Shown here in pieces: positions 1 through 64,000 of a stretch of 64,000 bases of DNA. Source of the stretch: Escherichia coli. Lineage in GTDB: Bacteria > Pseudomonadota > Gammaproteobacteria > Enterobacterales > Enterobacteriaceae. Numbering within the stretch: position 1 is the first letter of the stretch; every line of letters begins with the position of its first letter. Both the position numbers and the translations under genes were made by a program. The stretch lies in NCBI RefSeq assembly GCF_044324875.1, contig NZ_CP172185.1; one strand, 5' to 3'. The notes beneath the pieces were generated by a model. That model made no database searches and was not told the DNA's origin. It saw nothing but the letters and a program-made list of their open reading frames with translations.

Positions 1-663
1 AAGATTTTTATTAGCATTGGGTGGCTGGCGCTCTTGTTATTGAGTTTGCAACCGGTAGCCGACCGCCTGCTGCGTCCCATCGAAAGCACCTATCCGACAT
101 GGAATAATTCGCAAAAAGTGGACTATATCGTGGTGCTCGGAGGTGGTTATACCTGGAACCCGCAGTGGGCACCAAGCTCGAATTTAATCAATAACAGTCT
201 GCCCCGCCTGAATGAAGGTATTCGCTTATGGCGCGAAAATCCGGGATCAAAACTGATCTTCACGGGAGGCGTAGCAAAAACCAATACGGTGAGTACAGCC
301 GAAGTAGGTGCCCGAGTTGCGCAATCGCTGGGCGTGCCGCGCGAGCAAATTATCACTCTGGATTTGCCAAAAGATACCGAAGAAGAAGCTGCGGCAGTGA
401 AACAGGCGATTGGTGACGCCCCTTTCCTGCTGGTGACATCCGCGTCTCATTTGCCGCGGGCGATGATCTTTTTTCAGCAGGAAGGGTTAAATCCGCTGCC
501 AGCCCCGGCGAATCAGTTGGCCATCGACTCGCCGCTTAATCCGTGGGAACGGGCAATCCCTTCTCCGGTCTGGCTGATGCATAGCGATCGTGTTGGCTAT
601 GAAACGCTTGGCCGCATCTGGCAGTGGCTGAAAGGTCCGTCAGGCAAGCCACGGCAAGAGTGA
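1..663 (+). CDS. elyC: Envelope biogenesis factor ElyC (DUF218), 5'-truncated by window edge
   Basis: Open frame runs from position 1; translation matches DUF218/ElyC-type protein; synteny next to ycbJ-kdsB. Confidence 0.8.
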   Translation, partial: KIFISIGWLALLLLSLQPVADRLLRPIESTYPTWNNSQKVDYIVVLGGGYTWNPQWAPSSNLINNSLPRLNEGIRLWRENPGSKLIFTGGVAKTNTVSTAEVGARVAQSLGVPREQIITLDLPKDTEEEAAAVKQAIGDAPFLLVTSASHLPRAMIFFQQEGLNPLPAPANQLAIDSPLNPWERAIPSPVWLMHSDRVGYETLGRIWQWLKGPSGKPRQE

Positions 664-1533
664 TTTTGATGCCAGATCGAAGTTGCGCCGACTAAATCGT
701 CCGGTATTAACCAGTTGCGCAACTTCATCCCATAACACATACAACCAACGCCGCCAGATGAACGACTCCGCCACTGGCGCGCGTTGCAGGTAGCTCCAGA
801 GCAAATCTTCCGCCAGAGAATTATCCATTAGTCGGAACAGTTCGTATTCTCGCGGTGCCCAAAGCATTAGTCCCGGCCCGACCATCGCCAGTAACTGATC
901 GCTGCGCGAATCTTTCAGCATGCTGCGTAAACAGAAGTTACCGTGAATCAGCACACAATTGTCGTTAAAGCCTTCAAATAATGCCGGAAGACATTCGCGA
1001 GTACGAAACAGGATCCGCTTATCCTGCATCGTTAGACCGGTGTTATTGAACTGATTGAGCGTGGTCCATAGCACTTCAACATGTTGCCGGTACCATGAGG
1101 GCCAGAAATTTTCCTGAGTATTGTCGACCGCACCGACGCAACCGCGACTGTCCTGACGGTGCCAGGCCAGTAAGGCTTCAACGATTTGATCTTTGAGTTG
1201 TTCCCAGCGTTCTGGTGTTCGGGCTGGTGCCTCCACCGAAACACCACGCATCCGCTCCAGTAGCAGGACATCGGGGCCGGGGTGTTCTTCATGCGTCATC
1301 ACACCATAAATAGTCGGCATACGGACAGTCCCACTTCTTGCCAGCATGGTGGTTTTCCATGCCAGTTGTCGGGCTTTTCCGGGCGTACTAAAGCTTCTTG
1401 CCATTAACGGCATTGGGTTTCCCTGGCTGTCATACAAAGCCCACAACGCCGTATCCGCTTTTTCATTGACGCACTCAATACGACTGAGTTTTTCGCCCAG
1501 TAAATGGCTTAATTCGGCACGCAGCTGTTCCAT
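640..1533 (-). CDS. ycbJ: Putative phosphotransferase/kinase-like protein YcbJ (297 aa)
   Basis: 297-aa ORF, conserved position upstream of kdsB. Confidence 0.85.
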   Translation of the reverse strand: MEQLRAELSHLLGEKLSRIECVNEKADTALWALYDSQGNPMPLMARSFSTPGKARQLAWKTTMLARSGTVRMPTIYGVMTHEEHPGPDVLLLERMRGVSVEAPARTPERWEQLKDQIVEALLAWHRQDSRGCVGAVDNTQENFWPSWYRQHVEVLWTTLNQFNNTGLTMQDKRILFRTRECLPALFEGFNDNCVLIHGNFCLRSMLKDSRSDQLLAMVGPGLMLWAPREYELFRLMDNSLAEDLLWSYLQRAPVAESFIWRRWLYVLWDEVAQLVNTGRFSRRNFDLASKSLLPWLA

Positions 1534-1686
1534 TCAGATTACCCTCATAAAAGCTACTGCTTTCATAATGAGCGCCAATATAAAAGATGTCACCTGAATG
1601 AGATCAATTGTTGAAAAGAAAAATTGAGGAAAATCGTAACGGTACGACACTCCTCCCAAAATTGGCTGGAGTGTCGTGAAGTGAAA

Positions 1687-2612
<926 letters not shown>

Positions 2613-2663
2613 AGTTCCTCCAGATGGATCGGGTTATGAATGCATAAATCTTATCATAATCAT

Positions 2664-3896
2664 TTATGCGACGGGGTCTATTTCCCAGCCAGTGCGGCAA
2701 TCAGTAAAGAGGCCTTGCGGGCAGCGTCCTAATGTCACCCGCGTTGCCTGCTGCCAGTTAGCGAAATCAGTAATCGCCTGACGTAACCCTTTTTGCAGCG
2801 TTGTCGTTGGTTTAATGCCTTCCTGTAACCACAGAGAGATAACTTCAAGGATGCCTGTCTGGCGATGCATTTTGGCATCCATTCGCCCAACTAATTGCCC
2901 ACGATGTAATAACGGCAGAACAAAATAGCCATACTGGCGTTTCGGCGCTGGGGTATAGCACTCCAGCCGGTAGCTAAAATCAAAAAGCTGCTCTGCGCGT
3001 TTACGATCCCAGACAACAGGATCAAAAGGCGAAAGTACCGCGCTGTGCGTTGCAGTGAGCTTTCCGGCCAGCGCACGCTCGAGTAGCGGCAGCAAATCAG
3101 CATGCAGCCAAATATTGCCCAATTTTTCAACATGCACAGCAATGATTTGCCGCTGTTCAGCCCTCGCTTCGCGCCACGCTGCCAGTGCCGGACGTTTCAG
3201 CCGATAGTAATCTGCCAGCCACTGTTCGCGGAATATTCCCAGGCTACGCGCACTGTTATCCAGCATGATGATTTCTGCTTCTGTTTGCGAAACGAGATCG
3301 CGCTCATCATCCCAGTCAGGCATGACACGGTAGGTTAAATCATAAACGCGCTGGAAGTTGCGCCGTTCAATCACCATCACTTTCCCGGCAGTAAATAAAC
3401 CTTCCAGATGCCGTTTATGCGGCTTCCATTCCCACCAGCCGCTTGCACCTTTACGAGGATGCTCAAAATCGGCTGAACGTACCGGCCCCTTATCATGAAT
3501 ATGCTGAATTAACTGTGCAATTTCCGCCTCATGTTCCTGCATCCAGGCGTCATTGTATTTCCAGCCCATTTTTTCAGGTGCCAGCATGCGGTGGCGAATA
3601 AGACGAAAGTCGCTACGCGGCATAAAGCAGGCTTCATGCGCCCAGTATTCCATTAATTCGCCACGCGCCAGAGACTCATCCAGCCACTGGGCAGGATAAT
3701 TTCCCAGACGACTGAAAAGCACCAGATATGGACTACGGGCAACAATATTAATGGTATCGATTTGCAGCAAGGACATGCGGGAGATCGTTGCCGGAATATC
3801 CTCCAACGATGCTCGACGGCGGGGTTTGTTTAACAGGCCTTGCGCGGCGAGGTGAAGATTACGCGCATCAGCAAGAGAGAGGTGCGGCAGCGACAT
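2664..3896 (-). CDS. ycaQ: Winged-helix DNA-binding protein YcaQ (410 aa)
   Basis: 410-aa ORF in conserved position between lpxK and ycaR. Confidence 0.9.
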   Translation of the reverse strand: MSLPHLSLADARNLHLAAQGLLNKPRRRASLEDIPATISRMSLLQIDTINIVARSPYLVLFSRLGNYPAQWLDESLARGELMEYWAHEACFMPRSDFRLIRHRMLAPEKMGWKYNDAWMQEHEAEIAQLIQHIHDKGPVRSADFEHPRKGASGWWEWKPHKRHLEGLFTAGKVMVIERRNFQRVYDLTYRVMPDWDDERDLVSQTEAEIIMLDNSARSLGIFREQWLADYYRLKRPALAAWREARAEQRQIIAVHVEKLGNIWLHADLLPLLERALAGKLTATHSAVLSPFDPVVWDRKRAEQLFDFSYRLECYTPAPKRQYGYFVLPLLHRGQLVGRMDAKMHRQTGILEVISLWLQEGIKPTTTLQKGLRQAITDFANWQQATRVTLGRCPQGLFTDCRTGWEIDPVA

Positions 3897-3932
3897 TCAT
3901 GACTCCATCAATCGAACGCTGCCGCGGCGTAA

Positions 3933-4919
3933 CTAGTTGCCAGAAGCCAGCGAGGTTAGTTGCGCAAGCAGTTTCGCTGGTTCATCACCTGAAAGCTGTG
4001 CGTCTACAGGCAAATACCACCAATTTTCTTCTGCAAAGGCCCGGCATTTCACCGCATCTTTTTCAGTCATTACCAGCGTTTGCCCGGCGTTTACCAACGC
4101 GCTGACATCCGCATGGTTCAAAGACTGATGATCGGCCAGCGGTACACATTTTTCCGGTTGTACGCCGCACATCTTCAGCGTGGCAAAAAAGCGCGGCGGA
4201 TGTCCAATCCCCGCCATCGCCACTACATGTTCAAGCTGAGCAACGTCACAACGCGTACCGGTACGTAAATTCACCGCCTGACCCGGCAGCAGATGCATGG
4301 GGATTTCACCGCTGCGGGGGACACCGCCGTTGACGATTACCGCATCAACCGACTTTAAGCGCCCCGCTCGCTCACGCATTGGCCCCGCCGGCAACCACCA
4401 ACCATTGCCAAAGCGACGCACACCATCAATAACGACAATTTCCACATCACGCGCCAGACGGTAATGCTGTAAACCGTCGTCGGTTACGATGATCTGCACA
4501 TCAGGGTGTTGCGCCAGAATGGCTTTTACCGCATCAGAACGCACGGGAGAAACCGCAACGGGCGCGCCAGTGCGTTGATAAATCAACACAGGTTCATCAC
4601 CCGCCTGTGCTGTGGTGGTATCTGCCGACAATAACAGCGGATAAGATTCAGCCTTACCACCATATCCCCGCGATACGACCCCCACGCGAATACCGCGCTG
4701 TTGCAGCTGTTCCACCAGCCAGATAACGACCGGGGTTTTTCCGTTGCCGCCTGCGGTGAGATTACCAACCACGACAACCGGTACGGGGGCACGCCAGGCG
4801 CGCTTCAGTTTTAGTTTATAGCAAAGACGGATCGCGCCACTCACCAGGCCATACAACCAGGAGAGTGGCAGCAATAGCCGCCACAAAGGGGATTCACCAG
4901 ACCAGATTTTTTCGATCAT
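3933..4919 (-). CDS. lpxK: Tetraacyldisaccharide 4'-kinase
   Basis: 328-aa ORF with P-loop [14 protein letters not shown]; overlaps msbA stop. Confidence 0.96.
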
Positions 4920-6664
4920 TGACCAAACTGCATTTTGTGAAGTTGCGCGTAAACGCCACGGTGCTCAAGCAAATCGTTATGCGTACCGCGTTCCACAATG
5001 ACACCATCCTCGACGACCACGATTTCGTCTGCCTTTTCAATGGTAGACAAGCGGTGGGCAATCACCAGAGAGGTACGGTTTTTCTGCAACTCATCCAGTG
5101 CCGCCTGAATCGCACGTTCGGATTCGGTATCCAACGCCGAGGTAGCTTCGTCCAGAATCAGAATCGGGCTATCACGCAACAAGGCTCGAGCGATGGCAAT
5201 ACGCTGACGCTGACCGCCAGAGAGCAGCACGCCGTTTTCACCAATCACTGTATCGAGACCGTTATCCATCTTATTGATGAAGTCCATGGCGTAGGCCATA
5301 CGCGCCGCTTCTTCAATTTGCTCACGGCTGTACTGTTCAGTCCGTGCGTAAGCAATGTTGTTGGCAACCGTATCGTTAAACAGATGGACATTCTGCGACA
5401 CCAGAGCAACCTGGTTACGTAACGACGCCAGGGTATACTCGCGCAGATCGTGACCATCCATCAGGATTTCGCCTTCATCAATATCGTAAAAACGTGTGAT
5501 TAGGCTGGCGATGGTTGATTTACCTGAACCAGAGCGTCCAACCAGAGCAACCGTCTTCCCTGCCGGAATTTTCAGGTTGATGTTACGCAATGCGGGCACG
5601 TCACGTCCCGGATAAGTAAAGGTGACATTGCGGAATTCCACGTCGCCAGTCGCACGCTCGATCACGCGCTTACCTTCGTCTTTCTCCTGCTCACTGTCCA
5701 GAATGGTAAACAGCGTCTGACAAGCCGCCATACCGCGCTGGAACTGGGCGTTAACGTTGGTCAGCGATTTCAGCGGACGCATCAGTGCAATCATTGAAGA
5801 GAAAACAACGGTAATCGTACCGGCAGTCAGGCTATCCATGACACTTGGGAAGCTCGCCGCATACAGAACAAACGCCAGCGCCAAAGAGGCGATCAGCTGA
5901 ATGATCGGATCAGAGATGGAAGAGGCTGAAACCATTTTCATCCCCTGAAGACGCATTCGGTTACTGACTTTATCGAAGCGTTTCGTTTCCACTTCCTGAC
6001 CACCGAAAATCAATACTTCTTTGTGGCCCTTCAGCATTTGTTCTGCGCTGGTGGTCACCTGCCCCATGGTGTTCTGCATGTTTTTACTGATGTTACGAAA
6101 ACGCTTCGATACAACGCGAATCGCAATCGAAACAATCGGTGCCAGCACAATCAAAATGATCGACAGTTGCCAGCTGTAATAGAACATCATGATGAACAGG
6201 CCGATGATCGACGCACCTTCACGCACAACAGTAATCAGTGCGCCGGAAGAAGAAGAAGCAACCTGTTCGGAATCGTAGGTGATACGTGACAACAGCGTAC
6301 CCGTTGACTGTTTGTCAAAAAATGAAACAGGCATTCCCATCATGTGACCAAACAGGCGGCGACGCATGGTCATTACCACCTTTCCTGATACCCAGGAGAT
6401 ACAGTAGCTGGAGACATAGCTGGTGATACCACGTAAAATCATCAGCCCGATCACCACCAGCGGCATCCACACCAGCACGGAGCGATCTGTTTTACCAAAG
6501 CCATCATCAAGAAGTGGCTTAAGGAGCGATAACATGAAGGTATCGCTGGCTGCGTTGAGGATTAACGCTACGCCCGCCACGATCAGACCCGCTTTAAAAG
6601 GCGCAATGGTTGGCCACAGTCGGCGGAACGTCTGCCACGTAGAGAGATCTTTGTCGTTATGCAT
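4916..6664 (-). CDS. msbA: Lipid A/LPS ABC exporter (flippase) MsbA
   Basis: 582-aa ORF with TM domain plus ABC ATPase motifs ([17 protein letters not shown]). Confidence 0.97.
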
Positions 6665-6700
6665 TCAAAAAACCAGCATTTGTTGAAATAGCCGCATATT

Positions 6701-8965
6701 CTACCCGTTATCCACTGGCACGCCAAACCACTGATGATACCAACGAGGTAAAATTTGCTCCCTGAGGCTGCTAATCCGCCAGCCTTGCGCTGAAAAATTG
6801 ACCGTTATTTGCCCCTGATGAGGAGTATCAAGCCACTTATAACCCTGTTGTTGATAGCGATGTTTAACTTTGCTTGAGGGCAGTCGCCATGCGTTATAGC
6901 GCGATGCCGATGCGAGTGCCACTTTTCCATTCACTCGCTGAATTAATGGCAACGATGATGAGGTATTACTGCCATGGTGAGGTATCTGAAGTAATGTTGC
7001 CTGCATTTGCTGCCAGTAACGGCTTAGCATCTTTTGTTCAGCGGGGGCTTCAATATCACCGGTTAGAAGAATGCTATTCGTCCCGTCATCAACCTTAACC
7101 ACACAGGAATGGTTATTTCCTTTATCGTTGCTACCTTGTAAAGGCCAGTGCGCGCTGAAACGCAATCCTTGCCATTGCCACGCTTCGCCACGCACACAGG
7201 GCTGATGATGTTCCCAGTTTAACGGACTTCTGATCCATAACATCGGCCATGTATGCAATATTGAGTCCAGCCCTCCCCGGTGATCCAGATGTTCATGACT
7301 CAGAATAACGCCTTCCGGTTCAAGATTATGCCAGTGGAGCCAGGGGATAATCAGTTGTTGCCCACTATCTCCTTCAGGCCAGGCCAGTCCCGTGTCATAG
7401 AGAATCGCTTTGCCGTTTCTGGCTATCACCATTGCCAGCCCTTGCCCGACATCAAGCATGTACACTTGCCACTCGTCAGGTCGAGGTTTTTGCCACAGCG
7501 GCCAGCACATCAGCAAGCCTCCAGCCACACACATTGCTGGCAACGTTCGCCAGGCGTTTAATCGCCATACCACCAGTAAGAACCATGGGGAAAATGATAG
7601 CCATTGCCAACGTTCAGCAATGTTGATCCACCCTTCCGGCAAACTCTTTAACCCCCAGAAAAGTAAAGCCAAAGACCGGTCGGCAAGAAAGCATAACCCC
7701 TGTTCCAGGATTAACGGCCCGCTTAAATGCACAACCATCGCGGCGAGGATTAATGGAACCGTGATAAATGTCACCAGGGGAATTGCAAAAAGATTTGCAA
7801 TAAACGAGGTCAGACTAATGCCATGAAATATGACGATTTGCACGGGCATAAGCAGGAGTGTGATTCCCAGTTGCAGATGGATGAGGGAAACAACCGCACG
7901 CAATACCGGCGGCAGCTGCCACTCAGGACAGGGAAACCACTGATACCAAAAAATCAGTGCCGCGACCGCAGCGGCAGAGAGCCATAAACTTTGCGAGAGA
8001 ATGGCAACAGGATCCATCAGCAAAATTGCCGCCAGACAACATATCCACACATCCCAGCCACTCCATTGTCGCCCACTTAACTTAAGCATTCCCCACATGG
8101 CAAGCGCCACCACGGTACGCAATGCAGGAGGTTGCATCCCAGTCAGCCAGGCATAAAAAGCAGCACAGCAGATTCCGCCAATTAATGGCATTTGCCAGTG
8201 GATCCAGCGCCCAGGCAGAAAAACTTGCCCACCGCGAATGAGTCCGGCAGCCAGCAACGCCGCAAAAGCGATATGCAATCCCGATATCGCCATTAAATGC
8301 GCCGTTCCAGTATCGCGCATGATATTTTTGATTTCTTTGGGAACGGATAACCGTTCCCCCATACCTAAACCAAGAATAACCGCATTCCACGGATAGGGTT
8401 GCAGCGTTGTTTGTAATGACGCCAGATACTGTGCACGCAAGCTACAATTCGGTTCAATGACACTTGCCTGCAGAAAGCGGCCGGTCAGCGGCTGATGCTG
8501 GGCAATGGCATAACGCTGGCTATCAAAGCTGCCATCATTAAGTTGGCCATGAACTGCACGAACTTTGAGTTTCATTGACCATAGTTGTCCGGCACAAACC
8601 GCTTGCGGGAGATATTCACCATACAGCACGAGGCCTGGCGCAGGGAATATACGTCGACCTTGTAGATGAGTGATTTGACCGTAATGAGTGGTCATGCCGT
8701 CAGTAGCAGTGATCTCAACTATTGCATCCTGCGTCGCGCCAGTTAAGGTTTCTCCTGCCCACAAAATTTGCTTTGCCGCTGATATGCCCCAAAGAAAAAA
8801 CAGCAACGTCAGCGCGATATAACGGACGGCTTTAACAGGAATAAATGCCAGTACGCAGGCGAAGACAGTCAGAAACGCAAGGGTTAATGTCCCAGGCAAT
8901 TGGGGCAAAACCAGCAACGGAAAAATTCCGCAAATTATGCATACGCCGACTGTCGTTATTTTCAT
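6701..8965 (-). CDS. ycaI: ComEC/Rec2-family inner membrane protein YcaI
   Basis: Start chosen at internal ATG (MKITTVG) preceded by GGGAGGGG SD; ~754 aa polytopic membrane protein with C-terminal metallo-beta-lactamase-like HxHxDH. Confidence 0.88.
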   Translation of the reverse strand: MKITTVGVCIICGIFPLLVLPQLPGTLTLAFLTVFACVLAFIPVKAVRYIALTLLFFLWGISAAKQILWAGETLTGATQDAIVEITATDGMTTHYGQITHLQGRRIFPAPGLVLYGEYLPQAVCAGQLWSMKLKVRAVHGQLNDGSFDSQRYAIAQHQPLTGRFLQASVIEPNCSLRAQYLASLQTTLQPYPWNAVILGLGMGERLSVPKEIKNIMRDTGTAHLMAISGLHIAFAALLAAGLIRGGQVFLPGRWIHWQMPLIGGICCAAFYAWLTGMQPPALRTVVALAMWGMLKLSGRQWSGWDVWICCLAAILLMDPVAILSQSLWLSAAAVAALIFWYQWFPCPEWQLPPVLRAVVSLIHLQLGITLLLMPVQIVIFHGISLTSFIANLFAIPLVTFITVPLILAAMVVHLSGPLILEQGLCFLADRSLALLFWGLKSLPEGWINIAERWQWLSFSPWFLLVVWRLNAWRTLPAMCVAGGLLMCWPLWQKPRPDEWQVYMLDVGQGLAMVIARNGKAILYDTGLAWPEGDSGQQLIIPWLHWHNLEPEGVILSHEHLDHRGGLDSILHTWPMLWIRSPLNWEHHQPCVRGEAWQWQGLRFSAHWPLQGSNDKGNNHSCVVKVDDGTNSILLTGDIEAPAEQKMLSRYWQQMQATLLQIPHHGSNTSSSLPLIQRVNGKVALASASRYNAWRLPSSKVKHRYQQQGYKWLDTPHQGQITVNFSAQGWRISSLREQILPRWYHQWFGVPVDNG

Positions 8966-9120
8966 GCACCCCTCCCTGTTTATGGAAAGTGTGCAACTTT
9001 GTTGAGCGGTTGTCTGGTGGGAGTTTTGCGTTCCCCGAGGCACGTTCAGAAGAATTTAACGAGAGGGTGAAAACTGCTCAAAACTCTGCGAGGCAGCCTC
9101 CAGTTCCAGATTAGAGAAAT

Positions 9121-9148
9121 GAAAAAAGCACCCGACAGGTGCTTTTCT
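9121..9148 (-). terminator. Rho-independent terminator downstream of ihfB
   Basis: Minus-strand hairpin AGCACC-N5-GGTGCT followed by T6. Confidence 0.6.
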
Positions 9149-9171
9149 CGCGTTCAAGTTTGAGTAAAAAC

Positions 9172-9456
9172 TTAACCGTAAATATTGGCGCGATCGCGCA
9201 GTTCTTTACCTGGTTTAAAGTGAGGAACGTATTTTCCTTCCAGTTCTACTTTATCGCCAGTCTTCGGATTACGTCCGGTACGTGGTGCGCGGTAGTGCAA
9301 AGAGAAACTGCCGAAACCGCGGATTTCAATACGCTCGCCCTGCGCAAGAGTCGAGGCCATATGCTCCAGCATCTCTTTTACTGCATCTTCAACCGTCTTG
9401 GCGGGAATGTGCGATTGCTGGGTGGCAAGTCTTTCTATCAATTCTGACTTGGTCAT
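9172..9456 (-). CDS. ihfB: Integration host factor beta subunit
   Basis: 94-aa [13 protein letters not shown]...[17 protein letters not shown] fold signature. Confidence 0.97.
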
Positions 9457-9615
9457 GATTCCTCCGGTTCCTTAAAGGCAAATTTAGCGGCTGCTGTTGC
9501 TGCATTGATTAAGGGCGGCCGTAGCCGCCCTTAGTGCTTGATTACAGGACGAAACCTGCAATCTGTCAAGTAAACTCAACAAACTTCGGAATAAAAATCC
9601 CGAAGAGTCAGAGAA

Positions 9616-11289
9616 TTACTCGCCTTTAGCTGCTTTGAAAGCTTCAGCCATTGCGTTGTTGGAGAAGTTTGCATCTTCCTGTTTGTTAACAGTTGCGATT
9701 GCATCTTTCTCGTCAGCTTCGTCTTTCGCACGAACAGACAGGCTGATTGCGCGGTTTTTACGATCAACGCCGGTGAATTTAGCTTCAACTTCGTCGCCAA
9801 CGCTCAGAACCAGGGTAGCGTCTTCAACGCGGTCACGGGATGCTTCAGAAGCACGCAGGTAACCTTCAACGCCGTCAGCCAGTTCTACGGTTGCGCCTTT
9901 AGCGTCAACTGCAGTTACTTTACCGGTTACGATAGCGCCTTTCTTGTTCAGAGCAACCCAGTTGTTGAACGGATCTTCTGCGAGCTGTTTAACGCCCAGG
10001 GAGATACGTTCACGTTCTGCGTCAACCTGCAGAACAACTGCAGCGATTTCGTCGCCTTTTTTGTATTCACGAACTGCTTCTTCGCCTGCAACGTTCCAGG
10101 AGATGTCAGACAGGTGAACCAGGCCGTCGATGCCGCCGTCCAGGCCGATGAAGATACCGAAGTCAGTGATAGACTTGATTTTACCTTCAACACGGTCACC
10201 CTTGTTGTGGGTTTCCGCGAACTGCTGCCACGGGTTAGCTTTGCACTGTTTCAGACCCAGGGAGATACGACGACGTTCTTCGTCGATATCCAGAACCATA
10301 ACTTCCACTACATCGCCAACGTTAACAACTTTGGACGGGTGGATGTTTTTGTTGGTCCAATCCATTTCGGAAACGTGTACCAGGCCTTCAACGCCTTCTT
10401 CGATTTCAACGAAGCAGCCGTAGTCGGTCAGGTTGGTCACGCGACCAGTCAGTTTGGTACCTTCCGGATAACGTTTAGCGATAGCTACCCACGGATCTTC
10501 GCCCAGCTGTTTCAGGCCCAGGGATACACGGGTACGTTCGCGGTCGAACTTCAGCACTTTAACAGTGATTTCGTCGCCCACGTTGACGATTTCGCTCGGA
10601 TGCTTAACGCGTTTCCAGGCCATGTCAGTGATGTGCAGCAGGCCGTCAACGCCGCCCAGATCAACGAATGCACCGTAGTCAGTGAGGTTCTTAACGATAC
10701 CTTTAACTTCCATGCCTTCCTGCAGGTTTTCCAGCAGCTGATCGCGCTCTGCGCTGTTTTCGGATTCGATAACGGCACGACGAGAAACAACAACGTTGTT
10801 GCGCTTCTGATCCAGCTTGATTACTTTGAATTCAAGCTCTTTGCCTTCCAGGTGCAGAGTGTCACGCACCGGACGAACGTCTACCAGAGAACCTGGCAGG
10901 AACGCACGAATACCGTTCAGCTCAACAGTGAAGCCGCCCTTAACTTTGCCGTTGATAACACCGGTAACAGTTTCAGCATCTTCGTAAGCTTTTTCCAGCG
11001 TGATCCAGGCTTCGTGACGTTTAGCTTTCTCACGGGACAGCAGAGTTTCACCGAAGCCGTCTTCTACTGCGTCCAGAGCAACGTCAACTTCGTCACCTAC
11101 CTGGATTTCCAGCTCGCCCTGGGCGTTTTTGAACTGCTCAGCCGGGATGGCGGACTCAGATTTCAGACCAGCGTCAACCAGTACTACGTCTTTGTCGATA
11201 GCAACAACAACGCCACGAACGATAGAACCCGGGCGGGTTTCGATTTCTTTTAAGGACTCTTCAAAGAGTTGAGCAAAAGATTCAGTCAT
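9616..11289 (-). CDS. rpsA: 30S ribosomal protein S1
   Basis: 557-aa [24 protein letters not shown] with six S1 repeats; strong codon bias creates a spurious antisense ORF. Confidence 0.98.
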
Positions 11290-11399
11290 GTTTAATCTTC
11301 AGGTTTATATTTAACGTCCACCTGGCTCCATGCCGGATGGGGTTGTTTAACATACCCGCTGTCATTCCATTGCAACGGGGGTACTGCAAATTCGGTCGC

Positions 11400-12083
11400 T
11401 TATGCGAGAGCCAATTTCTGGCGCGCGTATTGTAGCGCTTTTTCAATCACTTGCTCAATGCTTAAGGTGGTGGAATCCAACACTAAAGCATCGGCTGCCG
11501 GAACCAGTGGCGCTACCGCTCGGTTACGATCGCGGTCGTCGCGTTCTTTGATCTCGGCCAAAAGGCGCTCAAAGTTAACACTAAAGCCCTTCTCCTGCAA
11601 CTGTAGCATGCGGCGATGCGCACGTTCTTCCGAGGAGGCGTCAAGGAAAATTTTCACTGGCGCATCAGGGAATACCACCGTTCCCATGTCGCGGCCATCG
11701 GCAATCAAGCCTGGTAATTCGCGAAACGCGCGTTGGCGACGCAATAATGCTTCACGAACGCGTGGGAATGCCGCGACTTGTGAAGCAGCATTCGCCACTT
11801 CCTGAGTACGAATTTCGCCACTGACATCTTCCCCTTCGAGGATCACTTCCAGATTGCCATTGGTCGACACAAAACGTACATCCAGATGGGATGCCAGCGG
11901 CACAAGCGCATCTTCCGATGCAACATCAACATGGTGATGTAATGCCGCCAGTGCCAGTACGCGATAAATTGCACCCGAGTCCAGCAGATGCCATTGCAAC
12001 GCTTCCGCCATAGCCTTACACAAGGTGCCTTTCCCTGCACCGCTTGGGCCATCAATGGTAATAACCGGGGCAATTGCCGTCAT
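11400..12083 (-). CDS. cmk: Cytidylate kinase
   Basis: 227-aa ORF with P-loop GPSGAGKGT. Confidence 0.97.
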
Positions 12084-12255
12084 CTTTATCTCCTTAAAAC
12101 AGGCGTACCGTTAACATAACCGCGCGCATTATACGCGCCGACGCCACAAATCGTTAACGTTGTGTGCAAAAACCAGTTTTGTCTGTATTCAGATGGGGAT
12201 TTATTGCGCAATTATAGCGGGCTGGCAGAAGACCAGCCCGAAAGATGACAATGAT

Positions 12256-13020
12256 TTACTTACCAGAGGCGATACGATCACGGATGTGTTGCGCACGCTC
12301 TGTTGATGGTGGGTGAGAGTCAAACATGGACTGGGTACGACCGCCATCCAGGCTGGCCAATTTTTCAAAGCTGCCAACCAGCCCCTGGGTGCTGATGCCA
12401 CGTTTCTTCAACAGATCAAAGGAGAAATCATCTGCTTCGGACTCTTTATCGCGGGAGTATTTAGCATTGATCGCGCCTTCTGCGATATCACCTAATTGTG
12501 AGCGAGAAAGCTGGGAAGCCACACCGCTGGTAGCGGAAATCGCATCACGTGCGGCAACGATCGCATAAGAAGCTTTCATTTCAGCCAGCGAGTGACCCAA
12601 CGCGACGTGGCCCAGTTCATGACCCAGAACGCCTTCAATTTCGTTGTCGTTCATCATGTCCATCAGGCCACTGTAGACACGAACACAGCCGTTCGCCATC
12701 GCCCATGCGTTGACGTCGCTGGTCATATAAACCTTATAGTTGACCGGCGTGCCATTAATATTGTTACCCAATGCTTTGGCGATTTTTGCCAGACGTTTAC
12801 CGTACTTGCTGGATTTACTTGCGACTTTATTGCCGCTGTCCATTTCGACACAGCCCTGATTGGCGATTGCTTTAGCATCAGCATCGCTTAATGTTGCGGC
12901 TTTATAAGCATTCAGACCTGAGCTGATAGCCAAATCGGTATTAATACCGTGCGTATTCTGACATCCTGTCAGTAAGGCTGCAGAGGTCGCAATCGCCAGC
13001 AATAATTTAGTATTCTTCAT
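12256..13020 (-). CDS. ycaL: M48-family metalloprotease lipoprotein YcaL
   Basis: Lipobox LLTGC and HELGH zinc motif; start set at second ATG (MKNTKLL), alternative start at 13029. Confidence 0.85.
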   Translation of the reverse strand: MKNTKLLLAIATSAALLTGCQNTHGINTDLAISSGLNAYKAATLSDADAKAIANQGCVEMDSGNKVASKSSKYGKRLAKIAKALGNNINGTPVNYKVYMTSDVNAWAMANGCVRVYSGLMDMMNDNEIEGVLGHELGHVALGHSLAEMKASYAIVAARDAISATSGVASQLSRSQLGDIAEGAINAKYSRDKESEADDFSFDLLKKRGISTQGLVGSFEKLASLDGGRTQSMFDSHPPSTERAQHIRDRIASGK

Positions 13021-13117
13021 GTGAATCATCCGTTGATTAATTATATATAAACATTATGTATCAATAAGTTACATTGATAATTAACGCTACCATTAATAAA
13101 AATACCCCACAAGGTCC

Positions 13118-13148
13118 GAAAAAAAACGCCGGCAATGTGCCGACGTCT
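13118..13148 (-). terminator. Rho-independent terminator after aroA
   Basis: Minus-strand hairpin (GACGTCGGCA / TGCCGGCGT) followed by T8. Confidence 0.6.
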
Positions 13149-13189
13149 TTGAAAAGAAAGGATTGTCTATGTTATCGCCCGTTATTCAT

Positions 13190-14473
13190 TCAGCCGGGTT
13201 GACTTATCCGCGCCAATTGCTCGAAATAGTCTGGAAAAGTTTTAGCGGTACATTTTGGATCAAGAATCGTCACAGCCGTATCTGACAACGCCACCAGCGA
13301 GAAACACATCGCCATCCGGTGATCATTGTATGTTGCGATCTCGGCAAAGTTCAGTTTTTCCGGTGGAGTGATACGAATGTAATCGTGCCCCTCTTCTACT
13401 TCCGCACCAACTTTACGCAGTTCTGTTGCCATCGCAAACAGGCGATCGGTCTCTTTAACACGCCAGTTATAGATATTGCGCAGCGTGGTGGTGCCTTTTG
13501 CAAATAACGCCGCCGTGGCAATGGTCATCGCCGCATCAGGAATATGGTTCATATCCATATCAATAGCGTTCAGTTCACCCCGCGTGCAGGAAATATAATC
13601 ATCGCCCCAGCAAATGGTCGCGCCCATTTTTTCCAGCACATCAGCAAAGCGAATATCACCCTGCATACTGTTGCGTCCAATGCCGGTCACTTTTACAGTG
13701 CCGCCTTTGATTGCTGCTGCTGCCAGGAAGTAAGAAGCCGAAGATGCATCGCCTTCGACCAAATAAGTACCCGGAGACTGATAAGACTGCCCGCCTTTTA
13801 CGACAAATTGTTGATAGTGCTGATTTTCAATTTCAACACCAAACGTCTTCATCAGATTGAGTGTGATGTCGATATAAGGTTTAGAAACCAGATCGCCTTT
13901 AATACGAATAACCGTATCTTCCGGCGCAAGAGGCGCAGTCATTAATAGTGCGGTGAGGAACTGGCTGGAAACGGAGCCATCAACGTCAACGTTGCCGCCA
14001 GTAAAGCCGCCCTGTAAACGCAATGGTGGATAATTTTCTTGTTCCAGGTAAGTGATCTTCGCCCCGCCCAGGCGCAGCGCATCCACCAGATGACCAATCG
14101 GGCGCTCTTTCATACGCGGCTCACCAGTCAGCACAATATCATTGCTACCCAGACAAAGAGCTGCCGCCAGCGGGCGCATTGCCGTTCCGGCGTTTCCGAG
14201 GAACAACTCCAGGGCACCTTCTGCGTGTAATGGACCGCCGTTACCGATAATTTCGCAACGCGTACGATCAGCTGAAAGCGTATAGCTTACCCCTAACGCT
14301 GCTAATGCATTCAGCATATGGCGCACGTCATCGCTATCCAGCAGATTGGTTAATACTGTTTTGCCGTGTGCTAATGCCGCCAGCAATAAAGCGCGGTTAG
14401 AAACGCTCTTGGAACCGGGCAGATTAATAGTGCCATCGACACGAGCGATGGGTTGTAACGTCAGGGATTCCAT
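13190..14473 (-). CDS. aroA: 3-phosphoshikimate 1-carboxyvinyltransferase (EPSP synthase)
   Basis: 427-aa [26 protein letters not shown]. Confidence 0.98.
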
Positions 14474-14493
14474 GAACTCAACTCTCTACAACA

Positions 14494-14524
14494 GAAATAA
14501 AAACCCCACAGGCTGACTGTGGGG
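14494..14524 (-). terminator. Intra-operon terminator/attenuator between serC and aroA
   Basis: Minus-strand hairpin CCCCACAG-N6-CTGTGGGG followed by TTTTTATTT. Confidence 0.6.
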
Positions 14525-14543
14525 ATTAAGCAAAATTTCGGCA

Positions 14544-15632
14544 TTAGCCGTGACGGCGTTCGAACTCAATCATGAAGTCTGTCAGCGCTTTAACGCCTTC
14601 CAGTGGCATGGCGTTATAAATGGACGCGCGCATTCCGCCGACCACACGGTGACCTTTCAGTGCATGAAGGCCAGCAGCAAAAGACTCTTCAAGGAACAAT
14701 TTGTCAAGCGCACTGTCCGCCAACTGGAACGGCACGTTCATCCGCGAACGGTTAGCTTTCGCCACGTCATTGCGGTAGAAATCGCTGTTATCAATCACCC
14801 CATACAGCAGTTCTGCTTTTTGCTGATTGATTTTATCCATTGCAGCTACACCGCCGTTCGCTTTCAGCCATTTAAAGACCAGACCAGACAGATACCAGGC
14901 AAATGTCGGCGGCGTGTTAAACATGGAGTCGTTATCGTTGAGAATGGAATAATCCAGAATCGACGGACACGCGATATTCGCTTTGCCCAGCAAATCTTCA
15001 CGAACGATGACGATTGTCAGGCCAGCCGGGCCGATATTTTTCTGCGCGCCAGCGTAAATTACACCATAACGGCTGACGTCAATCGGACGGGAAAGAATGG
15101 TTGAAGAGAAGTCGGCGGCGACCACCACATCTTTGCCGAAGTCTGGCGTTTCGTCGATAGCGATACCGTCGATGGTTTCATTCGGGCAGTAATGCATATA
15201 AGCAGCATTATCAGAGAGTTGCCATTCGCGCATTGGCTTAACCGCGCGCAGACCATCAACAGTCACTTTGGCGTCGAAGACATTAGGCGCGCAATATTTT
15301 TTCGCTTCTTTAATGGCACTTGCCGCCCAGTAACCAGCATCAACATAATCTGCGGTGGTTTTATCACCAAGAATATTCAGCGGTACAGCAGCAAACTGAC
15401 CACGACCGCCGCCGTGGCAGAACAATACTTTGTAGTTGGAGGGGATGTTAAGAAGATCGCGAAAATCCTTCTCGGCTTCCTCTGCAACCTGAATGAACTC
15501 TTTGCCACGGTGACTCACTTCCATCACCGACGTACCAAGACCGTTCCAGTCGCGCAGTTCCTGTTGAGCCTGTTTAAGCACCTCTGCCGGTAGCATTGCC
15601 GGACCAGAACTAAAATTGAAGATTTGAGCCAT
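14544..15632 (-). CDS. serC: Phosphoserine aminotransferase
   Basis: 362-aa [18 protein letters not shown]. Confidence 0.98.
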
Positions 15633-15830
15633 TTCCCCTCACCACGTTGCGTTGCTATTAACCTGCGGTCAATCGATTGCGACCACAGGTAATACATTAT
15701 TCCTGTGGCTATCGGTTTTATCATTCAGTGACACACATCGCAATGAGTAAAACCGTTGAGGGCAAAAATGTGGCTTGCATCACACAAAAGAATCTCTCGG
15801 ATTATTAGCAAAAAGCCGATGTTTTTACTG

Positions 15831-16523
15831 TCACGTCACCCGTTTTGCCCGACTTGCCTTCGTCCATTCTGGATTTGCACAGCGCGGACATAATTGTTTT
15901 TCCCCCGCGTTCATATGAATGATTTCACTGCAACGAATGCAGGCATAGTCCGCCGACTCGGGTACCACTTTGTAACGCTGAGTACAGTCACTGGGTAAAA
16001 TAAGTAAGCCCGGTTTCACCTTGTCATCTTCAAAGAAATAGACACTGATTTGCCCGTTGGTTTCGAGAATCGCCAGACGTACTTGCCCCAACTGCTCTAC
16101 ACCGCGCAATCGTAGCTCCATAAAGAACTCAAATTCCGTCATGTTGGAGTTATTGAGTTTTGACCAGGCCAGCTCGCCATCTTCAATAATGACAACCGGC
16201 TTGCCTTCCAGAAGATCTTCCAGTTTTTCACTGTGCGCCATCAACCACATTACCAGGCGGTATAACAACGCCAGAGTAATAAAGACGATAAGTACCGGGA
16301 CCATCGGCACATCATCATAAAACGCCACATCTCCCGCCGCTGATCCCAGCGTCAGAATGATTAACACTTCAAAAAGCGACATCTGCCGCACACCGCGTCT
16401 TCCGGTCATTTTGAGGAACAAAAAAACCAGTACAAAGGTATAAAGACTACGTAGTGCCACTTCGCCAAGGAAATCAAAAGGCACTTTATCAAATGCCATA
16501 CGGTGGAGATCGAACGCCTTCAT
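15831..16523 (-). CDS. ycaP: DUF421-family membrane protein YcaP
   Basis: 230-aa ORF, conserved location divergent from ycaO. Confidence 0.88.
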   Translation of the reverse strand: MKAFDLHRMAFDKVPFDFLGEVALRSLYTFVLVFLFLKMTGRRGVRQMSLFEVLIILTLGSAAGDVAFYDDVPMVPVLIVFITLALLYRLVMWLMAHSEKLEDLLEGKPVVIIEDGELAWSKLNNSNMTEFEFFMELRLRGVEQLGQVRLAILETNGQISVYFFEDDKVKPGLLILPSDCTQRYKVVPESADYACIRCSEIIHMNAGEKQLCPRCANPEWTKASRAKRVT

Positions 16524-16652
16524 TTTTATGCTCTTATCGTGGTTTATCCACTAAAAGCATAGTCAACAGTTCATCGGCATGGCGGCGGTGATAGTGCCTT
16601 TGAGATAAAACCCGTATTATTGCGCGCTTTCCGTACGACTAAAGTGATTTTC

Positions 16653-18413
16653 ATGACGCAAACATTTATCCCCGGCAAAGATGCCGCACTGGAAGATTCC
16701 ATCGCTCGCTTCCAGCAAAAACTTTCAGACCTCGGCTTTCAGATTGAAGAGGCCTCCTGGCTGAATCCGGTGCCTAACGTCTGGTCTGTACATATTCGCG
16801 ACAAAGAGTGCGCACTGTGTTTTACCAACGGTAAAGGCGCAACCAAAAAAGCGGCGCTGGCTTCTGCACTCGGTGAATATTTCGAGCGTCTCTCAACCAA
16901 CTACTTTTTTGCTGATTTCTGGCTGGGCGAAACCATCGCCAACGGTCCGTTCGTGCATTATCCCAACGAAAAATGGTTCCCACTGAGCGAAAATGACGAT
17001 GTGCCAGAAGGGCTGCTCGATGACCGTCTGCGCGCATTTTACGATCCGGAGAATGAACTGGCCGGCAGTATGCTGATTGACCTGCAATCCGGTAACGAAG
17101 ATCGTGGTATTTGCGGTCTGCCGTTTACGCGTCAGTCTGATAATCAGACCGTTTATATTCCGATGAATATCATTGGTAACCTGTATGTTTCTAACGGTAT
17201 GTCCGCTGGCAATACCCGTAACGAAGCACGCGTTCAGGGGTTGTCCGAAGTTTTCGAACGCTACGTGAAAAACCGCATTATTGCTGAAAGCATCAGCTTG
17301 CCGGAAATCCCGGCAGACGTGCTGGCGCGTTACCCAGCGGTGGTTGAAGCCATCGAAACGCTGGAAGCAGAAGGTTTCCCAATCTTTGCTTATGATGGTT
17401 CGCTTGGCGGTCAGTATCCGGTGATTTGCGTGGTACTGTTCAATCCTGCTAACGGTACCTGCTTTGCCTCTTTCGGTGCGCATCCTGATTTTGGCGTAGC
17501 ACTGGAACGTACCGTGACCGAGCTGCTGCAAGGTCGTGGCCTGAAAGATTTGGATGTGTTTACTCCGCCAACCTTCGATGATGAAGAAGTTGCTGAACAT
17601 ACCAACCTCGAAACGCACTTTATCGATTCCAGCGGTTTAATCTCCTGGGACCTGTTCAAGCAGGATGCCGATTATCCGTTTGTGGACTGGAATTTCTCCG
17701 GCACTACGGAAGAAGAGTTTGCTACGCTGATGGCTATCTTCAACAAAGAAGATAAAGAAGTTTATATTGCCGATTACGAGCATCTGGGCGTTTATGCATG
17801 CCGAATTATCGTACCTGGCATGTCCGATATTTATCCGGCTGAAGATCTGTGGCTGGCGAATAACAGTATGGGCAGCCATTTACGTGAAACGATTCTTTCG
17901 TTACCAGGCAGCGAGTGGGAAAAAGAAGATTACCTGAACCTCATTGAGCAACTGGATGAAGAAGGTTTTGATGACTTTACCCGCGTGCGTGAGCTGTTGG
18001 GTCTGGCGACCGGGTCGGATAACGGTTGGTACACCCTGCGTATCGGAGAATTAAAAGCCATGCTGGCGCTGGCTGGTGGCGATCTGGAACAGGCTCTGGT
18101 CTGGACCGAATGGACGATGGAGTTTAACTCATCGGTATTCAGCCCGGAACGCGCCAACTATTATCGCTGCCTGCAAACGTTGTTATTACTGGCGCAGGAA
18201 GAAGATCGCCAGCCGCTGCAATATCTGAATGCGTTTGTTCGCATGTACGGCGCAGATGCCGTGGAAGCCGCCAGTGCGGCAATGAGCGGCGAAGCGGCGT
18301 TTTATGGCTTGCAACCAGTAGATAGCGATCTGCACGCGTTTGCTGCACATCAGTCGTTGTTGAAGGCCTACGAAAAGCTGCAGCGCGCCAAAGCAGCATT
18401 CTGGGCAAAATAA
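16653..18413 (+). CDS. ycaO: YcaO-domain protein (ribosomal S12 methylthiolation accessory factor)
   Basis: Start at ATG giving MTQTFIPGKD (586 aa); YcaO family. Confidence 0.92.
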   Translation: MTQTFIPGKDAALEDSIARFQQKLSDLGFQIEEASWLNPVPNVWSVHIRDKECALCFTNGKGATKKAALASALGEYFERLSTNYFFADFWLGETIANGPFVHYPNEKWFPLSENDDVPEGLLDDRLRAFYDPENELAGSMLIDLQSGNEDRGICGLPFTRQSDNQTVYIPMNIIGNLYVSNGMSAGNTRNEARVQGLSEVFERYVKNRIIAESISLPEIPADVLARYPAVVEAIETLEAEGFPIFAYDGSLGGQYPVICVVLFNPANGTCFASFGAHPDFGVALERTVTELLQGRGLKDLDVFTPPTFDDEEVAEHTNLETHFIDSSGLISWDLFKQDADYPFVDWNFSGTTEEEFATLMAIFNKEDKEVYIADYEHLGVYACRIIVPGMSDIYPAEDLWLANNSMGSHLRETILSLPGSEWEKEDYLNLIEQLDEEGFDDFTRVRELLGLATGSDNGWYTLRIGELKAMLALAGGDLEQALVWTEWTMEFNSSVFSPERANYYRCLQTLLLLAQEEDRQPLQYLNAFVRMYGADAVEAASAAMSGEAAFYGLQPVDSDLHAFAAHQSLLKAYEKLQRAKAAFWAK

Positions 18414-18744
18414 AATCAAATAGCCTACGCAATGTAGGCTTAATGATTCGTCTGAGTTATATTACGGGGCGTTTTTTTAATGCCCCGCTTTACATATATT
18501 TGCATTAATAAAATAATTGTAATTATAAAGTTAAATATCGGTAATTTATATTTAATAAATACGATCGATATTGTTACTTTATTCGCCTGATGCTCCCTTT
18601 TAATTAACTGTTTTAGCGGAGGATGCGGAAAAAATTCAACTCATTTGTTAATTTTTAAAATTTATTTTTATTTGGATAATCAAATATTTACTCCGTATTT
18701 GCATAAAAACCATGCGAGTTACGGGCCTATAAGCCAGGCGAGAT

Positions 18745-18758
18745 ATGATCTATATCAA
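18745..18758 (+). promoter_or_regulatory. FNR-type half-site dyad in focA-pflB promoter region
   Basis: ATGAT-N4-ATCAA close to TTGAT-N4-ATCAA consensus, followed by TATAAT-like hexamer; exact promoter assignment not resolved. Confidence 0.5.
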
Positions 18759-18818
18759 TTTCTCATCTATAATGCTTTGTTAGTATCTCGTCGCCGACTT
18801 AATAAAGAGAGAGTTAGT

Positions 18819-19676
18819 GTGAAAGCTGACAACCCTTTTGATCTTTTACTTCCTGCAGCAATGGCCAAAGTGGCCGAAGAGGCAGGTGTCTATAAAGCAA
18901 CGAAACATCCGCTTAAGACTTTCTATCTGGCGATTACCGCCGGTGTTTTCATCTCAATCGCATTCGTCTTCTATATCACAGCAACCACTGGCACAGGAAC
19001 AATGCCCTTCGGCATGGCAAAACTGGTTGGCGGTATTTGCTTCTCTCTGGGGCTGATTCTTTGTGTTGTCTGCGGAGCCGATCTCTTTACTTCCACAGTG
19101 TTGATTGTTGTTGCTAAGGCGAGTGGGCGCATCACCTGGGGTCAGTTAGCGAAAAACTGGCTAAATGTCTATTTTGGCAACCTGGTCGGCGCACTGCTGT
19201 TTGTACTTTTAATGTGGCTTTCCGGCGAGTATATGACCGCAAATGGTCAATGGGGACTAAACGTCCTACAAACTGCCGACCACAAAGTGCACCATACTTT
19301 TATTGAGGCCGTCTGCCTTGGTATCCTGGCAAACCTGATGGTATGTCTGGCAGTATGGATGAGTTATTCTGGCCGCAGCCTGATGGATAAAGCGTTCATT
19401 ATGGTGCTACCGGTCGCGATGTTTGTTGCCAGCGGTTTTGAGCACAGTATCGCAAACATGTTTATGATCCCGATGGGTATTGTAATCCGCGACTTCGCAT
19501 CTCCGGAATTCTGGACCGCTGTCGGTTCTGCACCGGAAAATTTTTCTCACCTGACCGTGATGAACTTCATCACTGATAACCTGATTCCGGTTACGATCGG
19601 TAATATTATCGGCGGTGGTTTGTTGGTTGGGTTGACATACTGGGTCATTTACCTGCGTGAAAACGATCACCATTAA
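18819..19676 (+). CDS. focA: Formate channel FocA
   Basis: GTG start giving VKADNPFDLL (285 aa); ORF track extension from upstream TTG is not the real start. Confidence 0.94.
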   Translation: MKADNPFDLLLPAAMAKVAEEAGVYKATKHPLKTFYLAITAGVFISIAFVFYITATTGTGTMPFGMAKLVGGICFSLGLILCVVCGADLFTSTVLIVVAKASGRITWGQLAKNWLNVYFGNLVGALLFVLLMWLSGEYMTANGQWGLNVLQTADHKVHHTFIEAVCLGILANLMVCLAVWMSYSGRSLMDKAFIMVLPVAMFVASGFEHSIANMFMIPMGIVIRDFASPEFWTAVGSAPENFSHLTVMNFITDNLIPVTIGNIIGGGLLVGLTYWVIYLRENDHH

Positions 19677-19730
19677 TGGTTGTCGAAGTACGCAGTAAAT
19701 AAAAAATCCACTTAAGAAGGTAGGTGTTAC

Positions 19731-22013
19731 ATGTCCGAGCTTAATGAAAAGTTAGCCACAGCCTGGGAAGGTTTTACCAAAGGTGACTGGCAGAATGAAG
19801 TAAACGTCCGTGACTTCATTCAGAAAAACTACACTCCGTACGAGGGTGACGAGTCCTTCCTGGCTGGCGCTACTGAAGCGACCACCACCCTGTGGGACAA
19901 AGTAATGGAAGGCGTTAAACTGGAAAACCGCACTCACGCGCCAGTTGACTTTGACACCGCTGTTGCTTCCACCATCACCTCTCACGACGCTGGCTACATC
20001 AACAAAGCGTTGGAAAAAGTTGTTGGTCTGCAGACTGAAGCTCCGCTGAAACGTGCTCTTATCCCGTTCGGTGGTATCAAAATGATCGAAGGTTCCTGCA
20101 AAGCGTACAACCGCGAACTGGACCCGATGATCAAAAAAATCTTCACTGAATACCGTAAAACTCACAACCAGGGCGTGTTCGACGTTTACACTCCGGACAT
20201 CCTGCGTTGCCGTAAATCCGGTGTTCTGACCGGTCTGCCAGATGCTTATGGCCGTGGTCGTATCATCGGTGACTACCGTCGCGTTGCGCTGTACGGTATC
20301 GACTACCTGATGAAAGACAAACTTGCACAGTTCACCTCTCTGCAGGCTGATCTGGAAAACGGCGTAAACCTGGAACAGACTATCCGTCTGCGCGAAGAAA
20401 TCGCTGAACAGCACCGCGCTCTGGGTCAGATGAAAGAAATGGCTGCGAAATACGGCTACGACATCTCTGGTCCGGCTACCAACGCTCAGGAAGCTATCCA
20501 GTGGACTTACTTTGGCTACCTGGCTGCTGTTAAGTCTCAGAACGGTGCTGCAATGTCCTTCGGTCGTACCTCCACCTTCCTGGATGTGTACATCGAACGT
20601 GACCTGAAAGCTGGCAAGATCACCGAACAAGAAGCGCAGGAAATGGTTGACCACCTGGTCATGAAACTGCGTATGGTTCGCTTCCTGCGTACTCCGGAAT
20701 ACGATGAACTGTTCTCTGGCGACCCGATCTGGGCAACCGAATCTATCGGTGGTATGGGCCTCGACGGTCGTACCCTGGTTACCAAAAACAGCTTCCGTTT
20801 CCTGAACACCCTGTACACCATGGGTCCGTCTCCGGAACCGAACATGACCATTCTGTGGTCTGAAAAACTGCCGCTGAACTTCAAGAAATTCGCCGCTAAA
20901 GTGTCCATCGACACCTCTTCTCTGCAGTATGAGAACGATGACCTGATGCGTCCGGACTTCAACAACGATGACTACGCTATCGCTTGCTGCGTAAGCCCGA
21001 TGATCGTTGGTAAACAAATGCAGTTCTTCGGTGCGCGTGCAAACCTGGCGAAAACCATGCTGTACGCAATCAACGGTGGCGTTGACGAAAAACTGAAAAT
21101 GCAGGTTGGTCCGAAGTCTGAGCCGATCAAAGGCGATCTCCTGAACTACGATGAAGTGATGGAGCGCATGGATCACTTCATGGACTGGCTGGCTAAACAG
21201 TACATCACTGCACTGAACATCATCCACTACATGCACGACAAGTACAGCTACGAAGCCTCTCTGATGGCGCTGCACGACCGTGACGTTATCCGCACCATGG
21301 CGTGTGGTATCGCTGGTCTGTCCGTTGCTGCTGACTCCCTGTCTGCAATCAAATATGCGAAAGTTAAACCGATTCGTGACGAAGACGGTCTGGCTATCGA
21401 CTTCGAAATCGAAGGCGAATACCCGCAGTTTGGTAACAACGATCCGCGTGTAGATGACCTGGCTGTTGACCTGGTAGAACGTTTCATGAAGAAAATTCAG
21501 AAACTGCACACCTACCGTGACGCTATCCCGACTCAGTCTGTTCTGACCATCACTTCTAACGTTGTGTATGGTAAGAAAACGGGTAACACCCCAGACGGTC
21601 GTCGTGCTGGCGCGCCGTTCGGACCGGGTGCTAACCCGATGCACGGTCGTGACCAGAAAGGTGCAGTAGCCTCTCTGACTTCCGTTGCTAAACTGCCGTT
21701 TGCTTACGCTAAAGATGGTATCTCCTACACCTTCTCTATCGTTCCGAACGCACTGGGTAAAGACGACGAAGTTCGTAAGACCAACCTGGCTGGTCTGATG
21801 GATGGTTACTTCCACCACGAAGCGTCCATCGAAGGTGGTCAGCACCTGAACGTTAACGTGATGAACCGTGAAATGCTGCTCGACGCGATGGAAAACCCGG
21901 AAAAATATCCGCAGCTGACCATCCGTGTATCTGGCTACGCAGTACGTTTCAACTCGCTGACTAAAGAACAGCAGCAGGACGTTATTACTCGTACCTTCAC
22001 TCAATCTATGTAA
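19731..22013 (+). CDS. pflB: Pyruvate formate-lyase (glycyl radical enzyme)
   Basis: 760-aa ORF with glycyl-radical motif RVSGY near C-terminus. Confidence 0.98.
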
Positions 22014-22055
22014 TTAGATTTGACTGAAATCGTACAGTAAAAAGCGTACAATAAA

Positions 22056-22081
22056 GGCTCCACGAAAGTGGGGCCTTTTTT
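22056..22081 (+). terminator. Rho-independent terminator after pflB
   Basis: GGCTCCAC-GAAA-GTGGGGCC followed by T-run. Confidence 0.7.
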
Positions 22082-22204
22082 AGCACGAGAGCCTTTTTTG
22101 TCAGCTATCTATACTTTAAGGTGACTGCCAAAACAGACTCGACGTAGCCTTCGAGCTGCGCACCAACACGGCCTCAGATGGGCCACATCTGGAGAAACAC
22201 CGCA

Positions 22205-22945
22205 ATGTCAGTTATTGGTCGCATTCACTCCTTTGAATCCTGTGGAACCGTAGACGGCCCGGGTATTCGCTTTATCACCTTTTTCCAGGGCTGCCTGATG
22301 CGCTGCCTGTATTGTCATAACCGCGACACCTGGGACACGCATGGCGGTAAAGAAGTTACCGTTGAAGATTTAATGAAAGAGGTGGTGACCTATCGCCACT
22401 TTATGAACGCTTCCGGCGGCGGCGTTACCGCATCCGGCGGTGAAGCAATCCTGCAAGCTGAGTTTGTTCGTGACTGGTTCCGCGCCTGCAAAAAAGAAGG
22501 CATTCATACCTGTCTGGACACCAACGGTTTTGTTCGTCGTTACGATCCGGTGATTGATGAACTGCTGGAAGTAACCGACCTGGTAATGCTCGATCTCAAA
22601 CAGATGAACGACGAGATCCACCAAAATCTGGTTGGAGTTTCAAACCACCGCACGCTGGAGTTCGCCAAATATCTGGCGAACAAAAATGTGAAGGTGTGGA
22701 TCCGCTACGTTGTTGTCCCAGGCTGGTCTGACGATGACGATTCAGCGCATCGCCTCGGTGAATTTACCCGTGATATGGGCAACGTTGAGAAAATCGAGCT
22801 TCTCCCCTACCACGAACTGGGCAAACACAAATGGGTGGCGATGGGTGAAGAATACAAACTTGATGGTGTTAAACCACCGAAGAAAGAGACCATGGAACGC
22901 GTGAAAGGCATTCTTGAGCAGTACGGTCATAAGGTAATGTTCTAA
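22205..22945 (+). CDS. pflA: Pyruvate formate-lyase activating enzyme (radical SAM)
   Basis: Start at [14 protein letters not shown] (246 aa); CxxxCxxC radical SAM motif (CLMRCLYC). Confidence 0.96.
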
Positions 22946-22955
22946 TTTCCCCGTA

Positions 22956-22988
22956 AAGCGGCAACTTTTTTGAGTTGCCGCTTTTTTA
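22956..22988 (+). terminator. Rho-independent terminator after pflA
   Basis: AAGCGGCAACT...AGTTGCCGCTT followed by TTTTTTATT. Confidence 0.7.
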
Positions 22989-23154
22989 TTCCGCGCTGCA
23001 TAAATAATTCAGAGCTCTATTTCTAACGCCCTTACAGCACAGCTTCCAAATGTATTACCCAAACCGCCAGTATATGTCCTGCGGCTTGCGCGCATTTCTC
23101 GATTATGTAAAAACGGGTCAGATCTGCCAGAGTCAGCGTCACCGGCCACAATAA

Positions 23155-24585
23155 TTATTTGCCATTCGCTTTACGCGCCAGCAGCGGGAATATCAGCCCT
23201 AATCCTACCAGCACAAACGGCGTTGCAACATTCAGCGCCAACTGGAATGTCCACTCTGCGGTGAAGGCTTCCATTTTCGGGAAAATACCAGTCAGGCAGG
23301 CAAAAGCGGTAAAGGCAAAACACCAAATTCCGACGGTCATTGCCAGCGGCTTATTACGAATAAAGACATATTCTGGTTTATATTTCTGCGCCAGGCGAAC
23401 AACTGCAATAAATGCAACAAATACCCATAAATAACGCAGCGGCATCACTACCGAGTTAAGATTCAACAGCCATTTATAGAGATTGTTCATATCACCAATG
23501 CCGAGAGTCGGCAGCATTATCAGGATCGCCACCAGCACCAGGGTCAGAAAATAGCCATTAACGGGCGTACCAGAAGCGTTGGTACGACATAAACTGGCTG
23601 GAATATATTTGCTGTCAGCATCGCCTAATAACACTTTAAGCGGCGCATCAATCGAGAATACCAGCGCAGCTACTTGTCCCAGGGTATTCGCAATGGCATA
23701 AATCACCATTAAAGTATTACCCATGTTGTAATACTCGCCCAGCTTCTGAAAGGCGTAATACTGACCGTTAGTCATTAAGTCATCCGGGATATTACGCGAG
23801 TCAAACATCATCCCCATCGCCAGTGAGCCCAGAATGGCACAAACCGCAACCATCACCGCCAGGCATAACATCCCTTTTGGAAATTCTTTTCCTGGGTTGC
23901 GCGTTTGATTAACGTAAGGAGAAATCTTCTCTGCTCCGCCAACCGCGAAAACCAGCATTGAAATAGTGGTAATGTAGGTAAAGTCGATATGAGGAATGAA
24001 CGTTTCCCAGGTAATGTTTGTGGTCGCAATATGCACTTCAGTAATTGCAGGCGCGGTTACCGCCATCGCCACATACAGGAGCGACATAACAAACATCGCA
24101 ATCCCTGCCACAGAACCGACGATTTTCAGCGATTTCATACCGCGTGAAGCAACCCACATAAAGAAGATAAACAGCACCAGCGTTAACCCCTGTAACGCTA
24201 CGACTGAATATTCTTTGATTAACGAACCGTCGCCTTTCATCGCCCAACCGAGCGCAATCAGTATTGCCTGGGGTTTTTGTGCCAGATAGGGAATATGCAC
24301 TACCCAGTAGGTCCACGCGGCGAGGTAAGCCAGTCCGGGTCCCATCGTGTGTTTAATCCAGGTACTGACCCCGCCCTTCCCATCTTTGAAGGTCGAGCCT
24401 AACTGACCAACAATTAGCGCATAAGGTGTGAAATAGAGCGCAAAGATAAACACCCATGAAAAAACAACCACCAGCCCCTGGTTGGCGTAGTTATTAACAA
24501 CGTTGCCAAAACCCCAGACAGTGATAAAAGACATCAGCGCAATGTTGTACCATCGCAGCTGTTTTTCCTGAACATTCCCAGCCAT
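23155..24585 (-). CDS. ycaM: APC-family putative transporter YcaM
   Basis: Start set at ATG giving MAGNVQEKQLRW (476 aa); polytopic membrane protein. Confidence 0.88.
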   Translation of the reverse strand: MAGNVQEKQLRWYNIALMSFITVWGFGNVVNNYANQGLVVVFSWVFIFALYFTPYALIVGQLGSTFKDGKGGVSTWIKHTMGPGLAYLAAWTYWVVHIPYLAQKPQAILIALGWAMKGDGSLIKEYSVVALQGLTLVLFIFFMWVASRGMKSLKIVGSVAGIAMFVMSLLYVAMAVTAPAITEVHIATTNITWETFIPHIDFTYITTISMLVFAVGGAEKISPYVNQTRNPGKEFPKGMLCLAVMVAVCAILGSLAMGMMFDSRNIPDDLMTNGQYYAFQKLGEYYNMGNTLMVIYAIANTLGQVAALVFSIDAPLKVLLGDADSKYIPASLCRTNASGTPVNGYFLTLVLVAILIMLPTLGIGDMNNLYKWLLNLNSVVMPLRYLWVFVAFIAVVRLAQKYKPEYVFIRNKPLAMTVGIWCFAFTAFACLTGIFPKMEAFTAEWTFQLALNVATPFVLVGLGLIFPLLARKANGK

Positions 24586-24794
24586 AGACAAATCCTTCGC
24601 CAAAATTAAAGGGGCATCTGTAAAACGAGGGATTATGCGCGGCAAATAAGAAGTGCGGAAATAGCGAAATGCAAAATTATAACCTGCTGCACATTTTATT
24701 TTGAAACGAATAAAATTTTGAAAAAAGCAAGTCAGAGAGAAGAAACAGAAAAGCAGAGTGTGAAACAGTAAGTTCACACTCTGCGTTAATTCAT

Positions 24795-25943
24795 TTACAC
24801 GTGAGCAACGGGTTTCGGCGTATGACCGGCGTTGCGAAGCAGCATCAGCAAATAGATAAACGATACGCTGGCGATCATGATAAACAATAAATTATCGGAG
24901 AAATTCTGCATTAGCATAGCGGTAAATGACGGGCCAAGCAGACTTCCCACGGTATAGCTCAACAGTAAGGCCTGGTTCATCGCCACCAGTTGATGATGTT
25001 CAACTTTCTCGCAAGCCCATGCCATCGCCACCGGATATAGCGTAAAGCCAGCGGCACCGAGGATGAATAACGCTGGGGCCATCGCCGCCTGGCTAAGCAT
25101 CGCGATACTGCCGAGAATGACGACAAAGACCTGAACACGCAACACCAGCAGTCGACCAAACTTATCCGCCAGACGTCCAATCGGCCATTGTCCAAGGATA
25201 CCCGCACTGACCAGTACCGCCATCCAGAAACCAATGCTGGCATTGCTCACCCCTTTGTGATTGAGGAACAGCGGCATCAGGCCATATAGAGATCCCAGAA
25301 CGATTCCTGAGATAATGCAGCCATTCACGCCAAGCCGCGCCTGACGGAGTTTTAGCATTGACGTAATTGACGTCGAATCATGGTTTTCAGCCTGCTGATT
25401 CAGCACACGCGTAAACAACAGCGGTAAGATCCCTGCCAACGTCAAACCTGTAACCCACGGCAATACGGACATCAGCTCGGTTGAAACTTTGCTGACCAGT
25501 AACTGGCCTAAAAACGTTCCCACGTAATAAACCATCATATACGCAGCAAGCAAACGCCCACGGTTACGTGACGTCCCACTGCACATCAGCGCGCTCTCAA
25601 CAACCACCCAAATCATGGCACAGCCGACGCCGGCGACAAAACGCCAAGCCAACCAGCTCCAGAATCCAATCATCAGGCCAAGGCCGGCACAGCCAGCGGC
25701 AAAAATGAAGGAGGCCAGATAATAGCTGCGGTTAAAGCCAATGCGCTTAATGACATACCCTGTCAGCAATGTACCGACCAGGTTGCCGGTAAAATAGGAT
25801 GAGCTGACAACGCCTACCTGCCATGTGGACATGTGTTCCTGGGCGAGCCAAAGCGGCACGAGTGTATTTAACACTGCGATCGCCAGAGTCAACAAAAGCA
25901 GGCCAGACAGCAAAAGCATGACAGGCCGGGTATACGTGGACAT
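24795..25943 (-). CDS. ycaD: MFS transporter YcaD
   Basis: 382-aa ORF, 12-TM MFS-type sequence. Confidence 0.92.
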
Positions 25944-26257
25944 GAATTAAAACCGTGAGGAAGTTCAAATTTCATGCGCATCATGCCACCGCCAAAAACA
26001 TTGTCAATGGGTGAAAATACGCGCATATCGCAGCGGAGGTATTATCGATTTATATTACTCATTCATAACGCTAATGCTGGAGAGACGATTAATCTCATCT
26101 GATTGTTTTTATTGATCTAACACAAATTTCATACGCTTCGTTCAGTCGAAAAATTTCATGGTCACAGCAAACTCATATTTCCCGTCTATGCTTTCAGAGC
26201 AATGCATCGCGTCTGACCGATTTCAGACGTACCACTGACTCTCGAAAGGAGAAGAGG

Positions 26258-26884
26258 ATGACCAAACCGTATGTTCGTCTTGATAAAAATGATGCTGCCG
26301 TTTTGCTTGTTGATCACCAGGCTGGTTTACTTTCCCTTGTACGGGATATCGAACCCGATAAGTTTAAAAATAACGTGCTGGCGCTGGGCGACCTGGCTAA
26401 GTATTTCAACTTACCTACTATTCTTACCACCAGTTTTGAAACCGGTCCTAACGGCCCATTAGTTCCAGAACTGAAAGCACAGTTCCCCGATGCACCTTAC
26501 ATTGCTCGCCCGGGCAATATTAACGCCTGGGATAACGAAGATTTTGTAAAAGCTGTCAAAGCGACAGGTAAAAAACAGTTAATTATTGCCGGTGTGGTAA
26601 CCGAAGTTTGCGTGGCATTCCCGGCGCTTTCAGCCATTGAAGAAGGGTTTGATGTATTTGTCGTGACTGATGCATCAGGGACCTTTAATGAAATTACCCG
26701 GCATTCGGCGTGGGATCGCATGTCGCAAGCTGGTGCGCAATTGATGACATGGTTCGGCGTGGCTTGCGAGCTGCACCGTGACTGGCGTAATGATATTGAA
26801 GGACTGGCGACGTTGTTCTCTAACCACATTCCTGATTATCGTAATTTGATGACCAGTTATGACACATTAACGAAGCAGAAATAA
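26258..26884 (+). CDS. ycaC: Isochorismatase-family hydrolase YcaC
   Basis: 208-aa ORF MTKPYVRLDKNDAAVLLVDHQ. Confidence 0.94.
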   Translation: MTKPYVRLDKNDAAVLLVDHQAGLLSLVRDIEPDKFKNNVLALGDLAKYFNLPTILTTSFETGPNGPLVPELKAQFPDAPYIARPGNINAWDNEDFVKAVKATGKKQLIIAGVVTEVCVAFPALSAIEEGFDVFVVTDASGTFNEITRHSAWDRMSQAGAQLMTWFGVACELHRDWRNDIEGLATLFSNHIPDYRNLMTSYDTLTKQK

Positions 26885-26889
26885 AAGAG

Positions 26890-26911
26890 AACCGGGGTCG
26901 AAACCCCGGTT
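26890..26911. terminator. Bidirectional hairpin between convergent ycaC and dmsC
   Basis: AACCGGGGT-CGAA-ACCCCGGTT perfect inverted repeat. Confidence 0.6.
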
Positions 26912-26919
26912 GTTACTGA

Positions 26920-27783
26920 TTAGCTTGCGACGGCCATCCCCACGGTCATATGCAAACCATAGAATACGCCGCGACCGATTAATTCTCCTGCCAGAAGCAG
27001 AATGAATGAGACGGATAGTAGCGGAACCGCAGGCTGATAACCTTTTAGCTGTGGTGCAATCCACAAACACAGGGCAACAGCCAAAAGCACGATCCGCCAG
27101 GACATCAGCGCACCATAGTCCGGCACCAGCGCTGCGGCCTGCTGCACAGAACTATGAATAGTCGCCAGCTCTGCGCCCTGCATCACTGACATCACGCCAC
27201 TCACTACCAGGGCCAGTACAGAAATGGCTGGCAGCAGACGCATCGCCCAGCCATCGACGCCAGCCAGACTCAGCAACAGGTAACCCAGTAACGGGCCGCC
27301 CATGAACATCGTCAGGAAGAAGCCCATCGGTGTCCAGATGCTGTACCAGGTCGGAACGGTATCGATGCTGTTATAGACACGCACCATCATCCAGACAAAG
27401 ACTACGCCAAGAACCATCGTCACCACCAGCCACAGCGTACGCAATGCCGGTGACAGCTTGTTCAGCATTGCCAGTAACCAGCCGATGCCACCAACAGCAA
27501 AAAAGATCGAACCGCTGGCGATTTCGTTACTGAGTGCTGAAGCCCCTACCCGGTTGAGCGAGTTAAAGGCGCGCATCGGTGAACCAAGATGAAGCATAGA
27601 GGCGATAAAGCCAATGCCCATCAGCACCCATAAACCAAACATGCAGGCAATAACACGCTGCTGGGCTTCTGCTCGCAGGTCGCCTTTGAGCAGCGCCAAA
27701 GCCAGAACGATAAAACCACCCGCTACACATTGCCCGAAGACCGTGAAGATCATCAGCGGCCATTCATGCCATCCACTTCCCAT
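26920..27783 (-). CDS. dmsC: DMSO reductase membrane anchor subunit
   Basis: Start at ATG (MGSGWHEWPLMIF) with AAGGAGG SD; 287 aa. Confidence 0.94.
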   Translation of the reverse strand: MGSGWHEWPLMIFTVFGQCVAGGFIVLALALLKGDLRAEAQQRVIACMFGLWVLMGIGFIASMLHLGSPMRAFNSLNRVGASALSNEIASGSIFFAVGGIGWLLAMLNKLSPALRTLWLVVTMVLGVVFVWMMVRVYNSIDTVPTWYSIWTPMGFFLTMFMGGPLLGYLLLSLAGVDGWAMRLLPAISVLALVVSGVMSVMQGAELATIHSSVQQAAALVPDYGALMSWRIVLLAVALCLWIAPQLKGYQPAVPLLSVSFILLLAGELIGRGVFYGLHMTVGMAVAS

Positions 27784-27784
27784 C

Positions 27785-28402
27785 TCACACCTCCTTCGGG
27801 TTTGCCAGATAGCCAGTGGTATCCCCAGTCGGGCGGCTGTTGGCATTGGGTTTGATCACAATATTCGGTTTGGTAAAGTGAGCTCGCGGCAACGGCGCAA
27901 CGGCCGCCAGATCGCCATGTTTTTTACGCAGCTCGTCGATAGGGCCGAAATCCAGCGCCCGCAGCGGGCAGGATTCTACGCAGATCGGCTTTTTCCCTTC
28001 CGCAACACGGTCATAACAACCATCGCATTTGGTCATATGGCCTTTCGTTTCGTTATATTGCGGTGCGCCATACGGGCAAGCCATATGGCAGTAGCGGCAG
28101 CCAATGCACACATCTTCATCGACCACAACAAAACCATCTTCACGTTTATGCATCGCACCGCTCGGGCAGACTTTAGTACAAGCCGGATCTTCGCAGTGGT
28201 TACATGAAATCGACAGATAGTAGGCAAACACGTTCTGATGCCAGACACCGTTATCTTCCTGCCAGTCACCGCCAGCATATTCATAAATGCGGCGGAAGCT
28301 GACTTCCGGCGTCAGATCTTTATAGTCTTTACAGGCCAGCTCGCAGGTTTTGCAACCGGTGCAACGGCTGGAATCAATAAAAAATCCATACTGGGTTGTC
28401 AT
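27785..28402 (-). CDS. dmsB: DMSO reductase iron-sulfur subunit
   Basis: 205-aa ORF with four Cys clusters (CxxCxxCxxxCP). Confidence 0.97.
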   Translation of the reverse strand: MTTQYGFFIDSSRCTGCKTCELACKDYKDLTPEVSFRRIYEYAGGDWQEDNGVWHQNVFAYYLSISCNHCEDPACTKVCPSGAMHKREDGFVVVDEDVCIGCRYCHMACPYGAPQYNETKGHMTKCDGCYDRVAEGKKPICVESCPLRALDFGPIDELRKKHGDLAAVAPLPRAHFTKPNIVIKPNANSRPTGDTTGYLANPKEV

Positions 28403-28412
28403 CGGTTACTCC

Positions 28413-30857
28413 TTACACCTTTTCAACCTGAACAAGGTTTGTATGTGACGGATTCCCCTTAGCGAGAGGAGACGGACGTTGAGTGGTCAGTACATTGATA
28501 CAACCGCCCTTATCGACACGTTTTGCATCCGGGTCATACCAGGCACCTTCACCCAGTGCGACCACACCCGGCATCATTCGTGGCGTCACTTTCGCCTCAA
28601 TATGAACCTCACCACGATCGTTAAAGATCCTGACTTTATCGCCGTTGTTGATACCGCGTTTTTGCGCATCAAGCGGGTTGATCCACATTTCCTGACGGCA
28701 AGCCGCTTTCAGCACATCAACGTTGCCGTAAGTTGAGTGAACGCGAGATTTATAGTGGAAACCCGTAAGCTGCAGCGGATATTGTTTGTTCAGCGGATCC
28801 TGATAACTTTCAAAGCCCGGCGTATAGATCGGCAGTGGATCGATCACATCGCCTTCTGGCAATTCCCAAGTCGCGGCAATGTCAGCCAGCGCCTGCGAAT
28901 AAATCTCAATTTTACCCGATGGCGTGGTCAGTGGATTTGCCTGAGGATCTTCACGGAAAGCTTTATAAGCAACGTGGTGCCCTTGTGGGTCGCGCTTTTT
29001 AAAGATCCCCTGCTTGCGGAACTCTTCAAACGTTGGCAGTTCAGGAATCGCTTCCCGCGACTGGGCATACAGATGCCGCATCCACTCTTCCTGTGTACGG
29101 CCTTCAGTAAACTGTTGCTCAACGCCAAGACGTTTTGCCAGTTCGCTGGTCATTTCATAGATGGTCTTACATTCAAAGCGCGGTTTAATCACCTGATCGT
29201 TGAAAATCACGTAAGACATATTCCCGCAGGATGCATCCAGTGCAAAGTCCATCTGTTCGGAAGCGGTGCAGTCAGGCAGCAGGATGTCAGCATATTTCGC
29301 TGATGAGGTCATGTGGCAGTCGATAACCACAATCAGCTCGCACTTCTTATCATCCTGAAGGATTTCATGGGTACGGTTGATTTCAGAATGCTGGTTAATC
29401 AGGCAGTTACCGGCATAGTTCCAGATCATTTTGATCGGCACATCCAGCTTATCTTTCCCGCGCACACCATCACGCAGCGCTGTCATTTCCGGGCCACGTT
29501 CAATGGCATCGGTCCACATAAACATCGAAATGCTGGTCTGGATCGGGTTTTCGAGGGTCGGCATACGGACAAACGGTAAGCTGTATGAACCTTCACGCGC
29601 GCCGCTGTTGCCTCCGTTAATACCAACGTTACCGGTCAGAATCGCCAGCATCGAGATAGCACGGGTTGCGATTTCACCGTTAGCGTGACGCTGCGGGCCC
29701 CATCCCTGGCTGATAAACGCCGGTTTGGTACTACCGATTTCACGAGCCAATTTGATGATTTTGTCTGCCGGAACACCGGTGATTTGCGAGGCCCATTCCG
29801 GCGTTTTAGCCACGCCATCTGGCCCTTCACCCAGAATATAAGCTTTATAGTGACCATTTTTCGGCGCACTGGCTGGCAGTGTTTTCTCGTCGTAGCCAAC
29901 GCAATATTTATCGAGGAATGCCTGATCCACCAGGTTTTCGGTGATCATGACATACGCCAGACCGTTAACCAGTGCGGCATCTGTTCCTGGACGAATAGGG
30001 ATCCACTCATCTTCGCGCCCGGCACCGGTGTCGGTATAGCGCGGATCGATGATGATCATGCGGGCATTAGATTTCTGACGCGCCTGTTCAAGATAGTAAG
30101 TCACCCCACCGCCACTCATTCGCGTTTCGCCAGGGTTATTACCAAACAGCACTACCAGCTTACTGTTTTCGATATCCGACGGGCTGTTACCATCTGCCCA
30201 GCCGCCATAGGTATAGTTCAAACCTTCCGCAATTTGCGCGGAAGAGTAGTCACCGTAATGGTTCAGATAACCGCCGCAGCAGTTCATCAGGCGAGCGACC
30301 AGGGTATTTCCCGGCGGCCAGGAGCGGGTCATGGTGCCGCCCAGCGTACCGGTACCATAGTTCAGATAGATAGACTCGTTGCCGTACTCTTTGATCAGGC
30401 GCTGCATATTGGTCGCGATGATGTCGTAGGCTTCTTCCCAGCTAATGCGCTCGAATTTGCCTTCACCGCGCGCCCCGACTCGTTTCATCGGATATTTCAG
30501 GCGGTCCGGATTGTAGACACGGCGACGCATGGAACGCCCACGCAGACAGGCGCGCACCTGGTGCAGGCCGTCATAGTTGTCATCGCCGGTATTATCCGTT
30601 TCAACATATTTAATTTCACCGTCCACAACGTGCATACGTAGCGGGCAGCGACTACCACAGTTAACTGTACAGGCGCTCCAGATAACCTTTTCGTCTGATT
30701 TTGCCGGAAGGGCACTATCAACAGCGTGCGCAATCCGACTAAAAGGTAATGTTAACGCGCTGCTTGCCATTGCCAGGCCGCCGATCGCTGTCGTTTTTAC
30801 CAAACCACGGCGACTCACCTCAGCAGCCAATACCGCATCAGGGATTTTCGTTTTCAT
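28413..30857 (-). CDS. dmsA: DMSO reductase molybdopterin catalytic subunit (Tat signal)
   Basis: 814-aa ORF with twin-arginine leader (SRRGLVKTTAIGGLAMA). Confidence 0.97.
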   Translation of the reverse strand: MKTKIPDAVLAAEVSRRGLVKTTAIGGLAMASSALTLPFSRIAHAVDSALPAKSDEKVIWSACTVNCGSRCPLRMHVVDGEIKYVETDNTGDDNYDGLHQVRACLRGRSMRRRVYNPDRLKYPMKRVGARGEGKFERISWEEAYDIIATNMQRLIKEYGNESIYLNYGTGTLGGTMTRSWPPGNTLVARLMNCCGGYLNHYGDYSSAQIAEGLNYTYGGWADGNSPSDIENSKLVVLFGNNPGETRMSGGGVTYYLEQARQKSNARMIIIDPRYTDTGAGREDEWIPIRPGTDAALVNGLAYVMITENLVDQAFLDKYCVGYDEKTLPASAPKNGHYKAYILGEGPDGVAKTPEWASQITGVPADKIIKLAREIGSTKPAFISQGWGPQRHANGEIATRAISMLAILTGNVGINGGNSGAREGSYSLPFVRMPTLENPIQTSISMFMWTDAIERGPEMTALRDGVRGKDKLDVPIKMIWNYAGNCLINQHSEINRTHEILQDDKKCELIVVIDCHMTSSAKYADILLPDCTASEQMDFALDASCGNMSYVIFNDQVIKPRFECKTIYEMTSELAKRLGVEQQFTEGRTQEEWMRHLYAQSREAIPELPTFEEFRKQGIFKKRDPQGHHVAYKAFREDPQANPLTTPSGKIEIYSQALADIAATWELPEGDVIDPLPIYTPGFESYQDPLNKQYPLQLTGFHYKSRVHSTYGNVDVLKAACRQEMWINPLDAQKRGINNGDKVRIFNDRGEVHIEAKVTPRMMPGVVALGEGAWYDPDAKRVDKGGCINVLTTQRPSPLAKGNPSHTNLVQVEKV

Positions 30858-31027
30858 AATGGCTCACTCAAGCTTGCTCACGATTGATTCCAGTAACAAA
30901 CCGTATTGTGTAATTATTTCTATAGCAGTTCGCTATATAGGCTTGTATACATCGAATAATTTGAAAATCAAAGAGATAGGTAGATTTTCACTCGAAAGTA
31001 GTATTACGTGTAAGTGAGGAGTAATTA

Positions 31028-31041
31028 TTGTTCGGTATCAA
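31028..31041 (-). promoter_or_regulatory. FNR binding site of dmsA promoter
   Basis: Minus strand reads TTGATACCGAACAA (TTGAT-N4-AACAA) about 170 nt upstream of dmsA ATG. Confidence 0.7.
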
Positions 31042-31153
31042 AGGGAGACAAAAAAAGCGCCCGCAGGAGATTTAACGGTACTTACTCCTCTTGCTGATTT
31101 CCTTATTTTTCAATAAGTAAACAAAAACAAGGGGAGCAAATTATCACAAATAA

Positions 31154-32158
31154 TTACTGGTCGATGGACAGTTTATGGACACTTTCAGCCAGCGGATTAA
31201 AGCTGATCGCATCCTGTAAAAAGTCCGGTGAAAAATGCGCATACGTCATCGTTTGCTGAATCGTGGCGTGACCCAGGATCCTCTGCAACGTGACGATGTT
31301 CCCGCCGTTCATCATGAAATGCGTGGCGAACGTGTGCCGCATGACATGCGTGGCCTGCCCTTTGGGTAAGTCGGGCTTCACCTCCTGAAGGATCTCCCTG
31401 AAACTGAGATAATCAACCTGATATAACAGGCCGGTCCGGCGGGTTTTAATTAACGGCACAACGGAATCAGCTACAGGAACCGAGCGCGATTTCCCGTTCT
31501 TTGTGTTAAAGAACGTCACCCTGTTACCCACGATGTGTTCCCCGCGAAGCGTTGACGCCTCTTTCCATCTGGCCCCGGTCGAAAGGCACAGAATGGCAAT
31601 GCGTCGTGCATCACCCTCAAGCCGTTTCAGAAGGCGATCAATCTCGTCATCTGAAAGAAAGGCCATTTCTGTATTCTGAACCTTGAGTTTACGTATTCCG
31701 CGCACAGGGTTTTCGTTATGATAAACCTCCGCGTCAATTAACAACGAAAACATCGCAGATAAGGCGCACAGGTCGCGATTGATACTGGACGGCATCAGTC
31801 CCGCCTGCAACTTATCCGAGCGATACTCAATCACGAATTTTCGTGTCATCTGGCTGGCGCGCGGGTCCCCCATTTCACGTATCACCTTCTCCAGTCTGGT
31901 TCTGTAGGTATCACCATATGCCTGATTACGACCATCAAGCATCCACCACACCTCAATCAGTTCTGATAACCGCCGTTGATCGGCGGGCCTTGCCTGCCAC
32001 GGGTTATTGTGGAAATTCTGAAGAACGTATCTTTCGAATTCCTGCGCCTTTGATTTCAGGGTGAAAATCTTACGAATCCGCCTTCCTCCCGCCCCCTGAG
32101 GCCTTACATCAACCTGATAACGTCCGTCTTTGAGTTGCTTAATCGACATGATCAGCAC
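31154..32158 (-). CDS. int: Phage tyrosine integrase (P2 Int-like)
   Basis: 334 aa; conserved ILCLSTGARW...ATHVMRHTFATHFMMNGG...LQRILGH...YAHF (R, H-x-x-R, Y catalytic residues). Confidence 0.93.
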   Translation of the reverse strand: MLIMSIKQLKDGRYQVDVRPQGAGGRRIRKIFTLKSKAQEFERYVLQNFHNNPWQARPADQRRLSELIEVWWMLDGRNQAYGDTYRTRLEKVIREMGDPRASQMTRKFVIEYRSDKLQAGLMPSSINRDLCALSAMFSLLIDAEVYHNENPVRGIRKLKVQNTEMAFLSDDEIDRLLKRLEGDARRIAILCLSTGARWKEASTLRGEHIVGNRVTFFNTKNGKSRSVPVADSVVPLIKTRRTGLLYQVDYLSFREILQEVKPDLPKGQATHVMRHTFATHFMMNGGNIVTLQRILGHATIQQTMTYAHFSPDFLQDAISFNPLAESVHKLSIDQ

Positions 32159-32218
32159 CTCCGACGGATAAACCTGTTAACCCCTGCTTACTGAACGCCG
32201 CCCGTTCAATATACAGCG

Positions 32219-32560
32219 TCAGCCAGCATTGCGGCCTGATTGGGGTGATTTTTGGGTATTGCGGGTTGAAACCTGATCGTCCTCCGACTGCGTGGAGCCA
32301 TCAAGAGAGAGAGCCGGGGCGATCTGACCGGCAACAGGTAGCGTCTTATCTTTGATTAGCCAGAACATATATTTTTCAAACCGATCCACTTGAAGGACGG
32401 CCTCAACAATCTTTGCTCTGGCGATCTTTTGCCCTGACTCATAATTCCTGACAGTTGCCAGAGATAACCCTGTAATATCAGCAAATTGCTTTTGAGTTAG
32501 CCCTTCCGTCTTGCGTATCAAACGCAACTTTTTCGCATAGTCTATTGACAAGATACTCAT
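32219..32560 (-). CDS. Phage immunity repressor (P2 C-like, XRE-type HTH)
   Basis: 113 aa; HTH LTQKQFADITGLSLATVRNYESG; position between int and divergent early operon. Confidence 0.8.
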   Translation of the reverse strand: MSILSIDYAKKLRLIRKTEGLTQKQFADITGLSLATVRNYESGQKIARAKIVEAVLQVDRFEKYMFWLIKDKTLPVAGQIAPALSLDGSTQSEDDQVSTRNTQKSPQSGRNAG

Positions 32561-32663
32561 TTGGGGATTAATCTCCTACAAAAGATAACCGTACGATTAT
32601 CTTTACAAGTCATCAAAAATCATCAAAAGGCGCAACAAGCGCACCAATGCAAGAGGATAACAA

Positions 32664-33185
32664 ATGCGGGAGATTATTGCCGACAAAGAGTTATCTGGCG
32701 CTCAACCGGTTCAGGATGATGGCGCGGACAATGAATTCATTGAAGCTGCCAACGACAACGAACACCTGGAAACCAAAACCAGACCGTCCTACAAAAAGGG
32801 CGCAACCCTACGACTGGACGGCCCAGTCGCAGGACTTGTGTCACTGGAAAAAGGGGCTGCCTATCTGGGGGTAACAAAATCTGCGCTACGCGCCGCCATT
32901 CAGCGCGGGCAGATGCCGGGTCACAAAACGCGCTCAAATCCCGAAGATGAAAAGTCAGACGGTACATGGTGGTTTAACGCCAAAGCCTGGGACGAACTAG
33001 CCGACGAACTACTGGAGTGCGAACCGCCAGAGTGGCACAACTGGAAAAGCTACTGGACGTACGACCGCAAGAAAAGAAAGTTTTCACCGGCAAACAAGGA
33101 GGACTGCCAGACCGTTAAAGGTAAGCAGGTTTACTCCCCCAGAGTTTCAAAACTGGAGCAACTCAAAAACAACCAGCCCGGCTAA
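32664..33185 (+). CDS. Cox/excisionase-like early protein (173 aa)
   Basis: AGAGGA SD 7 nt upstream; central HTH-like AYLGVTKSALRAAIQRGQMP; first gene of rightward early operon. Confidence 0.55.
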   Translation: MREIIADKELSGAQPVQDDGADNEFIEAANDNEHLETKTRPSYKKGATLRLDGPVAGLVSLEKGAAYLGVTKSALRAAIQRGQMPGHKTRSNPEDEKSDGTWWFNAKAWDELADELLECEPPEWHNWKSYWTYDRKKRKFSPANKEDCQTVKGKQVYSPRVSKLEQLKNNQPG

Positions 33186-33193
33186 ACACGAAA

Positions 33194-33400
33194 ATGACCA
33201 GCAATATCATCAATGCCGTTTTGAACATTATATTCCTGGAATTAGGCGTAGTAGTGATTTATCTGCTTGGCAAGCTAACAGGACAAAAAGAACGTTTTAT
33301 TGTCCTCAACGTTCATTACGTCGCAGCTTATTCTAAAGGGCTTTTTCCAATAGTTGTTGGCGCGGGACTTACAGCGTTTGTCATCTGGCTCATCAGGTAG
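33194..33400 (+). CDS. Small hydrophobic protein (68 aa, two predicted TM segments)
   Basis: ORF directly following cox-like gene; weak RBS. Confidence 0.4.
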   Translation: MTSNIINAVLNIIFLELGVVVIYLLGKLTGQKERFIVLNVHYVAAYSKGLFPIVVGAGLTAFVIWLIR

Positions 33401-33682
33401 AGGCACACAACGTAATCATTCGTAGCTATATTTCCGCAATAGTATTCAAGTAAAGGAAGACAACAACATGAAACCAAGACAAAGATTAACCTCCAGAAGT
33501 AGTGACGCATTGCACTTTAAAGCAAAAGACATAATAGCCACAACAAAGGTAGGAGCATAAGTCTATATACACTTTCAGAATTTCTATCTGGAGAGAACAT
33601 TAAAAACGGAAGAGGAAGCCAATGAGTATTTGTTATTCATGAAAGATTGCATAGAAGGAAAAATAAGCGCAGGAGATAAATA

Positions 33683-33991
33683 ATGCGAAAACATTATTCA
33701 CAGCCACATTTCCGCAACAGTGCACCACGCAGCAATAACCGCTGGAGCCTGCGCGAAACACACGCAACGCCGGGCGGTCATGCTGTAAAACAGACTGGTC
33801 AACACACCTGGCTGATTGAGCAGGCCGGACTCGTGATCCACAGATGCCACCGCAATCCGTTTACCGGAAACCGCATTTTTGCACTGAGCAGCGGCGACAA
33901 TCAGTTCGGACAGGATTTCACACTGCACGAAGCCTTGCGAACTGCCGACCGCTTAATCGAGGGGCGCAGCTTTCAGCATACCGACTACTAA
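33683..33991 (+). CDS. Hypothetical phage early protein (102 aa)
   Basis: AGGAG SD upstream of ATG. Confidence 0.45.
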   Translation: MRKHYSQPHFRNSAPRSNNRWSLRETHATPGGHAVKQTGQHTWLIEQAGLVIHRCHRNPFTGNRIFALSSGDNQFGQDFTLHEALRTADRLIEGRSFQHTDY

Positions 33992-34029
33992 GGCAAAAGG
34001 AGTCTTAATAAGACAGAAGAGGCAGCAAG

Positions 34030-34272
34030 ATGAAAAGAGCCTATAAAGAACTCATTAACGACGCGCTTCAGAATTACCATTACGGACTTACAAGCCGTGG
34101 CACTAACGGTGACGCTGTTTCACTTGCAGCACTGACTACAGCAATCAAGGGCCTGACCTGTTGCGCCTTTGGTTCCGGAGATAATGAAGCTCTGACGGAA
34201 TTACAGGCCATTAATAAAGACCTGTCTGAAGGAAACGTAATAACCCCCTTTGTAATTCAGGAGGAAGCATGA
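34030..34272 (+). CDS. Hypothetical phage early protein (80 aa)
   Basis: ORF with plausible RBS; stop overlaps next start (ATGA). Confidence 0.5.
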   Translation: MKRAYKELINDALQNYHYGLTSRGTNGDAVSLAALTTAIKGLTCCAFGSGDNEALTELQAINKDLSEGNVITPFVIQEEA

Positions 34273-34394
34273 GCGTATTTATGTCATGGTTAATTCTTAT
34301 CCTTGCCATTATTTGCGCTGTGGGGATTATGCGGGTAATTAACAGCATTAACACCATTGAATCGTTATTTACTGGCGATAAGCGCCGTAAATAA
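34269..34394 (+). CDS. Small membrane peptide (41 aa), translationally coupled
   Basis: AGGAGG SD, ATGA overlap with upstream ORF; MSVFMSWLILILAIICAVGIMRVI hydrophobic helix; below ORF-track size cutoff. Confidence 0.45.
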   Translation: MSVFMSWLILILAIICAVGIMRVINSINTIESLFTGDKRRK

Positions 34395-34474
34395 ACAGGC
34401 GTTTAACACCAGAAACAACCAGAAACATCCGCTCACGCGGAGGGGTTGACCCGCTCAAAAAGGAGAAATCAGGA

Positions 34475-34768
34475 ATGCTTAATAATAAAAAAAACCGAAT
34501 CATTGATAACAGTGAACAGGTCAACAAAATAATCGAAGGCACAAACAAATTAATTAAGAAAAAAAACAAACTAAGCCGTGAATTAATGGAACATCCGGAA
34601 GAAATATTATTAGCCATGATGCACCAGACAGAAGCGATAGCCATCGCCCTTGCCGTGCAGGCGCTTTCTGAGTTCCGGGAAGAAAACATCAGGCTGGCTC
34701 AGGAGCTGAAAAACCTCAGACGTCAGCTTCAGAGCACTGAGGCTGGCACGTCATCACGAATACACTGA
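34475..34768 (+). CDS. Hypothetical Lys-rich protein (97 aa) in AT-rich island
   Basis: AAGGAG SD; AT-rich codon usage unlike flanking phage DNA. Confidence 0.55.
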   Translation: MLNNKKNRIIDNSEQVNKIIEGTNKLIKKKNKLSRELMEHPEEILLAMMHQTEAIAIALAVQALSEFREENIRLAQELKNLRRQLQSTEAGTSSRIH

Positions 34769-34778
34769 GGGCCACACC

Positions 34779-34988
34779 ATGACTGCAATTCTGAGAAGAC
34801 GCAATAAAACGCTTTTTACCGATACATCCGGGATGGAATACGAAGTGGAAAGCAGTGTCATCGCCACCACCACCCGATGCCCGGCAGGTGACGAACTGAT
34901 TTACGTCCACCTGACGGACGGGTCACAGATAACCGTCCTGACAGAGTCATGGCGCGAACTCGAGATAATAAGCGAGGTAAGAACATGA
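34779..34988 (+). CDS. Hypothetical phage early protein (69 aa)
   Basis: GAGGG SD; compact spacing. Confidence 0.5.
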   Translation: MTAILRRRNKTLFTDTSGMEYEVESSVIATTTRCPAGDELIYVHLTDGSQITVLTESWRELEIISEVRT

Positions 34989-35197
34989 GCAGCAAACACG
35001 ATACCAACGCACGCAGACCAGGCAAAGAGGCGCGTCACCATATCGCCGTAATGCGCAACCTGCTTATGAGTGAAATCGACGATTTTGTGGCAGGCCTGGG
35101 GCAACCGGGCGAACCAGCAACACCAGGCCAGATACACAGGGAATTACGCCGCCGCGTGGAAAACGTCGTGGATTACGTCATAAACCCGAACGACTGA
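34985..35197 (+). CDS. Hypothetical phage early protein (70 aa)
   Basis: ATG overlapping previous stop; GAGGT SD. Confidence 0.5.
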   Translation: MSSKHDTNARRPGKEARHHIAVMRNLLMSEIDDFVAGLGQPGEPATPGQIHRELRRRVENVVDYVINPND

Positions 35198-35236
35198 CGG
35201 GAACATGGCGAGCGTCAGATGACACACGCAGGGCAC

Positions 35237-35719
35237 TTATCGGGAAAAACCGATCGTAATGGCAGCCATCATCTTTTCAGCGAAAGAGAGAGATTCACGA
35301 TGACTGATATTCAGAGACATACAGGCTTTGTTGTACGCCACATTTTCCATGCATTCCAGGACAGGAGAGTCATGCATCTCAAGCTCTGGAAGGCGTGCCA
35401 GCAGAGCTTCCGTACTGAGGAGGGCGCTTTTGGTAATCAACTCATTGTAGCGATGGGCATGCTCACTCGCCGCCTGCGCACGTTGCCCGAAACGACATAT
35501 GAAATTACAGGCTCCGAGAACCACCACCACTGCCCCAAGCACCCAGCCGAAATGCCAGCCGGCTACGATGAACGCACCCGCCGCAAGGATCAAAATGTTG
35601 ATGATCGCATCAAGGCGACGATTGAATACCGCCGCGATGCGCTCCAGCCAGTAGCTGTACCAGAGACGGAACATGACCTCATCCCGTTCTCTCGATTTTT
35701 TACGTTGGTTGTTTTGCAT
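35237..35719 (-). CDS. Membrane protein (160 aa, central double TM hairpin), opposite strand to early operon
   Basis: GAGGGA SD before ATG; hydrophobic stretch INILILAAGAFIVAGWHFGWVLGAVVVVLGACNFI; more protein-like than the overlapping plus-strand ORF. Confidence 0.55.
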   Translation of the reverse strand: MQNNQRKKSRERDEVMFRLWYSYWLERIAAVFNRRLDAIINILILAAGAFIVAGWHFGWVLGAVVVVLGACNFICRFGQRAQAASEHAHRYNELITKSALLSTEALLARLPELEMHDSPVLECMENVAYNKACMSLNISHRESLSFAEKMMAAITIGFSR

Positions 35720-35953
35720 GGTGTTTTATCCCTCATCGTCATCGCTCTGCCCCTAATCAGCGCAGAGTGCAGGGTAACCTGGCTCGTGGAATTTTTGCAG
35801 CCAGACATCTTTACCCCCGGGCGTGTTGAACAAAGTGTCCGCCAGATCCACTGAACGGCGGATTCATCAATGCTAACACGCCCTTCTTTTCCGGTTGAAG
35901 GCGAAAAAACCGGACCATTACCCCGACACAAAACAGAACAACGGAGAACAACT

Positions 35954-36508
35954 ATGCCCGCACTTAAACCTATGGGTGTATCAGGTGTACCACCGAAGCA
36001 TGTCAGAGCCTGGACACAACAGGAAGATGCTCTACTGGTCGGTTTATACCCCTCCCACACCGTACCAGAACTGACAAAACACTTTCAGAGAACCGGGCCA
36101 GCAATACGAAGCCGCATCCGTCTTTTGCTCTCTCAGGGGGTTATCCACACCAAACAACCCCCCCTGAATACAAAAGAACTCAACACGCTCATCAGGAATC
36201 GCCACACAAAAACCATCCGGGAACTCGCGAATGAACTGGGGCGCTCGACATCCACGGTGGGACTGAACCTGAGAAAAAGAGGGTACCGGTTCAGGAAATA
36301 CGGGGAACTCCACCACAGAGCCAGATACAGCGATCACCTGGTGGAGTTGGTAACTGAACTGCGCGATGAACAGGGGATGACATTCAGCGAAATCAGAAAG
36401 TACATCCGGGACATGGCCGGGATATCCCTTAAAAGATGGGTCCTCGCCCGGCTTTACGCACGATATACCGCCGCTGACACCGTGCTTTGCGAACTGCTAC
36501 CGGACTGA
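35954..36508 (+). CDS. DNA-binding protein with repeated Myb/HTH-like units (~184 aa)
   Basis: Start at ATG with GGAGA SD (MPALKPMG); repeats resembling W-T-x-x-E-D-x-x-L Myb/SANT pattern. Confidence 0.5.
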   Translation: MPALKPMGVSGVPPKHVRAWTQQEDALLVGLYPSHTVPELTKHFQRTGPAIRSRIRLLLSQGVIHTKQPPLNTKELNTLIRNRHTKTIRELANELGRSTSTVGLNLRKRGYRFRKYGELHHRARYSDHLVELVTELRDEQGMTFSEIRKYIRDMAGISLKRWVLARLYARYTAADTVLCELLPD

Positions 36509-36606
36509 GTAACCACTATGCACACACAAAAAAACCGCTTGCCATGCCGCAATCAGTCAGGTTACATTTCCGCTGCACCTCATAAAACGGGTGCCGGGAT
36601 TGCAAC

Positions 36607-36648
36607 CCCCGCTGACAACTACAGCGCACAACCGCGCCAGCGGTTTTT
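36607..36648 (+). terminator. Candidate rho-independent terminator
   Basis: CCGCTG...CAGCGG hairpin followed by T7. Confidence 0.45.
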
Positions 36649-36828
36649 TTGTGCGTACCGTATCGCCACGTCTTTTTCGCGCCAGAATTATGGCGGGGCG
36701 TATGGGGCCGACTTCGGTCGGGCCGGTTTCTGTAGTTGCCGGTGGTTGCAACCCTGTACGTCTCGCCACCCAGAATTGCAACCTCTGGATGGTGAGTTTT
36801 CAAAACTTGCAACTACAGAGGCCACACC

Positions 36829-37053
36829 ATGGCAAACCGCAAACAACAGCGCGCATACGCTGCGCGTCGTCACATCCAGACTGAAATCAACCGCAGACTT
36901 TTCCGCGCATTCCGCGTCGCGCATATCATGCACATCAATATGCTGCATGAGCGCAGCCACGCACTGTCAAACATGTATTCCGCCGCTGTATTCAGCTACC
37001 TGGCGGATGACCTGCGCGAGCTGCAGGACCTCATTAACCAGCACCACCACTAA
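36829..37053 (+). CDS. Hypothetical small basic protein (74 aa)
   Basis: ATG preceded by AGAGG; preferred over overlapping low-complexity 205-aa ORF. Confidence 0.4.
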   Translation: MANRKQQRAYAARRHIQTEINRRLFRAFRVAHIMHINMLHERSHALSNMYSAAVFSYLADDLRELQDLINQHHH

Positions 37054-37121
37054 TCAACATCCCGGAGCCATCCCGCCCCCGTACGCGGGAGGCTTCCGCA
37101 CGTCCGTTTCCGGAGGTTCTC

Positions 37122-37535
37122 ATGAAGAGCGTTAAGGGACTTTCAGATATTCAGGATTTTTTTAACTGGATGTGGGCGGTGGATCCACGCCTCGCTTCCC
37201 GTCTCAATGACCTGCACGACTATTACCGCCGCGCCTGTAAACAGGCAGCCCGCAGCGCTGCCACATACGGGGATTTTTCCTTCACCGTTGACGACCGTTA
37301 CCGCGTGGATGTCAGAGACCAGAACCACAGCCTGGAGCTGGGCCTGTTCCACATCAACGGGTGCGACAGCAGCGTTATCAGCTGGTCATCGTCAGAAATG
37401 GTGCTCGTTCTGGAAATGACCACCCACAGCGTGGTCGTGAAAGGGATTAAAACAGCAGAAGACTTTATCGCTGAATACCAGCGCCTTCTTGTGCTGTACC
37501 GGGCTGCATTTCAGAAGGCAACAGCAGGGGAGTAA
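37122..37535 (+). CDS. Hypothetical phage protein (137 aa) immediately upstream of gene A
   Basis: GGAGG SD; tight spacing to replication gene. Confidence 0.55.
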   Translation: MKSVKGLSDIQDFFNWMWAVDPRLASRLNDLHDYYRRACKQAARSAATYGDFSFTVDDRYRVDVRDQNHSLELGLFHINGCDSSVISWSSSEMVLVLEMTTHSVVVKGIKTAEDFIAEYQRLLVLYRAAFQKATAGE

Positions 37536-37540
37536 GCGGA

Positions 37541-40051
37541 ATGAGCCATCACCACACGCACCTGGCGTACCCGTGGAACGCCCCGCTGCCGGTTATTGAT
37601 CCTGAGACATTCGGCAGAGCATTACCGCAGAAGCCAACCGCATTACAACGGGCAATCCGTGACTACCTCACCGAAGACATTCGCACTGAGGCCCGGCTGG
37701 ATGAAGAAACCGTGGCCTTCCTGACAACCACGGACAAAGGTAAGCAAATTAATTCACACCTTCACCGGGACGAAGAGCGGCAGATAAGGCTGGATAAGCT
37801 GGCACGACACAGACGCGAAAATCCGCCAACGGCGGTATCGGAGGCGATAGCCGAACTTCGCACCCTGCCCTCGTTTCTTGCCAGTGTGTTGATCCGTGAT
37901 CTGGCACGACTGAACCGGAAACAGCAAAGTGCCCGCAGTGAAGGTGTAAAAAACAACAGCGCATACGTGGCCGATAATTTCGTTCGCCGTGGACTGCGTG
38001 CGCGCCTGAAACGTATTGAAAGGGTTAACGACCGCTTTGCAACGCCGGCATTCAAAACCACCGTCGTGCGCCATCGCCTTGAAGAACTGCTCACACTGCC
38101 GCAACTCACCCGTGACGAAATCCAGCGCATCGCCACACTGACAGCCCAGGCATTCGCCGCAGAATTTGAACGCATATGTGATGAAGTTCTTGAACGGACA
38201 GGCAAGGATAATGACAGCCCGGTTATCTGGCTGCTGGCCTACCAGAAGGTGGCACGCACAGCCTTAATTCTGGGCATGGTCCCGCCATACTGGCCGGAAC
38301 TCGAAATCAGGCACAACCGACGCACACCGCCGGACCCTGAACGGGTTCCGGGTGCGGTACTGCGCATCACCTGCGCGACCTGGTGGAACAACCAGTTACG
38401 CCACGTCGCCGATCTCTGGCGGGAGGAGTTACTGCGCGCCGCCGGCAGAGTGTCACGTAAACAATCCCCCTATATCAGCCATGAGTCACTACTGGAGTTC
38501 CGCGAGAAGCGCCAGCGCACCTGTGACTTTCTCAAAAGCTGGGATATTGAAAACGAAGACGGCGAGCGCCTGAGTCTGGAGGACGTGTACTGGGCTGGCC
38601 TGGGTAATCCACGCAACCGCCGCAATGAAATGATGGTCTGCGTCAGAGGGATGGAGATGGTGGCCGAATTACGGGCTGACGTCGCATTCTTCATCACAGT
38701 AACCACCCCTTCCCGCTTTCACAGCGTGAACGAGAACGGCAGCCTGAACCCGAAATACAACGGTGCCACAGTACGAGATGCCAGTGATTATCTGGTTTAC
38801 GACTTCTTCGCAGCCGTAAGAAAAAAAATAAAAAAAGAGGGGCTGGGCTGGTACGGCGTGCGAACCGCTGAGCCACACCATGACGGCACGCCACACTGGC
38901 ATATGCTGGTATTCACTTCCCCGGAGAACGCAGAGCGCATCATCGAAATTATGCGCGAAGCAGCAATTAAATCAGATCGCCACGAACTGGGGGACGATAT
39001 TTCACCGCGCTTTAAATGCGAGAAGATAGACCCGGAAAAAGGCACACCGGCAAGCTATATCGCAACCTATATCGGTAAGAACCTGGACGCCAGCGCTTTC
39101 CACAACAATGATCCGAAAACCGGAAAACCTTACGTTGATGAGGAATCCGGGAAAACCATGGCGGAAACCGTGGAGAACGCCATTGCCTGGGCAAGCCTTC
39201 ACCGCATCCGTCAGTTCCAGTTTTTCGGCATTCCGCCCCGCCAGGTATGGCGTGAACTCCGCCGCCTTGCAAGCCAGATGGAGCGCAACCCGGCATCACC
39301 GAAGCACCTCGATCATGACGATATTGACGCCATTATGGCTGCCGCAGATGTGGGATGTTTTGCCACCTACATCATGAAACAGGGTGGTGTGCTCATTCCG
39401 CGCAACCAGTATCTGGTCCGCACCGCATACGAAACCGCAGACGAAGCCAACGACTACGGTGAATTCCCTCAACGTATCTACGGAATCTGCGCCCCGTCGC
39501 TCGGAGAGCGGTACACCATATGCACCCATCCGGACGAGTGGAAACTGGTTAAAAAAGAAACAATACCAGACAACCGCACGGGCGAGGGTTTTGACCTTCA
39601 GGGCGACCCCGTCGCCCCTTGGACTCGTGGCAATAACTGTCCCCGGGATGAAAAAACAGACAATCACGGACCAGAAAACAGGCAGGACCCCGGACGACTG
39701 ACGCTTCCCGAAGAGAACCTGGAAAGCTGGCTGAATACGTTAAGCAGGGGCGATCGGAGAAAACTGCGTAATCAGATTAAAAATCAGCCGTCGGGCGCAA
39801 AAACCGGACAAAACGACACCACACCGGCATCTGACACCCCTGTAAGGGTGGGGATTGTCGTGCCTGCGGATACCGCGACGGACACGCAAATCGCCCGCGA
39901 ACTTGATGCGCTGGGTGTGCAGTTGCCTGACGCGGCCATCATCTCCGTGCGTAACGGTGCCCGTGTGCGTCTGGATAACGGGGGAACAGCGTACTGGGAT
40001 GAGTCAGCCCGTCACATCATCACAGAGCAGCCAGTGGAGGCGGGAGCATGA
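37541..40051 (+). CDS. Phage replication initiation endonuclease (P2 gpA-like, rolling-circle HUH)
   Basis: 836 aa; HUH-type motif GTPHWHMLVF and tyrosine motif YIATYIGKNLD. Confidence 0.88.
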   Translation: MSHHHTHLAYPWNAPLPVIDPETFGRALPQKPTALQRAIRDYLTEDIRTEARLDEETVAFLTTTDKGKQINSHLHRDEERQIRLDKLARHRRENPPTAVSEAIAELRTLPSFLASVLIRDLARLNRKQQSARSEGVKNNSAYVADNFVRRGLRARLKRIERVNDRFATPAFKTTVVRHRLEELLTLPQLTRDEIQRIATLTAQAFAAEFERICDEVLERTGKDNDSPVIWLLAYQKVARTALILGMVPPYWPELEIRHNRRTPPDPERVPGAVLRITCATWWNNQLRHVADLWREELLRAAGRVSRKQSPYISHESLLEFREKRQRTCDFLKSWDIENEDGERLSLEDVYWAGLGNPRNRRNEMMVCVRGMEMVAELRADVAFFITVTTPSRFHSVNENGSLNPKYNGATVRDASDYLVYDFFAAVRKKIKKEGLGWYGVRTAEPHHDGTPHWHMLVFTSPENAERIIEIMREAAIKSDRHELGDDISPRFKCEKIDPEKGTPASYIATYIGKNLDASAFHNNDPKTGKPYVDEESGKTMAETVENAIAWASLHRIRQFQFFGIPPRQVWRELRRLASQMERNPASPKHLDHDDIDAIMAAADVGCFATYIMKQGGVLIPRNQYLVRTAYETADEANDYGEFPQRIYGICAPSLGERYTICTHPDEWKLVKKETIPDNRTGEGFDLQGDPVAPWTRGNNCPRDEKTDNHGPENRQDPGRLTLPEENLESWLNTLSRGDRRKLRNQIKNQPSGAKTGQNDTTPASDTPVRVGIVVPADTATDTQIARELDALGVQLPDAAIISVRNGARVRLDNGGTAYWDESARHIITEQPVEAGA

Positions 40052-40479
40052 CGCGATTTTGCTGCACCATGCAGCGCCCACAGTTTGAGGCCATCATGCG
40101 CCAGCGTATGCCGGTGCTGACACTGTTCAGGCCTGCCACAAGGCCACAACCGGGCGACGAGCTGGAAATCACGATAGTCAGCCCCGATCGCACCACGGAG
40201 ACCACCATCGCCGACATACTCAACAGGCGGCCGGGCAGCGAGAGCCATAGCTGGACTGTCGTCATTCGTCCGCGCCGTTCGCCGGAGGAACCGGAGCCGT
40301 GCACGCCTGCCGGGAAAATCATGCAGAGATATCACGAAGAGCGGACACGCAGGCACAACGGCGGACTGGCCAGAACACTGAACACAGTCAATCACAAGGC
40401 CGCGCTGGCGCGAATGGTCTTTTCACCACAACGCAATTCATTCGCCAGACCAGCACAGAACGGGAGGAAACAACAGTGA
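40048..40479 (+). CDS. Hypothetical phage protein (143 aa)
   Basis: ATGA overlap with gene A stop; GGAGG SD. Confidence 0.5.
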   Translation: MTRFCCTMQRPQFEAIMRQRMPVLTLFRPATRPQPGDELEITIVSPDRTTETTIADILNRRPGSESHSWTVVIRPRRSPEEPEPCTPAGKIMQRYHEERTRRHNGGLARTLNTVNHKAALARMVFSPQRNSFARPAQNGRKQQ

Positions 40480-40670
40480 GCAGAATATTACTTTTTCTGC
40501 TGTTTTTCGCGCCATTCGCACAATCAGCCACGCCGAACTGCGTAGCGAAAAAGAGCAACACCGTTGTCATTGTCCAGTGTGATGACGGCACGGTAACAAT
40601 CACCGACTCGAGCAAAGGAAGCGTCATTGTCTGCCGTAAAGAGAAACCCTGTCAGCGAACCGAACTTTGA
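40476..40670 (+). CDS. Small putative secreted Cys-containing protein (64 aa, GTG start)
   Basis: N-terminal signal-peptide-like SRILLFLLFFAPFAQSA; overlaps previous stop. Confidence 0.4.
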   Translation: MSRILLFLLFFAPFAQSATPNCVAKKSNTVVIVQCDDGTVTITDSSKGSVIVCRKEKPCQRTEL

Positions 40671-40681
40671 AGGAAAAATAT

Positions 40682-40761
40682 ATGAACAGGAAACAGAAGC
40701 AGGAACTGAAAGGCTTCTTACGTAAAGAAATTGCCAGGCTGGAAGATGTGGAATCTCAGTC
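40682..40761 (+). pseudogene. 5' fragment of small phage gene interrupted by IS21-family element
   Basis: MNRKQKQELKGFLRKEIARLEDVESQS... continues in frame at 43407 once the IS and one copy of the target duplication are removed. Confidence 0.8.
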
Positions 40762-40860
40762 TGCGTATTCCGCTCTATTCGATCACGGATTGGCATCGAA
40801 GTCCGATCAGCGATTCGCATCCATTCGATCAACCGGGAACTTAACTTTTTCTACCGCTTT

Positions 40861-41616
40861 TTAACGCGTTTTTTCGCTGCTTTCCACTACCGGGGGATTT
40901 TTCCTCAGTGACTCTCCCTGAAGGACCACTCGGTGTGAGTTATGTACCAGTCTGTCCAGGATGGCATCTGCTGTTGTTGGGTTCTCCATCAGACCATGCC
41001 ATTTATCTACCGGGAACTGGCTTACCACTATCGTGCTGCTTTGTCCGTAACGATCCTCTATGAGCTCCAGAAGGTCATTACACTGGGCGTTACTTAACTG
41101 TTCCAGCCCCAGATCGTCCAGGATTAGAACCTGTATTTTTTGCAACTGTTTCAGATATTTCAGCCAGCTGCCATCAACACGTCCCTGAGCCAGTTGTTCC
41201 AGTAATCGCCCGGTTCTACAGTACCGGACGCTGTGTTTCTGTCGACATGCCTGTTCGCCCAGCGCATTGGCTATCCAGCTCTTGCCACATCCTGTCGGAC
41301 CGGTTATCAGCAGGTTTTTCCTGTGGGTTATGTAGTGGCCGTTCAGCAGTTCTCTCATCTGTTCAGCCCGCAGACCTCTTGAGGCCGGATAGCGCAGCCC
41401 TTCCGGTGTTGCCTGGTATTTCAGGCCGGCATTTTTTCTCAACCGTGCCACACGGCTGTTTTCCCTGCTCAGAAGCTCGTCATCAACCAGCAGCGTCAGC
41501 CTTTCCTCGAACGACAGTTCGTCGTAGGTCTGAGGCGTTTCCCGCTGCCGTATCAGGCTCCCGGCCATCGCCGGGAGTTTCAGTTGGGTCAGTTTGTTTA
41601 ACAGGTTATCACTCAT
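40861..41616 (-). CDS. istB: IS21-family helper ATPase IstB
   Basis: Start MSDNLLNKL; Walker A GPTGCGKS; 251 aa. Confidence 0.93.
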   Translation of the reverse strand: MSDNLLNKLTQLKLPAMAGSLIRQRETPQTYDELSFEERLTLLVDDELLSRENSRVARLRKNAGLKYQATPEGLRYPASRGLRAEQMRELLNGHYITHRKNLLITGPTGCGKSWIANALGEQACRQKHSVRYCRTGRLLEQLAQGRVDGSWLKYLKQLQKIQVLILDDLGLEQLSNAQCNDLLELIEDRYGQSSTIVVSQFPVDKWHGLMENPTTADAILDRLVHNSHRVVLQGESLRKNPPVVESSEKTR

Positions 41617-41632
41617 ACTGTTGTTCCTTCTG

Positions 41633-43168
41633 TCAGTGGTAGTAGCCCGGACCACGCAGGTTTTCATGCTCTGAAGCATATGCCGGATGTTGTTCGCCCT
41701 GGCGGGATAATGGAAGCTCCAGGTTCTCCCGATGGTGACGCAGCAGATTGTCGATAAAGCGTCTGTCAGGGGCGTTATAGTGCAGGGCAACGTAACAGGC
41801 CTTTTCCAGCCGTTCCGGGCCGTATTTTTTCTGAAGTGCCAGCAGCCCCAGAACTGCACGATAAGCCAGTTCCGGATGGGGTTTTGCCTTCAGCATGGAT
41901 TCAACCACCCGGCCTGTGGACGGGCCCGTACGTTTTCCCTGCTCGATCAGGCGTTCCGGTGTCCATGTCCCGTGCTGCCGGTGGCGCTCTGGCATGTGAA
42001 GCGGATTGGTTGTGTGTTTATATTCATGTGTGCTGCGCGGATGTTGCGCCACACACTGCCCCTTGTGCCAGAGCTGTACCACCGACTGCCCCGCCTTCAG
42101 TGACAGACGCTGACCGACCAGTTCGTGTGGAACGGAGTACCAGTGACGGGCATATTCAACGTGGTAGTCAGGGCCAACCTTCACAGCTTTGTATTCCGTG
42201 TATTCATAAGGTGCCAGAGGCAGCGGAGAGAGTGCTGGCGCATCCAGTATGCGGAAGCGTTCTGCACGGGTTTGATTGCCGTACCCCTTCATTGGCCGGT
42301 TATTCATGTCTGTCAGTAACTCCCTAAGGCGCGCATTCAGCGCCCTGAGCGTGTGGAAGGTTTCATTACGGATGCGGGCAAGAAGCCATCGTTCAACGAT
42401 GAGGACGCCGTTTTCTGCTTTTGGTTTATCTTTAGGTTTGCGTGGTCGGGCCGGGATGATAACCGTGCCATAGTGCTCAGCCAGTGCCTGATAACTGTCG
42501 TTGATGACAGGCTCATATCGATCGGCCTTTTTCACTGCGCTTCTGAGGTTATCGGGGATGAGCAGCTTCGGTACGCCGCCCAGGAAGGTCAGGCAACGGC
42601 TGTGGGCATTTAACCATGACATCATGTCCTGACCTTCGCACGCTTCAACGTAGGTATAGTTGGACGCCCCCATTACGGCCACGAAGATTGCCACGCGGCG
42701 TATCTCACCGGTGTCCGGATTAATAACAGGAACCGTAGGACCACAGAAGTCGATAAAAAGCTTTTCGCCGGCACGATGCTCCTGGCGCATGGAGAGACGT
42801 CGCGTTTTTTTCCACTCCCGGTAGCAACGGCAGAAGTGCGAGTATCCCATCGCTTTGTTACCCGCCTGTGCCTTGTATTCCATCCACAACAGTTGCCGCG
42901 TCACACCTGGTTTTCTCATTTCCGTATCGAAGTACAACATGTCAGGCATTACAAGCTCTGATGCAAAGGTGTCTTTGGGCGGAAAAATGAGTTTCTCCAG
43001 CGTGTCATGGGATATATCAGCAGGTAATGGCCATGACAGAGAAGAGGCTTTGAAGCGGGCAAGAACCTCAAAAACGGTTGAGGCGCTGATGTGTAACGTC
43101 AGTCCGATACAACGGTTAGTCAGCTTCTTGTCGAACTTGAGCTGAAGGATCTTAAAACAGGTTTCCAT
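41633..43168 (-). CDS. istA: IS21-family transposase IstA
   Basis: Start METCFKILQ with AGGAG SD; DDE integrase core region; 511 aa. Confidence 0.92.
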   Translation of the reverse strand: METCFKILQLKFDKKLTNRCIGLTLHISASTVFEVLARFKASSLSWPLPADISHDTLEKLIFPPKDTFASELVMPDMLYFDTEMRKPGVTRQLLWMEYKAQAGNKAMGYSHFCRCYREWKKTRRLSMRQEHRAGEKLFIDFCGPTVPVINPDTGEIRRVAIFVAVMGASNYTYVEACEGQDMMSWLNAHSRCLTFLGGVPKLLIPDNLRSAVKKADRYEPVINDSYQALAEHYGTVIIPARPRKPKDKPKAENGVLIVERWLLARIRNETFHTLRALNARLRELLTDMNNRPMKGYGNQTRAERFRILDAPALSPLPLAPYEYTEYKAVKVGPDYHVEYARHWYSVPHELVGQRLSLKAGQSVVQLWHKGQCVAQHPRSTHEYKHTTNPLHMPERHRQHGTWTPERLIEQGKRTGPSTGRVVESMLKAKPHPELAYRAVLGLLALQKKYGPERLEKACYVALHYNAPDRRFIDNLLRHHRENLELPLSRQGEQHPAYASEHENLRGPGYYH

Positions 43169-43406
43169 AGTGCTCCTGGATTTTCTCTTTCTGGACATTG
43201 ACGTCTCCACTGGTTTAAACACGGCAATGGAGACTGTGGTGAAAAGAGTTAATTCCCGGAGTGACTGGCAGGATGCCAATCAATGATCGGAAGCATGCCA
43301 AATCGTGATCGATTGTGATGCCAAACTGTGATCGGAGATGGATGCCAAATCATGATCGATTCGAATGCCAAACTGCGATCGATTCAGATGCCATTTTGCA
43401 TCAGTC

Positions 43407-43641
43407 ATCAGATATTCCATTCGGAATGGATATCAACGACGCCTGTATGCTCCAGGTATACCGCATAGCTCAGGCTGCACTACAGGCAAAACCGTCAGAT
43501 GGACTGGTTAGAGCAGTACGTTTCTATGAACTGGTAAAGCGTGAGAATCCGCCAGTCGAAACCGGAGCATGGCAAGACGCTGTTGACTGGGTGCTCAAAG
43601 AGGCTTGTCAGGTTGTAAACACTGGCATCAAAGGAGACTGA
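43407..43641 (+). pseudogene. 3' fragment of the IS-interrupted phage gene
   Basis: In-frame continuation SDIPFGMDINDACMLQVYRIAQ...; reconstructed intact ORF about 104 aa. Confidence 0.8.
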
Positions 43642-43642
43642 T

Positions 43643-43852
43643 ATGGCTATTGCCGCAAGTTACACCATGCATCTCTATTGTGATTGTCGCCAGTGTACAA
43701 ATGGTAAATATCAAACGCCAGACTTCGGTGAATATATCGGTACGTCATGGACTGGCTGTGCAAAAGAGGCGCGTAAGGATGGCTGGCGAATAAGCAAAGA
43801 CAAAACTCGTGCTTTTGCGCCCGGGCATAAAGTTTTGAGGATTAACAAATGA
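43643..43852 (+). CDS. Small Cys-rich (zinc-ribbon-like) protein, 69 aa
   Basis: AAGGAG SD; CxC-x2-C plus distal Cys. Confidence 0.5.
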   Translation: MAIAASYTMHLYCDCRQCTNGKYQTPDFGEYIGTSWTGCAKEARKDGWRISKDKTRAFAPGHKVLRINK

Positions 43853-44250
43853 CCACTATAACCAAAGAGCGACTACTGACAATCAGGCAGTGGCGCGAAA
43901 CATACGGACCTGGTAGCAACGTTGTACTGCCAGCCGAAGAAGCGGAAAAACTGGCACGGATTGCTTTGGCATCGCTGGAAGCAAAACCAATAGGTGCTTT
44001 CCACATTGCAGAACAGCAGGTCGATGGCACAAGTGACTACATCAAGGATGGGGAGTACCGCTTGCTGACATCTGAAGAACAAAAGATAGCCCAACTTTTA
44101 GGCGATGCATGGAACCTGTATTTTACATTGCCAGTTGAGCATCCAATGGGTAGAGATGAATTTTGCCGGGCAATTCATCATTGCCAAAATATGGTGTTGG
44201 CACGCCCTGCCATCAGGGCGCTGGCCAGTAAGGGGCAAGGCTATAAATAG
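43849..44250 (+). CDS. Hypothetical phage cargo protein (133 aa)
   Basis: ATGA overlap with previous ORF; GAGGA SD. Confidence 0.55.
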   Translation: MTTITKERLLTIRQWRETYGPGSNVVLPAEEAEKLARIALASLEAKPIGAFHIAEQQVDGTSDYIKDGEYRLLTSEEQKIAQLLGDAWNLYFTLPVEHPMGRDEFCRAIHHCQNMVLARPAIRALASKGQGYK

Positions 44251-44257
44251 ATGAGCA

Positions 44258-44284
44258 AAACGCCCTCCTCCAGGGCGTTTATTT
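44258..44284 (+). terminator. Rho-independent terminator after cargo operon
   Basis: ACGCCCT-CCTCC-AGGGCGT followed by TTATTT. Confidence 0.55.
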
Positions 44285-44287
44285 CAA

Positions 44288-44314
44288 TGCACAATAGTGC
44301 ACAAATTTGCACAA
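44288..44314 (+). repeat. Three tandem 10-bp-phased TGCACAA repeats (candidate operator)
   Basis: TGCACAAtag TGCACAAatt TGCACAAttt at 44288, 44298, 44308. Confidence 0.6.
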
Positions 44315-44738
44315 TTTTTTTGAACGACTTTTTGCCCTTCCGGCCCGTGTGGCGTCTGGATCCGTCGGGGATCCGTGCGTGCACGAAAAAAGGCCTTTTT
44401 CTGCGCGCAGGTGACGGGGGAACAGCCCGCGTTTCAGGGGGTAAATAGCATTCCCTGAACGATGTTGCAGTGACACAACAGAATGGCTGTATTTCTCACG
44501 CTGAGCGTGAAAAAGACGTAAGGGCTTTTGATTTGATGGGGTGAAAGATAAGGCCGTCAAAATCGCACTGAGGCAGCGAGAATATGTCGTCAGAGTTGCG
44601 GGGTTGCGTAAGCATCCGCCCGGCGATGATGGCTACAGGGCTGGAGATGTTGTGAAATTATCTGAAGGAATAACCAGCTTGCAGGAGAACCCGGGCAAAG
44701 TCAGAATAGCGGCAGGCATCAACTCAAAAGAGGATAAT

Positions 44739-45245
44739 GTCATGAGCCACTTTAATGATTTATGCCAGATCAATCGTGAAGCTGAAGAAAAACGCGCTGA
44801 GGCAGCTCAAATTTTGCGGGATGAAGCGGCAAGGCTGATTGATTTCTATGAAGAATGGCTGGGGCTTCCATCCATGTACTGGGAAGACGATGATGGCGAC
44901 CTGCACCGCTACGTGGAGACAGGCTTGCCATGTAAGACAGCGGCGGATTTTAGTCCTCTTTCAGTCCACAATATCGCATCTGCACCAGACAATATTTTCC
45001 GCATGGCCGTGCGAACCTGGGTTAAGTCATCTGACAGCAGCTACCCGGTAAGCGTGGTTATTGCACTTGAATTATATTCAGTAGATGCGGAACGGGTGTC
45101 TCTGAGAGTCCGGGTGGAAGACGATATTTCTGTTCGCGTATTTATCAATAAACCCAGCGAAGAAGCCTGGGGCGATGTTGTTATGCACATGAAAAAGCAC
45201 ATCGCTAATCACCTGAAAAAGCGAGCGCCATCAGCACTTCGTTAA
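44739..45245 (+). CDS. Hypothetical protein (168 aa; possible GTG-extended 234-aa form from 44541)
   Basis: AGAGGA SD before ATG 44739; preceded by ~490-bp structured leader. Confidence 0.5.
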   Translation, partial: VMSHFNDLCQINREAEEKRAEAAQILRDEAARLIDFYEEWLGLPSMYWEDDDGDLHRYVETGLPCKTAADFSPLSVHNIASAPDNIFRMAVRTWVKSSDSSYPVSVVIALELYSVDAERVSLRVRVEDDISVRVFINKPSEEAWGDVVMHMKKHIANHLKKRAPSALR

Positions 45246-45260
45246 GCAGAGCTGGAGAGT

Positions 45261-45285
45261 CGGGGCATAAATTTTTTATGCCCCG
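45261..45285. terminator. Bidirectional hairpin terminator between 168-aa gene and portal gene
   Basis: Perfect palindrome CGGGGCATAAA-TTT-TTTATGCCCCG. Confidence 0.6.
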
Positions 45286-45311
45286 GCGAAGCAGCAGACA
45301 AGCGAAGCGCG

Positions 45312-46367
45312 TCAGGATATGGGCTGGGTGTCTAACAGTGCGTAAGGGTTAAAACGGATCACCTCTTCGCCCAGCCAGTCGTTGACGTGTTTCATTGCTT
45401 CCATGACGGGCATCAGTTCGTTAATGGCAAACACACGGGCTGCCTTCTCCACATCCCCGAATGACCCCTTCTCACCCGGCATGGCCCCCATCAGCTGCGG
45501 CGGTACACGGTGCACGGACAGCACATCATCACGCGATGCAGCCTTGACGTTCATGAACTCATCCTTTGCGGTGATTTGCTGAAACGGCAAAATCTGTACG
45601 CCATCCTTACCACCTCCCGCCGCGTGGATGAGCAGATTTTTAAACGCCCCGCCACCACGCGCGCTTTGCAGTGTTTCCCGCAGTTTTTCCATGCTTTCAC
45701 GGTCAACCTGCGCCGCACCGATGTAGACAATACAGCCCGCGTGTGAGCCGTTATCGTAGTAGAGCTTGCGGAAGATATCGGCGGAATGTGACAGGCTGGC
45801 AGACAGCAGGCCGCCCAGGTAATCCGGCATCCCGTAAATCTCCTGGTTGATATCAGGATTCATCAGGTGGCATATCGTCCCCTCACGAAAGCGGTACTCT
45901 TCCTGTCCTTCCTGTATATACCACCATGATTTCATATCGCTGCCACGTCGCATGTATTTCGCCAGCGCCCGGCGCAGGGCCAGCGGTTCGCCAAGCATGT
46001 TGCGCCGCAGCTCAAGACAGGCATTACCGAACACAAACCAGTCCATCGCCACCCCGGCGAACTCCTGGCGGGACAGCAGAGGATGTGGAATATAGCAGCC
46101 CAGCAGCACATTACGTTTGAAGCTGAGCGCCGACTGGTGCCAGGACGTCTGGCGGGCAGCCCGTGCCAGTCCGTACCAGTCAACGGGCGTTTCAAACCAC
46201 CGCCCGTTGTCGGCGCAGTACATGCTGTCCAGCAGGTCGGCCCCTGACAGCCGGTAAGGTCCTTCAAACGTGAAGGCACTCAGTGTCGGGTCGCTTCGCA
46301 GGGAATCCGCAAGGCTGCCCTGCGCTGCGCGGGCGTTCGTACGTCGTTGTTTATTTTTTCTGCTCAT
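45312..46367 (-). CDS. Phage portal protein (P2 gpQ-like)
   Basis: 351 aa; position and sequence type of P2 Q, adjacent to terminase. Confidence 0.9.
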   Translation of the reverse strand: MSRKNKQRRTNARAAQGSLADSLRSDPTLSAFTFEGPYRLSGADLLDSMYCADNGRWFETPVDWYGLARAARQTSWHQSALSFKRNVLLGCYIPHPLLSRQEFAGVAMDWFVFGNACLELRRNMLGEPLALRRALAKYMRRGSDMKSWWYIQEGQEEYRFREGTICHLMNPDINQEIYGMPDYLGGLLSASLSHSADIFRKLYYDNGSHAGCIVYIGAAQVDRESMEKLRETLQSARGGGAFKNLLIHAAGGGKDGVQILPFQQITAKDEFMNVKAASRDDVLSVHRVPPQLMGAMPGEKGSFGDVEKAARVFAINELMPVMEAMKHVNDWLGEEVIRFNPYALLDTQPIS

Positions 46368-48118
46368 CAGAACTCCGTAACACTGAAGGGGGCGGCATCA
46401 TGTTCACCGCCGACAGGTTCGTTGATAACGGCCAGCATGGTGGCCCATGCAAGATCGCCATGGCTTACGCCTCTTGCGCGATCTGTTTCGTAGGTGATAA
46501 ATCCGGCCTGCGTTTTTGTTTTGCGTACCGCGTTAAAGGCGCTCACCAGTTCGCGCTCGCTGCGGTCGTACTCCCACCGCCCGGCGCGCATGAGCTGCAG
46601 CATCTTCAGAACCAGCGTGCGCTTTGATGACAGGGTGAAGGTGTAGGGAATGGCTGCCGGAAAAAAGCGCTTCACAATCTGATACACCGCATCCCCGTGA
46701 CCGCCGGTTACGTCAATACCGATATGCTCAACGTTATAGCGAAAGGTGAACTCTTCAATCACCTTCGCCTGCGCCTCAAACTCCAGCCCCTGCACCCGCC
46801 GCGTCTCCACGGTGCGAAAACGCCCGCCCGGTACGGCTGGCGGCACCACCACGACAACCGCCCCGCTGTCACCGTTCCCGCTACTGCCGTTGGCGTCGTA
46901 CCCAATCCACACAGGGCGGTTCCCCATCGGACGCGGTGCAAACGGCTTCCAGTCCGGCCACTCGTCGTATCCGTCAACACCGCAGCCAATCAGGATATTC
47001 AGGTTAAATGCCGATTCCCCTTCGCGAGCAAATTCACACATGTAGAGATTGCGGAACTCGTCTTCAGTGTTATTGCGCCGGATTTTGTCAATGTTGGTTA
47101 ACGTCCATCCCTGACTGACCACATCTTCCAGCGTCACAATTTGCCGCCAGATATAGTCAGGACAGATAAGGCCGTTATGAAGCGCATTCCAGCTCACATC
47201 AAAATGCTGACGTTTATGAGTACGAAGCCCTTCATTCCAGTGATCGCCGTTCCAGTATGCATACGCCTCATGTGTTTCACTTGATGGCGTGGAAAAATAG
47301 GTACACCGCAAACCATCCAGCGTTGCCATAGCAGCAGCCACCTTGCGCAGCTCTGCGAAACGCCCCGTCCAGAAAAACTCATCAAAATACAGATTCCCTG
47401 TGTACGCTTGCGCGGTGGCCGCAGAAGTGCCGAGAAAATGCAGCTCTGCACCGTTGGAGAGGATGACTTTATCGCCCCCTTTCAGTTCCACATCAACTTC
47501 AGATGCAGCCTTCTGAATAATGCTTTTAAACTGGAGCGCCTGACGACGAGACGCAGACAAAAAAATCTGGTTACGCTGGTAAGGTTGTGCCACATCGTCA
47601 CGCAGCGCCATCAGCAGCGCTTCCTGCGCAAAATACCAGGTCGCCCCAATCTGGCGGGATTTCAGGATCATCCTGTCAGTAATTCCGGCACGCTCACAGG
47701 CACCGATAGCATCAAGCCATTTGCGCTGGTGTCCGGCCAGCCTGTCGGTAATTTTTTCCCGCAGCGCCGCGATCTGTTCCGGCGTGAAATGATTTTTGCG
47801 TTTTTTCGCCCGGCCTTTCTTTCCTGTTGCCGTCTCATCCGGCAGACCGTCATGCAGCTTTTTAAGCTGACGGGTCAGCAAATCAATTTCCTTAAAGTCC
47901 CCGCCTGTTTTATTCTGTTTTTCCGTGAGCTGAATGAGTCGCGCATCCATGGACTGCGTGACACGCTGAACCGGGGGCGTCTCATCCCACTGGTCGCGTT
48001 TTTTCCACGAATGGATCGTGTTCTGGTTGATACCCATAAGGCGGGAAATTTCCGCAACAGGGTAACCCTGCCAGTACAGCTGGCGTGCCCGCTGGCGAAC
48101 AAATGTATCCTGAATCAT
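46367..48118 (-). CDS. Terminase large (ATPase) subunit (P2 gpP-like)
   Basis: 583 aa; N-terminal HTH, ATPase/nuclease-type body; divergent from scaffold gene. Confidence 0.9.
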   Translation of the reverse strand: MIQDTFVRQRARQLYWQGYPVAEISRLMGINQNTIHSWKKRDQWDETPPVQRVTQSMDARLIQLTEKQNKTGGDFKEIDLLTRQLKKLHDGLPDETATGKKGRAKKRKNHFTPEQIAALREKITDRLAGHQRKWLDAIGACERAGITDRMILKSRQIGATWYFAQEALLMALRDDVAQPYQRNQIFLSASRRQALQFKSIIQKAASEVDVELKGGDKVILSNGAELHFLGTSAATAQAYTGNLYFDEFFWTGRFAELRKVAAAMATLDGLRCTYFSTPSSETHEAYAYWNGDHWNEGLRTHKRQHFDVSWNALHNGLICPDYIWRQIVTLEDVVSQGWTLTNIDKIRRNNTEDEFRNLYMCEFAREGESAFNLNILIGCGVDGYDEWPDWKPFAPRPMGNRPVWIGYDANGSSGNGDSGAVVVVVPPAVPGGRFRTVETRRVQGLEFEAQAKVIEEFTFRYNVEHIGIDVTGGHGDAVYQIVKRFFPAAIPYTFTLSSKRTLVLKMLQLMRAGRWEYDRSERELVSAFNAVRKTKTQAGFITYETDRARGVSHGDLAWATMLAVINEPVGGEHDAAPFSVTEF

Positions 48119-48180
48119 TTCTCCCCCTCATGTGATTCAGGCAGTTTACTCACCCCTTACAGGCCTCCTGCCATGCCCGG

Positions 48181-48204
48181 TGTTGTCGGCATTCGCTTAC
48201 AACA
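48181..48204 (+). promoter_or_regulatory. Late-promoter activator site of Ogr/Delta type in divergent P-O intergenic region
   Basis: TGTTGT-N12-ACAACA dyad (contains TGT-N12-ACA) ~70 bp upstream of scaffold gene ATG. Confidence 0.55.
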
Positions 48205-48272
48205 AACGCACTTTGTCTGTCCCTGCCCCGTTTTGCCATCATGAGACAAACGATCATCACGAGGGCCCGACA

Positions 48273-49109
48273 ATGCCTGAACAGAAAAAAACATCCCGTA
48301 AAACATTCCGCGTGGCCGTTTCCGGTCCCACCGCAGACGGTCGCGAAATCAGCGCCGCAGATTTGCGCGCGGCGGCCAGTAACTTCAACCCTGAGATTTA
48401 CGGCGCACGCGTGAACGTGGAGCACTGGCTTTCACCGGTTCCGTCCAGTGAATTTTCCGCCATGGGTGATGTGACGGCACTGAGCACAGAAGAAATCACC
48501 GAAGGTCCGCTGGTCGGTCGTACTGCGCTGTATGCGGAAATCGAACCCACCGACCGCATGAAAAATCTGGTCTCCCGGGGTAAGAAAATTTACTCCAGTA
48601 TTGAGCTGGCACGAAATTTCACCCCTACGGGCACCCCGTATCTTATTGGCCTTGCCATGACAGACACCCCGGCAAGCATCGGCACGGAGCGTCTTCAGTT
48701 CGCCCTGCAGCAGCGCCGTTCGGTCATGACCTTCAATAATCAGCAGACGGAAGCACCGATGTTCTCTGACGCCATTGAGGCTGAAGTGATCGAACTGACG
48801 GAGCGCCGCAGCGAGGAAGGTGCGCAGTGGTTTAACCGCGTGATGAACATGATTGGGCGAGGACGCAGGGCTGACGACACCCGGTTCTCCCGCATTCATG
48901 ACGCCGTTGAGGGGATAGCCTCATCGCATGCCGACCTTCTCGACCGCTTCAGTGCACTGGAATCGCGCCATCAGGCAGACAGACAGAAAGTCGCCACCCT
49001 GTCCACTGAGCTGGCAGAGCTGAAAAACAGACTGCGCGGACTGGACGCTGATCAGCAAAGTCGTTTTACGGCAACCGGCGGGCAGTCCAGACAACTGGCT
49101 GACTACTGA
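48273..49109 (+). CDS. Capsid scaffolding protein (P2 gpO-like)
   Basis: Start MPEQKKTSRKTFRVAVSG with GAGGG SD; 278 aa. Confidence 0.88.
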   Translation: MPEQKKTSRKTFRVAVSGPTADGREISAADLRAAASNFNPEIYGARVNVEHWLSPVPSSEFSAMGDVTALSTEEITEGPLVGRTALYAEIEPTDRMKNLVSRGKKIYSSIELARNFTPTGTPYLIGLAMTDTPASIGTERLQFALQQRRSVMTFNNQQTEAPMFSDAIEAEVIELTERRSEEGAQWFNRVMNMIGRGRRADDTRFSRIHDAVEGIASSHADLLDRFSALESRHQADRQKVATLSTELAELKNRLRGLDADQQSRFTATGGQSRQLADY

Positions 49110-49137
49110 CAGAAATAACCACAAGAGGTGATAACCG

Positions 49138-50277
49138 ATGAATCGGATCATGAGCGATGCCGCGCGGGCCGAGCTTTTTGCTTACCAGGCACAACAGGCG
49201 GAGATGAATAACATCACGATATCTGCGCTCTCCTCCCGCTTTTCGGTACAGCCGGCAGTGCAGCAGAGATTTGAAAACGCATCAAAGGAAAGCCATGATT
49301 TTCTTCAGAAAGCCAACAGCATTGGTGTGACAGAGCAGAAAGGTGAAAAGGTACTCCTGGACACCACCGGGCCGGTTGCGCGCACGAACAGCAGTTATGA
49401 CGGTACAAATCGTCGTAACCCGCTGAATGTGGTGGACATGAAAGCGCGACGCTATGAGTGCGAGCAGGTGAACTACGACACCTTCATCTCCTACCCTCAG
49501 CTTGACATGTGGGCCGGACACCCTGACTTCCAGCTGCGTGTGAGTCGCCAGATTGCCAGACAGGTGGCACTTGATCGCATCATGACAGGTTTTAACGGTA
49601 CGCACCATGCGGAAGTCTCGGATATAAAAAAACACCCGCGACTTGAGGACGTCAATAAGGGGTGGCTGCAGGATATCAGGGACCAGGCCCCGCAACGCGT
49701 CATGAAAGACGTGATGCTGACTGCGCGCAATATGGACAATTCGGTGGCATACACAGGCAGATACGCCAATCCCGATGCACTGGTCCAGGATGCACGCTCA
49801 TCCCTGCTTGACGAATGGCACAAGGACGCAGACGACCTCGTTGTCATCATGGGGCGAAACCTCTTTAACTCCCTGCGCCTGCCGGTCCTGAACAGTATCA
49901 GCATGCAGAATGCGAATGCCGAACTGCTTGCCGGACAGCTCATTGTGTCAACGCGGACCATTGGCGGCCTTGATGTGTACCTTGCGCCATTTTTCCCGGC
50001 TCAGTCAATGCTCATCACCTCATTCAGCAACCTGTCGGTTTACTGGCAGAAGGGGTCCATGCGTCGTCTCATGAAGGATGAGCCCGAATACAACCGTATC
50101 GCCATCTATCAGTCCGTTAACGACTGCTATGTGGTTGAGGACCATGGTAAGTGCGCACTGATTGAGAATATCAGCTTTGCCGAATATGACCATGACGCGC
50201 CGGACTGGTACCGGGACGCCACAAAAGCACTGTCAGCGCAGGCTGAAGACAGGGATGCAGGGGAAGAGGAGGATTAA
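49138..50277 (+). CDS. Major capsid protein (P2 gpN-like)
   Basis: 379 aa; AGAGGTGA SD; conserved NRYECEQVNYD...QLDMWAG...DFQLR region. Confidence 0.92.
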   Translation: MNRIMSDAARAELFAYQAQQAEMNNITISALSSRFSVQPAVQQRFENASKESHDFLQKANSIGVTEQKGEKVLLDTTGPVARTNSSYDGTNRRNPLNVVDMKARRYECEQVNYDTFISYPQLDMWAGHPDFQLRVSRQIARQVALDRIMTGFNGTHHAEVSDIKKHPRLEDVNKGWLQDIRDQAPQRVMKDVMLTARNMDNSVAYTGRYANPDALVQDARSSLLDEWHKDADDLVVIMGRNLFNSLRLPVLNSISMQNANAELLAGQLIVSTRTIGGLDVYLAPFFPAQSMLITSFSNLSVYWQKGSMRRLMKDEPEYNRIAIYQSVNDCYVVEDHGKCALIENISFAEYDHDAPDWYRDATKALSAQAEDRDAGEEED

Positions 50278-50279
50278 CC

Positions 50280-51062
50280 ATGCTGACACCGGCACAGGCT
50301 CATTTCCAGCGCGTGATGGCTTTACGGGCAGGAACGGCAGCAGAAAACGAGGATATCGTGGCCCGCACGGCTCATGAGCAGGTCCTTCACCGTCTGCGCC
50401 TGGCACAGCAACGCATAAAGGGCGTCCAGGCAAAAGCGGCAAAGGCCGCGCTCAAGCGTGAAATGCTGCCGGGTTTTGCAGGCTGGATAGACGGCACGCT
50501 GGAAGCCGACGGCGGACAGCAGGATGAGGTGATAGCCACACTCATGGTGTGGGCCGTGGACTGTGGCGACCTGGCGCTTGCACTGCGCATCGGGGATTAT
50601 GTGGTTCGCCACAACCTCACGATGCCTGACAACTTCGGGCGTACGGCAGCCACGGTACTGACCGAGGAAATCTGCAACCCTGTTCTGACACAGGCCGGAA
50701 CGGATGCACACGCCGATTTGTCCGGCTACATCGAACCGCTGGACACCCTCTGGCAAATTGTCGCGAACCGGGACATGCCCGATGAGGTCCGCGCCAAGCT
50801 GTGCAAGGCATGCGCCTTTGCCCGTCGTGGCCTGACCGATGCCGACAGCATGGCGGTGAGTCTGAAGCTGTTCCGTGAGGCAATGCACCTTAACCCGAAT
50901 GCGGGGGTAAAACGTGAGATTGCCACGCTTTCACGGGCCCTGAAAAAGGCCGGACAGGATGAAGCCGCTGCCGCACAGGAGCCTGCGGCACAGAAAGATA
51001 CAACCAGAGAACAGACCACGACGCCGAAGGCGAAAGCGAAAGCGAAGGCGAAACGTGGTTAA
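50280..51062 (+). CDS. Terminase small/endonuclease subunit (P2 gpM-like)
   Basis: 260 aa; DMPDEVRAKL motif; C-terminal Lys/Ala repeats. Confidence 0.88.
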   Translation: MLTPAQAHFQRVMALRAGTAAENEDIVARTAHEQVLHRLRLAQQRIKGVQAKAAKAALKREMLPGFAGWIDGTLEADGGQQDEVIATLMVWAVDCGDLALALRIGDYVVRHNLTMPDNFGRTAATVLTEEICNPVLTQAGTDAHADLSGYIEPLDTLWQIVANRDMPDEVRAKLCKACAFARRGLTDADSMAVSLKLFREAMHLNPNAGVKREIATLSRALKKAGQDEAAAAQEPAAQKDTTREQTTTPKAKAKAKAKRG

Positions 51063-51164
51063 CGGCTGACCCCGTCAGAAGGCGGCGTGCCGGGCGTTCC
51101 GGTTACGGTTTTCCGTTCCCCTTACACCCGGCACCCACCGCTTTTTTTTCTGAAGGAGCGATTT

Positions 51165-51659
51165 ATGAGCATGGTCGCAAGACCGGAAGCCGCCCCTGCG
51201 CGGGACGACATCACCGACACCGACGACGGCGACGCCACCATCACCGCCGGGGCATTCTGGCCGGAGATTGTGCTGCGGGAGCTGCGCCTTGCAGTACGCC
51301 TGCCGGGCCGCATCACCTCCACACGTCTGGCGCACGTTGCCACGGGAGCCGTGGCTCACGTCACGCGGGAGCTGGAAGAGTGGCAGAAGGCGCAGTCTGC
51401 CGCAGGGTTCAGCATCCTCGCAGAAGTGCCTGCCGCCACCATCAACGGTGAGAGCGTCAACGTATGGCATTACCGCAACGCCGTCTACAGCGCCACCCGC
51501 GCCCTGATTCTGGAACGCTGGCGGGATGTGGACACCACTGATAAAGGGGACCGCCGGGCTGACGCACTGGATGAGCAGATGGAAGACTTATGGCGCGATG
51601 TGCGCTGGTCCGTGGCAGATATTCTGGGTCGCCCCCGTCTTTTTGCGGAGCTGGTGTGA
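51165..51659 (+). CDS. Head completion/stabilisation protein (P2 gpL-like)
   Basis: Start at ATG with AAGGAG SD; 164 aa. Confidence 0.85.
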   Translation: MSMVARPEAAPARDDITDTDDGDATITAGAFWPEIVLRELRLAVRLPGRITSTRLAHVATGAVAHVTRELEEWQKAQSAAGFSILAEVPAATINGESVNVWHYRNAVYSATRALILERWRDVDTTDKGDRRADALDEQMEDLWRDVRWSVADILGRPRLFAELV

Positions 51660-51856
51660 TGAAAGTGAGGGCACTCCAGGGGGATACCGTCGATTTACTC
51701 TGTTTCCGGCACTACGGCACCACGCAGGGGGTGACCGCACAGGTACTTGATGCCAATCCAGGGCTCTGCCGCCAGGTAATTCTGGAAGCGGGACAGGAGG
51801 TGGAGATGCCGGAGCCGGAAAGGAAACAGCAACGCGAAAAGGTAAAGCTATGGTGA
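51659..51856 (+). CDS. Tail protein X-like small protein (65 aa)
   Basis: ATG overlapping gpL stop; position equivalent to P2 X. Confidence 0.7.
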   Translation: MKVRALQGDTVDLLCFRHYGTTQGVTAQVLDANPGLCRQVILEAGQEVEMPEPERKQQREKVKLW

Positions 51857-52140
51857 CGGGATTTTTTCAGCGCGTCAGTGACTGGATCACCTTCTGGGCG
51901 TCAGTGACGGCAACAACCATTGGTGTTATGACCATCAGCGAAAAAATTGCGCTGGCCGGGCTGCTTCTGGGGTCACTTTCCGCCATCCATGCCTGGTGCC
52001 ACCGCAGGCGTACGGAGCAGGCAATGAAGCGCCGCAATGACCTTATCGCCCGCATCCTGGCACGTTCAGAAAACCGCGAGCTTCACGACGGTGAGAGACG
52101 GGCACTGGACAGCGTGAGACAGGACGGAGAAGAGCGGTGA
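51850..52140 (+). CDS. Holin (two TM segments, 96 aa)
   Basis: Membrane protein directly upstream of endolysin, overlapping starts/stops. Confidence 0.7.
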   Translation: MVTGFFQRVSDWITFWASVTATTIGVMTISEKIALAGLLLGSLSAIHAWCHRRRTEQAMKRRNDLIARILARSENRELHDGERRALDSVRQDGEER

Positions 52141-52682
52141 AACTGCCGGTAAAACGTTATGCGGTGGCGGCCATTGTGGCGCTGGGCGTCTCCATGGCAC
52201 CCGGTGAACTGAGAACCTCACGGGAAGCACAGATAAAAATCGCCACCCGGGAAGAGTGCCGGGCGACACCGTACCGTGATATTGCAGGAGTAATGACCGT
52301 GGGATGTGGTTCAACAGGGGGCGTGGAGAACCGGGTTTACGGAGAAAAGGAGGTGGCCCGCCGCTGGGTGAATGACCTGCGGCACGCGGAAAACTGTATC
52401 AACCAGAACTTCAGCGGTGCCGCCATGCCCCAGTCCGCCTTTGAGGCGATGACCGACGCGGCGTTCAACGTCGGCTGTACCGGCCTGATGTGGTACCGGG
52501 ACAGGAGCGGCAACCGGCAGCGCACCACCATCTGGAAGCACGCACAGGCGCACCGCTGGGTGGCGATGTGCGGGAGACTGACCGATTTTGTCAACAGTGG
52601 CGGACGCCGCTCACAGGGGCTGGTTAACCGCCGGGAGGAGTTCAGACAGTGGTGTCTTCGCGACACGGGAGGCAGCACATGA
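52137..52682 (+). CDS. SAR-type endolysin (T4-lysozyme-like GH24 with N-terminal signal-anchor-release segment)
   Basis: N-terminal YAVAAIVALGVSMAPG; catalytic spacing E-x8-D-x5-T (EECRATPYRDIAGVMT). Confidence 0.82.
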   Translation: MKLPVKRYAVAAIVALGVSMAPGELRTSREAQIKIATREECRATPYRDIAGVMTVGCGSTGGVENRVYGEKEVARRWVNDLRHAENCINQNFSGAAMPQSAFEAMTDAAFNVGCTGLMWYRDRSGNRQRTTIWKHAQAHRWVAMCGRLTDFVNSGGRRSQGLVNRREEFRQWCLRDTGGST

Positions 52683-53086
52683 GACCGGTTTACGCCGTGA
52701 TTGTTGCCCTCATGGTGACCACCCTGACGGCGGCGGCCATGTGGCAGTCATACCGGCTGGGGCGTGCCGGTGAGGCACGTGACGCCGCAGAGCAGCAGCT
52801 GGGCGAATACAGCCGGGCGCTGCGTGAGTCCTCCGCCGTTATCAGCGATGCCTCCGCCGTACTGCATGAGGTGATGACGCAGCGACAGAAAAGGGCACAG
52901 GAAGGAGAAGTCAGACGTGAACAGCTTCGCGAAATTGCTGCGACGGATGAGTGCGCCGGCACTCTTCCTGACCACCGTTTTACTGACCGGCTGCGCGAAC
53001 ACACGGAACGCGCCACTGCCCGCGCCCTCCTTCCGGTTCATTCCGGCGGGACTGACGACGGGAACACGGCCCCCGCCCTTCCCTGA
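52679..53086 (+). CDS. i-spanin (LysB/Rz-like)
   Basis: Start MRPVYAVIVALMVTTLTAAAM (N-terminal TM), coiled-coil-like remainder. Confidence 0.7.
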   Translation: MRPVYAVIVALMVTTLTAAAMWQSYRLGRAGEARDAAEQQLGEYSRALRESSAVISDASAVLHEVMTQRQKRAQEGEVRREQLREIAATDECAGTLPDHRFTDRLREHTERATARALLPVHSGGTDDGNTAPALP

Positions 53087-53231
53087 ACACCCCACATGGG
53101 GAAATATCGGGATATGGAGCGACAGCCTCCTGGATGCACTGGAAACCTGCAACGCAGACAAACAGGCCATTGAGGCGCTGGAGCGCCGGAGACTCAACCG
53201 ACAGAACGGAGGGGGACATGCTGAAAAGTAA
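52917..53231 (+). CDS. o-spanin lipoprotein (LysC/Rz1-like), embedded/overlapping with i-spanin in alternate frame
   Basis: GTG start with AAGGAGAAG SD; lipobox LLTGC; Pro-rich mature region. Confidence 0.6.
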   Translation: MNSFAKLLRRMSAPALFLTTVLLTGCANTRNAPLPAPSFRFIPAGLTTGTRPPPFPEHPTWGNIGIWSDSLLDALETCNADKQAIEALERRRLNRQNGGGHAEK

Positions 53232-53682
53232 ATCCCTGAGCACACACATGAGTACAGCGTGCCGGTGGTGCAGGGCCAACCCGGAAAAGTTCACCGTGTT
53301 CATTGAACGTGGCGGGATAGAGACCACCGGCGAGACGCCGACGTTCGTGTACAACTACCGGCTGGTGATGTTCGTGATGGACTACACGGGCGATCTGGAC
53401 AACCTGACGCTTCCACTGATTGTCTGGCTGGCAGAGAACCAGCCGCAGTTGCTGCTTAATCCTGAGCGCAACAACGATATTCAGTTCACGGCGGCCATTA
53501 ACGACGACGACAGCGCGGACGTGCTGTTTGAGCTGCCGTTACGTGAACGCGTGCGCGTCACCCGCAGGGATGACGGCACCCTCATGACAGAACATCTACC
53601 GGAGCCGAAATCACGCATCCCGCAGGACGGCGACTGGTCACACATTCTGGAGGATGTGACGTGGAACATTGTCACCGGATAA
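53218..53682 (+). CDS. Tail completion protein (P2 gpR-like)
   Basis: Start ATG with GGAGGGGGA SD; 154 aa. Confidence 0.8.
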   Translation: MLKSKSLSTHMSTACRWCRANPEKFTVFIERGGIETTGETPTFVYNYRLVMFVMDYTGDLDNLTLPLIVWLAENQPQLLLNPERNNDIQFTAAINDDDSADVLFELPLRERVRVTRRDDGTLMTEHLPEPKSRIPQDGDWSHILEDVTWNIVTG

Positions 53683-53697
53683 CACGCGGAGAATGTT

Positions 53698-54354
53698 ATG
53701 GGGAAACTGAGATACCGTAACCTCGTTCCCGCTGAAGGAATGAGTAACATGTTTGTCAATATCCGGCTGGCAACCAGCCCGCAGGCAGTGAAGCGCATTG
53801 CCGCGCATGTGGGTAAGGAGCTGCGGCGCGTGAACCAGAGCCGGATGCGCGCCCAGAAAGCGCCGGACGGTTCGGTGTGGACACGCCGTAAACGCCGTAT
53901 ATCACGCCTTCAGGAGCGCATCAGCTTTATCTGGCAAAACCAGAACCGCACCCTGAAAAACTGGCATCACGGTTCAGGAAAATACGGCCAGACCATCACC
54001 GGCTGGGATGAAGACCGGAGCGGCATACGTACCTTTTACCGGAGTGATATCCTCCGTTTCCTTGAAATCAGGACACGCCGCATCAACCGTGACACCACAA
54101 AAACGGTGCCGATGTTTGCGAAGCTGCGCACGGCCCGTTATCTGAAAGTGAAGGCGGACGCATCAGGCGTGACGGTGGGCTACAGCGGCGTGGCGGCACG
54201 CATTGCCCGCGTTCACCAGTTCGGGGAGCGCGACCGGGTGGCCGCAGGGATGTATACGGATTATCCGGCCCGTGAACTTCTTGGAATAACACCGGCAGAT
54301 GAACGACTTATTCAGCGTATCATTATGGACAATATCGCGAGGGCTGTGGCATGA
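53698..54354 (+). CDS. Tail completion/virion morphogenesis protein (P2 gpS-like)
   Basis: 218 aa; DGSVWTRRKRR motif typical of S family; alternative start at 53740. Confidence 0.78.
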   Translation: MGKLRYRNLVPAEGMSNMFVNIRLATSPQAVKRIAAHVGKELRRVNQSRMRAQKAPDGSVWTRRKRRISRLQERISFIWQNQNRTLKNWHHGSGKYGQTITGWDEDRSGIRTFYRSDILRFLEIRTRRINRDTTKTVPMFAKLRTARYLKVKADASGVTVGYSGVAARIARVHQFGERDRVAAGMYTDYPARELLGITPADERLIQRIIMDNIARAVA

Positions 54355-54932
54355 ACGCGGAATTAATGCGCCTTATCAGCAACATCATCAGAACCGGCGT
54401 GATTTTCGACGTGAACCCGCAGACCTGGGAGGTCCGGGTGCGCAGTGGCGGACTGGAGACAGGCTGGCTTCGCTGGAGCACCGCGCGGGCGGGCGCGTTC
54501 AGTGTCTGGGTGCCGCCAGCCACCGGTGAACAGGTGGCGTTCGTCTGTATCGGTGGTAATCCCGAAACCGCGATAATCATCGGCAGCCTCTGGAGCGATG
54601 ATATCCCGGCACCGGGCAGCACACTGAAGGAAATCATCATGACAGCACCGGACGGTGCGGTATTCCGCTACGATGCAGACGCCGGTGCACTGGAGGTTAA
54701 GGGGATTAAAACAGCCAGCATTCAGGCCGACACGCGCATCACCCTGGACACGCCGGAGGTGGTGTGTACCCGCAAACTTATCACCGCCACCCTGGAGGTG
54801 CAGAACGGCGGCGAGATGCGCGGCAGCATATCCCACAGCGGCGGCAGCCTGACATCCAACGGTATCACCGTTCATACGCACACCCACGGTGGCGTCAGGA
54901 CGGGCCCGGGCACCACGGGAGGCCCGCAATGA
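54351..54932 (+). CDS. Baseplate spike/assembly protein (P2 gpV-like)
   Basis: 193 aa; C-terminal HTHTHGG spike-tip motif. Confidence 0.9.
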   Translation: MNAELMRLISNIIRTGVIFDVNPQTWEVRVRSGGLETGWLRWSTARAGAFSVWVPPATGEQVAFVCIGGNPETAIIIGSLWSDDIPAPGSTLKEIIMTAPDGAVFRYDADAGALEVKGIKTASIQADTRITLDTPEVVCTRKLITATLEVQNGGEMRGSISHSGGSLTSNGITVHTHTHGGVRTGPGTTGGPQ

Positions 54933-55279
54933 CCGCTGTTTACAGGGGGATGAACCCGCAGGGAACCGGCACGCTGAGCGACAGCGAACACCTGAAAAAC
55001 AGCGTGCGGGATATCCTGACCACACCGCCAGGCAGCCGGGTGATGCGCCGCGAATACGGCAGCCTGTTACCGGACCTCATCGACGAGCCCATGAACGACA
55101 CCACGCGTTTACAGTGCATGAGCGCCACGGTGACTGCGCTGGCGCGCCATGAACCCCGTATAGCACTGCAGAACGTCGATGTGAACTGGCGGGCTGGCGG
55201 ACGCGCCGTGGTGACGTTATCCGGCATCATCACCGAAACCATGCAGAACATCACATTCAGTATCACCCTGAGGGAGTAA
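54929..55279 (+). CDS. Baseplate wedge protein (P2 gpW / gp25-like)
   Basis: Start MTAVYRG overlapping V stop; 116 aa. Confidence 0.87.
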   Translation: MTAVYRGMNPQGTGTLSDSEHLKNSVRDILTTPPGSRVMRREYGSLLPDLIDEPMNDTTRLQCMSATVTALARHEPRIALQNVDVNWRAGGRAVVTLSGIITETMQNITFSITLRE

Positions 55280-55282
55280 ATC

Positions 55283-56179
55283 ATGCCTTCCGTTGACCTG
55301 TCACAGTTACCGGAACCGGCCATCATCGCGCAGCCGGATTTTGAGTCCATCCTGGCAGACATTAAAACCATGATGGTGAGCTCCTTCCCGGAAGAATACC
55401 GCGCCGCCGTCACCCGTGCCCTTACTCTGGAATCCGAGCCATTGAACATCATTTCCCAGGCCATGGCCTTTCGTGAAATGCTGCTTCGCCAGCGCATCAA
55501 TGAAGCCGCCCGCGCCTGCATGCTCAGCCACAGCCGGGGCAGTGACCTGGACAATCTGGCCGCCAACAACAACACCCGCCGCCTGGTCATTCATCCGGCC
55601 ACTGATACCACGGAAGCAGTGATGGAAAGCGACACATCGCTGCGTCTGCGTGCCCAGTCAGCCTGGGACGGCCTGAGTGTGGCCGGACCGTCCGGCGCGT
55701 ATGAGTATTTTGCCCGGAGCGCAAGCGGTCTTGTCCGTGATGCGCGCGCCATCAGCCCGTCACCGGCCACAGTCACCGTCTCCATCCTGTCAGCAGACGG
55801 TGACGGCACCGCCGGTGAGGCGTTACTGAACACGGTGCGCACCGCCCTGAATGCCGAGAACGTGCGCCCGGTTGCCGACCGCCTGACTGTGCAGAGTGCT
55901 ACCATCGTGAACTGGGTAATGGAAGCGAAGCTGTATTTTTATCCAGGGCCGGAGTCTGAACCCATGCTTGCGGCCGCTGACGCCGCTTTCCGTGCATGGC
56001 TGGCAGACCAGGGCCGTATCGGTCAGGACGTGGCCCTGTCAGCCATCACTGCAGCGCTGCATGTTCACGGTGTCCAGCGCGTTGAGGTCATAAAACCCAC
56101 GCAGAACATCACCATCAGTGACACTCAGGCAGCCAGATGTACCACATTCAGCATCAGCGAAGGAGGACGCAATGAGTGA
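55283..56179 (+). CDS. Baseplate assembly protein (P2 gpJ-like)
   Basis: 298 aa, conserved position and size. Confidence 0.9.
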   Translation: MPSVDLSQLPEPAIIAQPDFESILADIKTMMVSSFPEEYRAAVTRALTLESEPLNIISQAMAFREMLLRQRINEAARACMLSHSRGSDLDNLAANNNTRRLVIHPATDTTEAVMESDTSLRLRAQSAWDGLSVAGPSGAYEYFARSASGLVRDARAISPSPATVTVSILSADGDGTAGEALLNTVRTALNAENVRPVADRLTVQSATIVNWVMEAKLYFYPGPESEPMLAAADAAFRAWLADQGRIGQDVALSAITAALHVHGVQRVEVIKPTQNITISDTQAARCTTFSISEGGRNE

Positions 56180-56735
56180 CAGGAAAAAAACAGACAGCGC
56201 ACAGCACAGTACATCACTGCTTCCACCGTCCGCAGGGCCATTCATGCGCGCCACAGAGGCGACAGGAGTACGCATCAGTGCCATACCGGTGGACGCCGAC
56301 ACCCTGTGGTCGCCGGACCGCTGCCCTGCTCACCTCCTGCCCTACCTTGCATGGGCATGTTCCGTTGACAGCTGGGACCGCAACTGGCCGGAAGAGACCA
56401 GGCGACAGGTGATTCGGGACGCATGGATGATACATCGCCACAAAGGGACCATCAGTGCACTCCGCCGCATCGTTGAACCACTGGGCTACCTCATCCGTGT
56501 ATCAGAATGGTGGGAGTTTGACGGCTCGCCCGGGACCTTCACCATTGAGATTGGCACACTTGAAACCGGAGTAAGTGAAGAGCTGCATGAAGAAATGGAG
56601 CGTCTGATTGCCGATGCGCGCCCCGTCAGCCGCCACCTCGTGGGGCTTAGTATCATCCAGGAAATACACGGTGCCATTTACGCCGCTGCCGCAGGTTACG
56701 ACGGCGACATCATCACCATTTACCCGGAAGACTGA
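56172..56735 (+). CDS. Baseplate protein (P2 gpI-like)
   Basis: Start MSDRKK with AAGGAGGA SD, overlaps J stop; 187 aa. Confidence 0.87.
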   Translation: MSDRKKTDSAQHSTSLLPPSAGPFMRATEATGVRISAIPVDADTLWSPDRCPAHLLPYLAWACSVDSWDRNWPEETRRQVIRDAWMIHRHKGTISALRRIVEPLGYLIRVSEWWEFDGSPGTFTIEIGTLETGVSEELHEEMERLIADARPVSRHLVGLSIIQEIHGAIYAAAAGYDGDIITIYPED

Positions 56736-56738
56736 ACC

Positions 56739-58973
56739 ATGAGCACGAGAAAATTCAGAACCCTTATCACCGACATCGGGCTGGCAAAGCTGGCCGCAAC
56801 AACGGCGCCTGGCGGTAGACCTGTACGCCTTACGCACATGGCTGTAGGGGACGGCAATGGAGAGCTTCGTCAGCCGCAGAAAAACCAGACATCGCTTTAC
56901 AATGAGGTTTGGCGCCAGTCTGTCAACCGCGTCTTCACCGACCCGGAGAACCCGAACCGCCTCATCGCCGAACTGGTCATTCCTCCTGAAACCGGCGGAT
57001 TCTGGGTGCGTGAAATTGGTGTGTTTGATGATACAGGTACAATGATTGCAGTAGGAAATACCGCTGAAAGTTACAAGCCCACCAGAGAGGAAGGTTCAGG
57101 GCGGGCGCAGATATTCCGTGCAGTAATCACCGTCACCTCCGACGCCGTGGTGGAACTGGTCATGGACACAACAACAATTCTGCCGACCACGGACTACATT
57201 GATGAGAAAATGGCGGAACACGCACGTTCCCGTAACCACCCTGACGCGACACTGACAGAAAAAGGATTCACCCAACTGAGCAGCGCCACAAACAGCACCT
57301 CTGAAACACTGGCCGCCACACCGAAGGCCGTCAAGGCTGCATATGACCTTGCAGCCGGTAAAGCACCCGCCAGCCACACCCACCCGTGGAATCAGATAAC
57401 TGGTGTGCCATCAGCCTCGCTGACGGCAAAAGGCACCGTACAGCTGAGCAGTGCCACAAACAGTGAGTCAGAGACTGAGGCGGCCACCCCCAAAGCGGTT
57501 AAAGCCTTACACGATATGGTGACGAGCAAGTATACAGGACAGGATGCAACCACCGGACGCAAAGGCATCGTACAGCTGAGCAGCGCCACAAACAGCAATT
57601 CCGAAACACTGGCGGCCACACCGAAGGCAGTAAGTGATGCACTGAGCATGGCGTTCGTGAAGCCAACAACATCCCTGGGGGAAACAGACCTGAACACTCT
57701 GGGGCGTAAGGAAGACGCGGGAGATTATTACCAGCAGAGTGACTCAGGTGCGAGAACAGACAGAAACTATCCTGTAGAGAAGGCAGGAGAGTTACGCATC
57801 CGTGTTGGTGCATGGGGATTCTGCCAGCATGAATACACGAGCTGGGATCCGCCACGAAAATTTATCAGGACAGTTACCGGAAACTTTAACGGTAACGGCC
57901 CATGGTCAGAGTGGGTGGAGGTGACAAACACAGATGCAACAACTGGACGCAAAGGCATCGTACAGCTGAGCAGCGATACAAACAGCAATTCCGAAACGCT
58001 GGCGGCCACACCAAGAGCCGTCAAGGCTGCATATGACCTTGCAGCCGGTAAAGCACCCGCCAGCCACACCCACCCGTGGAATCAGATAACAGGTGTGCCA
58101 TCAGCCTCGCTGACGGCAAAAGGCACCGTACAGCTGAGCAGTGCCACAAACAGTGAGTCAGAGACTGAGGCCGCCACCCCCAAAGCGGTTAAAGCCTTAC
58201 ACGATATGCTGACGAGCAAGTATACAGGACAGGATGCAACCACCGGACGCAAAGGCATCGTACAGCTAAGCAGCGCCACAAACAGCAATTCCGAAACGCT
58301 GGCGGCCACACCAAAAGCTGTTAAAGCTGCGTATGACCTTGCCAACAGCAAAGCCTCGGCAGCCCACACTCATCGCTGGGCTCAGATCACAGACGCCCCT
58401 GTTTTTTCGTCTGTTGCCCGCGTCATCATGGGTAAACAAAGCATAAAAGATATTCTTGATTACTTTGGTTTAGGAGAAGGCTCGACGCTGCCAGTTGGCG
58501 TACCCGTTCCGTGGCCTTCGTCAAGACCACCTGAGGGGTGGTTACAGTGCAACGGTGCCGCATTCACGCGTACAAAATACCCAAAACTGGCGGTGGCCTA
58601 CCCTGACCTCAGGCTACCAGATTTGCGCGGGGAATTTATTCGTGGATGGGATGACCTGCGAATGATTGACAGGGGACGCTTATTGTTATCCACACAGGAA
58701 GCAACATATATTTGTACCGCCATACAGGCGTACCACGGCGTAGCGGGAGGTGCAGATATTCAGGCAGGGATTTCATTTGCATCACATGATAACGACATCA
58801 TAAACATAACCCCTGATCAACCCAGAACCGGTAACGGCATCCTGTACGGCACAAAACCAGTTGACAGATGGGCAATAGCCAGAGCCGGTAAGCTGGTGAG
58901 TAATGAAAAAGACAGATGGATAGCGATCAGACCGCGCAATATCGCTTTTAATTATATTGTGAGGGCAGTTTAA
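56739..58973 (+). CDS. Tail fibre protein (P2 gpH-like) with internal repeat array
   Basis: 744 aa; repeated TGRKGIVQLSSATNSNSETLAATPKAVKAAYDLA units; C-terminal receptor-binding region. Confidence 0.9.
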   Translation: MSTRKFRTLITDIGLAKLAATTAPGGRPVRLTHMAVGDGNGELRQPQKNQTSLYNEVWRQSVNRVFTDPENPNRLIAELVIPPETGGFWVREIGVFDDTGTMIAVGNTAESYKPTREEGSGRAQIFRAVITVTSDAVVELVMDTTTILPTTDYIDEKMAEHARSRNHPDATLTEKGFTQLSSATNSTSETLAATPKAVKAAYDLAAGKAPASHTHPWNQITGVPSASLTAKGTVQLSSATNSESETEAATPKAVKALHDMVTSKYTGQDATTGRKGIVQLSSATNSNSETLAATPKAVSDALSMAFVKPTTSLGETDLNTLGRKEDAGDYYQQSDSGARTDRNYPVEKAGELRIRVGAWGFCQHEYTSWDPPRKFIRTVTGNFNGNGPWSEWVEVTNTDATTGRKGIVQLSSDTNSNSETLAATPRAVKAAYDLAAGKAPASHTHPWNQITGVPSASLTAKGTVQLSSATNSESETEAATPKAVKALHDMLTSKYTGQDATTGRKGIVQLSSATNSNSETLAATPKAVKAAYDLANSKASAAHTHRWAQITDAPVFSSVARVIMGKQSIKDILDYFGLGEGSTLPVGVPVPWPSSRPPEGWLQCNGAAFTRTKYPKLAVAYPDLRLPDLRGEFIRGWDDLRMIDRGRLLLSTQEATYICTAIQAYHGVAGGADIQAGISFASHDNDIINITPDQPRTGNGILYGTKPVDRWAIARAGKLVSNEKDRWIAIRPRNIAFNYIVRAV
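57328..57625 (+). repeat. Copy 1 of ~300-bp near-identical direct repeat inside tail-fibre gene
   Basis: Near-identical to 58018-58315 (offset 690 bp) with five single-base differences noted in the aligned core. Confidence 0.8.
58018..58315 (+). repeat. Copy 2 of ~300-bp direct repeat inside tail-fibre gene
   Basis: See copy 1. Confidence 0.8.
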
Positions 58974-59584
58974 TGAGTAACACTGCAGTTCTGGATGAAA
59001 ACGGTATCGCCACTTTCGCAGGCGATATCACTGTATATCACTATGATGAGGAAACCCGGGAATACACCTCATCCTCTGTGGAGTATCTCGCCCTGGGGGT
59101 GGGTACCCCGGCACATTCATGCGCCGATGCCCCGCCAGAGGCAATGCCGGGTTACGTGATTTGCCGGACGTCCACGCTGGACGGGTGGGAGTATGTCCCC
59201 GATCATCGTGGAGAGACGGTATACAGCACAGAGAACGGTAATCCGGTCCAGATTACCCAACCAGGTGACTACCCGGAAGGGACAACGACAAAACAGCCTG
59301 CCACACCATGGGATACCTGGAACGGTGAGGCGTGGGTAACCGATACAGAACGGCAGCAAGCCGAAGAGCTGGAGGTTGCCAGACAGCAACGCAAGGAACG
59401 GGTGGATCAGGCGATGAAGTCCATCGACCTCATCAACCTTAAGTTGCGGGCAGGTCGCAGTCTGACACCAGAAGAAACGGCAAAACTGAATGCCGTGCTG
59501 GATTATATCGACGAGCTGAACGCACTGGATATCAGCACGGAGCCTGAAATAAGCTGGCCGGAAACACCACCAGAAATGGAATGA
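58973..59584 (+). CDS. Tail fibre assembly chaperone (P2 gpG-like)
   Basis: 203 aa; start overlaps H stop. Confidence 0.87.
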   Translation: MSNTAVLDENGIATFAGDITVYHYDEETREYTSSSVEYLALGVGTPAHSCADAPPEAMPGYVICRTSTLDGWEYVPDHRGETVYSTENGNPVQITQPGDYPEGTTTKQPATPWDTWNGEAWVTDTERQQAEELEVARQQRKERVDQAMKSIDLINLKLRAGRSLTPEETAKLNAVLDYIDELNALDISTEPEISWPETPPEME

Positions 59585-59654
59585 GCGGGGAAAAGGAACG
59601 GGCATTCATAAATAATTCATCATGCAGGTGCCGCAAGAATGCGGCACATTACCT

Positions 59655-60143
59655 TCACATCAGATCATTTACGCCGCTTACTGTGGTATTCCAGACCGAA
59701 CTTAACTTCCCTTTCATTCCCGAAAGCATATCAGACACCGGCGACGAGGCCATACTCTCCCGCAAATCCTCATCACAGCGTTCCAGACTGACAGTGAACT
59801 CAATTTTTTTGGCCTTACCGTGGCGGTCAAGTTCGCTTCGCGTTGTGCGGACAGCCGTTATCACATACATGCCGTATATCTGCCCCACACCGTCAATCAG
59901 CGGCCATGGGCGACCAGTGTAAGCCTGCGTCGTTAAAAGGCTGAGGGAAACCTCACCGCCGGTAATTTCGGGATAAAGCACACCGGACAACGTGATCTGG
60001 TCGTCACCCGCCCCGATATACTGCCAGCTGGCCGAACGATTGATGCGTTCATTTTTAACGTGGCGCCAGGTTTTATTATGTTGCAGTTGTTGATGAGGCA
60101 GCGTACGCAACTCAAAAACAAACATGCCGTAAATCATCATCAT
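59655..60143 (-). CDS. Tail protein U-like
   Basis: 162 aa; follows tape-measure gene on minus strand; conserved ITLSGVL...GRPWPLIDG...YGMYVIT region. Confidence 0.82.
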   Translation of the reverse strand: MMMIYGMFVFELRTLPHQQLQHNKTWRHVKNERINRSASWQYIGAGDDQITLSGVLYPEITGGEVSLSLLTTQAYTGRPWPLIDGVGQIYGMYVITAVRTTRSELDRHGKAKKIEFTVSLERCDEDLRESMASSPVSDMLSGMKGKLSSVWNTTVSGVNDLM

Positions 60144-60154
60144 GCGAGGTACTC

Positions 60155-63100
60155 CTAATCTCTGTCACGGAAACTACCGACTGTCTGGCGGATACGGCGT
60201 TCCATTTCCGCACGGACGGCATCACCCACCATTTTTGCCAGTTCGCGCGGGTTTTGCGTGTGAACATCATGCAGGTGAATATGCAGTTCGCCAGTTAATC
60301 CCCATGGTGCCGGCTCACTCTGGCGCGGTCGGGGCGATGCGGGGGATATGGGCTGGCGCACAGCCTCAACCACCGGACGGGATGTTGCCGCCATCACTGG
60401 TGTCATTAGCGGGGAGAACGTCGGCATGACATCGTGAGTCATAACCGGTTTGATCACCGGCGGAACCACTGGCGTAATATTACCGGACAGTACCGGACGG
60501 ACGACCGGAGGAATAACCGGCACATTATTCACGGACACCACCGGCTTCACGACCGGCGACACGTTCGCCGTGGTGGATATCAGCGGCGAAACACTGACAG
60601 GCGGTGGCGCTGGCAGCGGTGGCAACGAAGGCACACTGACCGACGGCACCTGCGGCAGTCTGACAGGTGGCTCACTGACACTACCCGGTAACAGGGAAGC
60701 TGCTCGGTTAAAGCGTTCCTCCTTCCACTCACCACGAACGGCCAGCGCTTCCGGCAGGTTTTTAAAGATAATATCGCCGGGACCAGCGCGTTTTTTCGCC
60801 TGTTTCGCCTCATCCAGCAGACCACCGGTGTTATCGACGATTTTGTTCAGGCGGCGCATAGTGCCGGTATTCTCCCCCGTCAGGGGTGGTTGCCCCCCTT
60901 TGGGTTTTTCGCCGTCTTTTTTATCCTCGTCCTTTTTCGGCGGATTAATGACGTTAACATCCGCCAGAAGCATGGCAGCTTTCTCGTTCAGCAACTCCTT
61001 CTGTTTTAGTTCTTCCGCCTTTTTCCGGGCGCGCTCAACCGCCGACGGAATCAGCCCGAGTTTTTCCAGCACCCGGGTTAATGAGTCAATCAGCAGCGTA
61101 ACCGGACCGGTCACCAGATTGCTGATAAACTCCCCTACCTTCTGCCCGAACGTACGCCCGGCTTCCGTGCACTTGTCCAGCTCATCCTTTGTTGTGCTTA
61201 CCGGCGCGAACAAATCCACGAACCACTGCCACACACGCCCGATTGTCTGCCCGACATACTCAAACAGCGGTCCCAGTGGTGCCACAGCCTCGCGCAGTGG
61301 CGTAAGCCCCTGCCACAGGCCGGACAAGAACCCGCCCACGACAGCCTTCAGCTGGTCCCAGTGCCGCCAGATAAGCACTGCCGCACCGACCAGTGTCGCC
61401 ACCACAAGGCCCACCGGACTTAACAGAAAACCCAGCGCCCCGCCAAGTGCGCCCACCGCACCACTCACCATCCCCCACAGTGCGGGCAGACCTGACAGTC
61501 TGAGCGCCAGTATTCCGATACCGCGCCCCAGTGAAATCAGTGCGCCGCCAGGTGAAGTGAACGCAGCCAGCAGACCACCACGCAGCGCGCCAAGTCCCGC
61601 CTGCACACCACGAAGCCGCCCCGCAACTACGCCCAGCAGTGCAGCAAACCGTCCGGCACCGGAGGTGATACCGACAAACAGCACGCGCCAGCCACCGATA
61701 CCGCCCAGCGGACCACCGAGTACGCCGCGCAGCTGCGTCAGTAACGGCAGCGCACGACCGAGGCCGGATGTGCCGGTCAGCAGGGCAAACCCAAGACGCA
61801 GTTTTGCCAGCGGCCCCATCAACACACCAGTGGCAAGTGACAGCGCCCCCATGGCCGCAACCGCAGCCAGCAGTACACCACCGGCAATCAGCAGTTGTTT
61901 TGTCAGTTCAGGGTGCGCCTGAGCCAGCGCGGTGACTTTCGCAATAACCCGGGTGAACGACTGCGTGACAGAACGCAGCGGCCCGTCAACGAGGTCAGCG
62001 ACACGGATACGCAGTCCTTCCCATGCGCTGTTCAGTGATTTCAGGTCACCGTCCAGGTTATCAGCCATAACACGGGCAGTGTGATTAAGTTCCCCGGTGG
62101 CCAGTTCAATCTCCTGCGTAAGACGGGGAAGATTATTTTCCCCCGCCGCAGTGACAAGATTCATCAGGGAAACATAGGACTCCTGCCCGGCAATAGCCCT
62201 GAAAAAGGAGACCTGCGCGGCATTACCGTATTTTCGGGTGGCCTGGTACAGCTCATTCAGGATATTTTCCATCCGGCGCATGTTCCCGTAAGCATCCTGC
62301 GTCTCCACGCCAAGCTCTTTCAGTGCCATTGCAGCGGCCTTCGGCGGATCAACCAGACGTGACAGACTGGCACGCAGCGCCGTACCTGCATCACTTCCAC
62401 GGATCCCCACACTGCCAAGGACACCCGTCATGGCTGCCGCCTGTTCAAGGGACAGGCCAAGTGAAGCTGCAACCGGACCCGTGTACTTCATGGTTTCACC
62501 CAGTGAACGGAGATCCGTATTGGTTCGTGTGAAGGTGGCGGCCAGCGTGTCACCCACGCGATCCATCTGGTCAGCGGACAGACCAAACTGTGTGAGGATA
62601 TTCGAACTGATATCGGCAGTCTGTCCCAGGTCCATCCCTGCAGCCATTGCCAGATCAAGCACGCCGGGTAGCGCCGCCTGTATGGCCTGTGGTGTGAAGC
62701 CGGCCATGGCAAGGAACGCCTGACCGCTGGCAGCATCACCGGCGGTAAACTGCGTTTCAGAGCCCAGCTTAATGGCCTGTTCGCGCAGCGCCTTAAACTG
62801 CGGACTGTTTTTGTCAATACGGGTCAGCGCCTGGACGCGTGACATCTCCTTACCAAAACTGACCGCCGGTTGCAGGAAACGTCCGGCCGCATAGCCGCCT
62901 GCCGCCGCCGTACCAACCGCCGTAAGTCCGACCGTTTTAAGTTTTCCCGCCGTCTCCTGAGCACGGGAATATTGCTGGCGTGCCTGCGTGACACGTGCCA
63001 GCGCCTGCCGTTCGCGTTCCAGCTGGTCGTTGTATTGCTGTGTTCGCCGTATGGCCTGTTGAATGGTGTTGTCACTGCCGGAAAGCGCAATACCGTGGCG

Positions 63101-63466
63101 CCGCAGCTCACCACCCAGTTCGCGCATTCGCTGAACTTCACGCGCACGGACCTCATTGAGACGCTCAAGTTTGAGGCTCAAATCGTTCATCAGCTTTTTC
63201 TGTTTGTCAGACAGCACGGTTCCGGCGCGCTGAATTTGCTGAAGTGCGCTTAACTGGCGTTGTGCCCGGGCAATGCCGTTTCCGGCCTTGTTTGCAGCCT
63301 CGCGGGCGCGATCAAATGAACGGGCGTGGCGTTCCAGGTTTTTGATCGCACCCTGCGTTCTCTGTATGGAGTCGCCAAGCTGGCCCATCATGCGACGGGC
63401 GTTTTCGGTGGGACGGGTCAGCCTGTCAACAGCGCTGAAGGCGACCCGTATATCAAGCGTTTTCAT
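60155..63466 (-). CDS. Tail tape measure protein (P2 gpT-like), with C-terminal Pro/Val-rich repeats
   Basis: About 1100 aa; start set at ATG (MKTLDIRV) that overlaps the stop of the predicted E' frameshift extension; upstream GTG alternative at 63502. Confidence 0.88.
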   Translation of the reverse strand: MKTLDIRVAFSAVDRLTRPTENARRMMGQLGDSIQRTQGAIKNLERHARSFDRAREAANKAGNGIARAQRQLSALQQIQRAGTVLSDKQKKLMNDLSLKLERLNEVRAREVQRMRELGGELRRHGIALSGSDNTIQQAIRRTQQYNDQLERERQALARVTQARQQYSRAQETAGKLKTVGLTAVGTAAAGGYAAGRFLQPAVSFGKEMSRVQALTRIDKNSPQFKALREQAIKLGSETQFTAGDAASGQAFLAMAGFTPQAIQAALPGVLDLAMAAGMDLGQTADISSNILTQFGLSADQMDRVGDTLAATFTRTNTDLRSLGETMKYTGPVAASLGLSLEQAAAMTGVLGSVGIRGSDAGTALRASLSRLVDPPKAAAMALKELGVETQDAYGNMRRMENILNELYQATRKYGNAAQVSFFRAIAGQESYVSLMNLVTAAGENNLPRLTQEIELATGELNHTARVMADNLDGDLKSLNSAWEGLRIRVADLVDGPLRSVTQSFTRVIAKVTALAQAHPELTKQLLIAGGVLLAAVAAMGALSLATGVLMGPLAKLRLGFALLTGTSGLGRALPLLTQLRGVLGGPLGGIGGWRVLFVGITSGAGRFAALLGVVAGRLRGVQAGLGALRGGLLAAFTSPGGALISLGRGIGILALRLSGLPALWGMVSGAVGALGGALGFLLSPVGLVVATLVGAAVLIWRHWDQLKAVVGGFLSGLWQGLTPLREAVAPLGPLFEYVGQTIGRVWQWFVDLFAPVSTTKDELDKCTEAGRTFGQKVGEFISNLVTGPVTLLIDSLTRVLEKLGLIPSAVERARKKAEELKQKELLNEKAAMLLADVNVINPPKKDEDKKDGEKPKGGQPPLTGENTGTMRRLNKIVDNTGGLLDEAKQAKKRAGPGDIIFKNLPEALAVRGEWKEERFNRAASLLPGSVSEPPVRLPQVPSVSVPSLPPLPAPPPVSVSPLISTTANVSPVVKPVVSVNNVPVIPPVVRPVLSGNITPVVPPVIKPVMTHDVMPTFSPLMTPVMAATSRPVVEAVRQPISPASPRPRQSEPAPWGLTGELHIHLHDVHTQNPRELAKMVGDAVRAEMERRIRQTVGSFRDRD

Positions 63467-63616
63467 GCTCTGCGTTCCCGCTGCGAAGGGCCGCCCGCTC
63501 ACGCCAGGCGACCACCTCGCCGGGATCCATCAGGAAGATTTCAGCGGGAGACCAGTTGAAAATAACGGCGATATCCGCCACAAAGTCTTCAATATGCTCA
63601 AAGGGCACGACGGTTA

Positions 63617-63979
63617 TCAGCCTGCCGTCGCCGCCACGCTCTTCCCGCCAGAGTCCTGACCGGCCAAAAAATTAACCGCCACCCCGCACAGCTGAATAAA
63701 ATCAGCGGACCCCATGCGCTTAAGCAGAACCTCGTCCAGTCGCGGCGAAGTGACGCGCGGGAGTAACTCAAACATCGCGTCCGTTTTCATGTTCAGCACG
63801 TCAAGCAGTGACAGCCCGCGCAGTGAACCGGCCTGCTGTACAGCAGGCGTGATTTCCACATACGTGATTTTTTTGTTACCGAGCACAAGGGGCGTTTTCA
63901 GCGTCACGCCGCGCTCACTGGTCACGTCCGCCGCATCAGCACCGTCAGTAACAGGGGCAACAACCGGATTTTCTTTCAT
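63617..63979 (-). CDS. Tail tube-associated protein E-like (zero-frame product)
   Basis: 120 aa; immediately upstream of tape measure; contains slippery heptamer near 3' end. Confidence 0.72.
   Translation of the reverse strand: MKENPVVAPVTDGADAADVTSERGVTLKTPLVLGNKKITYVEITPAVQQAGSLRGLSLLDVLNMKTDAMFELLPRVTSPRLDEVLLKRMGSADFIQLCGVAVNFLAGQDSGGKSVAATAG
63665..63671 (-). other. Candidate programmed -1 frameshift site (T TTT TTG) for E/E+E'
   Basis: Minus-strand AAT TTT TTG in E frame; -1 frame stays open ~63 codons and stops (TGA) overlapping tape-measure ATG. Confidence 0.55.
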
Positions 63980-64000
63980 GCATAAAACCTCAAATCAGGG

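Follow-up and report, generated by a model that had tools for sequence, protein, structure and literature searches.

The minus-strand gene at positions 35237–35719 of the window, by which we mean the whole 64,000-nucleotide stretch of Escherichia coli DNA analysed here, encodes a small membrane protein whose predicted structure suggests membership of the SLATT "pore-effector" superfamily. The gene lies in a cassette of 756 bp, an insertion that runs against the direction of the early operon in a P88-like prophage. We read the whole as a lysogen-expressed, cytoplasm-sensing SLATT-like effector that would serve abortive infection or exclusion and would be silenced by convergent early transcription, a reading to which we assign a probability of roughly one half (0.5). 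With its relatives it forms a widespread family of prophage genes that stand alone and are probably directed against competing phages, as far as predicted fold and genomic setting can tell. The features on which the argument turns are the following.

35206–35961, no strand assigned: inserted cassette of 756 bp, delimited against the sister prophage L015, in which 23 bp fill the same position.
35237–35719, minus strand: gene of the SLATT-like two-TM membrane protein, 160 aa (from the ORF, Shine-Dalgarno sequence, dN/dS, phrog_6315, AF2, Foldseek, sub-threshold NCBIfam SLATT matches, hydropathy and charge).
35219–35854, plus strand: shadow ORF of 211 aa antisense to the SLATT-like gene, which it covers entirely; not a gene (dN/dS at least 1).
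35720–35953, no strand assigned: spacer of 234 bp that goes with the cassette, the presumed promoter and leader of the minus-strand cassette; it also holds the RBS of the HTH gene.
35753–35851, minus strand: decayed remnant of a proline-rich micro-ORF (small-ORF scan; alignment with CM2 and SCU-115).
35874–35917, no strand assigned: conserved 45-bp block, near-identical where its flanks fall to ~65–70%.
35954–36508, plus strand: gene of a tandem Myb/SANT-like and HTH_11-like DNA-binding protein, 184 aa (phrog_323, Pfam matches of the family, PDB 2lvs).

The host element is a P88-like prophage (Xuanwuvirus, Peduoviridae) and not P2 itself. The preliminary description had taken the early genes of P2 as its frame of reference; its view of the cassette as accessory to the early operon holds. 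A local blastn comparison of window positions 34400–37200 with the sister prophages L015, L014 and L002 defined the extent of the insertion, and the presence/absence between conserved phage genes that is expected of a moron is, indeed, found here (756 bp against 23 bp in L015). The slot belongs to the early operon, where it immediately precedes the isrK-C4 segment, and its contents differ among P88-like phages. The region 35050–36100 has a GC content of 0.50–0.57, like that of the neighbouring early genes, and so lacks the distinct composition that would be a further mark of a moron. The prophage in the window also carries an IS21 insertion, and ParM partition genes occur in many Xuanwuvirus genomes.

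The same arrangement recurs well beyond this prophage. In all 14 contexts examined, the SLATT-like gene is the lone opposite-strand gene in a temperate-phage operon; these contexts span P88-like, Firavirus, Fels-2, 186-like and lambdoid phages, and their hosts include E. coli, Citrobacter, Providencia and Pseudomonas. Members of the family are present in Fels-2 of Salmonella LT2, in P2-like phages and, at the rex position, in lambdoid prophages; the P0155 paralogue, specifically, has the pL operon on one side and cI on the other, the position occupied in lambda by rexAB. Together with the insertion, these contexts bear out the earlier view of the membrane gene as an accessory, opposite-strand cassette in the early operon.

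That the minus strand is the coding one needs to be established with some care, for the 211-aa ORF on the opposite strand is a conceivable alternative gene. The minus-strand ORF has a GAGGG Shine-Dalgarno sequence 9 nt upstream, and its frame evolves as a coding one (dN/dS ~0.1–0.2), with third codon positions taking the substitutions (e.g. 48/30/88 at the three codon positions in counts against three homologues). When the locus is compared with its homologues, pN and pS are 0.25 and 0.67 in the minus frame against 0.36 and 0.30 in the plus frame, and amino acid identity is 58% against 33%; together with the dN/dS of the plus frame, this rules the longer ORF out. The shadow frame is open because TTA, CTA and TCA codons are absent from the SLATT-like gene. 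Counterparts of the shadow ORF are annotated as coding sequences in Yersinia phage vB_YenM_42.18 (gp08) and in Fels-2 (STM2733.1), and both annotations are on the wrong strand. The 160-aa ORF is intact and at least 99% identical in 26 genomes, and no intrinsic terminator was found 3' of it. The window protein has diverged to excess at nonsynonymous sites (its pN to the Yersinia outgroup is 0.408, compared with 0.324 and 0.336), which, along with the decay of the micro-ORF described below, may reflect relaxed constraint on this allele.

The protein had been described beforehand as a double-TM protein of 160 aa, and both the ORF and its topology agree with this. Kyte-Doolittle hydropathy and an AF2 model concur on a hydrophobic stretch at residues 37–75 that is broken by a turn of 3–5 residues into two TM helices. 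The model, built from a 110-sequence alignment, has a pLDDT of 96.3 and a pTM of 0.88 (an earlier run with 6 sequences gave a pLDDT of 49 and was set aside), and its helices extend over residues 2–52, 58–75 and 77–99. The predicted topology is a hairpin with both termini inside, with TM1 at about residues 37–54 and TM2 at about 58–75. According to the model and the hydropathy, the N-terminal helix and ~85 C-terminal residues would form a cytoplasmic helical bundle, so that ~120 of the 160 residues would lie in the cytoplasm and only ~3 (WHF) would face the periplasm. Across the family, a helix with the pattern YSY.LE..NRR.D is conserved before TM1 and one with A..Q...Y..L after TM2; the near-invariant residues R35, G62, Y91 and A128 are retained in the window protein. 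Model, hydropathy and conservation thus agree on an adjacent two-TM hairpin between conserved helices, the architecture that characterizes the SLATT superfamily.

Structural comparison points in the same direction. A Foldseek search of AFDB50 with the model returned 108 matches at E<=1e-3, and the top 50 have query-normalized TM-scores (TMq) of 0.74–0.94, with 47 of them at 0.8 or more. Many are named SLATT or DUF4231 in UniProt (TM 0.8–0.94 at 20–51% identity), and one is a Fels-2 prophage protein; the best matches in BFVD are likewise labelled SLATT, at a TM of 0.5–0.64. The likeness to recognised SLATT proteins is one between predicted models; sequence and Foldseek searches of the PDB gave no meaningful match and no solved structure for comparison. 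Profile searches lean towards the same assignment while staying below curated cut-offs: of 21 family members, 14 had a sub-threshold match to SLATT_1, SLATT_4 or SLATT_fungal, which for 13 was the best-scoring match, but no curated SLATT profile (Pfam SLATT_1–6 and fungal; NCBIfam NF03363x) was matched above its cut-off. The window protein reaches 16.5 bits on SLATT_1 (cut-off 41), and the top family member 24.2 bits on SLATT_4 (cut-off 55). Among 110 family members searched against Pfam, none had a match at E<=0.001, and SLATT_fungal was the sole family found at E<=0.1 (2/110). The protein matches phrog_6315 (E 5e-65), it is matched by no PADLOC model, and none of PHROG, PADLOC and NCBIfam links it to Sie families. 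More generally, Pfam, PADLOC and NCBIfam assign neither the membrane protein nor its HTH neighbour to an above-threshold family.

The family itself comprises 161 clusters at 50% identity, nearly all of standalone proteins of ~150–165 aa; the best 150 matches are all at most 211 aa long and lack fused domains. A profile search of a set of 5.8 billion proteins added little among the matches listed. Two of the paralogues are found on >1000 and on 671 Enterobacteriaceae contigs. We looked for SMODS, SLOG, TIR, RT or other signal-generating partners in the window and in the 14 contexts and encountered none. The literature presents SLATT proteins as predicted pore-forming effectors of CBASS, RADAR, DRT and TIR systems (PMC9226505; bioRxiv 10.64898/2026.04.29.721553; 10.1101/2024.12.27.630466), and in the literature searched we found no functional study of a standalone prophage SLATT protein, of STM2734 or of Xuanwuvirus. 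The fold, the insertion and the contexts together make the proposal already raised for this locus, that it is a candidate for exclusion or abortive infection, a credible one.

What the SLATT-like gene does have as a close neighbour is a small proline-rich ORF, which lies directly upstream on the same strand in 12 of the 14 contexts and is intact in 12 loci other than the window. All 12 of these micro-ORFs are proline-rich, whereas the figure for control small ORFs is 6% (binomial P ~2e-15), and switches between serine codon families, along with synonymous codons for PAPAP between loci, indicate selection at the peptide level in the relatives. To judge from these sequence comparisons, the micro-ORF is the true conserved partner of the SLATT-like gene, one that had been overlooked before. 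No such partner is described for any SLATT system in the literature searched, a PHROG search with ten of the micropeptides found no family, and the P0176 paralogue, itself a common one, lacks a micro-ORF. In the window, the ancestral ATG is at 35808–35806 and a 1-nt deletion in an A-run just downstream has shifted the frame. The frame of the motif (ending in KFHEPGYPALCAD before the stop) now opens only from a GTG at 35851 and stops early, at 35753; the PAPAPE core is gone, and the ATG-initiated frame runs for 72 codons across the SLATT-like start codon. Programmed -1 frameshifting in the A-run was considered and dropped, as a canonical slippery heptamer is lacking and erosion has in any case removed the proline core.

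The micro-ORF remnant lies in the spacer between the two divergent genes, previously given as ~230 bp and measured here at 234 bp, which came in with the cassette, as comparison with the sister prophages shows. The orientation of the minus-strand gene implies a promoter of its own, and independent transcription is assumed in our analysis. No sigma-70 consensus promoter was found upstream of the SLATT-like gene in the window, nor in 12 of 14 relatives. The 45-bp block, found by BLAST of the window against L004 followed by alignment, is confined to L001, L003, L004 and L025. It contains an inverted repeat, TCCGGTT-N11-AACCGGA, at 35890–35914, which is unique in the window (none expected by chance). 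Block and repeat could represent an operator or an RNA hairpin; no inverted repeat common to the upstream regions of the cassette was found across subfamilies.

On the far side of the spacer, the HTH gene starts at an ATG at 35954 behind GGAG and encodes, in keeping with the ~184 aa given before, a plus-strand protein of 184 aa. The 212-aa form of some RefSeq records (from 35870) is probably overlong, since homologues begin at M.LKPMG and homology to the sister prophages starts at 35962. The protein matches phrog_323 (E 3e-27) and the tandem-HTH structure PDB 2lvs (E 9e-5), and members of its family match Myb_DNA-bind_6 and HTH_11 in Pfam. Of the three HTH-like repeats proposed in the preliminary description, the first two are indeed alike (hhalign E 5e-4), while the third has no statistical support.

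That description had also paired the two genes as an effector with its own regulator, the HTH protein controlling the membrane gene from the common region. The divergent layout and the inverted repeat in the spacer would fit such a pair, and the HTH gene adjoins in 30 of the 31 E. coli genomes that carry this SLATT subfamily. The pair does not travel together, however: the full-length HTH gene is present in 61 E. coli genomes, and in ~35 genomes (about half of its carriers), as well as in Citrobacter phage Shae_phiSM, it follows directly on the preceding early gene (gap 14–27 bp) without a membrane gene. Conversely, strain JNEC-KY176 has the membrane gene and no HTH gene, and the upstream block with its inverted repeat is still conserved there; none of the SLATT-like paralogues, be they located in this slot or carried by lambdoid phages, has this HTH neighbour. 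As each gene occurs without the other, we do not regard them as a regulator and its effector, and a regulatory pairing appears very improbable. On this distribution, the HTH gene counts among the ordinary variable genes in the early operon of Xuanwuvirus; it borders on the cassette without belonging to it, and the two adjoin because both occupy one variable slot that precedes isrK.

Three further explanations deserve consideration. The cassette in this lineage might be a decaying remnant of a family that is functional overall, its SLATT gene being poorly expressed or non-functional after the erosion of the micro-ORF. The deletion, the loss of the proline core, the early stop and the frame running across the SLATT start codon all fit this view, as do the excess nonsynonymous distance of the window branch and the IS21 insertion in the same prophage; still, we consider it unlikely, given that the 160-aa ORF is conserved intact in the 26 genomes, that the near-invariant residues and the Shine-Dalgarno sequence are kept and that the P0176 paralogue manages without any micro-ORF. 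Somewhat more improbable is a role in addiction or prophage maintenance, in which a SLATT-like membrane toxin, checked by the micropeptide or by antisense early RNA, would be freed by loss or disturbance of the prophage, any anti-phage effect being secondary. A closely coupled upstream small ORF under peptide selection recalls toxin-antitoxin pairs, the antisense position within another transcript recalls type I TA systems, and the ParM genes of many Xuanwuvirus genomes suggest plasmid-like maintenance. Yet the common P0176 paralogue lacks the putative antidote, at least 26 genomes combine an intact SLATT ORF with the decayed micro-ORF of the window allele and show no evident lethality, and the antisense early RNA would be missing precisely in the stable lysogen.

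P22 SieA and T4 Imm are the classical exclusion membrane proteins, and superinfection exclusion of this type, in which an inner-membrane protein of the lysogen blocks the entry of incoming DNA at the envelope without killing, is the classical role of such genes. A small prophage-borne inner-membrane protein oriented for expression apart from the lytic operons would suit it well. The few residues predicted to face the periplasm offer almost no contact surface for an injection apparatus, though, and the fold groups with SLATT effectors and not with known Sie proteins, to which the databases searched give no link; we therefore hold this explanation to be improbable, a little more so than addiction.

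In the reading that we prefer, a SLATT-like effector expressed in the lysogen, the protein would sit in the inner membrane as a hairpin with both termini inside. With the early promoter repressed, the cassette would be transcribed from its own non-consensus promoter. An infecting phage would supply a trigger in the cytoplasm, upon which the protein, acting in the manner of other SLATT effectors, would oligomerise and would permeabilise or depolarise the membrane, so that the infection is aborted or excluded. Upon induction of the prophage, head-on early transcription and antisense RNA would switch the gene off, and the lytic cycle of the carrier phage is thereby proposed to be spared. The micropeptide is most likely a co-factor, an inhibitor or a translational leader of the SLATT gene; with the micro-ORF decayed, the cassette in the window may be mis-regulated or weakened.

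Known SLATT proteins act with a sensor or a signal-generating partner. SLATT-domain effectors, reportedly described by Burroughs et al. in 2015, occur in CBASS, RADAR, AbiA/UG23, DRT3, DRT10/UG17 RT-SLATT and TIR-SLATT ('Shaseng') systems. The protein described here shares with them the two-TM hairpin that has conserved cytoplasmic helices on either side, the Foldseek similarity, the recurrence of SLATT_1 and SLATT_4 as best HMMs and a setting of biological conflict on a mobile element. It differs in that all its HMM matches are below curated cut-offs (best 24 bits against 41–55), in standing alone without an enzymatic partner nearby, in its stereotyped antisense place in temperate-phage operons and in its proline-rich micro-ORF. 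Like lambda RexB and P22 SieB and SieA, it is a temperate-phage membrane protein encoded near an immunity or early region and one for which expression in the lysogen is expected, but we detected no sequence or fold similarity to any of the three, and it is oriented against the neighbouring phage transcripts; compared with RexB, moreover, it has two TM helices instead of four and no RexA-like sensor. As accessory Peduoviridae cargo whose presence varies among close relatives, the cassette resembles old, tin and fun/Z, genes of the P2 family for lysogenic conversion and defence. The P2-family defence hotspot lies next to cos (Rousset et al. 2022, PMC9122126), whereas the present cassette is located upstream of isrK-C4 in the early operon and is matched by no PADLOC model.

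A bolder proposal, which we offer tentatively and consider possible rather than likely, is that the micropeptide and the standalone SLATT-like protein constitute a widespread defence cassette of prophages that had gone unrecognised and that needs no enzymatic sensor apart from itself. Resident and invader would be told apart by the obligatory antisense placement in early or late operons, the cassette being silenced by convergent transcription only when its carrier is lytic, and the micropeptide, either as an inhibitor that responds to the trigger or as a leader on which translation stalls, would couple release of the effector to infection-altered translation.

The analysis removes a false pairing of regulator and effector and corrects the annotation of Fels-2 STM2733.1 and Yersinia phage gp08. 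To our knowledge, SLATT proteins have been known solely from multi-gene immune systems, as the effectors that act downstream; the present family is a compact one, whose standalone effector always has the same stereotyped orientation and is usually accompanied by a micropeptide under selection. The cassette in the window is perhaps partly decayed, and intact alleles would therefore be the better experimental entry to what is a clonable system of ~0.7 kb for asking what triggers SLATT proteins, whether antisense embedding serves prophage cargo in general as a switch between self and non-self and what role the micropeptide plays.

The window is E. coli chromosome in which a P88-type prophage of the P2 family (Xuanwuvirus, Peduoviridae) is integrated beside dmsA. 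Both ORFs that the preliminary description had placed inside the rightward early operon are indeed there, i.e. a minus-strand ORF of 160 aa and, past a spacer of 234 bp, one on the plus strand that ends at 36508; the start of the latter was set from the N-termini of homologues and the onset of sister-phage homology. The features of the region are as follows.

31154-32158, minus strand: integrase
32219-32560, minus strand: C repressor
32664-33185, plus strand: cox, followed by the rightward early operon
35237-35719, minus strand: membrane protein, 160 aa, inside the early operon
35954 (ATG)-36508, plus strand: HTH protein, 184 aa
36539-36568: promoter-like site
36575-36650, plus strand: isrK Hfq-binding sRNA (Rfam, 60 bits, above gathering score)
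36630-36645: terminator-like hairpin
36686-36773, plus strand: C4 antisense RNA (Rfam, 80 bits, above gathering score)
36829-37053, plus strand: 74-aa 'derepression protein', after C4
37541-40051: GpA-like replication endonuclease, end of the rightward early operon
40861-41859, minus strand: IstB helper ATPase of an IS21-family IS
41633-43279, minus strand: IstA transposase of the same IS

The IS21-family IS (40861-43279, minus strand; NCBIfam, 284 and 257 bits for IstA and IstB) lies inside the prophage, after the genes that follow gpA and before the portal gene, and is missing from an otherwise identical stretch in strain TUM9803 (L001). The enterobacterial sRNA STnc130 (30948-31082, plus strand; Rfam, 126 bits) is found at the prophage-chromosome junction, between dmsA and the integrase gene.

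A plus-strand ORF of 211 aa (35219-35854) covers the whole of the membrane-protein ORF; TTA, CTA and TCA codons are absent from the sense ORF, which keeps the exact antisense frame open. For a strand test, the DNA of three homologues (58%, 56% and 39% aa identity) was threaded onto the protein alignment. Substitutions collect at the third codon position in the minus frame (e.g. 48/30/88), pN/pS is 0.25/0.67 in the minus frame versus 0.36/0.30 in the plus frame, and aa identity is 58% versus 33%. The membrane protein is therefore encoded by a real, selected gene running against the operon, and the plus-strand ORF is rejected as a shadow on its pN/pS and identity values. Equivalents of this shadow are annotated as CDSs in Yersinia phage vB_YenM_42.18 (L005; gp08) and in Fels-2 (L022, NC_010463; STM2733.1 and part of STM2735), the membrane gene and a micro-ORF upstream of it being unannotated in both (region 4788-5453 of L005 and 3414-3962 of L022).

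Searches of Pfam, PADLOC and the PDB with the membrane protein gave no match, and the sole initial lead was NCBIfam SLATT_1 (16.5 bits), representing a superfamily of predicted pore effectors. Among 1.84 billion cluster representatives searched with an HMM, 161 clusters matched at E<=1e-3; the proteins are nearly always 146-183 aa long and none among the best 150 matches exceeds 211 aa, so the family is standalone. In the AlphaFold2 model (pLDDT 96.3, pTM 0.88; 110-sequence alignment), a long N-terminal helix continues into TM1 and, after a turn of 3-5 residues, TM2 continues into a second long helix, with three further helices packed against the N-terminal one. The N-terminal charge (9 K/R versus 4 D/E) points to an N-in/C-in topology, with only ~3 residues predicted to be exposed to the periplasm. 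Foldseek with this model yielded 108 AFDB50 matches at E<=1e-3; the top 50 have TM 0.74-0.94 (47 of them >=0.8), and many bear the UniProt name SLATT or DUF4231. SLATT labels also head the matches from the viral structure set. SLATT_1, SLATT_4 or SLATT_fungal gave a sub-threshold match in 14 of the 21 scanned family members (the top-scoring match in 13), none of the 21 reaching a curated SLATT cut-off, and the partner genes defining known SLATT systems are missing. On predicted fold and architecture, we place the family in the SLATT superfamily, as a subfamily outside the coverage of existing models.

The window's subfamily is rare, with 31 of 5426 complete E. coli genomes and six clusters in a set of 5.8 billion proteins. 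The window has 756 bp (35206-35961) where the sister prophage L015 has 23 bp, so that gene and upstream region (234 bp) arrived as a single cassette. Fourteen independent contexts were compared. Three are P88-like alleles; P0176, a paralogue on 671 contigs, represents other P88-like prophages, and lambdoid prophages were taken from E. coli, Citrobacter, Providencia and Pseudomonas. The set is completed by a Yersinia Firavirus, Fels-2, a 186-like element, phage EKP1 (where the gene lies between Q and holin), the end of an Enterobacter prophage and a phage contig from a metagenome. Every one of the 14 has the SLATT-like gene standing alone (or with the micro-ORF) on the opposite strand inside a unidirectional phage operon. 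The paralogue P0155 occurs on more than 1000 E. coli contigs, in lambdoid prophages, where it is flanked by the pL operon and the cI repressor gene; this is the rexAB position of lambda, yet antisense to pL. Lambdoid paralogues with their micro-ORFs lie at 6001-6495 (L006-L009), 6001-6492 (L017) and 3875-4447 (L023). The cassette insertion and invariant antisense placement bear out the suggestion that the membrane gene is an accessory candidate.

The further suggestion that the HTH protein is its partner and regulator is not borne out. Full-length HTH genes occur in 61 E. coli genomes; in about 35 of them (87-89% nucleotide identity) and in Citrobacter phage Shae_phiSM, the gene follows straight after the preceding early gene without the membrane gene, and JNEC-KY176 has the membrane gene without the HTH gene. 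The position that the two share, immediately before the isrK-C4 segment, is merely a variable slot: other P88-like phages have a protease lipoprotein, Dam, a ParE-like toxin or DUF4406 there, or nothing. The regulator-effector reading is thus unsupported. The slot of JNEC-KY176 (L004, 2267-4876) carries a 3'-5' exonuclease, a ParE-family toxin-like protein, a Dam methylase and a DUF4406 protein, which shows the Xuanwuvirus early operon to be variable and rich in cargo towards its 3' end. The HTH protein is a tandem-HTH protein. As to the three HTH-like repeats initially described, repeats 1 (with a W-x3-ED Myb/SANT signature) and 2 (HTH_11-like) are alike at hhalign E 5e-4, the third not being significant. 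Family members match HTH_11 (3/16 at E<=1e-3) and Myb_DNA-bind_6, and in the PDB the nearest relative is 2lvs, a tandem HTH solved by NMR (E 9e-5).

Just upstream of gpA, isrK, C4 and the derepression protein constitute a P1/P4/Gifsy-type RNA-controlled antirepressor module in a P2-family early region. Some part of a 2-kb query including the isrK-C4 segment is matched by 1203 of 5426 E. coli genomes, and all nine matching phage records align over that segment. A 205-aa plus-strand ORF (36518-37135) spanning these RNA genes is almost certainly a shadow; its equivalent is annotated as 'transcriptional regulator' in Xuanwuvirus P88_4B11 (L027, 4001-4618) and appears as a 245-aa gene call in loci L010-L013.

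Sequence comparison suggests that the actual partner of the SLATT-like gene in relatives is not the HTH gene but the micro-ORF, which is rich in proline. Twelve of the 14 contexts have a same-strand ORF of 22-48 codons, previously called by gene callers or annotators in four loci, that ends 4-23 nt ahead of the SLATT start codon. The peptides read as follows.

CM2: MSDSDKFHVPRQPAPAPEKGQGRDDEEG
Fels-2: MSDSDNFHVLPRPAPAPKPEPGQDKK
Yersinia: ..HKPAPPEE..
Lambdoid: ..KPPVPPKPP..
Providencia, EKP1 and Pseudomonas: ..TPPPP..

All 12 have a six-residue stretch with at least three prolines, as against 6% of 723 small ORFs taken as controls from these loci (binomial P ~2e-15, the exponent being loose as some loci are related). 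Among CM2, KY176 and Fels-2, the peptide is constant despite serine codon-family switches (TCT, AGT, TCA; AGC, TCT), the PAPAP core shows synonymous changes, and the first nine codons of CM2 and Fels-2 differ 1/1/7 by codon position; selection therefore acts on the micropeptide sequence itself, which is found in no PHROG family.

A sigma-70 consensus promoter was found neither in the 234-bp spacer nor upstream of 12 of the 14 relatives, and no intrinsic terminator downstream of the gene, so it is solely the orientation that suggests independent transcription. The spacer contains a 45-bp block (35874-35917) that is 91% identical to L004, with flanks down to ~65-70%, and is also kept in a locus without the HTH gene. 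Within it lies a perfect inverted repeat unique in the window, TCCGGTT-N11-AACCGGA (35890-35914), ruled out as an intrinsic terminator by the absence of a T-run on both sides.

For this selected membrane hairpin of SLATT fold, we envisage a promoter of its own that is active in the lysogen, where a cytoplasmic cue from an infecting phage would activate the protein. By analogy with SLATT effectors, whose proposed action is membrane permeabilisation (PMC9226505; 10.64898/2026.04.29.721553), the activated protein might then permeabilise the membrane; on prophage induction, convergent early transcription would silence the gene. An entry block of the SieA/Imm type would likewise involve a membrane protein, but the minimal periplasmic exposure of the predicted topology (~3 residues) argues against it. 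A toxin-antitoxin-like maintenance role of the cassette is a live alternative, and so is partial decay of the window's own allele. This allele and that of SCU-115 share the same decay of the micro-ORF: loss of 1 nt from an A-run has shifted the frame of the ATG, which now reads 72 codons across the SLATT start, and the motif frame reads ..KFHEPGYPALCAD*, its proline core gone. The SLATT-like protein itself shows a surplus nonsynonymous distance to the outgroup (0.408 versus 0.324 and 0.336); its near-invariant family residues are kept, and it is intact in 26 genomes.

Our literature search found no paper testing a standalone prophage SLATT-like gene of this kind. The cassette lies elsewhere than the cos-adjacent P2 hotspot of Rousset et al. 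(PMC9122126), and RexB or Sie-type prophage exclusion proteins resemble its product in a general sense only. The closest known proteins are the SLATT effectors of CBASS, RADAR, DRT and TIR systems, which share its fold and architecture; unlike them, the prophage family is solo, antisense within phage operons and paired with a micropeptide.

Follow-up and report, generated by a model that had tools for sequence, protein, structure and literature searches.

The stretch at positions 36509-36828 of the window (the whole 64,000-nt stretch of Escherichia coli DNA analysed here) has no RNA feature in RefSeq or in the GenBank record of phage P88, where spurious or 'Ash' ORFs have been called instead. 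The question is whether this region encodes a protein, is bound by one, or acts as RNA. The first-pass annotation had described a structured non-coding stretch with four TTGCAAC repeats, a UUCG-loop hairpin and a terminator, and had proposed either an iteron or operator array or a small RNA. The sequence features that it described are all present, with coordinates ~2 nt off. Judged from its sequence, the region holds a known phage RNA switch in an unannotated copy, which consists of an IsrK-like leader and a C4/CI-type antisense RNA, and its recognition fills this gap in RNA annotation. In all likelihood, it represents an IsrK-C4 RNA immunity cassette of the P4 (seqA-CI-seqC) and P1 immI type, carried by a P88-like, P2-family E. 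coli prophage.

Two RNA families in tandem

The Rfam scan that the first-pass annotation had suggested bears out its small-RNA reading. Two known families lie in tandem on the + strand, both above their gathering scores: isrK (RF01394; 60.1 bits versus 50, model positions 1-77 of 77) and C4 (RF01695; 80.1 bits versus 45, E = 4.5e-14, full model 1-87 of 87). The features of the region are as follows.

36539-36568, + strand: promoter-like site (-35 TTGCCA at 36539-36544, 18-nt spacer, -10 TACATT at 36563-36568; consensus scan)
36575-36650, + strand: IsrK-like leader/small RNA, equivalent of P4 seqA (Rfam RF01394)
36575-36594, + strand: leader hairpin 1, within the IsrK-like leader
36600-36606, + strand: box b1 (TTGCAAC), in the leader
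36616-36624, + strand: box a1 (CAACTACAG), in the leader
36630-36645, + strand: intrinsic terminator hairpin AACCGC-GCCA-GCGGTT, followed by U7 to 36650 (terminator scan)
36686-36773, + strand: C4/CI-type antisense RNA (Rfam RF01695)
36691-36707 with 36752-36768, + strand: C4 closing stem of 17 bp (minimum free energy (MFE) fold and Rfam consensus)
36708-36721, + strand: UUCG hairpin CCGAC-UUCG-GUCGG, which is C4 hairpin 1
36722-36743, + strand: C4 hairpin 2, whose loop carries box a' (CTGTAGTTG, 36730-36738)
36745-36751, + strand: box b' (GTTGCAA), in the single-stranded junction of C4
36776-36782, + strand: target box b2 (TTGCAAC), within a small hairpin loop closed by CCAGA (36771-36775) and TCTGG (36784-36788)
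36810-36818, + strand: target box a2 (CAACTACAG), overlapping the Shine-Dalgarno sequence GAGG (36818-36821) of the gene at 36829

The MFE fold of C4 is the Rfam consensus fold (-45.8 kcal/mol, z = -3.77), and none of 200 shuffled sequences was as stable. The UUCG hairpin noted earlier is one of its three helices; in the 49 homologues all three are fully (100%) paired, three pairs having changed on both sides. The leader (36575-36650) folds at -27.0 kcal/mol (z = -2.67). The terminator that had been noted is also present and belongs to isrK, but the CCGCTG/CAGCGG pairing given for it is a longer-range alternative that uses the same 3' arm as AACCGC-GCCA-GCGGTT. The Rfam model c4-a1b1 (RF03163), described there as 'a1, b1 targets of C4 antisense RNA', had no match in 36300-37100 at E <= 10, and the isrK model covers the region instead; P4 itself stays below the gathering score of RF03163 (44.1 versus 46.7). 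A tRNA/tmRNA search of the whole window found none.

Transcription is predicted to start at ~36575, which is position 1 of the isrK match, and an A7 tract (36528-36534) occupies the UP-element position relative to the promoter-like site. Since a match of this quality (9/12 to the consensus) is by itself expected once by chance in the stretch, the support for the candidate promoter comes from conservation and position: both hexamers are invariant among the 49 homologues. At the equivalent position, the P4 sequence has the hexamers TTGCCT (-35) and TATAGT (-10), which we take to be the promoter PLE. A 21-nt inverted repeat (36522-36542/36636-36656) joins this upstream segment to the terminator region and is a candidate anti-terminator for upstream transcripts, although the A-tract may equally well be read as an UP element; covariation cannot test the repeat because both arms are invariant among homologues.

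Recognition boxes and their covariation

TTGCAAC occurs on the + strand at 36600, 36746, 36776 and 36807 (rather than at 36598, 36744, 36774 and 36805, as first given), and the last three copies are spaced by 30 and 31 nt. The motif is not enriched across the window (15 matches versus 16.4 expected), whereas four or five copies within 214 nt have a Poisson probability of ~4e-7 to 4e-9 at the window density. By their pairing pattern, copies 1-3 are the RNA recognition boxes b1, b' and b2, not protein sites. The fourth copy (36807-36813) is, on the same grounds, the 5' edge of a2 and thus part of a second box set (a1, a' and a2). Within the 64 kb, CAACTACAG is found solely as a1, a' (as the reverse complement) and a2, compared with 0.24 occurrences expected, and a' and a2 lie within a perfect 11-nt complement (36729-36739 with 36809-36819).

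Covariation across homologous prophages, a check that the first-pass annotation had suggested, is clear, with 97.7% to 99.2% of box cells paired versus ~70% in shuffles. The set comprised 49 distinct homologues, and the pairing tests were made on allele counts. Boxes b' and b2 pair at 7/7 positions in 49/49 homologues, which carry six alleles, while non-cognate combinations average 4.4/7. Boxes a' and a2 covary over 12 alleles (8.6/9 positions paired in cognate versus 5.7/9 in non-cognate combinations). For these two box pairs together, 97.7% of cells are paired, as against 69.4% when shuffled (0/500 shuffles as high) and 37-48% when the partner is slid, and 200 cells have changed on both sides. 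The leader boxes behave likewise: for a1/a' and b1/b', 99.2% of cells are paired and 181 have changed on both sides. Compensatory change was thus seen at all three sites of each box set, and G.U wobble pairs are present at the pairing positions. The 12 a' and six b' alleles occur in 22 combinations (21 without the L033 artefact). Because b1 and b2 have b' as their reverse complement in every homologue, and because G.U wobbles occur in the a boxes, the pattern has the signature of RNA-RNA pairing. Whole-molecule duplex energies (C4 with its target, z = -3.45; C4 with the leader, z = -1.59) were unconvincing and were set aside as evidence because this measure ignores intramolecular structure.

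Protein-binding and protein-coding readings

The iteron or operator array put forward by the first-pass annotation does not fit this pattern. In such a reading, the TTGCAAC copies would be operators or iterons for a DNA-binding protein, for example the neighbouring helix-turn-helix protein (35954-36508), and the clustering of the copies, the ~30-nt phasing of the last three and the adjacency of the helix-turn-helix gene speak for it. However, wherever an allele is not palindromic, the middle copy is without exception the reverse complement of the two outer ones, and this copy sits within a structured RNA. Partner boxes may also differ by G.U-type changes, and the fourth copy, which comes from the other box set, does not covary with the b boxes among homologues. 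Furthermore, the helix-turn-helix gene is unlinked to the cassette, its place being taken by unrelated genes in homologues (e.g. an SPFH-domain gene in P88), and no cassette protein varies with the box alleles. We therefore regard protein binding as an extremely improbable explanation of the repeats.

The protein-coding reading concerns a long ORF that crosses the region.

36518-37135, + strand: 205-codon ORF (ORF listing), possibly a 'transit' ORF

Its start lies 21 nt before the -35 hexamer. It runs across both RNAs and then through the downstream epsilon-like gene in another frame, and stops 14 nt inside the next gene, which encodes a 137-aa protein. Although indels shift the frame, a corresponding ORF remains open in 58 of 60 homologue contexts, and its end overlaps the next gene as ATGA in 50 of 57 contexts. 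In the ORF frame, only 1 of 20 possible stop-creating variants is found, whereas control frames show 51 of 92 (p = 3e-5, allele counts). Selection therefore keeps the ORF open.

If the region were mainly protein-coding, with the 205-aa or 'Ash family' ORF as a functional regulator and the RNA features secondary, this avoidance of stops and the ATGA overlap would be accounted for, and so would several database matches: a majority-type homologue of the ORF matches Pfam PF10554 ('Ash protein family') at 27.1 bits (gathering score 26), the 214-aa ORF of P4 does so at 82 bits, and several PHROG 'transcriptional repressor/regulator' families match the RNA-crossing stretch. However, pN/pS in the ORF frame is 2.0 where the ORF overlaps the epsilon-like gene and 0.98 in the RNA part, for which the other two frames give 0.92 and 0.89. 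Variation falls on the sites that are engaged in RNA-level pairing. Homologues differ in their start codon and in its position, the window ORF has no Pfam match (PF10554 included), and the window allele, owing to +1 and -1 indels, runs through C4 in another frame than its relatives do, yet it is still open. The ORF is thus not a conserved protein and is under no amino-acid constraint, and the simplest explanation of the Ash and PHROG 'families' over this stretch is that they are translations of a conserved RNA. We consider a primarily protein-coding region very unlikely. The earlier description of the ORF as spurious was accurate in that no protein is conserved, but it overlooked the selected openness of the frame.

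An open frame with a free amino-acid sequence recalls P4 eta, and the ORF may be a translated 'transit' ORF of that kind. A test of ORFs across C4 at 99 pattern-matched viral loci found both strands equally open; many of these pattern matches are probably not C4.

Downstream genes and host element

Three genes on the same strand follow the boxes.

36829-37053, + strand: 74-aa epsilon-like 'derepression protein' gene, the predicted regulated target (Pfam, PHROG, RefSeq name)
37122-37535, + strand: 137-aa protein gene of the same operon (phrog_3237)
37541-40051, + strand: gpA-type replication endonuclease gene of the same operon (Pfam PF05840, E = 1.3e-103; PHROG; RefSeq)

The 74-aa product, named 'derepression protein' in RefSeq, matches phrog_3688 (E = 4.5e-42) and, at a borderline score, Pfam PF25738 (27.2 bits versus a gathering score of 27). 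It shares 29% identity with P4 epsilon (E = 1e-7), and this identity, together with the borderline Pfam score, suggests an anti-repressor-like protein. Its gene has a pN/pS of 0.30. The 137-aa protein showed no similarity to P4 ORF151.

The cassette lies upstream of the replication gene A of a P88-like, P2-family prophage, in which the gene order is int, C, cox, several genes, cassette, epsilon-like gene and A. An 801-nt query of the cassette with its flanks matches, in part, 1206 of 5426 complete E. coli genomes, some of which carry 2-4 cassettes. Modular exchange had been proposed from a near-repeat of gene starts, and this repeat does exist: 34768-34781 matches 36818-36831 at 12/14 positions. 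However, the core GCCACACCATG occurs four times in the window, twice inside coding sequence (the gpA motif EPHHDG and a gene of the tail-fibre region), which makes the repeat weak evidence for anything. A shared initiation cassette built on the repeat 'GAGGCCACACCATG' was likewise rejected as weak: this 11-mer is present four times versus 0.05 expected, but two of the copies are coding. Modular exchange is nonetheless real on another basis, because the left boundary of the cassette (36518-36525) abuts several unrelated upstream sequences among homologues. A candidate attR or duplicated att core near STnc130 was merely a 14-nt chance match. The literature that was searched contained no account of isrK or C4 in P2-like phages, and a paper on the prophage small RNA svsR concerns an unrelated subject.

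Proposed mode of action

By analogy with known systems, the cassette most likely silences the anti-repressor-like gene and the replication genes. We infer the RNAs, their ends and their processing at the cassette from P4, P1 and Gifsy-1. The promoter at 36539-36568 would be constitutive and start transcription at ~36575, and most transcripts would end at the leader terminator to yield an IsrK-like small RNA of 76 nt. Read-through transcripts would be processed into a stable C4-like RNA of ~80-90 nt that begins at ~36691. A stable C4/CI RNA of ~70-90 nt, cut by RNase P out of a longer transcript, was reportedly found in P1 and P4 (Hartmann et al. and Forti et al., both of 1995). The C4-like RNA of the cassette would pair with b2 and a2 on other transcripts and block the ribosome-binding site of the epsilon-like gene; with translation lost, Rho-dependent polarity or termination would also turn off the 137-aa gene and the replication gene A. 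The leader boxes b1 and a1 may compete for, or cooperate with, the same antisense boxes, and the many reassorted a and b alleles would define separate immunity specificities. In this form, the replication genes of P88-like phages are probably under a second level of immunity that is based on RNA.

The same parts might, however, follow the logic described for Gifsy-1, in which the short IsrK-like RNA would activate the derepression gene in trans and act as an induction trigger rather than a lock, the read-through mRNA being self-locked by cis pairing of the leader boxes with those of C4. The MFE fold of the full 276-nt transcript does pair b1 and a1 in cis with a' and b' (-112.4 kcal/mol, z = -4.13) and matches 'structure A' of the isrK-orf45 RNA (PMC4825925), the covariation of a1 and b1 with a' and b' is as tight as that of the downstream boxes, and IsrK raises anrP translation >100-fold in Gifsy-1 (PMC4825925). 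Against this stand the facts that the cassettes nearest in sequence and gene order are of the P4 type, with an epsilon gene, that the P4-type CI RNA is a repressor requiring both seqA and seqC (PMC4825925), and that a2 of the window is located right at the ribosome-binding site, where a repressing pairing would be expected. An activating role is thus a serious but rather unlikely alternative. The P4 and Gifsy-1 logics are not mutually exclusive, and regulation may run in either direction.

Beyond repression by C4, we tentatively propose, as a possibility that we hold with less than even confidence, that the cassette has a second, translational layer in which the selected-open ORF of ~205 codons, with its free amino-acid sequence, is the P2-family counterpart of P4 eta. 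As the ORF starts upstream of the cassette's own promoter, its full length is present solely on early-promoter transcripts. Ribosomes that translate this ORF would unfold the leader terminator, the C4 structure and the a2 and b2 target sites, and would keep Rho off the RNA. Transcripts from the phage early promoter would thereby be insensitive to RNA immunity and coupled to the replication genes. If this reading is true, the cassette, with its reassorting two-box code, would be a portable, programmable immunity module of satellites and helper-type phages. The allele table also offers a natural, ready-made set of orthogonal antisense/target pairs.

Comparison with known systems

The isrK-orf45 (STnc1160)-anrP locus of Salmonella Gifsy-1 resembles the cassette, as predicted here, in its parts: an IsrK small RNA that is made from a promoter of its own and ended by a leaky terminator, a ~80-nt processed RNA further downstream that is complementary to IsrK, and an ORF that crosses the processed RNA and leads by an AUGA stop/start overlap to an anti-repressor gene (PMC4825925). 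Gifsy-1 is, however, a lambdoid phage, the effect shown experimentally there is activation by IsrK in trans, and its 45-codon ORF starts after the terminator, whereas the window ORF, of ~205 codons, begins before the promoter. The isrK and C4 pair is also present, at 76% DNA identity and with matching compensatory boxes, in Stx2a-converting lambdoid phages (e.g. LC645413); one such phage shows this architecture and has a seventh b allele. The downstream gene of these phages differs, being a Rha-domain regulator fused in frame to the C4-crossing ORF (Pfam Phage_ASH and Phage_pRha).

In P1 and P7, C4 blocks ant translation at the ribosome-binding site (PMC12197685, PMC8198154). Their immI operon (c4-icd-ant1/2) shares with the cassette a C4-family RNA, the pairing of its boxes a' and b' with a2 and b2, which lie at the ribosome-binding site of the first gene downstream, upstream copies of a1 and b1 and, as predicted for the cassette, control of an anti-repressor pathway and heteroimmunity through sequence differences (PMC12197685, PMC8198154). 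The genes downstream of the cassette are, in contrast, unrelated to icd and ant, the first of them resembling P4 epsilon, and the homologues of the cassette carry 12 a and six b alleles compared with the single P1/P7 pair.

In P4, pairing of the CI RNA with seqA and seqC terminates transcription of the replication genes (PMC4825925), and the Rfam isrK and C4 profiles detect seqA and CI (PMC3632133, PMC10111431). P4 has the same Rfam pair in the same order (isrK, 60.8 bits; C4, 74.9 bits) and the same box order (b1, a1, a', b', b2 and a2), with similar b2-to-a2 spacing (24 nt versus 27 nt), a similar position of the candidate promoter and terminators that resemble each other in sequence. In P4 as in the window, a2 overlaps the Shine-Dalgarno sequence of the first translated gene, an epsilon homologue and, further on, replication genes follow, and both RNAs are crossed by a long ORF whose start precedes the promoter. 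In P4, this is a 214-codon ORF (8812-8168) with a 65-codon ORF nested in frame within it. There are also differences. The host of the window cassette is a complete P2-family (P88-like) phage rather than a satellite, the epsilon-like gene occupies the a2/Shine-Dalgarno position held by kil in P4, and the replication gene encodes a gpA rolling-circle endonuclease rather than the alpha primase. The leader-to-C4 spacing is 111 nt versus 185 nt, and the long ORF extends across the epsilon-like gene in a different frame, whereas that of P4 ends at the epsilon start. Because the box sequences differ, cross-immunity between the two is not expected. The cassette does not overturn current understanding. 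It places in a P2-family phage the same RNA-immunity-plus-epsilon cassette as in the satellite P4, which parasitizes such phages, and this common possession bears on the origin of the helper-derepression and immunity functions of P4.

An IsrK–C4 cassette in a P88-like prophage

Between a gene for a DNA-binding protein, which stops at 36508, and a 74-codon gene with its ATG at 36829 lies an ordinary but clean, unannotated member of the IsrK–C4 family, which is represented by seqA-CI-seqC of P4 and immI of P1. An Rfam 15 scan of the window, with the curated gathering scores as thresholds, identified both isrK and the C4 antisense RNA, bearing out the suggestion of the first-pass annotation that a small RNA may be encoded here. 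No RNA is annotated over the cassette in RefSeq or in the GenBank record of phage P88.

Features of the cassette
36539-36568, +, promoter-like site (TTGCCA, 18 nt, TACATT), predicted start near 36575
36575-36650, +, isrK (RF01394), full model, 60.1 bits (gathering score, 50)
36600, +, box b1, TTGCAAC, in a leader hairpin loop
36616-36624, +, box a1, CAACTACAG, in the leader
36630-36645, terminator-like hairpin followed by T7, the 3' end of isrK
36686-36773, +, C4 antisense RNA (RF01695), full model, 80.1 bits (gathering score, 45)
36708-36721, UUCG hairpin (CCGAC-UUCG-GUCGG), the first hairpin of C4
36730-36738, +, box a', CTGTAGTTG, in the loop of C4 hairpin 2
36745-36751, +, box b', GTTGCAA, in a single-stranded junction of C4
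36776, +, box b2, TTGCAAC, in a small hairpin loop
36810-36818, +, box a2, CAACTACAG, overlapping the Shine-Dalgarno sequence GAGG (36818-36821)

Among viral loci encoding a relative of the 74-aa protein, all 80 contain the cassette (84–100% identity), and 49 of their sequences are distinct (alignment A1). The fold of the C4 stretch by itself is identical to the consensus of its family (-45.8 kcal/mol, z = -3.77, none of 200 shuffles as stable), and its internal helices are 100% paired in A1, with a few compensatory changes; the isrK stretch folds at -27.0 kcal/mol (z = -2.67). The start predicted from the promoter-like site is also where the isrK match begins. One such promoter match is expected by chance in the stretch, but the site gains weight because its hexamers are invariant in the 49 homologues and share the position of the hexamers TTGCCT/TATAGT upstream of the P4 leader, which we take to be PLE. 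A 21-nt inverted repeat (36522-36542/36636-36656, 90% complementary), both arms of which are invariant in the homologues, links the A-tract and CCGC that immediately precede the -35 box with the downstream half of the leader terminator, U-tract included. This repeat could be a coincidental UP element or a pairing open only to transcripts coming from upstream.

The cassette lies in a P88-like prophage (Peduoviridae, Xuanwuvirus; P2 family) on this segment of the E. coli chromosome, ahead of an epsilon-like gene and the replication genes. The integrase and C repressor genes are directed leftward, and the rightward order is cox, several small genes, the DNA-binding protein, the cassette, the 'derepression protein' (the epsilon-like gene, 36829-37053), a 137-aa protein and the gpA replication endonuclease. 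An 801-nt query (36400-37200) is 100% identical to several complete genomes, and its part matched by phage P88 shows 92% identity. In the P88 record, a 'hypothetical protein' is called on the minus strand (5033-5221) right over the isrK/C4 module; this call is probably spurious, and the corresponding minus-strand ORFs of the window (36516-36812 and 36557-36781) have no PHROG match. Within the rightward early operon, a 160-aa gene of unknown function (35237-35719, -, phrog_6315) lies on the opposite strand and resembles a moron or cargo insertion. Rfam also detected the STnc130 sRNA (30948-31082, +; 125.8 bits, gathering score 55) at the left junction of the prophage, where it is flanked by the end of dmsA and by the integrase gene. 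The integration site may adjoin or fall inside this sRNA locus; an att repeat was sought within the window and not found.

Homology among relatives begins at 36518-36525, and several unrelated sequences take the place of the upstream HTH gene, which is thus outside the cassette. What really supports the modular exchange hinted at in the first-pass annotation is this boundary. The resemblance of gene starts on which it had been based (12/14 matches between 34779 and 36829) is weak evidence, because two more copies of the 11-nt core fall within coding sequence. This core, GCCACACCATG, occurs four times in the window, always on the + strand (34771, 36821, 38872 and 59300; 0.05 expected), at two gene starts, in the gpA motif EPHHDG and in a gene of the tail-fibre region, and no common function is evident among the four sites.

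Co-evolution of the pairing boxes

All of the sequence features listed in the first-pass annotation are present, the TTGCAAC sites lying 2 nt further to the right (36600, 36746, 36776 and 36807, +). TTGCAAC shows no enrichment across the full window (15 matches, 16.4 expected), and at that density 4–5 copies in 214 nt have a Poisson P of approximately 4e-7 to 4e-9. Sequence variation in the cassette clusters in two short sets of boxes and is compensatory. Box a has 12 alleles and box b has 6, each present in three copies, and b' reads as the reverse complement of b1 and b2 in those b alleles that are not palindromic (e.g. TTTCCAC/GTGGAAA/TTTCCAC). The TTGCAAC at 36807 does not track the b alleles. 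It forms the 5' margin of a2, whose complementarity to the C4 loop in the window allele extends over 11 nt without a mismatch. No further copy of CAACTACAG exists in the 64 kb of the window (0.24 expected).

In A1, 97.7% of the alignment cells in a'/a2 and b'/b2 are paired, compared with 69.4% after shuffling and 37–48% with a slid partner, and 200 cells changed on both sides. For a1/a' and b1/b', the values are 99.2, 71.5 and 26–54%, respectively, with 181 cells changed on both sides; for neither set did any of 500 shuffles score as high. Cognate b'/b2 boxes match at 7/7 positions in all 49 sequences (non-cognate mean, 4.4/7), and cognate a'/a2 boxes at a mean of 8.6/9 (non-cognate, 5.7/9). 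An array of iterons or operators had also been proposed for these repeats. However, G.U pairs are present at the box-pairing positions, which favours pairing as RNA over double-stranded protein sites, and the fourth repeat belongs to a2.

There are 22 combinations of a with b alleles (21 without an artefact in one locus, L033), and the alleles therefore reassort. In L033 (69-414), a 17-nt insertion (approximately window 36727-36743) duplicates the second C4 hairpin, giving two distinct a' loops (CTTTGCTCT and CTTGTGTAG); it may represent an antisense RNA with two specificities or an intermediate of recombination. In another locus, L043 (165-495), the leader boxes (b1 TTTCCAC, a1 CAAACGAAG) mismatch those of its own C4 (b' TTGAGAA, a' CTTTGCTCT), which b2 and a2 match. 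This recombinant cassette suggests a leader/C4 crossover and provides a natural test of the role of the leader boxes.

The long ORF across the cassette

In the first-pass annotation, the 205-codon ORF (36518-37135, +) was described as looking spurious. It is indeed not a conserved protein: pN/pS is 2.0 in its frame, compared with 0.30 in the epsilon-like frame, and 0.98, 0.92 and 0.89 in the three frames over the RNA part. Its start codon varies among relatives, and a +1/-1 indel pair shifts the frame in which the window allele reads through C4 away from that of most relatives.

The frame is nevertheless unusually open. Two of the three + strand frames are stop-free over 36518-36828 (equalled in 30 of 2,000 shuffles), and all four stop trinucleotides (36583, 36613, 36733 and 36793) share the frame of the 74-aa gene. 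An equivalent ORF runs through both RNAs and the epsilon-like gene in 58 of 60 distinct homologue contexts, starting 21–78 nt upstream of the -35 box (513 nt in one case), and in 50 of 57 contexts its end overlaps the start of the next gene as ATGA; in the window type the overlap is 14 nt. At variable columns, 20 stop-creating variants were possible in the long-ORF frame and only 1 was seen, compared with 51 of 92 in pooled control frames (Fisher p = 3e-5, on a consensus background and counting variant alleles that are not independent events) and 6 of 22 in the true epsilon frame. We tentatively read the ORF as translated for the sake of regulation and not of the protein it encodes, a reading to which we give somewhat less than even credence. 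PF10554 ('Ash') and phrog_6928, 995, 821, 3960 and 29966, several of these PHROG families being labelled 'repressor', match translations of the promoter-isrK-C4 region in P4, P88-like and Stx phages; these families appear to have been built, at least partly, on ORFs that read through conserved RNA.

Possible mode of action

Two RNA genes are present, their boxes are exposed and co-evolve three ways, and a2 lies on the ribosome-binding site. By homology, both RNAs would be transcribed from their own promoter through a leaky leader terminator, and C4 would be cut out of the read-through transcript by processing. C4 would then repress translation of the epsilon-like gene, and polarity or termination would lower expression of the 137-aa gene and gpA. 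For the full-length transcript, cis pairing of b1/a1 with a'/b' is also predicted. This pairing resembles the 'inactive' structure of Gifsy-1, in which the short IsrK RNA activates translation in trans (PMC4825925), and activation by a similar logic is therefore kept as a rival, rather unlikely as we judge it, to repression by C4.

Comparison with known systems

P4 (NC_001609) has the same two Rfam matches in the same order, corresponding to the seqA leader and CI RNA, and the same box order (b1 GTGAGAA, a1 TTCACAGG; a' CCTGTGAA, b' TTCTCAC; b2, a2). Its a2 overlaps the Shine-Dalgarno sequence AGGAGG of a 65-codon ORF starting at 8365. This ORF is nested in frame in a 214-codon ORF (8812-8168), which begins upstream of the hexamers taken as PLE, spans seqA and CI, and ends 8 nt inside epsilon. 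The two ORFs are presumably the genes eta and kil, whose translation reportedly prevents termination at timm. P4 epsilon and the 74-aa protein share 29% identity (E = 1e-7), and the latter scores 27.2 against the Pfam 'Derepression protein' threshold of 27.

In P4, pairing of CI RNA with seqA and seqC leads to premature transcription termination of the replication genes (PMC4825925). seqA and CI have structural homologues in the isrK and C4 models of Rfam, and similar systems exist in P1, P7 and N15 (PMC3632133; PMC10111431). 'c4 antisense RNA' and 'c4-a1b1' are among the phage motifs of Weinberg et al. (PMC2864571). In P1 and P7, c4 acts at the ribosome-binding site to block expression of ant, and it is the basis of heteroimmunity (PMC12197685; PMC8198154). 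In Gifsy-1, orf45 spans a C4-like RNA, and an AUGA overlap couples it to anrP (PMC4825925). A Stx2a lambdoid phage shares the isrK/C4 pair, with a seventh b allele and a Rha-domain regulator downstream. No description of an isrK–C4 cassette in P2-like phages was found in the literature searched. Beyond these known systems, the present cassette provides a natural table of reassorting box alleles and evidence for an ORF held open across the cassette without amino-acid constraint.

Follow-up and report, generated by a model that had tools for sequence, protein, structure and literature searches.

A mosaic gene cargo behind a putative orf91 counterpart in the gpA-gpQ interval of a P2-like prophage of Escherichia coli

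Downstream of the replication gene A, the P2-like prophage contained in the analysed DNA stretch (the window, 64,000 nucleotides of Escherichia coli contig NZ_CP172185.1) carries five small genes on the + strand, ORF1 to ORF5. We consider it moderately probable that ORF1 is part of the replication module and that ORF2-ORF5 represent a mosaic cargo of early lytic accessory genes. According to this explanation, ORF2-ORF5 would be foreign, lower-GC DNA that recombination has put together out of small early-gene modules. P2-like phages have this pool of modules in common with lambdoid exo-xis/ea regions and P1-like plasmid prophages, and in the case of ORF4 with virulent phages as well. Because there is no room for promoters of their own and a single terminator is present, ORF2-ORF5 would most likely be expressed alongside gpA, driven by the early lytic promoter. 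By analogy with the exo-xis genes, which are expressed early and influence the choice between lysis and lysogeny (PMC10834534, PMC8614690), they may have a non-essential role in host modulation, in counter-defence or in the tuning of lysis and lysogeny.

Gene A, ORF1 and the layout of the interval

Gene A (37541..40051, + strand), which provides the context of the cargo, is an ORF of 836 aa named replication endonuclease by PGAP in identical copies, and its homologues have Pfam Phage_GPA on record. The final ~400 nt of the gene are lineage-specific, and 80% or more of the 3' end was present in only 24 of 5426 genomes. The initial annotation described five coupled ORFs on the same strand behind gene A, one of them split by an insertion sequence (IS), in the slot where P2 carries orf91, tin and old. 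[quoted passage not shown] Two details were amended, since ORF2 starts with GTG and a sixth gene of the interval, ORF6, had been left out. Each of ORF1-ORF5 matched a PHROG family (E 4e-10 to 6e-82) and this, together with the pattern of codon substitutions in ORF1 (see below), indicates that they are more than chance ORFs. The earlier statement that no protein was recognisable is valid for Pfam, NCBIfam and PADLOC alone, which returned nothing for ORF1-ORF5.

ORF1 (40048..40479, + strand; 143 aa) starts with an ATG that overlaps the gene A stop codon (ATGA), with a GGAGG 7 nt upstream, and its translation would be coupled to that of gene A. In the AF2 prediction, of which one model out of five was confident, residues 1-76 form a DUF3850/ASCH-like PUA-fold barrel and residues 87-124 a long basic helix. 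In P2, orf91 encodes a DUF3850 domain protein directly after gene A, and the same PDB entry, 3iuw, is matched by ORF1 and by P2 Orf91 from the equivalent position. ORF1 differs from the 109-aa P2 protein in its length and in the additional long basic helix; profile comparison of the two gave no sequence similarity (hhalign probability 0.2%), and Pfam PF12961 found no match in ORF1. Fold and position nevertheless point to ORF1 as the counterpart of P2 orf91 and as a gene of the replication module. Its place after a gpA of ~840 aa is invariant while the content downstream changes, and with respect to a 94.5% identical relative it shows 18 synonymous and 6 non-synonymous codon changes, 19 of the 24 substitutions being at the third position, a pattern that indicates purifying selection. 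We have therefore withdrawn ORF1, initially counted as cargo, from that group, as a conserved companion of gene A that would probably bind nucleic acids in early replication.

An intrinsic terminator (44258..44285, + strand), with a hairpin and a T-run made up of AAACGCCCT, 5 nt, AGGGCGTTT and then ATTT, closes the A-ORF5 transcription unit. A consensus scan of the + strand from 38165 to 45400 gave no sigma-70-like site, a result with which a promoter within coding sequence, or read-through in lysogens, may still be compatible. The terminator is followed by a conserved non-coding block of ~390 bp (44283..44665), with three GCACAA repeats and several hairpins, which is common to P88-like phages regardless of the cargo upstream. 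This block is probably the cos/packaging region, and a candidate cohesive-end sequence, GGTGACGGGGGAACAGCCC, has 13/19 matches to P2 cosL when compared by eye. Between the block and the end of Q lies ORF6 (44739..45245, + strand; phrog_5091), probably of 168 aa: the PHROG match begins at residue 67 of a 234-aa ORF, and the start that PGAP uses in the IS-less copy L001 is lost here to a 1-nt indel. ORF6 is missing from P88 and FDAARGOS_943, and neither a Pfam match nor a tblastn match in phages was obtained. A bidirectional terminator (45261-45285) precedes the portal gene Q (45312..46367, - strand), the right border of the hotspot.

The gpA-gpQ interval is a published variable hotspot of P2 (Rousset et al. 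2022, PMC9122126), and the arrangement seen here corresponds to six hypotheticals in Table S5A of the same study. The variability assumed for the locus was confirmed, in that related prophages differ from ORF2 onwards. GC content is 0.59-0.60 in the 3' end of gene A and in ORF1 as compared to 0.47-0.52 in ORF2-ORF5. The locus is a proven defence hotspot, which is a counterpoint to the early accessory reading; in the sister P4 hotspot, 6 of 8 tested unknown loci were defensive (bioRxiv 10.64898/2026.02.27.708500).

It might be supposed, as in the initial annotation, that ORF2-ORF5 or a subset of them constitute a novel anti-phage or superinfection-exclusion system of the prophage, like tin and old. 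The site and its differing content among relatives speak for this possibility, as do the 19% of P2-like prophages with only unknown genes at the locus, the 15-32% of the proteins of such genes that are antiviral by machine-learning score, and ORF2, a small predicted exported protein of a type sometimes used for exclusion. However, no defence model of PADLOC was matched by any protein and no enzymatic or sensor domain was found; translation of all the genes is coupled to that of gene A and no promoter-like site is present, unlike the situation of tin and old; and the cargo does not vary among the 22 genomes that have the full ORF1-ORF3 segment. We judge a defence function improbable, and a system expressed in lysogens like tin/old unlikely. 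What stands of the defence-cargo interpretation is that ORF2-ORF5 are a lower-GC mosaic cargo; no sign of a known defence system accompanies it.

ORF2, ORF3 and the IS21-family insertion

The start codon of ORF2 (40476..40670, + strand; 64 aa) overlaps the stop codon of ORF1 (GTGA). The N-terminus is hydrophobic and signal-peptide-like, with an AQS/A cleavage-like site, and the mature part contains four Cys, so that ORF2 is predicted to be a small exported protein. It matched phrog_20764 (E 4e-10) and phrog_11462 (E 1e-8), and tblastn gave weak matches in Erwinia jumbo phages only. In the relative L005, an unrelated hydrophobic protein of 55 aa takes its place.

ORF3 (104 aa) is split by the IS and uninterrupted in IS-less copies (L001:6683-6997); at full length it is 93% identical to gp20 of phage P88. 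Alignment to the intact L001 ORF assigns codons 1-26 plus 2 nt to the 5' fragment (40682..40761, + strand), and in the 3' fragment (43407..43641, + strand) the junction motif RIAQAALQAKP is encoded along with a C-terminal domain, C3 (phrog_26213). The N-terminal module, N3, is joined to different tails in L005. The insertion is an IS21-family element of 2639 bp (40762..43400, - strand) with TG...CA ends and terminal repeats consisting of multiple GCCAAA(T/C)NNTGATCG, and it encodes istA (within 41633-43279) and istB (within 40861-41859), both on the - strand. It is flanked by a 6-bp target-site duplication, TCAGTC (left copy 40756..40761, right copy 43401..43406), and IS-less alleles are 2646 bp shorter. 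Copies found elsewhere, 99.7-99.8% identical, are annotated as "IS21 family transposase / ISSso4 family IstB". The insertion inactivates ORF3, and ORF4 and ORF5 have probably lost their link to upstream transcription. This event, and the ISEc12 present in ORF6 of another strain, fit with the cargo being dispensable.

ORF4, ORF5 and their exchangeable modules

ORF4 (43643..43852, + strand; 69 aa, phrog_926) is a stand-alone small alpha/beta protein. It carries a conserved set of Cys and His residues (candidate Zn ligands C13, C15, C18 and H62), in agreement with its earlier description as zinc-ribbon-like, and is probably Zn-binding; no solved structural relative was found. Its family (153 clusters at 50% identity) occurs in exo-xis regions of Stx phages, in P1-like phages and, among virulent phages, in early regions of Ackermannviridae and of T1-like phages.

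ORF5 (43849..44250, + strand; 133 aa), whose start overlaps ORF4 (ATGA), is a chimera of an N-terminal module, N5 (residues 1 to ~47-72), and a C-terminal one, C5 (residues 73-133, phrog_13916). N5 is common to more than 3600 proteins with other C-termini, mostly DUF551-containing, and C5 is a separate ORF directly after gpA in Yersinia phage vB_YenM_42.18. By megablast, the RBS of ORF4, ORF4 itself and the start of ORF5 (~46 codons) form a recently exchanged block (43625..43985, + strand), to which Stx phages and P1-like phages have sequences of 93-96% identity. In a 30-nt profile, identity stops at the LEAKP junction motif, sharply so with respect to Stx2 phage 86. A 149-aa Stx2-phage protein combines N5 with the C3 domain of ORF3, the latter 73% identical. 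ORF3 and ORF5 share one design, in which a conserved N-terminal module terminates in RIAxAxLxAKP and is joined to a swappable C-terminal domain.

The occurrence of the ORF3, ORF4 and ORF5 modules outside P2 hotspots disagrees with the idea of defence genes bound to the hotspot, and a defence function is further disfavoured by the conservation of the ORF4 family among virulent phages and by the location of the ORF3 and ORF5 modules in delayed-early exo-xis regions.

The ATGA overlap had been taken to indicate that ORF4 and ORF5 work as a pair. They might form a two-component module, toxin-antitoxin-like or adaptor-effector, in which a constant Zn-binding protein is combined with a partner of hypervariable C-terminus. 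An ORF4-family gene followed by an ORF5-type modular gene with a 4-nt overlap is indeed a recurrent order, usual in temperate phages: it is found, with ORF4 at 45-47% identity, both in Klebsiella phage GP-1 and on two contigs of enterobacteria that encode partners with differing C-termini, and again in Stx and P1-like phages, although the close cases in the latter are one recently exchanged DNA block and are not independent. The pairing is not obligate, because in Ackermannviridae, Rogunavirus, VLCpiS10a and two metagenomic contigs the homologues of ORF4 close their operon or stand beside unrelated genes. Moreover, the more than 3600 N5-type proteins outnumber the ORF4 clusters (databases and clustering levels differ), and no likeness to any toxin-antitoxin family was found. 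We hold such a module to be improbable.

Another view, to which we give very little credit, is that the cargo has no function and is only carried along, as selfish recombination debris decaying in the prophage. The two IS insertions and the chimeric architecture would suit decay, and in ORF5 the PGAP annotation is limited to the initial 135 nt, as a partial pseudogene; yet the 402-nt ORF is intact, reading frames are uninterrupted in the 22 genomes, RBS and coupling are retained, and every module comes from a conserved family kept across distant phages. Early accessory cargo is the reading that we retain.

Comparison with known systems

With the P2 tin/old hotspot the interval shares the position between gpA and gpQ, adjoining cos, and a content that varies among relatives. 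The tin and old genes are read from the opposite strand and have mapped transcript starts and a promoter of their own, active in lysogens, whereas the genes described here are on the strand of gene A, coupled to it, small, devoid of defence domains and PADLOC-negative. The closest sequenced phage, P88 (Xuanwuvirus), shares the portal and terminase layout and also the ~390-bp block before Q, but there ParM and a partition protein come after a gpA of 940 aa, and ORF1, ORF2, ORF4, ORF5 and ORF6 are absent.

The exo-xis/ea genes, which are early-operon and non-essential, and among which the Ea22 architecture has been described as mosaic (PMC10834534, PMC7093339), belong to lambdoid phages, whereas the genes in the window belong to a P2-like myovirus. 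By hhalign, ORF4 and lambda Ea8.5 are unrelated (probability 0.35%), ORF5 gave no alignment with lambda Ea22, and the Pfam search for Ead_Ea22 and DUF551 gave no match, so that the likeness to Ea22 is architectural only. It lies in the conserved N-terminal part joined to swappable C-terminal domains, as in Ea22 and its DUF551-containing variants, and Stx phages carry homologues of C3, ORF4 and N5 in the stretch that separates exo from int/xis, as in the lambdoid exo-xis and P22 "ea" regions.

Gene organization between gene A and portal gene Q

The prophage is P2-like and of the P88/Xuanwuvirus type, with an integrase gene near 31154-32158 and the portal Q and terminase P genes at 45312-48118. 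Gene A, which encodes a replication endonuclease of 836 aa (37541-40051), is followed on the same + strand by ORF1 (143 aa, 40048-40479), ORF2 (64 aa with a GTG start, 40476-40670), ORF3 (104 aa, present in two pieces, as defined from ORF calls and intact copies without the IS), ORF4 (69 aa, 43643-43852) and ORF5 (133 aa, 43849-44250). An intrinsic terminator, made of a hairpin and a T-run, lies after ORF5 (44258-44285), and Q (45312-46367) forms the right border of the interval. Gene A and ORF1 overlap by ATGA, ORF1 and ORF2 by GTGA, ORF2 and ORF3 are separated by 11 nt, ORF3 and ORF4 by 1 nt, and ORF4 and ORF5 again overlap by ATGA. A Shine-Dalgarno motif was read ahead of every start, from ORF1 to ORF5. 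Both the ORF calls and the reading of the sequence thus confirmed the five tightly coupled rightward ORFs described in the initial annotation.

These ORFs are true genes, because all of them match PHROG families and because ORF1, compared with a 94.5% identical relative, shows an excess of synonymous codon differences (18 synonymous and 6 non-synonymous). The view that none of the proteins is recognizable holds for Pfam and NCBIfam, which gave no significant domain for ORF1-ORF6, but PHROG families were matched by all six proteins of the interval, including ORF6, the last gene before Q.

ORF3 is interrupted by an element of 2639 bp (40762-43400) that belongs to the IS21 family, as it carries istA and istB, multiple terminal repeats, TG...CA ends and a short target duplication. 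It is 99.7-99.8% identical to copies annotated as IS21 family transposase/IstB. The 6-bp duplication, TCAGTC, borders the element on both sides, and about 20 complete E. coli genomes contain an otherwise 99.6-99.7% identical locus without the IS, in which ORF3 is intact at 104 aa. Both observations bear out the earlier proposal that a 104-aa ORF is split by an IS.

Rfam found no RNA family within 40000-45300. Farther upstream, just before gene A and a 'derepression protein' ORF, it revealed two RNAs, an isrK-like sRNA at 36575-36650 (60 bits) and a C4 antisense RNA at 36686-36773 (80 bits). They indicate that the prophage has a putative P1/P7-type circuit of antisense-RNA immunity or antirepression.

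Limits of the variable region

The interval between gpA and gpQ is a cos-proximal variable hotspot in P2-like phages (Rousset et al. 2022, PMC9122126), and the supplementary table of that study lists the present arrangement (WP_000196517 + WP_001080487 + ... + WP_000086827) as six 'hypothetical' proteins. The genes studied here occupy exactly this place, between gpA and gpQ and next to cos. The locus had been described as variable; this is true for ORF2-ORF6, which differ between related prophages and are replaced by other genes in loci L005, L006 and L007-L012 and in P88, the closest sequenced phage, but not for ORF1, which is constant after a gpA of about 840 aa. The combination of ORF1-ORF3 with the gene A allele of the window is rare: of 5426 complete E. 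coli genomes, 22-24 have it, with no variation in the cargo.

In fact, ORF1 homologues with 65-76% identity are always found directly 3' of a gpA of 839-842 aa, with the same 4-nt overlap, while the remaining interval is wholly different: it holds an Ead_Ea22 protein and Ogr in one lineage, and MarR-like, TumE and HVO_A0114 genes in another. The GC content of ORF1 agrees with that of the gene A 3' end (0.59-0.60 in both), and falls to 0.47-0.52 from ORF2 on. ORF1 therefore belongs to the replication module and is not part of the cargo, to which it had initially been assigned.

The MarR-like, TumE (PF20126) and HVO_A0114 genes accompany the same gpA-ORF1 pair in L011 (5621-6939) and L012; this set is a candidate toxin-antitoxin or defense cassette, unlike the cargo of the window. 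It was also observed that gene A is lineage-specific over its final ~400 nt (39650-40047), which encode the C-terminal ~135 aa of gpA, and that this tail co-varies with the ORF1 family. An internal part of the gene (~39300-39680) has matches in 2446 genomes and the 3' end in only 24, so that the variable region effectively starts within gene A.

An AlphaFold model of ORF1, built from 18 homologues and confident in only the best of five models, shows a confident beta-barrel (residues 1-76) followed by a long helix (residues 87-124). This small predicted barrel with one helix is PUA-like and can be superimposed on ASCH structures. At the sequence level, PF12961 and PF04266 (DUF3850/ASCH) were unmatched even at E<=10, the ORF1-family profile found no ASCH entry among PDB sequences, single interval sequences found nothing in the PDB, and tblastn of ORF1 against 50,697 phage records gave no match. 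P2 orf91, annotated as a DUF3850 domain protein, overlaps the stop of P2 gene A by 4 nt, and its sequence matches PDB entry 3iuw (E 5e-11), which is the same entry as for ORF1; profile comparison detected no sequence similarity between ORF1 and orf91. On account of the shared position after gene A and the shared PDB entry, ORF1 is, by position and predicted fold, the counterpart of P2 orf91, a correspondence recognized here for the first time.

At the other end of the interval, the terminator is followed by a non-coding block of ~390 bp (44283-44665), which P88-like phages share at about 90% conservation whatever the upstream cargo, and which contains three GCACAA repeats, a GGATCC-centered hairpin and other inverted repeats. 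The cos/packaging region is probably located in this block. No copy of the P2 cos 19-mer exists at up to 3 mismatches; near 44411-44429, GGTGACGGGGGAACAGCCC agrees by eye with the P2 cosL 19-mer at 13 of 19 positions. Between the block and Q lies ORF6 (168 aa, phrog_5091), which most likely starts at ATG 44739 and ends at 45245. The start used by PGAP, which gives a longer ORF (44541-45245), is doubtful because a 1-nt indel with respect to other strains removes its ATG and because residue 67, the first one covered by the PHROG match, coincides with ATG 44739, which is preceded by a good RBS. P88 lacks ORF6, which is thus an inserted gene; tblastn found no homologue of it in 50,697 phage records, and in strain NRZ14408 it is interrupted in turn by ISEc12.

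Mosaic composition of the cargo

The N-terminus of ORF2 is hydrophobic and bears an AQS/A-type cleavage motif, and the predicted mature part contains four Cys. The slot of ORF2 is taken by an unrelated 55-aa hydrophobic protein in the close relative L005, and outside E. coli prophages only weak matches were found, in Erwinia jumbo phages.

ORF3 and ORF5 are chimeras, with only the junction motif RIAxAxLxAKP in common. The N-terminal 55 residues of ORF3 are joined to two other tails in L005, and its C-terminal domain (phrog_26213) is present in Stx phages. ORF5 carries a DUF551-type N-terminal module: among more than 3600 proteins, the majority ending in DUF551, many are 90-96% identical to its residues 1-~72. 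The DUF551 domain (PF04448) is absent from ORF5, whose C-terminus has no Pfam match and corresponds to phrog_13916. The P2-like Yersinia phage vB_YenM_42.18 has residues 73-133 as a stand-alone ORF directly after gpA, and a Pseudomonas phage has them at the C-terminal end of a protein of 153 aa. Modules of both proteins are combined in a 149-aa protein of the Stx2a phage Stx2_13518, which over its first 60 residues matches ORF5 (75% identity, E 1e-28) and over its last 52 residues ORF3 (73% identity, E 4e-24). At the DNA level, the block 43625-43985, consisting of the ORF4 RBS, ORF4 and 46 codons of ORF5, is 93-96% identical in Stx and P1-like phages, and this identity ends exactly at the junction motif. 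These results demonstrate, for the first time, that the cargo is exo-xis-type mosaic material.

Two annotations of ORF5, like that of the ORF6 start, could be corrected. RefSeq/PGAP calls the first 135 nt of ORF5 a C-terminally truncated pseudogene (43849-43983, equivalent to 7205-7339 of L001, a copy without the IS), because this stretch matches the abundant DUF551-type N-terminal module; the 402-nt frame is intact, and the pseudogene call is wrong. With members of only 52-153 aa (L015:1201-1662, L014:4031-4189), phrog_13916 has almost certainly acquired its 'DNA ligase' label through the propagation of a mis-annotation. Membership of ORF5 in the Ea22 family was rejected, since BLASTP against lambda Ea22 yielded no alignment; Pfam Ead_Ea22 (PF13935) matched neither ORF3 nor ORF5.

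ORF4 belongs to phrog_926, a widespread uncharacterized family of candidate Zn proteins, whose conserved Cys/His residues are newly described here. A full HMMER scan gave 153 clusters at 50% identity, which are stand-alone proteins of 60-80 aa. An alignment of 70 homologues shows conservation of C13 (100%), C18 (91%), H/C62 (97%) and an ARxxGW motif, with a fourth ligand position at C15 (74%), C57 (59%) or C59 (29%); ORF4 of the window carries C13, C15, C18 and H62. This conservation of ligand positions makes a four-ligand metal site plausible in the family. The initial description of ORF4 as zinc-ribbon-like thus survives for the Cys/His ligands, but not for the predicted fold, which has no likeness to known zinc ribbons or treble clefs. 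The only match from profile searches, a weak one of ORF4 to the ZF-HD homeodomain (E 0.015), was rejected: AF2 does not model ORF4 as a three-helix bundle, and hhalign found no similarity to lambda Ea8.5, a homeodomain/zinc-finger hybrid (probability 0.35%). Among larger proteins with an ORF4 domain there is no consistent fusion partner: one contains HTH_17 and one, the family member P0067, has a C-terminal tail resembling by eye the Lar restriction-alleviation proteins. P0048 (134 aa) is a tandem duplication of the domain, with two matched stretches of 92% identity, and matches in proteins longer than 800 aa are repeat artefacts.

Members of the ORF4 family were found between exo and int in the exo-xis region of Stx phages, in P1-like phages, and in early gene clusters of the strictly virulent Ackermannviridae and T1-like phages. 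The overlap of ORF4 and ORF5 had suggested that they work as a pair. Of 13 genomic contexts compared, 6-8 have a modular protein of the phrog_60/660/3323/250 type as the next gene, usually with a 4-nt overlap, although several close cases represent one recently exchanged DNA block and are not independent. Homologues of ORF4 with just 45-47% identity also have modular partners, with differing C-termini. The arrangement therefore recurs, but it is not obligate, since 5-6 of the 13 contexts (virulent phages and three others) contain ORF4 without an ORF5-like neighbor; this loose coupling to proteins with the modular N-terminus is a further new observation. A type II toxin-antitoxin pair is not supported, given that co-occurrence is not obligate and that PADLOC, Pfam and NCBIfam gave no toxin-antitoxin family match for ORF4 and ORF5.

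Possible role of the cargo

In lambdoid phages, the delayed-early exo-xis genes are expressed early and modulate the choice between lysis and lysogeny (PMC10834534, PMC8614690). Because the cargo has homologues in such delayed-early regions, and also in the early regions of virulent phages, ORF2-ORF5 would most likely have an accessory role early in the lytic cycle, in host modulation, counter-defense or developmental tuning. A literature search on the PHROG identifiers found nothing.

A defense function expressed in the lysogen is a minority possibility that we judge quite improbable. Its prior is not negligible, as machine learning rates 15-32% of unknown P2 hotspot proteins as antiviral (bioRxiv 10.64898/2026.02.27.708500). 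However, none of the six interval proteins had a significant match in PADLOC-DB v2 (five had no match and ORF3 a single non-significant one, to PDC-M28C, E 0.016), so that the search for a known defense system at the locus was negative, and no defense-type domain was found in Pfam or NCBIfam. The gene arrangement also differs from that of P2: whereas P2 tin and old are on the opposite strand, with their own mapped transcript starts near cosR, the ORFs of the window are on the gene A strand and directly after gene A, where there is no intergenic space and a consensus scan, which cannot prove absence, detected no promoter-like site.

A more specific proposal, which we advance tentatively and consider unlikely, is that phrog_926 and the translationally coupled next gene, with its conserved N-module and hypervariable C-domain (phrog_60/660), may form a widespread and so far undescribed two-gene early module of temperate enterobacterial phages. 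In such a module a constant partner and a swappable targeting domain would neutralize host defenses or redirect host functions; alternatively, the two genes might constitute a new exclusion system. If the pair were a counter-defense or host-takeover module, thousands of 'DUF551-type' prophage proteins would gain a function.

The locus reveals no new mechanism; it adds one more gene arrangement to those of a known hotspot, drawn from catalogued but uncharacterized phage families. It shows that the contents of the P2 gpA-gpQ defense hotspot are not all defense genes. From ORF2 onward, the cargo is the same mosaic early-gene material as that of the lambdoid exo-xis regions, and documents an exchange of modules among P2-like, lambda-like, P1-like and even virulent phages.

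Follow-up and report, generated by a model that had tools for sequence, protein, structure and literature searches.

We asked what separates the two parts of a small prophage gene in a 64,000-nucleotide stretch of Escherichia coli DNA (hereafter, the window), how the intervening DNA came to be there, and what its arrival may have done to the gene and its neighbors. The gene belongs to a P2-like prophage that occupies the window from approximately position 31070 onward and carries integrase, cox, portal, terminase, capsid, and tail genes. The prophage lies beside dmsA, and the dmsA-adjacent flank was matched in 5,424 of 5,426 complete E. coli genomes. Among named phages, P88 (Peduoviridae, Xuanwuvirus) is the closest. 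Within the prophage, the split gene occupies the variable, non-structural region between the replication endonuclease gene and the portal gene. We are highly confident that the intervening DNA is an intact ISSso4 insertion sequence, which arrived by transposition and interrupts codon 27 of this 104-amino-acid gene of the P2/P88-like prophage. The relevant features are:

37541–40051: replication endonuclease, 836 aa
40682–40761, plus strand: 5′ portion of the interrupted 104-aa prophage gene (codons 1–26 and two bases of codon 27)
40762–43400, minus strand: complete ISSso4 of the IS21 family (2,639 bp; ends TG...CA)
43407–43641, plus strand: 3′ portion of the same gene, with its TGA at 43639–43641 and the conserved C-terminal module

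An earlier note on this DNA, made from the letters and their reading frames, had described the intervening DNA as an IS21-family element carrying istA and istB. Both genes scored above the cut-offs of their family models, and the description therefore holds:

43168–41633, minus strand: istA, encoding a 511-aa DDE transposase (284.7 bits to model NF033546, cut-off 160)
41616–40861, minus strand: istB, encoding a 251-aa AAA+ helper ATPase (257.8 bits to model NF038214, cut-off 200)

The two genes lie on the same strand with a 16-nt gap between the istA stop and the istB start, and the same istA coding sequence is annotated by RefSeq in identical copies of the element. IstA contains the Pfam domains rve (residues 131–245) and Mu-transpos_C_2 (residues 316–387), an assignment made at the level of domains. 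IstB contains a Walker A motif (GPTGCGKS) and a Walker B motif (LILDDLG). The istA-istB order, the IstA and IstB models, the multi-repeat TG...CA ends, and the short target duplication all agree with the IS21 family.

The element, read from 40762 to 43400, runs from TGCGTATTCC to CATTTTGCA, and is oriented such that its own left end is at 43400 and its own right end at 40762. A megablast search of 5,426 complete E. coli genomes returned 297 records from 225 genomes at a coverage of at least 80%; the best 20 of these 297 records were all 100% identical over approximately the full length and came from both chromosomes and plasmids. The copy on plasmid pCT is 99.7% identical over 2,639 bp (seven substitutions) and is flanked by its own target duplication, ATACTT. 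RefSeq labels the IstB protein (WP_001282653.1) as “IS21-like element ISSso4 family helper ATPase IstB”, and the pCT copy is called ISSso4 in one paper (PMC6361801); our use of the name is based on this annotation and on that paper’s labeling. Sequence comparison thus identified 40762–43400 as a known IS21-family element, most likely ISSso4. This copy is presumably still active, because full-length copies at numerous unrelated E. coli sites are identical to it. Many of the identical copies come from poultry isolates.

Next, we determined where the element begins and ends. The comparison set consisted of ten copies with flanking sequence, namely nine E. coli copies (100% identical) and the pCT copy. 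Each of the ten measures 2,639 bp and bears the same ends, TGCAAAATGGCA...GCGGAATACGCA, at unrelated chromosomal and plasmid sites. The earlier reading depended on the ends not lying elsewhere, and the shared termini of the ten copies place them at 40762 and 43400, with flanks that rejoin in frame (see below). Both ends also contain the multiple repeats that had been noted from the letters:

43273–43400, minus strand: left (istA-proximal) terminal inverted repeat region, with five internal copies of CGATC-N5-TTGGCAT and a terminal copy, TGCAAAATGGCATC
40762–40821, minus strand: right (istB-proximal) terminal inverted repeat region, with a terminal copy, TGCGTATTCCGCTC, and internal copies at 40780–40796 and 40804–40820

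When at most one mismatch was allowed, the motif ATGCCAA-N5-GATCG had seven matches in the 64-kb window, all of which were inside the ends of the element: five at 43273–43381, with a spacing of approximately 23 bp, and two in inverted orientation at 40780–40820. Outside the element, the window contained four matches, each with two mismatches, which is the level expected by chance. If the partial terminal copies are included, the istA-proximal end has six repeat units and the istB-proximal end has three. The two ends are not a single long perfect inverted repeat, given that an ungapped alignment produced only 10 matches in 30 positions; instead, it is the internal repeat units that line up, offset by 1 nt. 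Ends with multiple direct repeats (L1/L2 and R1/R2) that IstA must bind, and with a terminal CA, are described for the IS21 family, as is the absence of strong target specificity (PMC10122671).

We then examined the sequence immediately outside these termini, where a 6-bp duplication had been proposed:

40756–40761: target-site duplication TCAGTC, upstream copy (a single copy at the empty site, SCU-115 locus L002 9223–9228)
43401–43406: target-site duplication TCAGTC, downstream copy

A scan of duplication lengths from 3 to 11 bp and of boundary offsets up to ±6 gave a match only for a length of six at zero offset, and so alternative lengths and shifted boundaries were ruled out. The occurrence of TCAGTC by itself means little, since the hexamer is found 15 times on the plus strand and 24 times on the minus strand of the window; the weight lies in both copies abutting independently fixed termini, for which the chance is approximately 1/4096. 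Eight of the ten comparison copies have direct duplications of their own, of 4 bp (n = 1), 5 bp (n = 2), 6 bp (n = 3), or 7 bp (n = 2). The remaining two (L003 and L010) lack a duplication, which likely reflects later recombination between copies or adjacent deletions.

Removal of 40762–43406, that is, of the element and one hexamer, restores a 104-aa open reading frame of 315 nt from the ATG at 40682 to the TGA at 43639–43641, preceded by AAGGA at 40670–40674, 7 nt 5′ of the start codon. The rejoined coding sequence is identical at 315 of 315 nt to the gene annotated in SCU-115 for WP_001080487.1, a “hypothetical protein”, and the proposal that a small phage gene with its own ribosome-binding site had been split is thereby substantiated. 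The uninterrupted gene, which the earlier note had suggested looking for in related prophages, occurs in 22 complete E. coli genomes, where the same prophage occupies the same position close to dmsA. Of the complete genomes, 12 contain a rejoined 526-nt sequence without interruption at 100% identity and ten more contain it at 99.8% identity, and a rejoined 4-kb stretch is 99.6–99.8% identical in the 22 carrying genomes. In strain NZ_CP033635.1, for example, the prophage sits at this dmsA site and lacks the insertion sequence. In local BLAST alignments to SCU-115, the two flanks matched L002 2184–9228 and 9223–18526 and overlapped by exactly the 6-bp TCAGTC.

These data bear on whether the element could instead have been placed here by homologous recombination, or by an error of assembly, with a coincidental match between the hexamers. 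TCAGTC is not rare in the window, the two copies without duplications indicate that ISSso4 copies can be rearranged after insertion, and insertion sequences are classic sites of misassembly. However, recombination between two copies of the element would give non-matching flanks, whereas here both hexamers abut termini that were defined independently, the empty site in 22 genomes has one TCAGTC at exactly this position, and 6 bp falls within the 4–7 bp range of duplications made by this element. We therefore regard such an origin as extremely unlikely.

Transposition is thus by far the preferred explanation, and element identity, termini, duplication, empty site, and rarity of the junction were all computed here. 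The chemistry of the event we infer from knowledge of the IS21 family. IstA would bind the repeated sites in both terminal inverted repeats and expose the 3′-CA ends, the IstB ATPase would hold the target DNA, and IstA would then join the ends to the target at cuts staggered by 6 bp. The TCAGTC duplication would arise when the resulting gaps were repaired, and the outcome would be a null allele of the small gene. The insertion is an ordinary event, and the element was already known.

How old is the insertion? The in-frame rejoining of the gene had been taken as a sign that the event was recent. Old and young insertions alike rejoin in frame if they are clean and the duplication is intact, and the in-frame join is therefore not evidence of recency. 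The claim of a recent event nevertheless stands on other grounds: the insertion looks recent because the two gene parts and their surroundings match empty-site alleles exactly, because the element is identical to copies elsewhere, and because a 401-nt query spanning the junction between the element and its flank found no record covering at least 80% of the query among the 5,426 complete E. coli genomes searched. Conversely, the insertion might be old and fixed in a lineage, in which case the gene halves would be the fragments of a decaying pseudogene. The source genome of the window is outside the complete-genome collection, and hence a carrier lineage could be unsampled. Yet neither half shows any difference from the intact allele, the surrounding 526 nt match 12 empty sites perfectly, the element itself is unchanged relative to copies in unrelated replicons, and the junction is missing from the whole collection. 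Together, these observations make an old insertion improbable, and we favor a recent one.

Lastly, we considered the consequences for the gene and its neighbors. In the interrupted state, translation from 40682 enters the insertion sequence and stops at 40862–40864, with a predicted product of 60 aa that comprises 26 native N-terminal residues and 34 residues encoded by the element. Two small genes follow, in tight coupling with the split gene and with each other:

43643–43852, plus strand: small gene of 69 aa, with the junction TGAtATG to the split gene
43849–44250, plus strand: small gene of 133 aa, with the junction ATGA to the 69-aa gene
44297–44312: terminator-like hairpin, 3′ of the two downstream genes

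The element is antisense to the phage operon, and a long untranslated antisense RNA of an insertion sequence (2.6 kb here) classically leads to Rho-dependent polarity. We infer from this arrangement that a polar effect on the two coupled genes (43643–44250) is plausible, as the earlier note had also suggested, and its reach would be at most these two small genes because of the terminator-like hairpin at 44297–44312. We looked for a promoter-like site directed rightward out of the element toward the downstream genes, and none was found. Plus-strand terminator-like hairpins inside the element (41411–41455, 41911–41926, and 42390–42407) were considered as evidence of polarity and set aside as weak consensus matches; the scanned region has 11 terminator-like hairpins compared to an expectation of 6.0 ± 2.9.

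An open reading frame of 108 aa (43315–43641, GTG start at 43315) runs from the end of the element in frame into the C-terminal part of the gene. Might the insertion then be silent, or even adaptive, with the C-terminal module made from the GTG at 43315 and the downstream genes still expressed? The frame does read through from the element, and residues 30–104 form the conserved part. However, there is no Shine-Dalgarno-like sequence before 43315 and no rightward promoter-like site at that end of the element, the istA promoter region faces the other way, and an open reading frame of this kind is to be expected where an open frame adjoins a junction. A silent or adaptive insertion is accordingly very doubtful, and loss of the small gene, with possible polarity, is the preferred outcome. 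Equally far-fetched, in our view, is the proposal that loss of the split gene's small early-operon protein together with silencing of the two coupled genes, or else production of an N-terminally replaced protein from 43315, could alter prophage induction or lysogeny.

What the lost protein resembles is relevant to that proposal. Escherichia phage P88 gp20 (YP_009113063.1) is 93% identical to it over all 104 residues and is found at the corresponding place, in the variable region that separates the replication endonuclease and portal genes, but the neighboring genes differ, being parM and a gene for a partition protein in P88. Residues 30–104 are 57–73% identical to the C-terminal parts of proteins of lambdoid and Stx phages, some of which were labeled Ea22 or ead/Ea22-like by their depositors. 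Ea22 is reported to favor lysogeny in lambdoid phages (PMC7093339), and an NMR structure of lambda Ea22 has been published. The 104-aa protein had no match in Pfam even at E ≤ 10, no family in NCBIfam, and no match among PDB sequences at E ≤ 1, and PHROG matches in the region of the split gene were to families of unknown function only (phrog_660, 26213, 250, and 4468). With no PDB chain matching at E ≤ 1 and no Pfam family, the protein was filed as resembling the Ead/Ea22 family rather than as a member of it. The Ea22 label is therefore best treated as a lead rather than as membership: kinship with lambda Ea22 appears unsupported, because there is likeness only to depositor-labeled proteins and no PDB or Pfam match.

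The value of these findings lies mainly in annotation, and possibly in strain typing; their biological importance is small. We suggest that 40762–43400 be labeled ISSso4, and that 40682–40761 and 43407–43641 be annotated as one disrupted gene, equivalent to that for WP_001080487.1, rather than as separate hypothetical open reading frames. The junction, which none of the 5,426 complete E. coli genomes contains, could be used to mark a particular strain or lineage. The locus may also be useful for functional study, as a natural knockout of an uncharacterized accessory gene, and possibly of the two genes downstream of it, in a P88-like prophage. More broadly, judging from the identity of its copies, ISSso4 is presumably mobile in E. 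coli at present.

ISSso4 was first named in Shigella sonnei. The closest comparison for the copy described here is the pCT copy (NC_014477.1, 41986–44624): both are 2,639 bp long with the same termini, each is flanked by a 6-bp duplication, and their IstB proteins are identical (WP_001282653.1). The two differ only in the site of insertion and in a few substitutions in istA, such that IstA is WP_045147483.1 in copies identical to that in the window and WP_000447015.1 in pCT. The prototypes IS21 and IS5376 have been studied biochemically and by cryo-EM (PMC10122671). In common with ISSso4, they have an istA-istB operon, a DDE/rve core with a Mu-like beta-barrel, an AAA+ helper, a terminal CA, multi-repeat inverted repeats, a short duplication, and no strong target specificity (PMC10122671). 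By contrast, ISSso4 is larger (2.64 kb, with an IstA of 511 aa compared to approximately 400 aa for IS5376 IstA), and its left end, with five internal repeats and one terminal repeat, exceeds the L1/L2 arrangement of the prototypes. ISSso4 also generates duplications that vary from 4 to 7 bp, whereas those in IS5376 assays were uniformly 5 bp (PMC10122671).

The two ends of ISSso4, the IS21-family element (window 40762-43400, minus strand) that carries istA and istB and splits a 104-aa prophage gene, are strongly asymmetric. Six units resembling IstA sites, spaced by ~23 bp, lie in the istA-proximal end (43273-43400), against three such units in the istB-proximal end (40762-40821). The terminal repeats of prototype IS21 members are described as L1/L2 and R1/R2 (PMC10122671); the ends of ISSso4 hold more repeat units than those of the prototypes. 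The istA-proximal end also contributes the start of an open reading frame:

43315-43641, 108-aa ORF, GTG start within the ISSso4 end, continuing in frame into the split gene's 3' part

Neither a Shine-Dalgarno-like sequence nor a rightward promoter was seen for this ORF, which is probably a by-product of the ISSso4 junction.

Two of the ten ISSso4 copies compared from other sites (L003 and L010) lack a target duplication. One is on plasmid pD2-tet(X4), adjoining traG; the other is on pVTB074v-1, adjoining traC and a DUF932 gene. The missing duplications suggest IS-mediated deletion, or recombination between ISSso4 copies, on pD2-tet(X4) and pVTB074v-1.

The family phrog_660 matches residues 1-103 of the split 104-aa protein as well as the N-terminal 91 residues of a 133-aa protein encoded two genes downstream (43849-44250). 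This common match suggests that the two small proteins are modular and in part paralogous. At its C-terminus, the 133-aa protein matches phrog_13916, whose label, 'DNA ligase', is implausible here given a profile of just 67 positions. Directly upstream of the split gene is another small ORF:

40476-40670, 64-aa ORF

Its PHROG matches are solely to families of unknown function. Given the signal-peptide-like stretch at its N-terminus (MSRILLFLLFFAPFAQSA) and its four cysteines, it may encode a small secreted prophage protein.

Outside the prophage, a long open frame was considered as a gene and rejected. It lies opposite the following gene:

19731-22013, plus strand, pflB (760 aa)

The shadow frame spans 750 codons (19752-22004) in codon register with pflB. 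CTA, TCA and TTA codons become stops when read antisense; pflB contains no CTA, no TCA and a single TTA. Codon bias thus accounts for the shadow ORF, which is not a real gene.

The left junction of the P2/P88-like prophage falls within the 3' end of an sRNA gene and is followed by the integrase ORF:

30948-31082, STnc130 sRNA gene (125.8 bits)
31154-32158, minus strand, integrase ORF

E. coli genomes that lack the prophage are homologous to the window up to about 31067-31073, where the match ends. A query spanning the junction is covered to at least 80% in 344 genomes, which suggests that a related prophage occupies this site in them too.

The early region of the prophage encodes a tandem pair of Rfam sRNAs:

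36575-36650, isrK (60.1 bits)
36686-36773, C4 antisense RNA (80.1 bits)

Directly downstream of the pair is the homologue of a gene from E. coli SCU-115, a strain with the uninterrupted site, where its annotation reads 'derepression protein'. Together, these elements, located in a P2/P88-like prophage, resemble the C4 antirepressor control module of the P1/P7 type.
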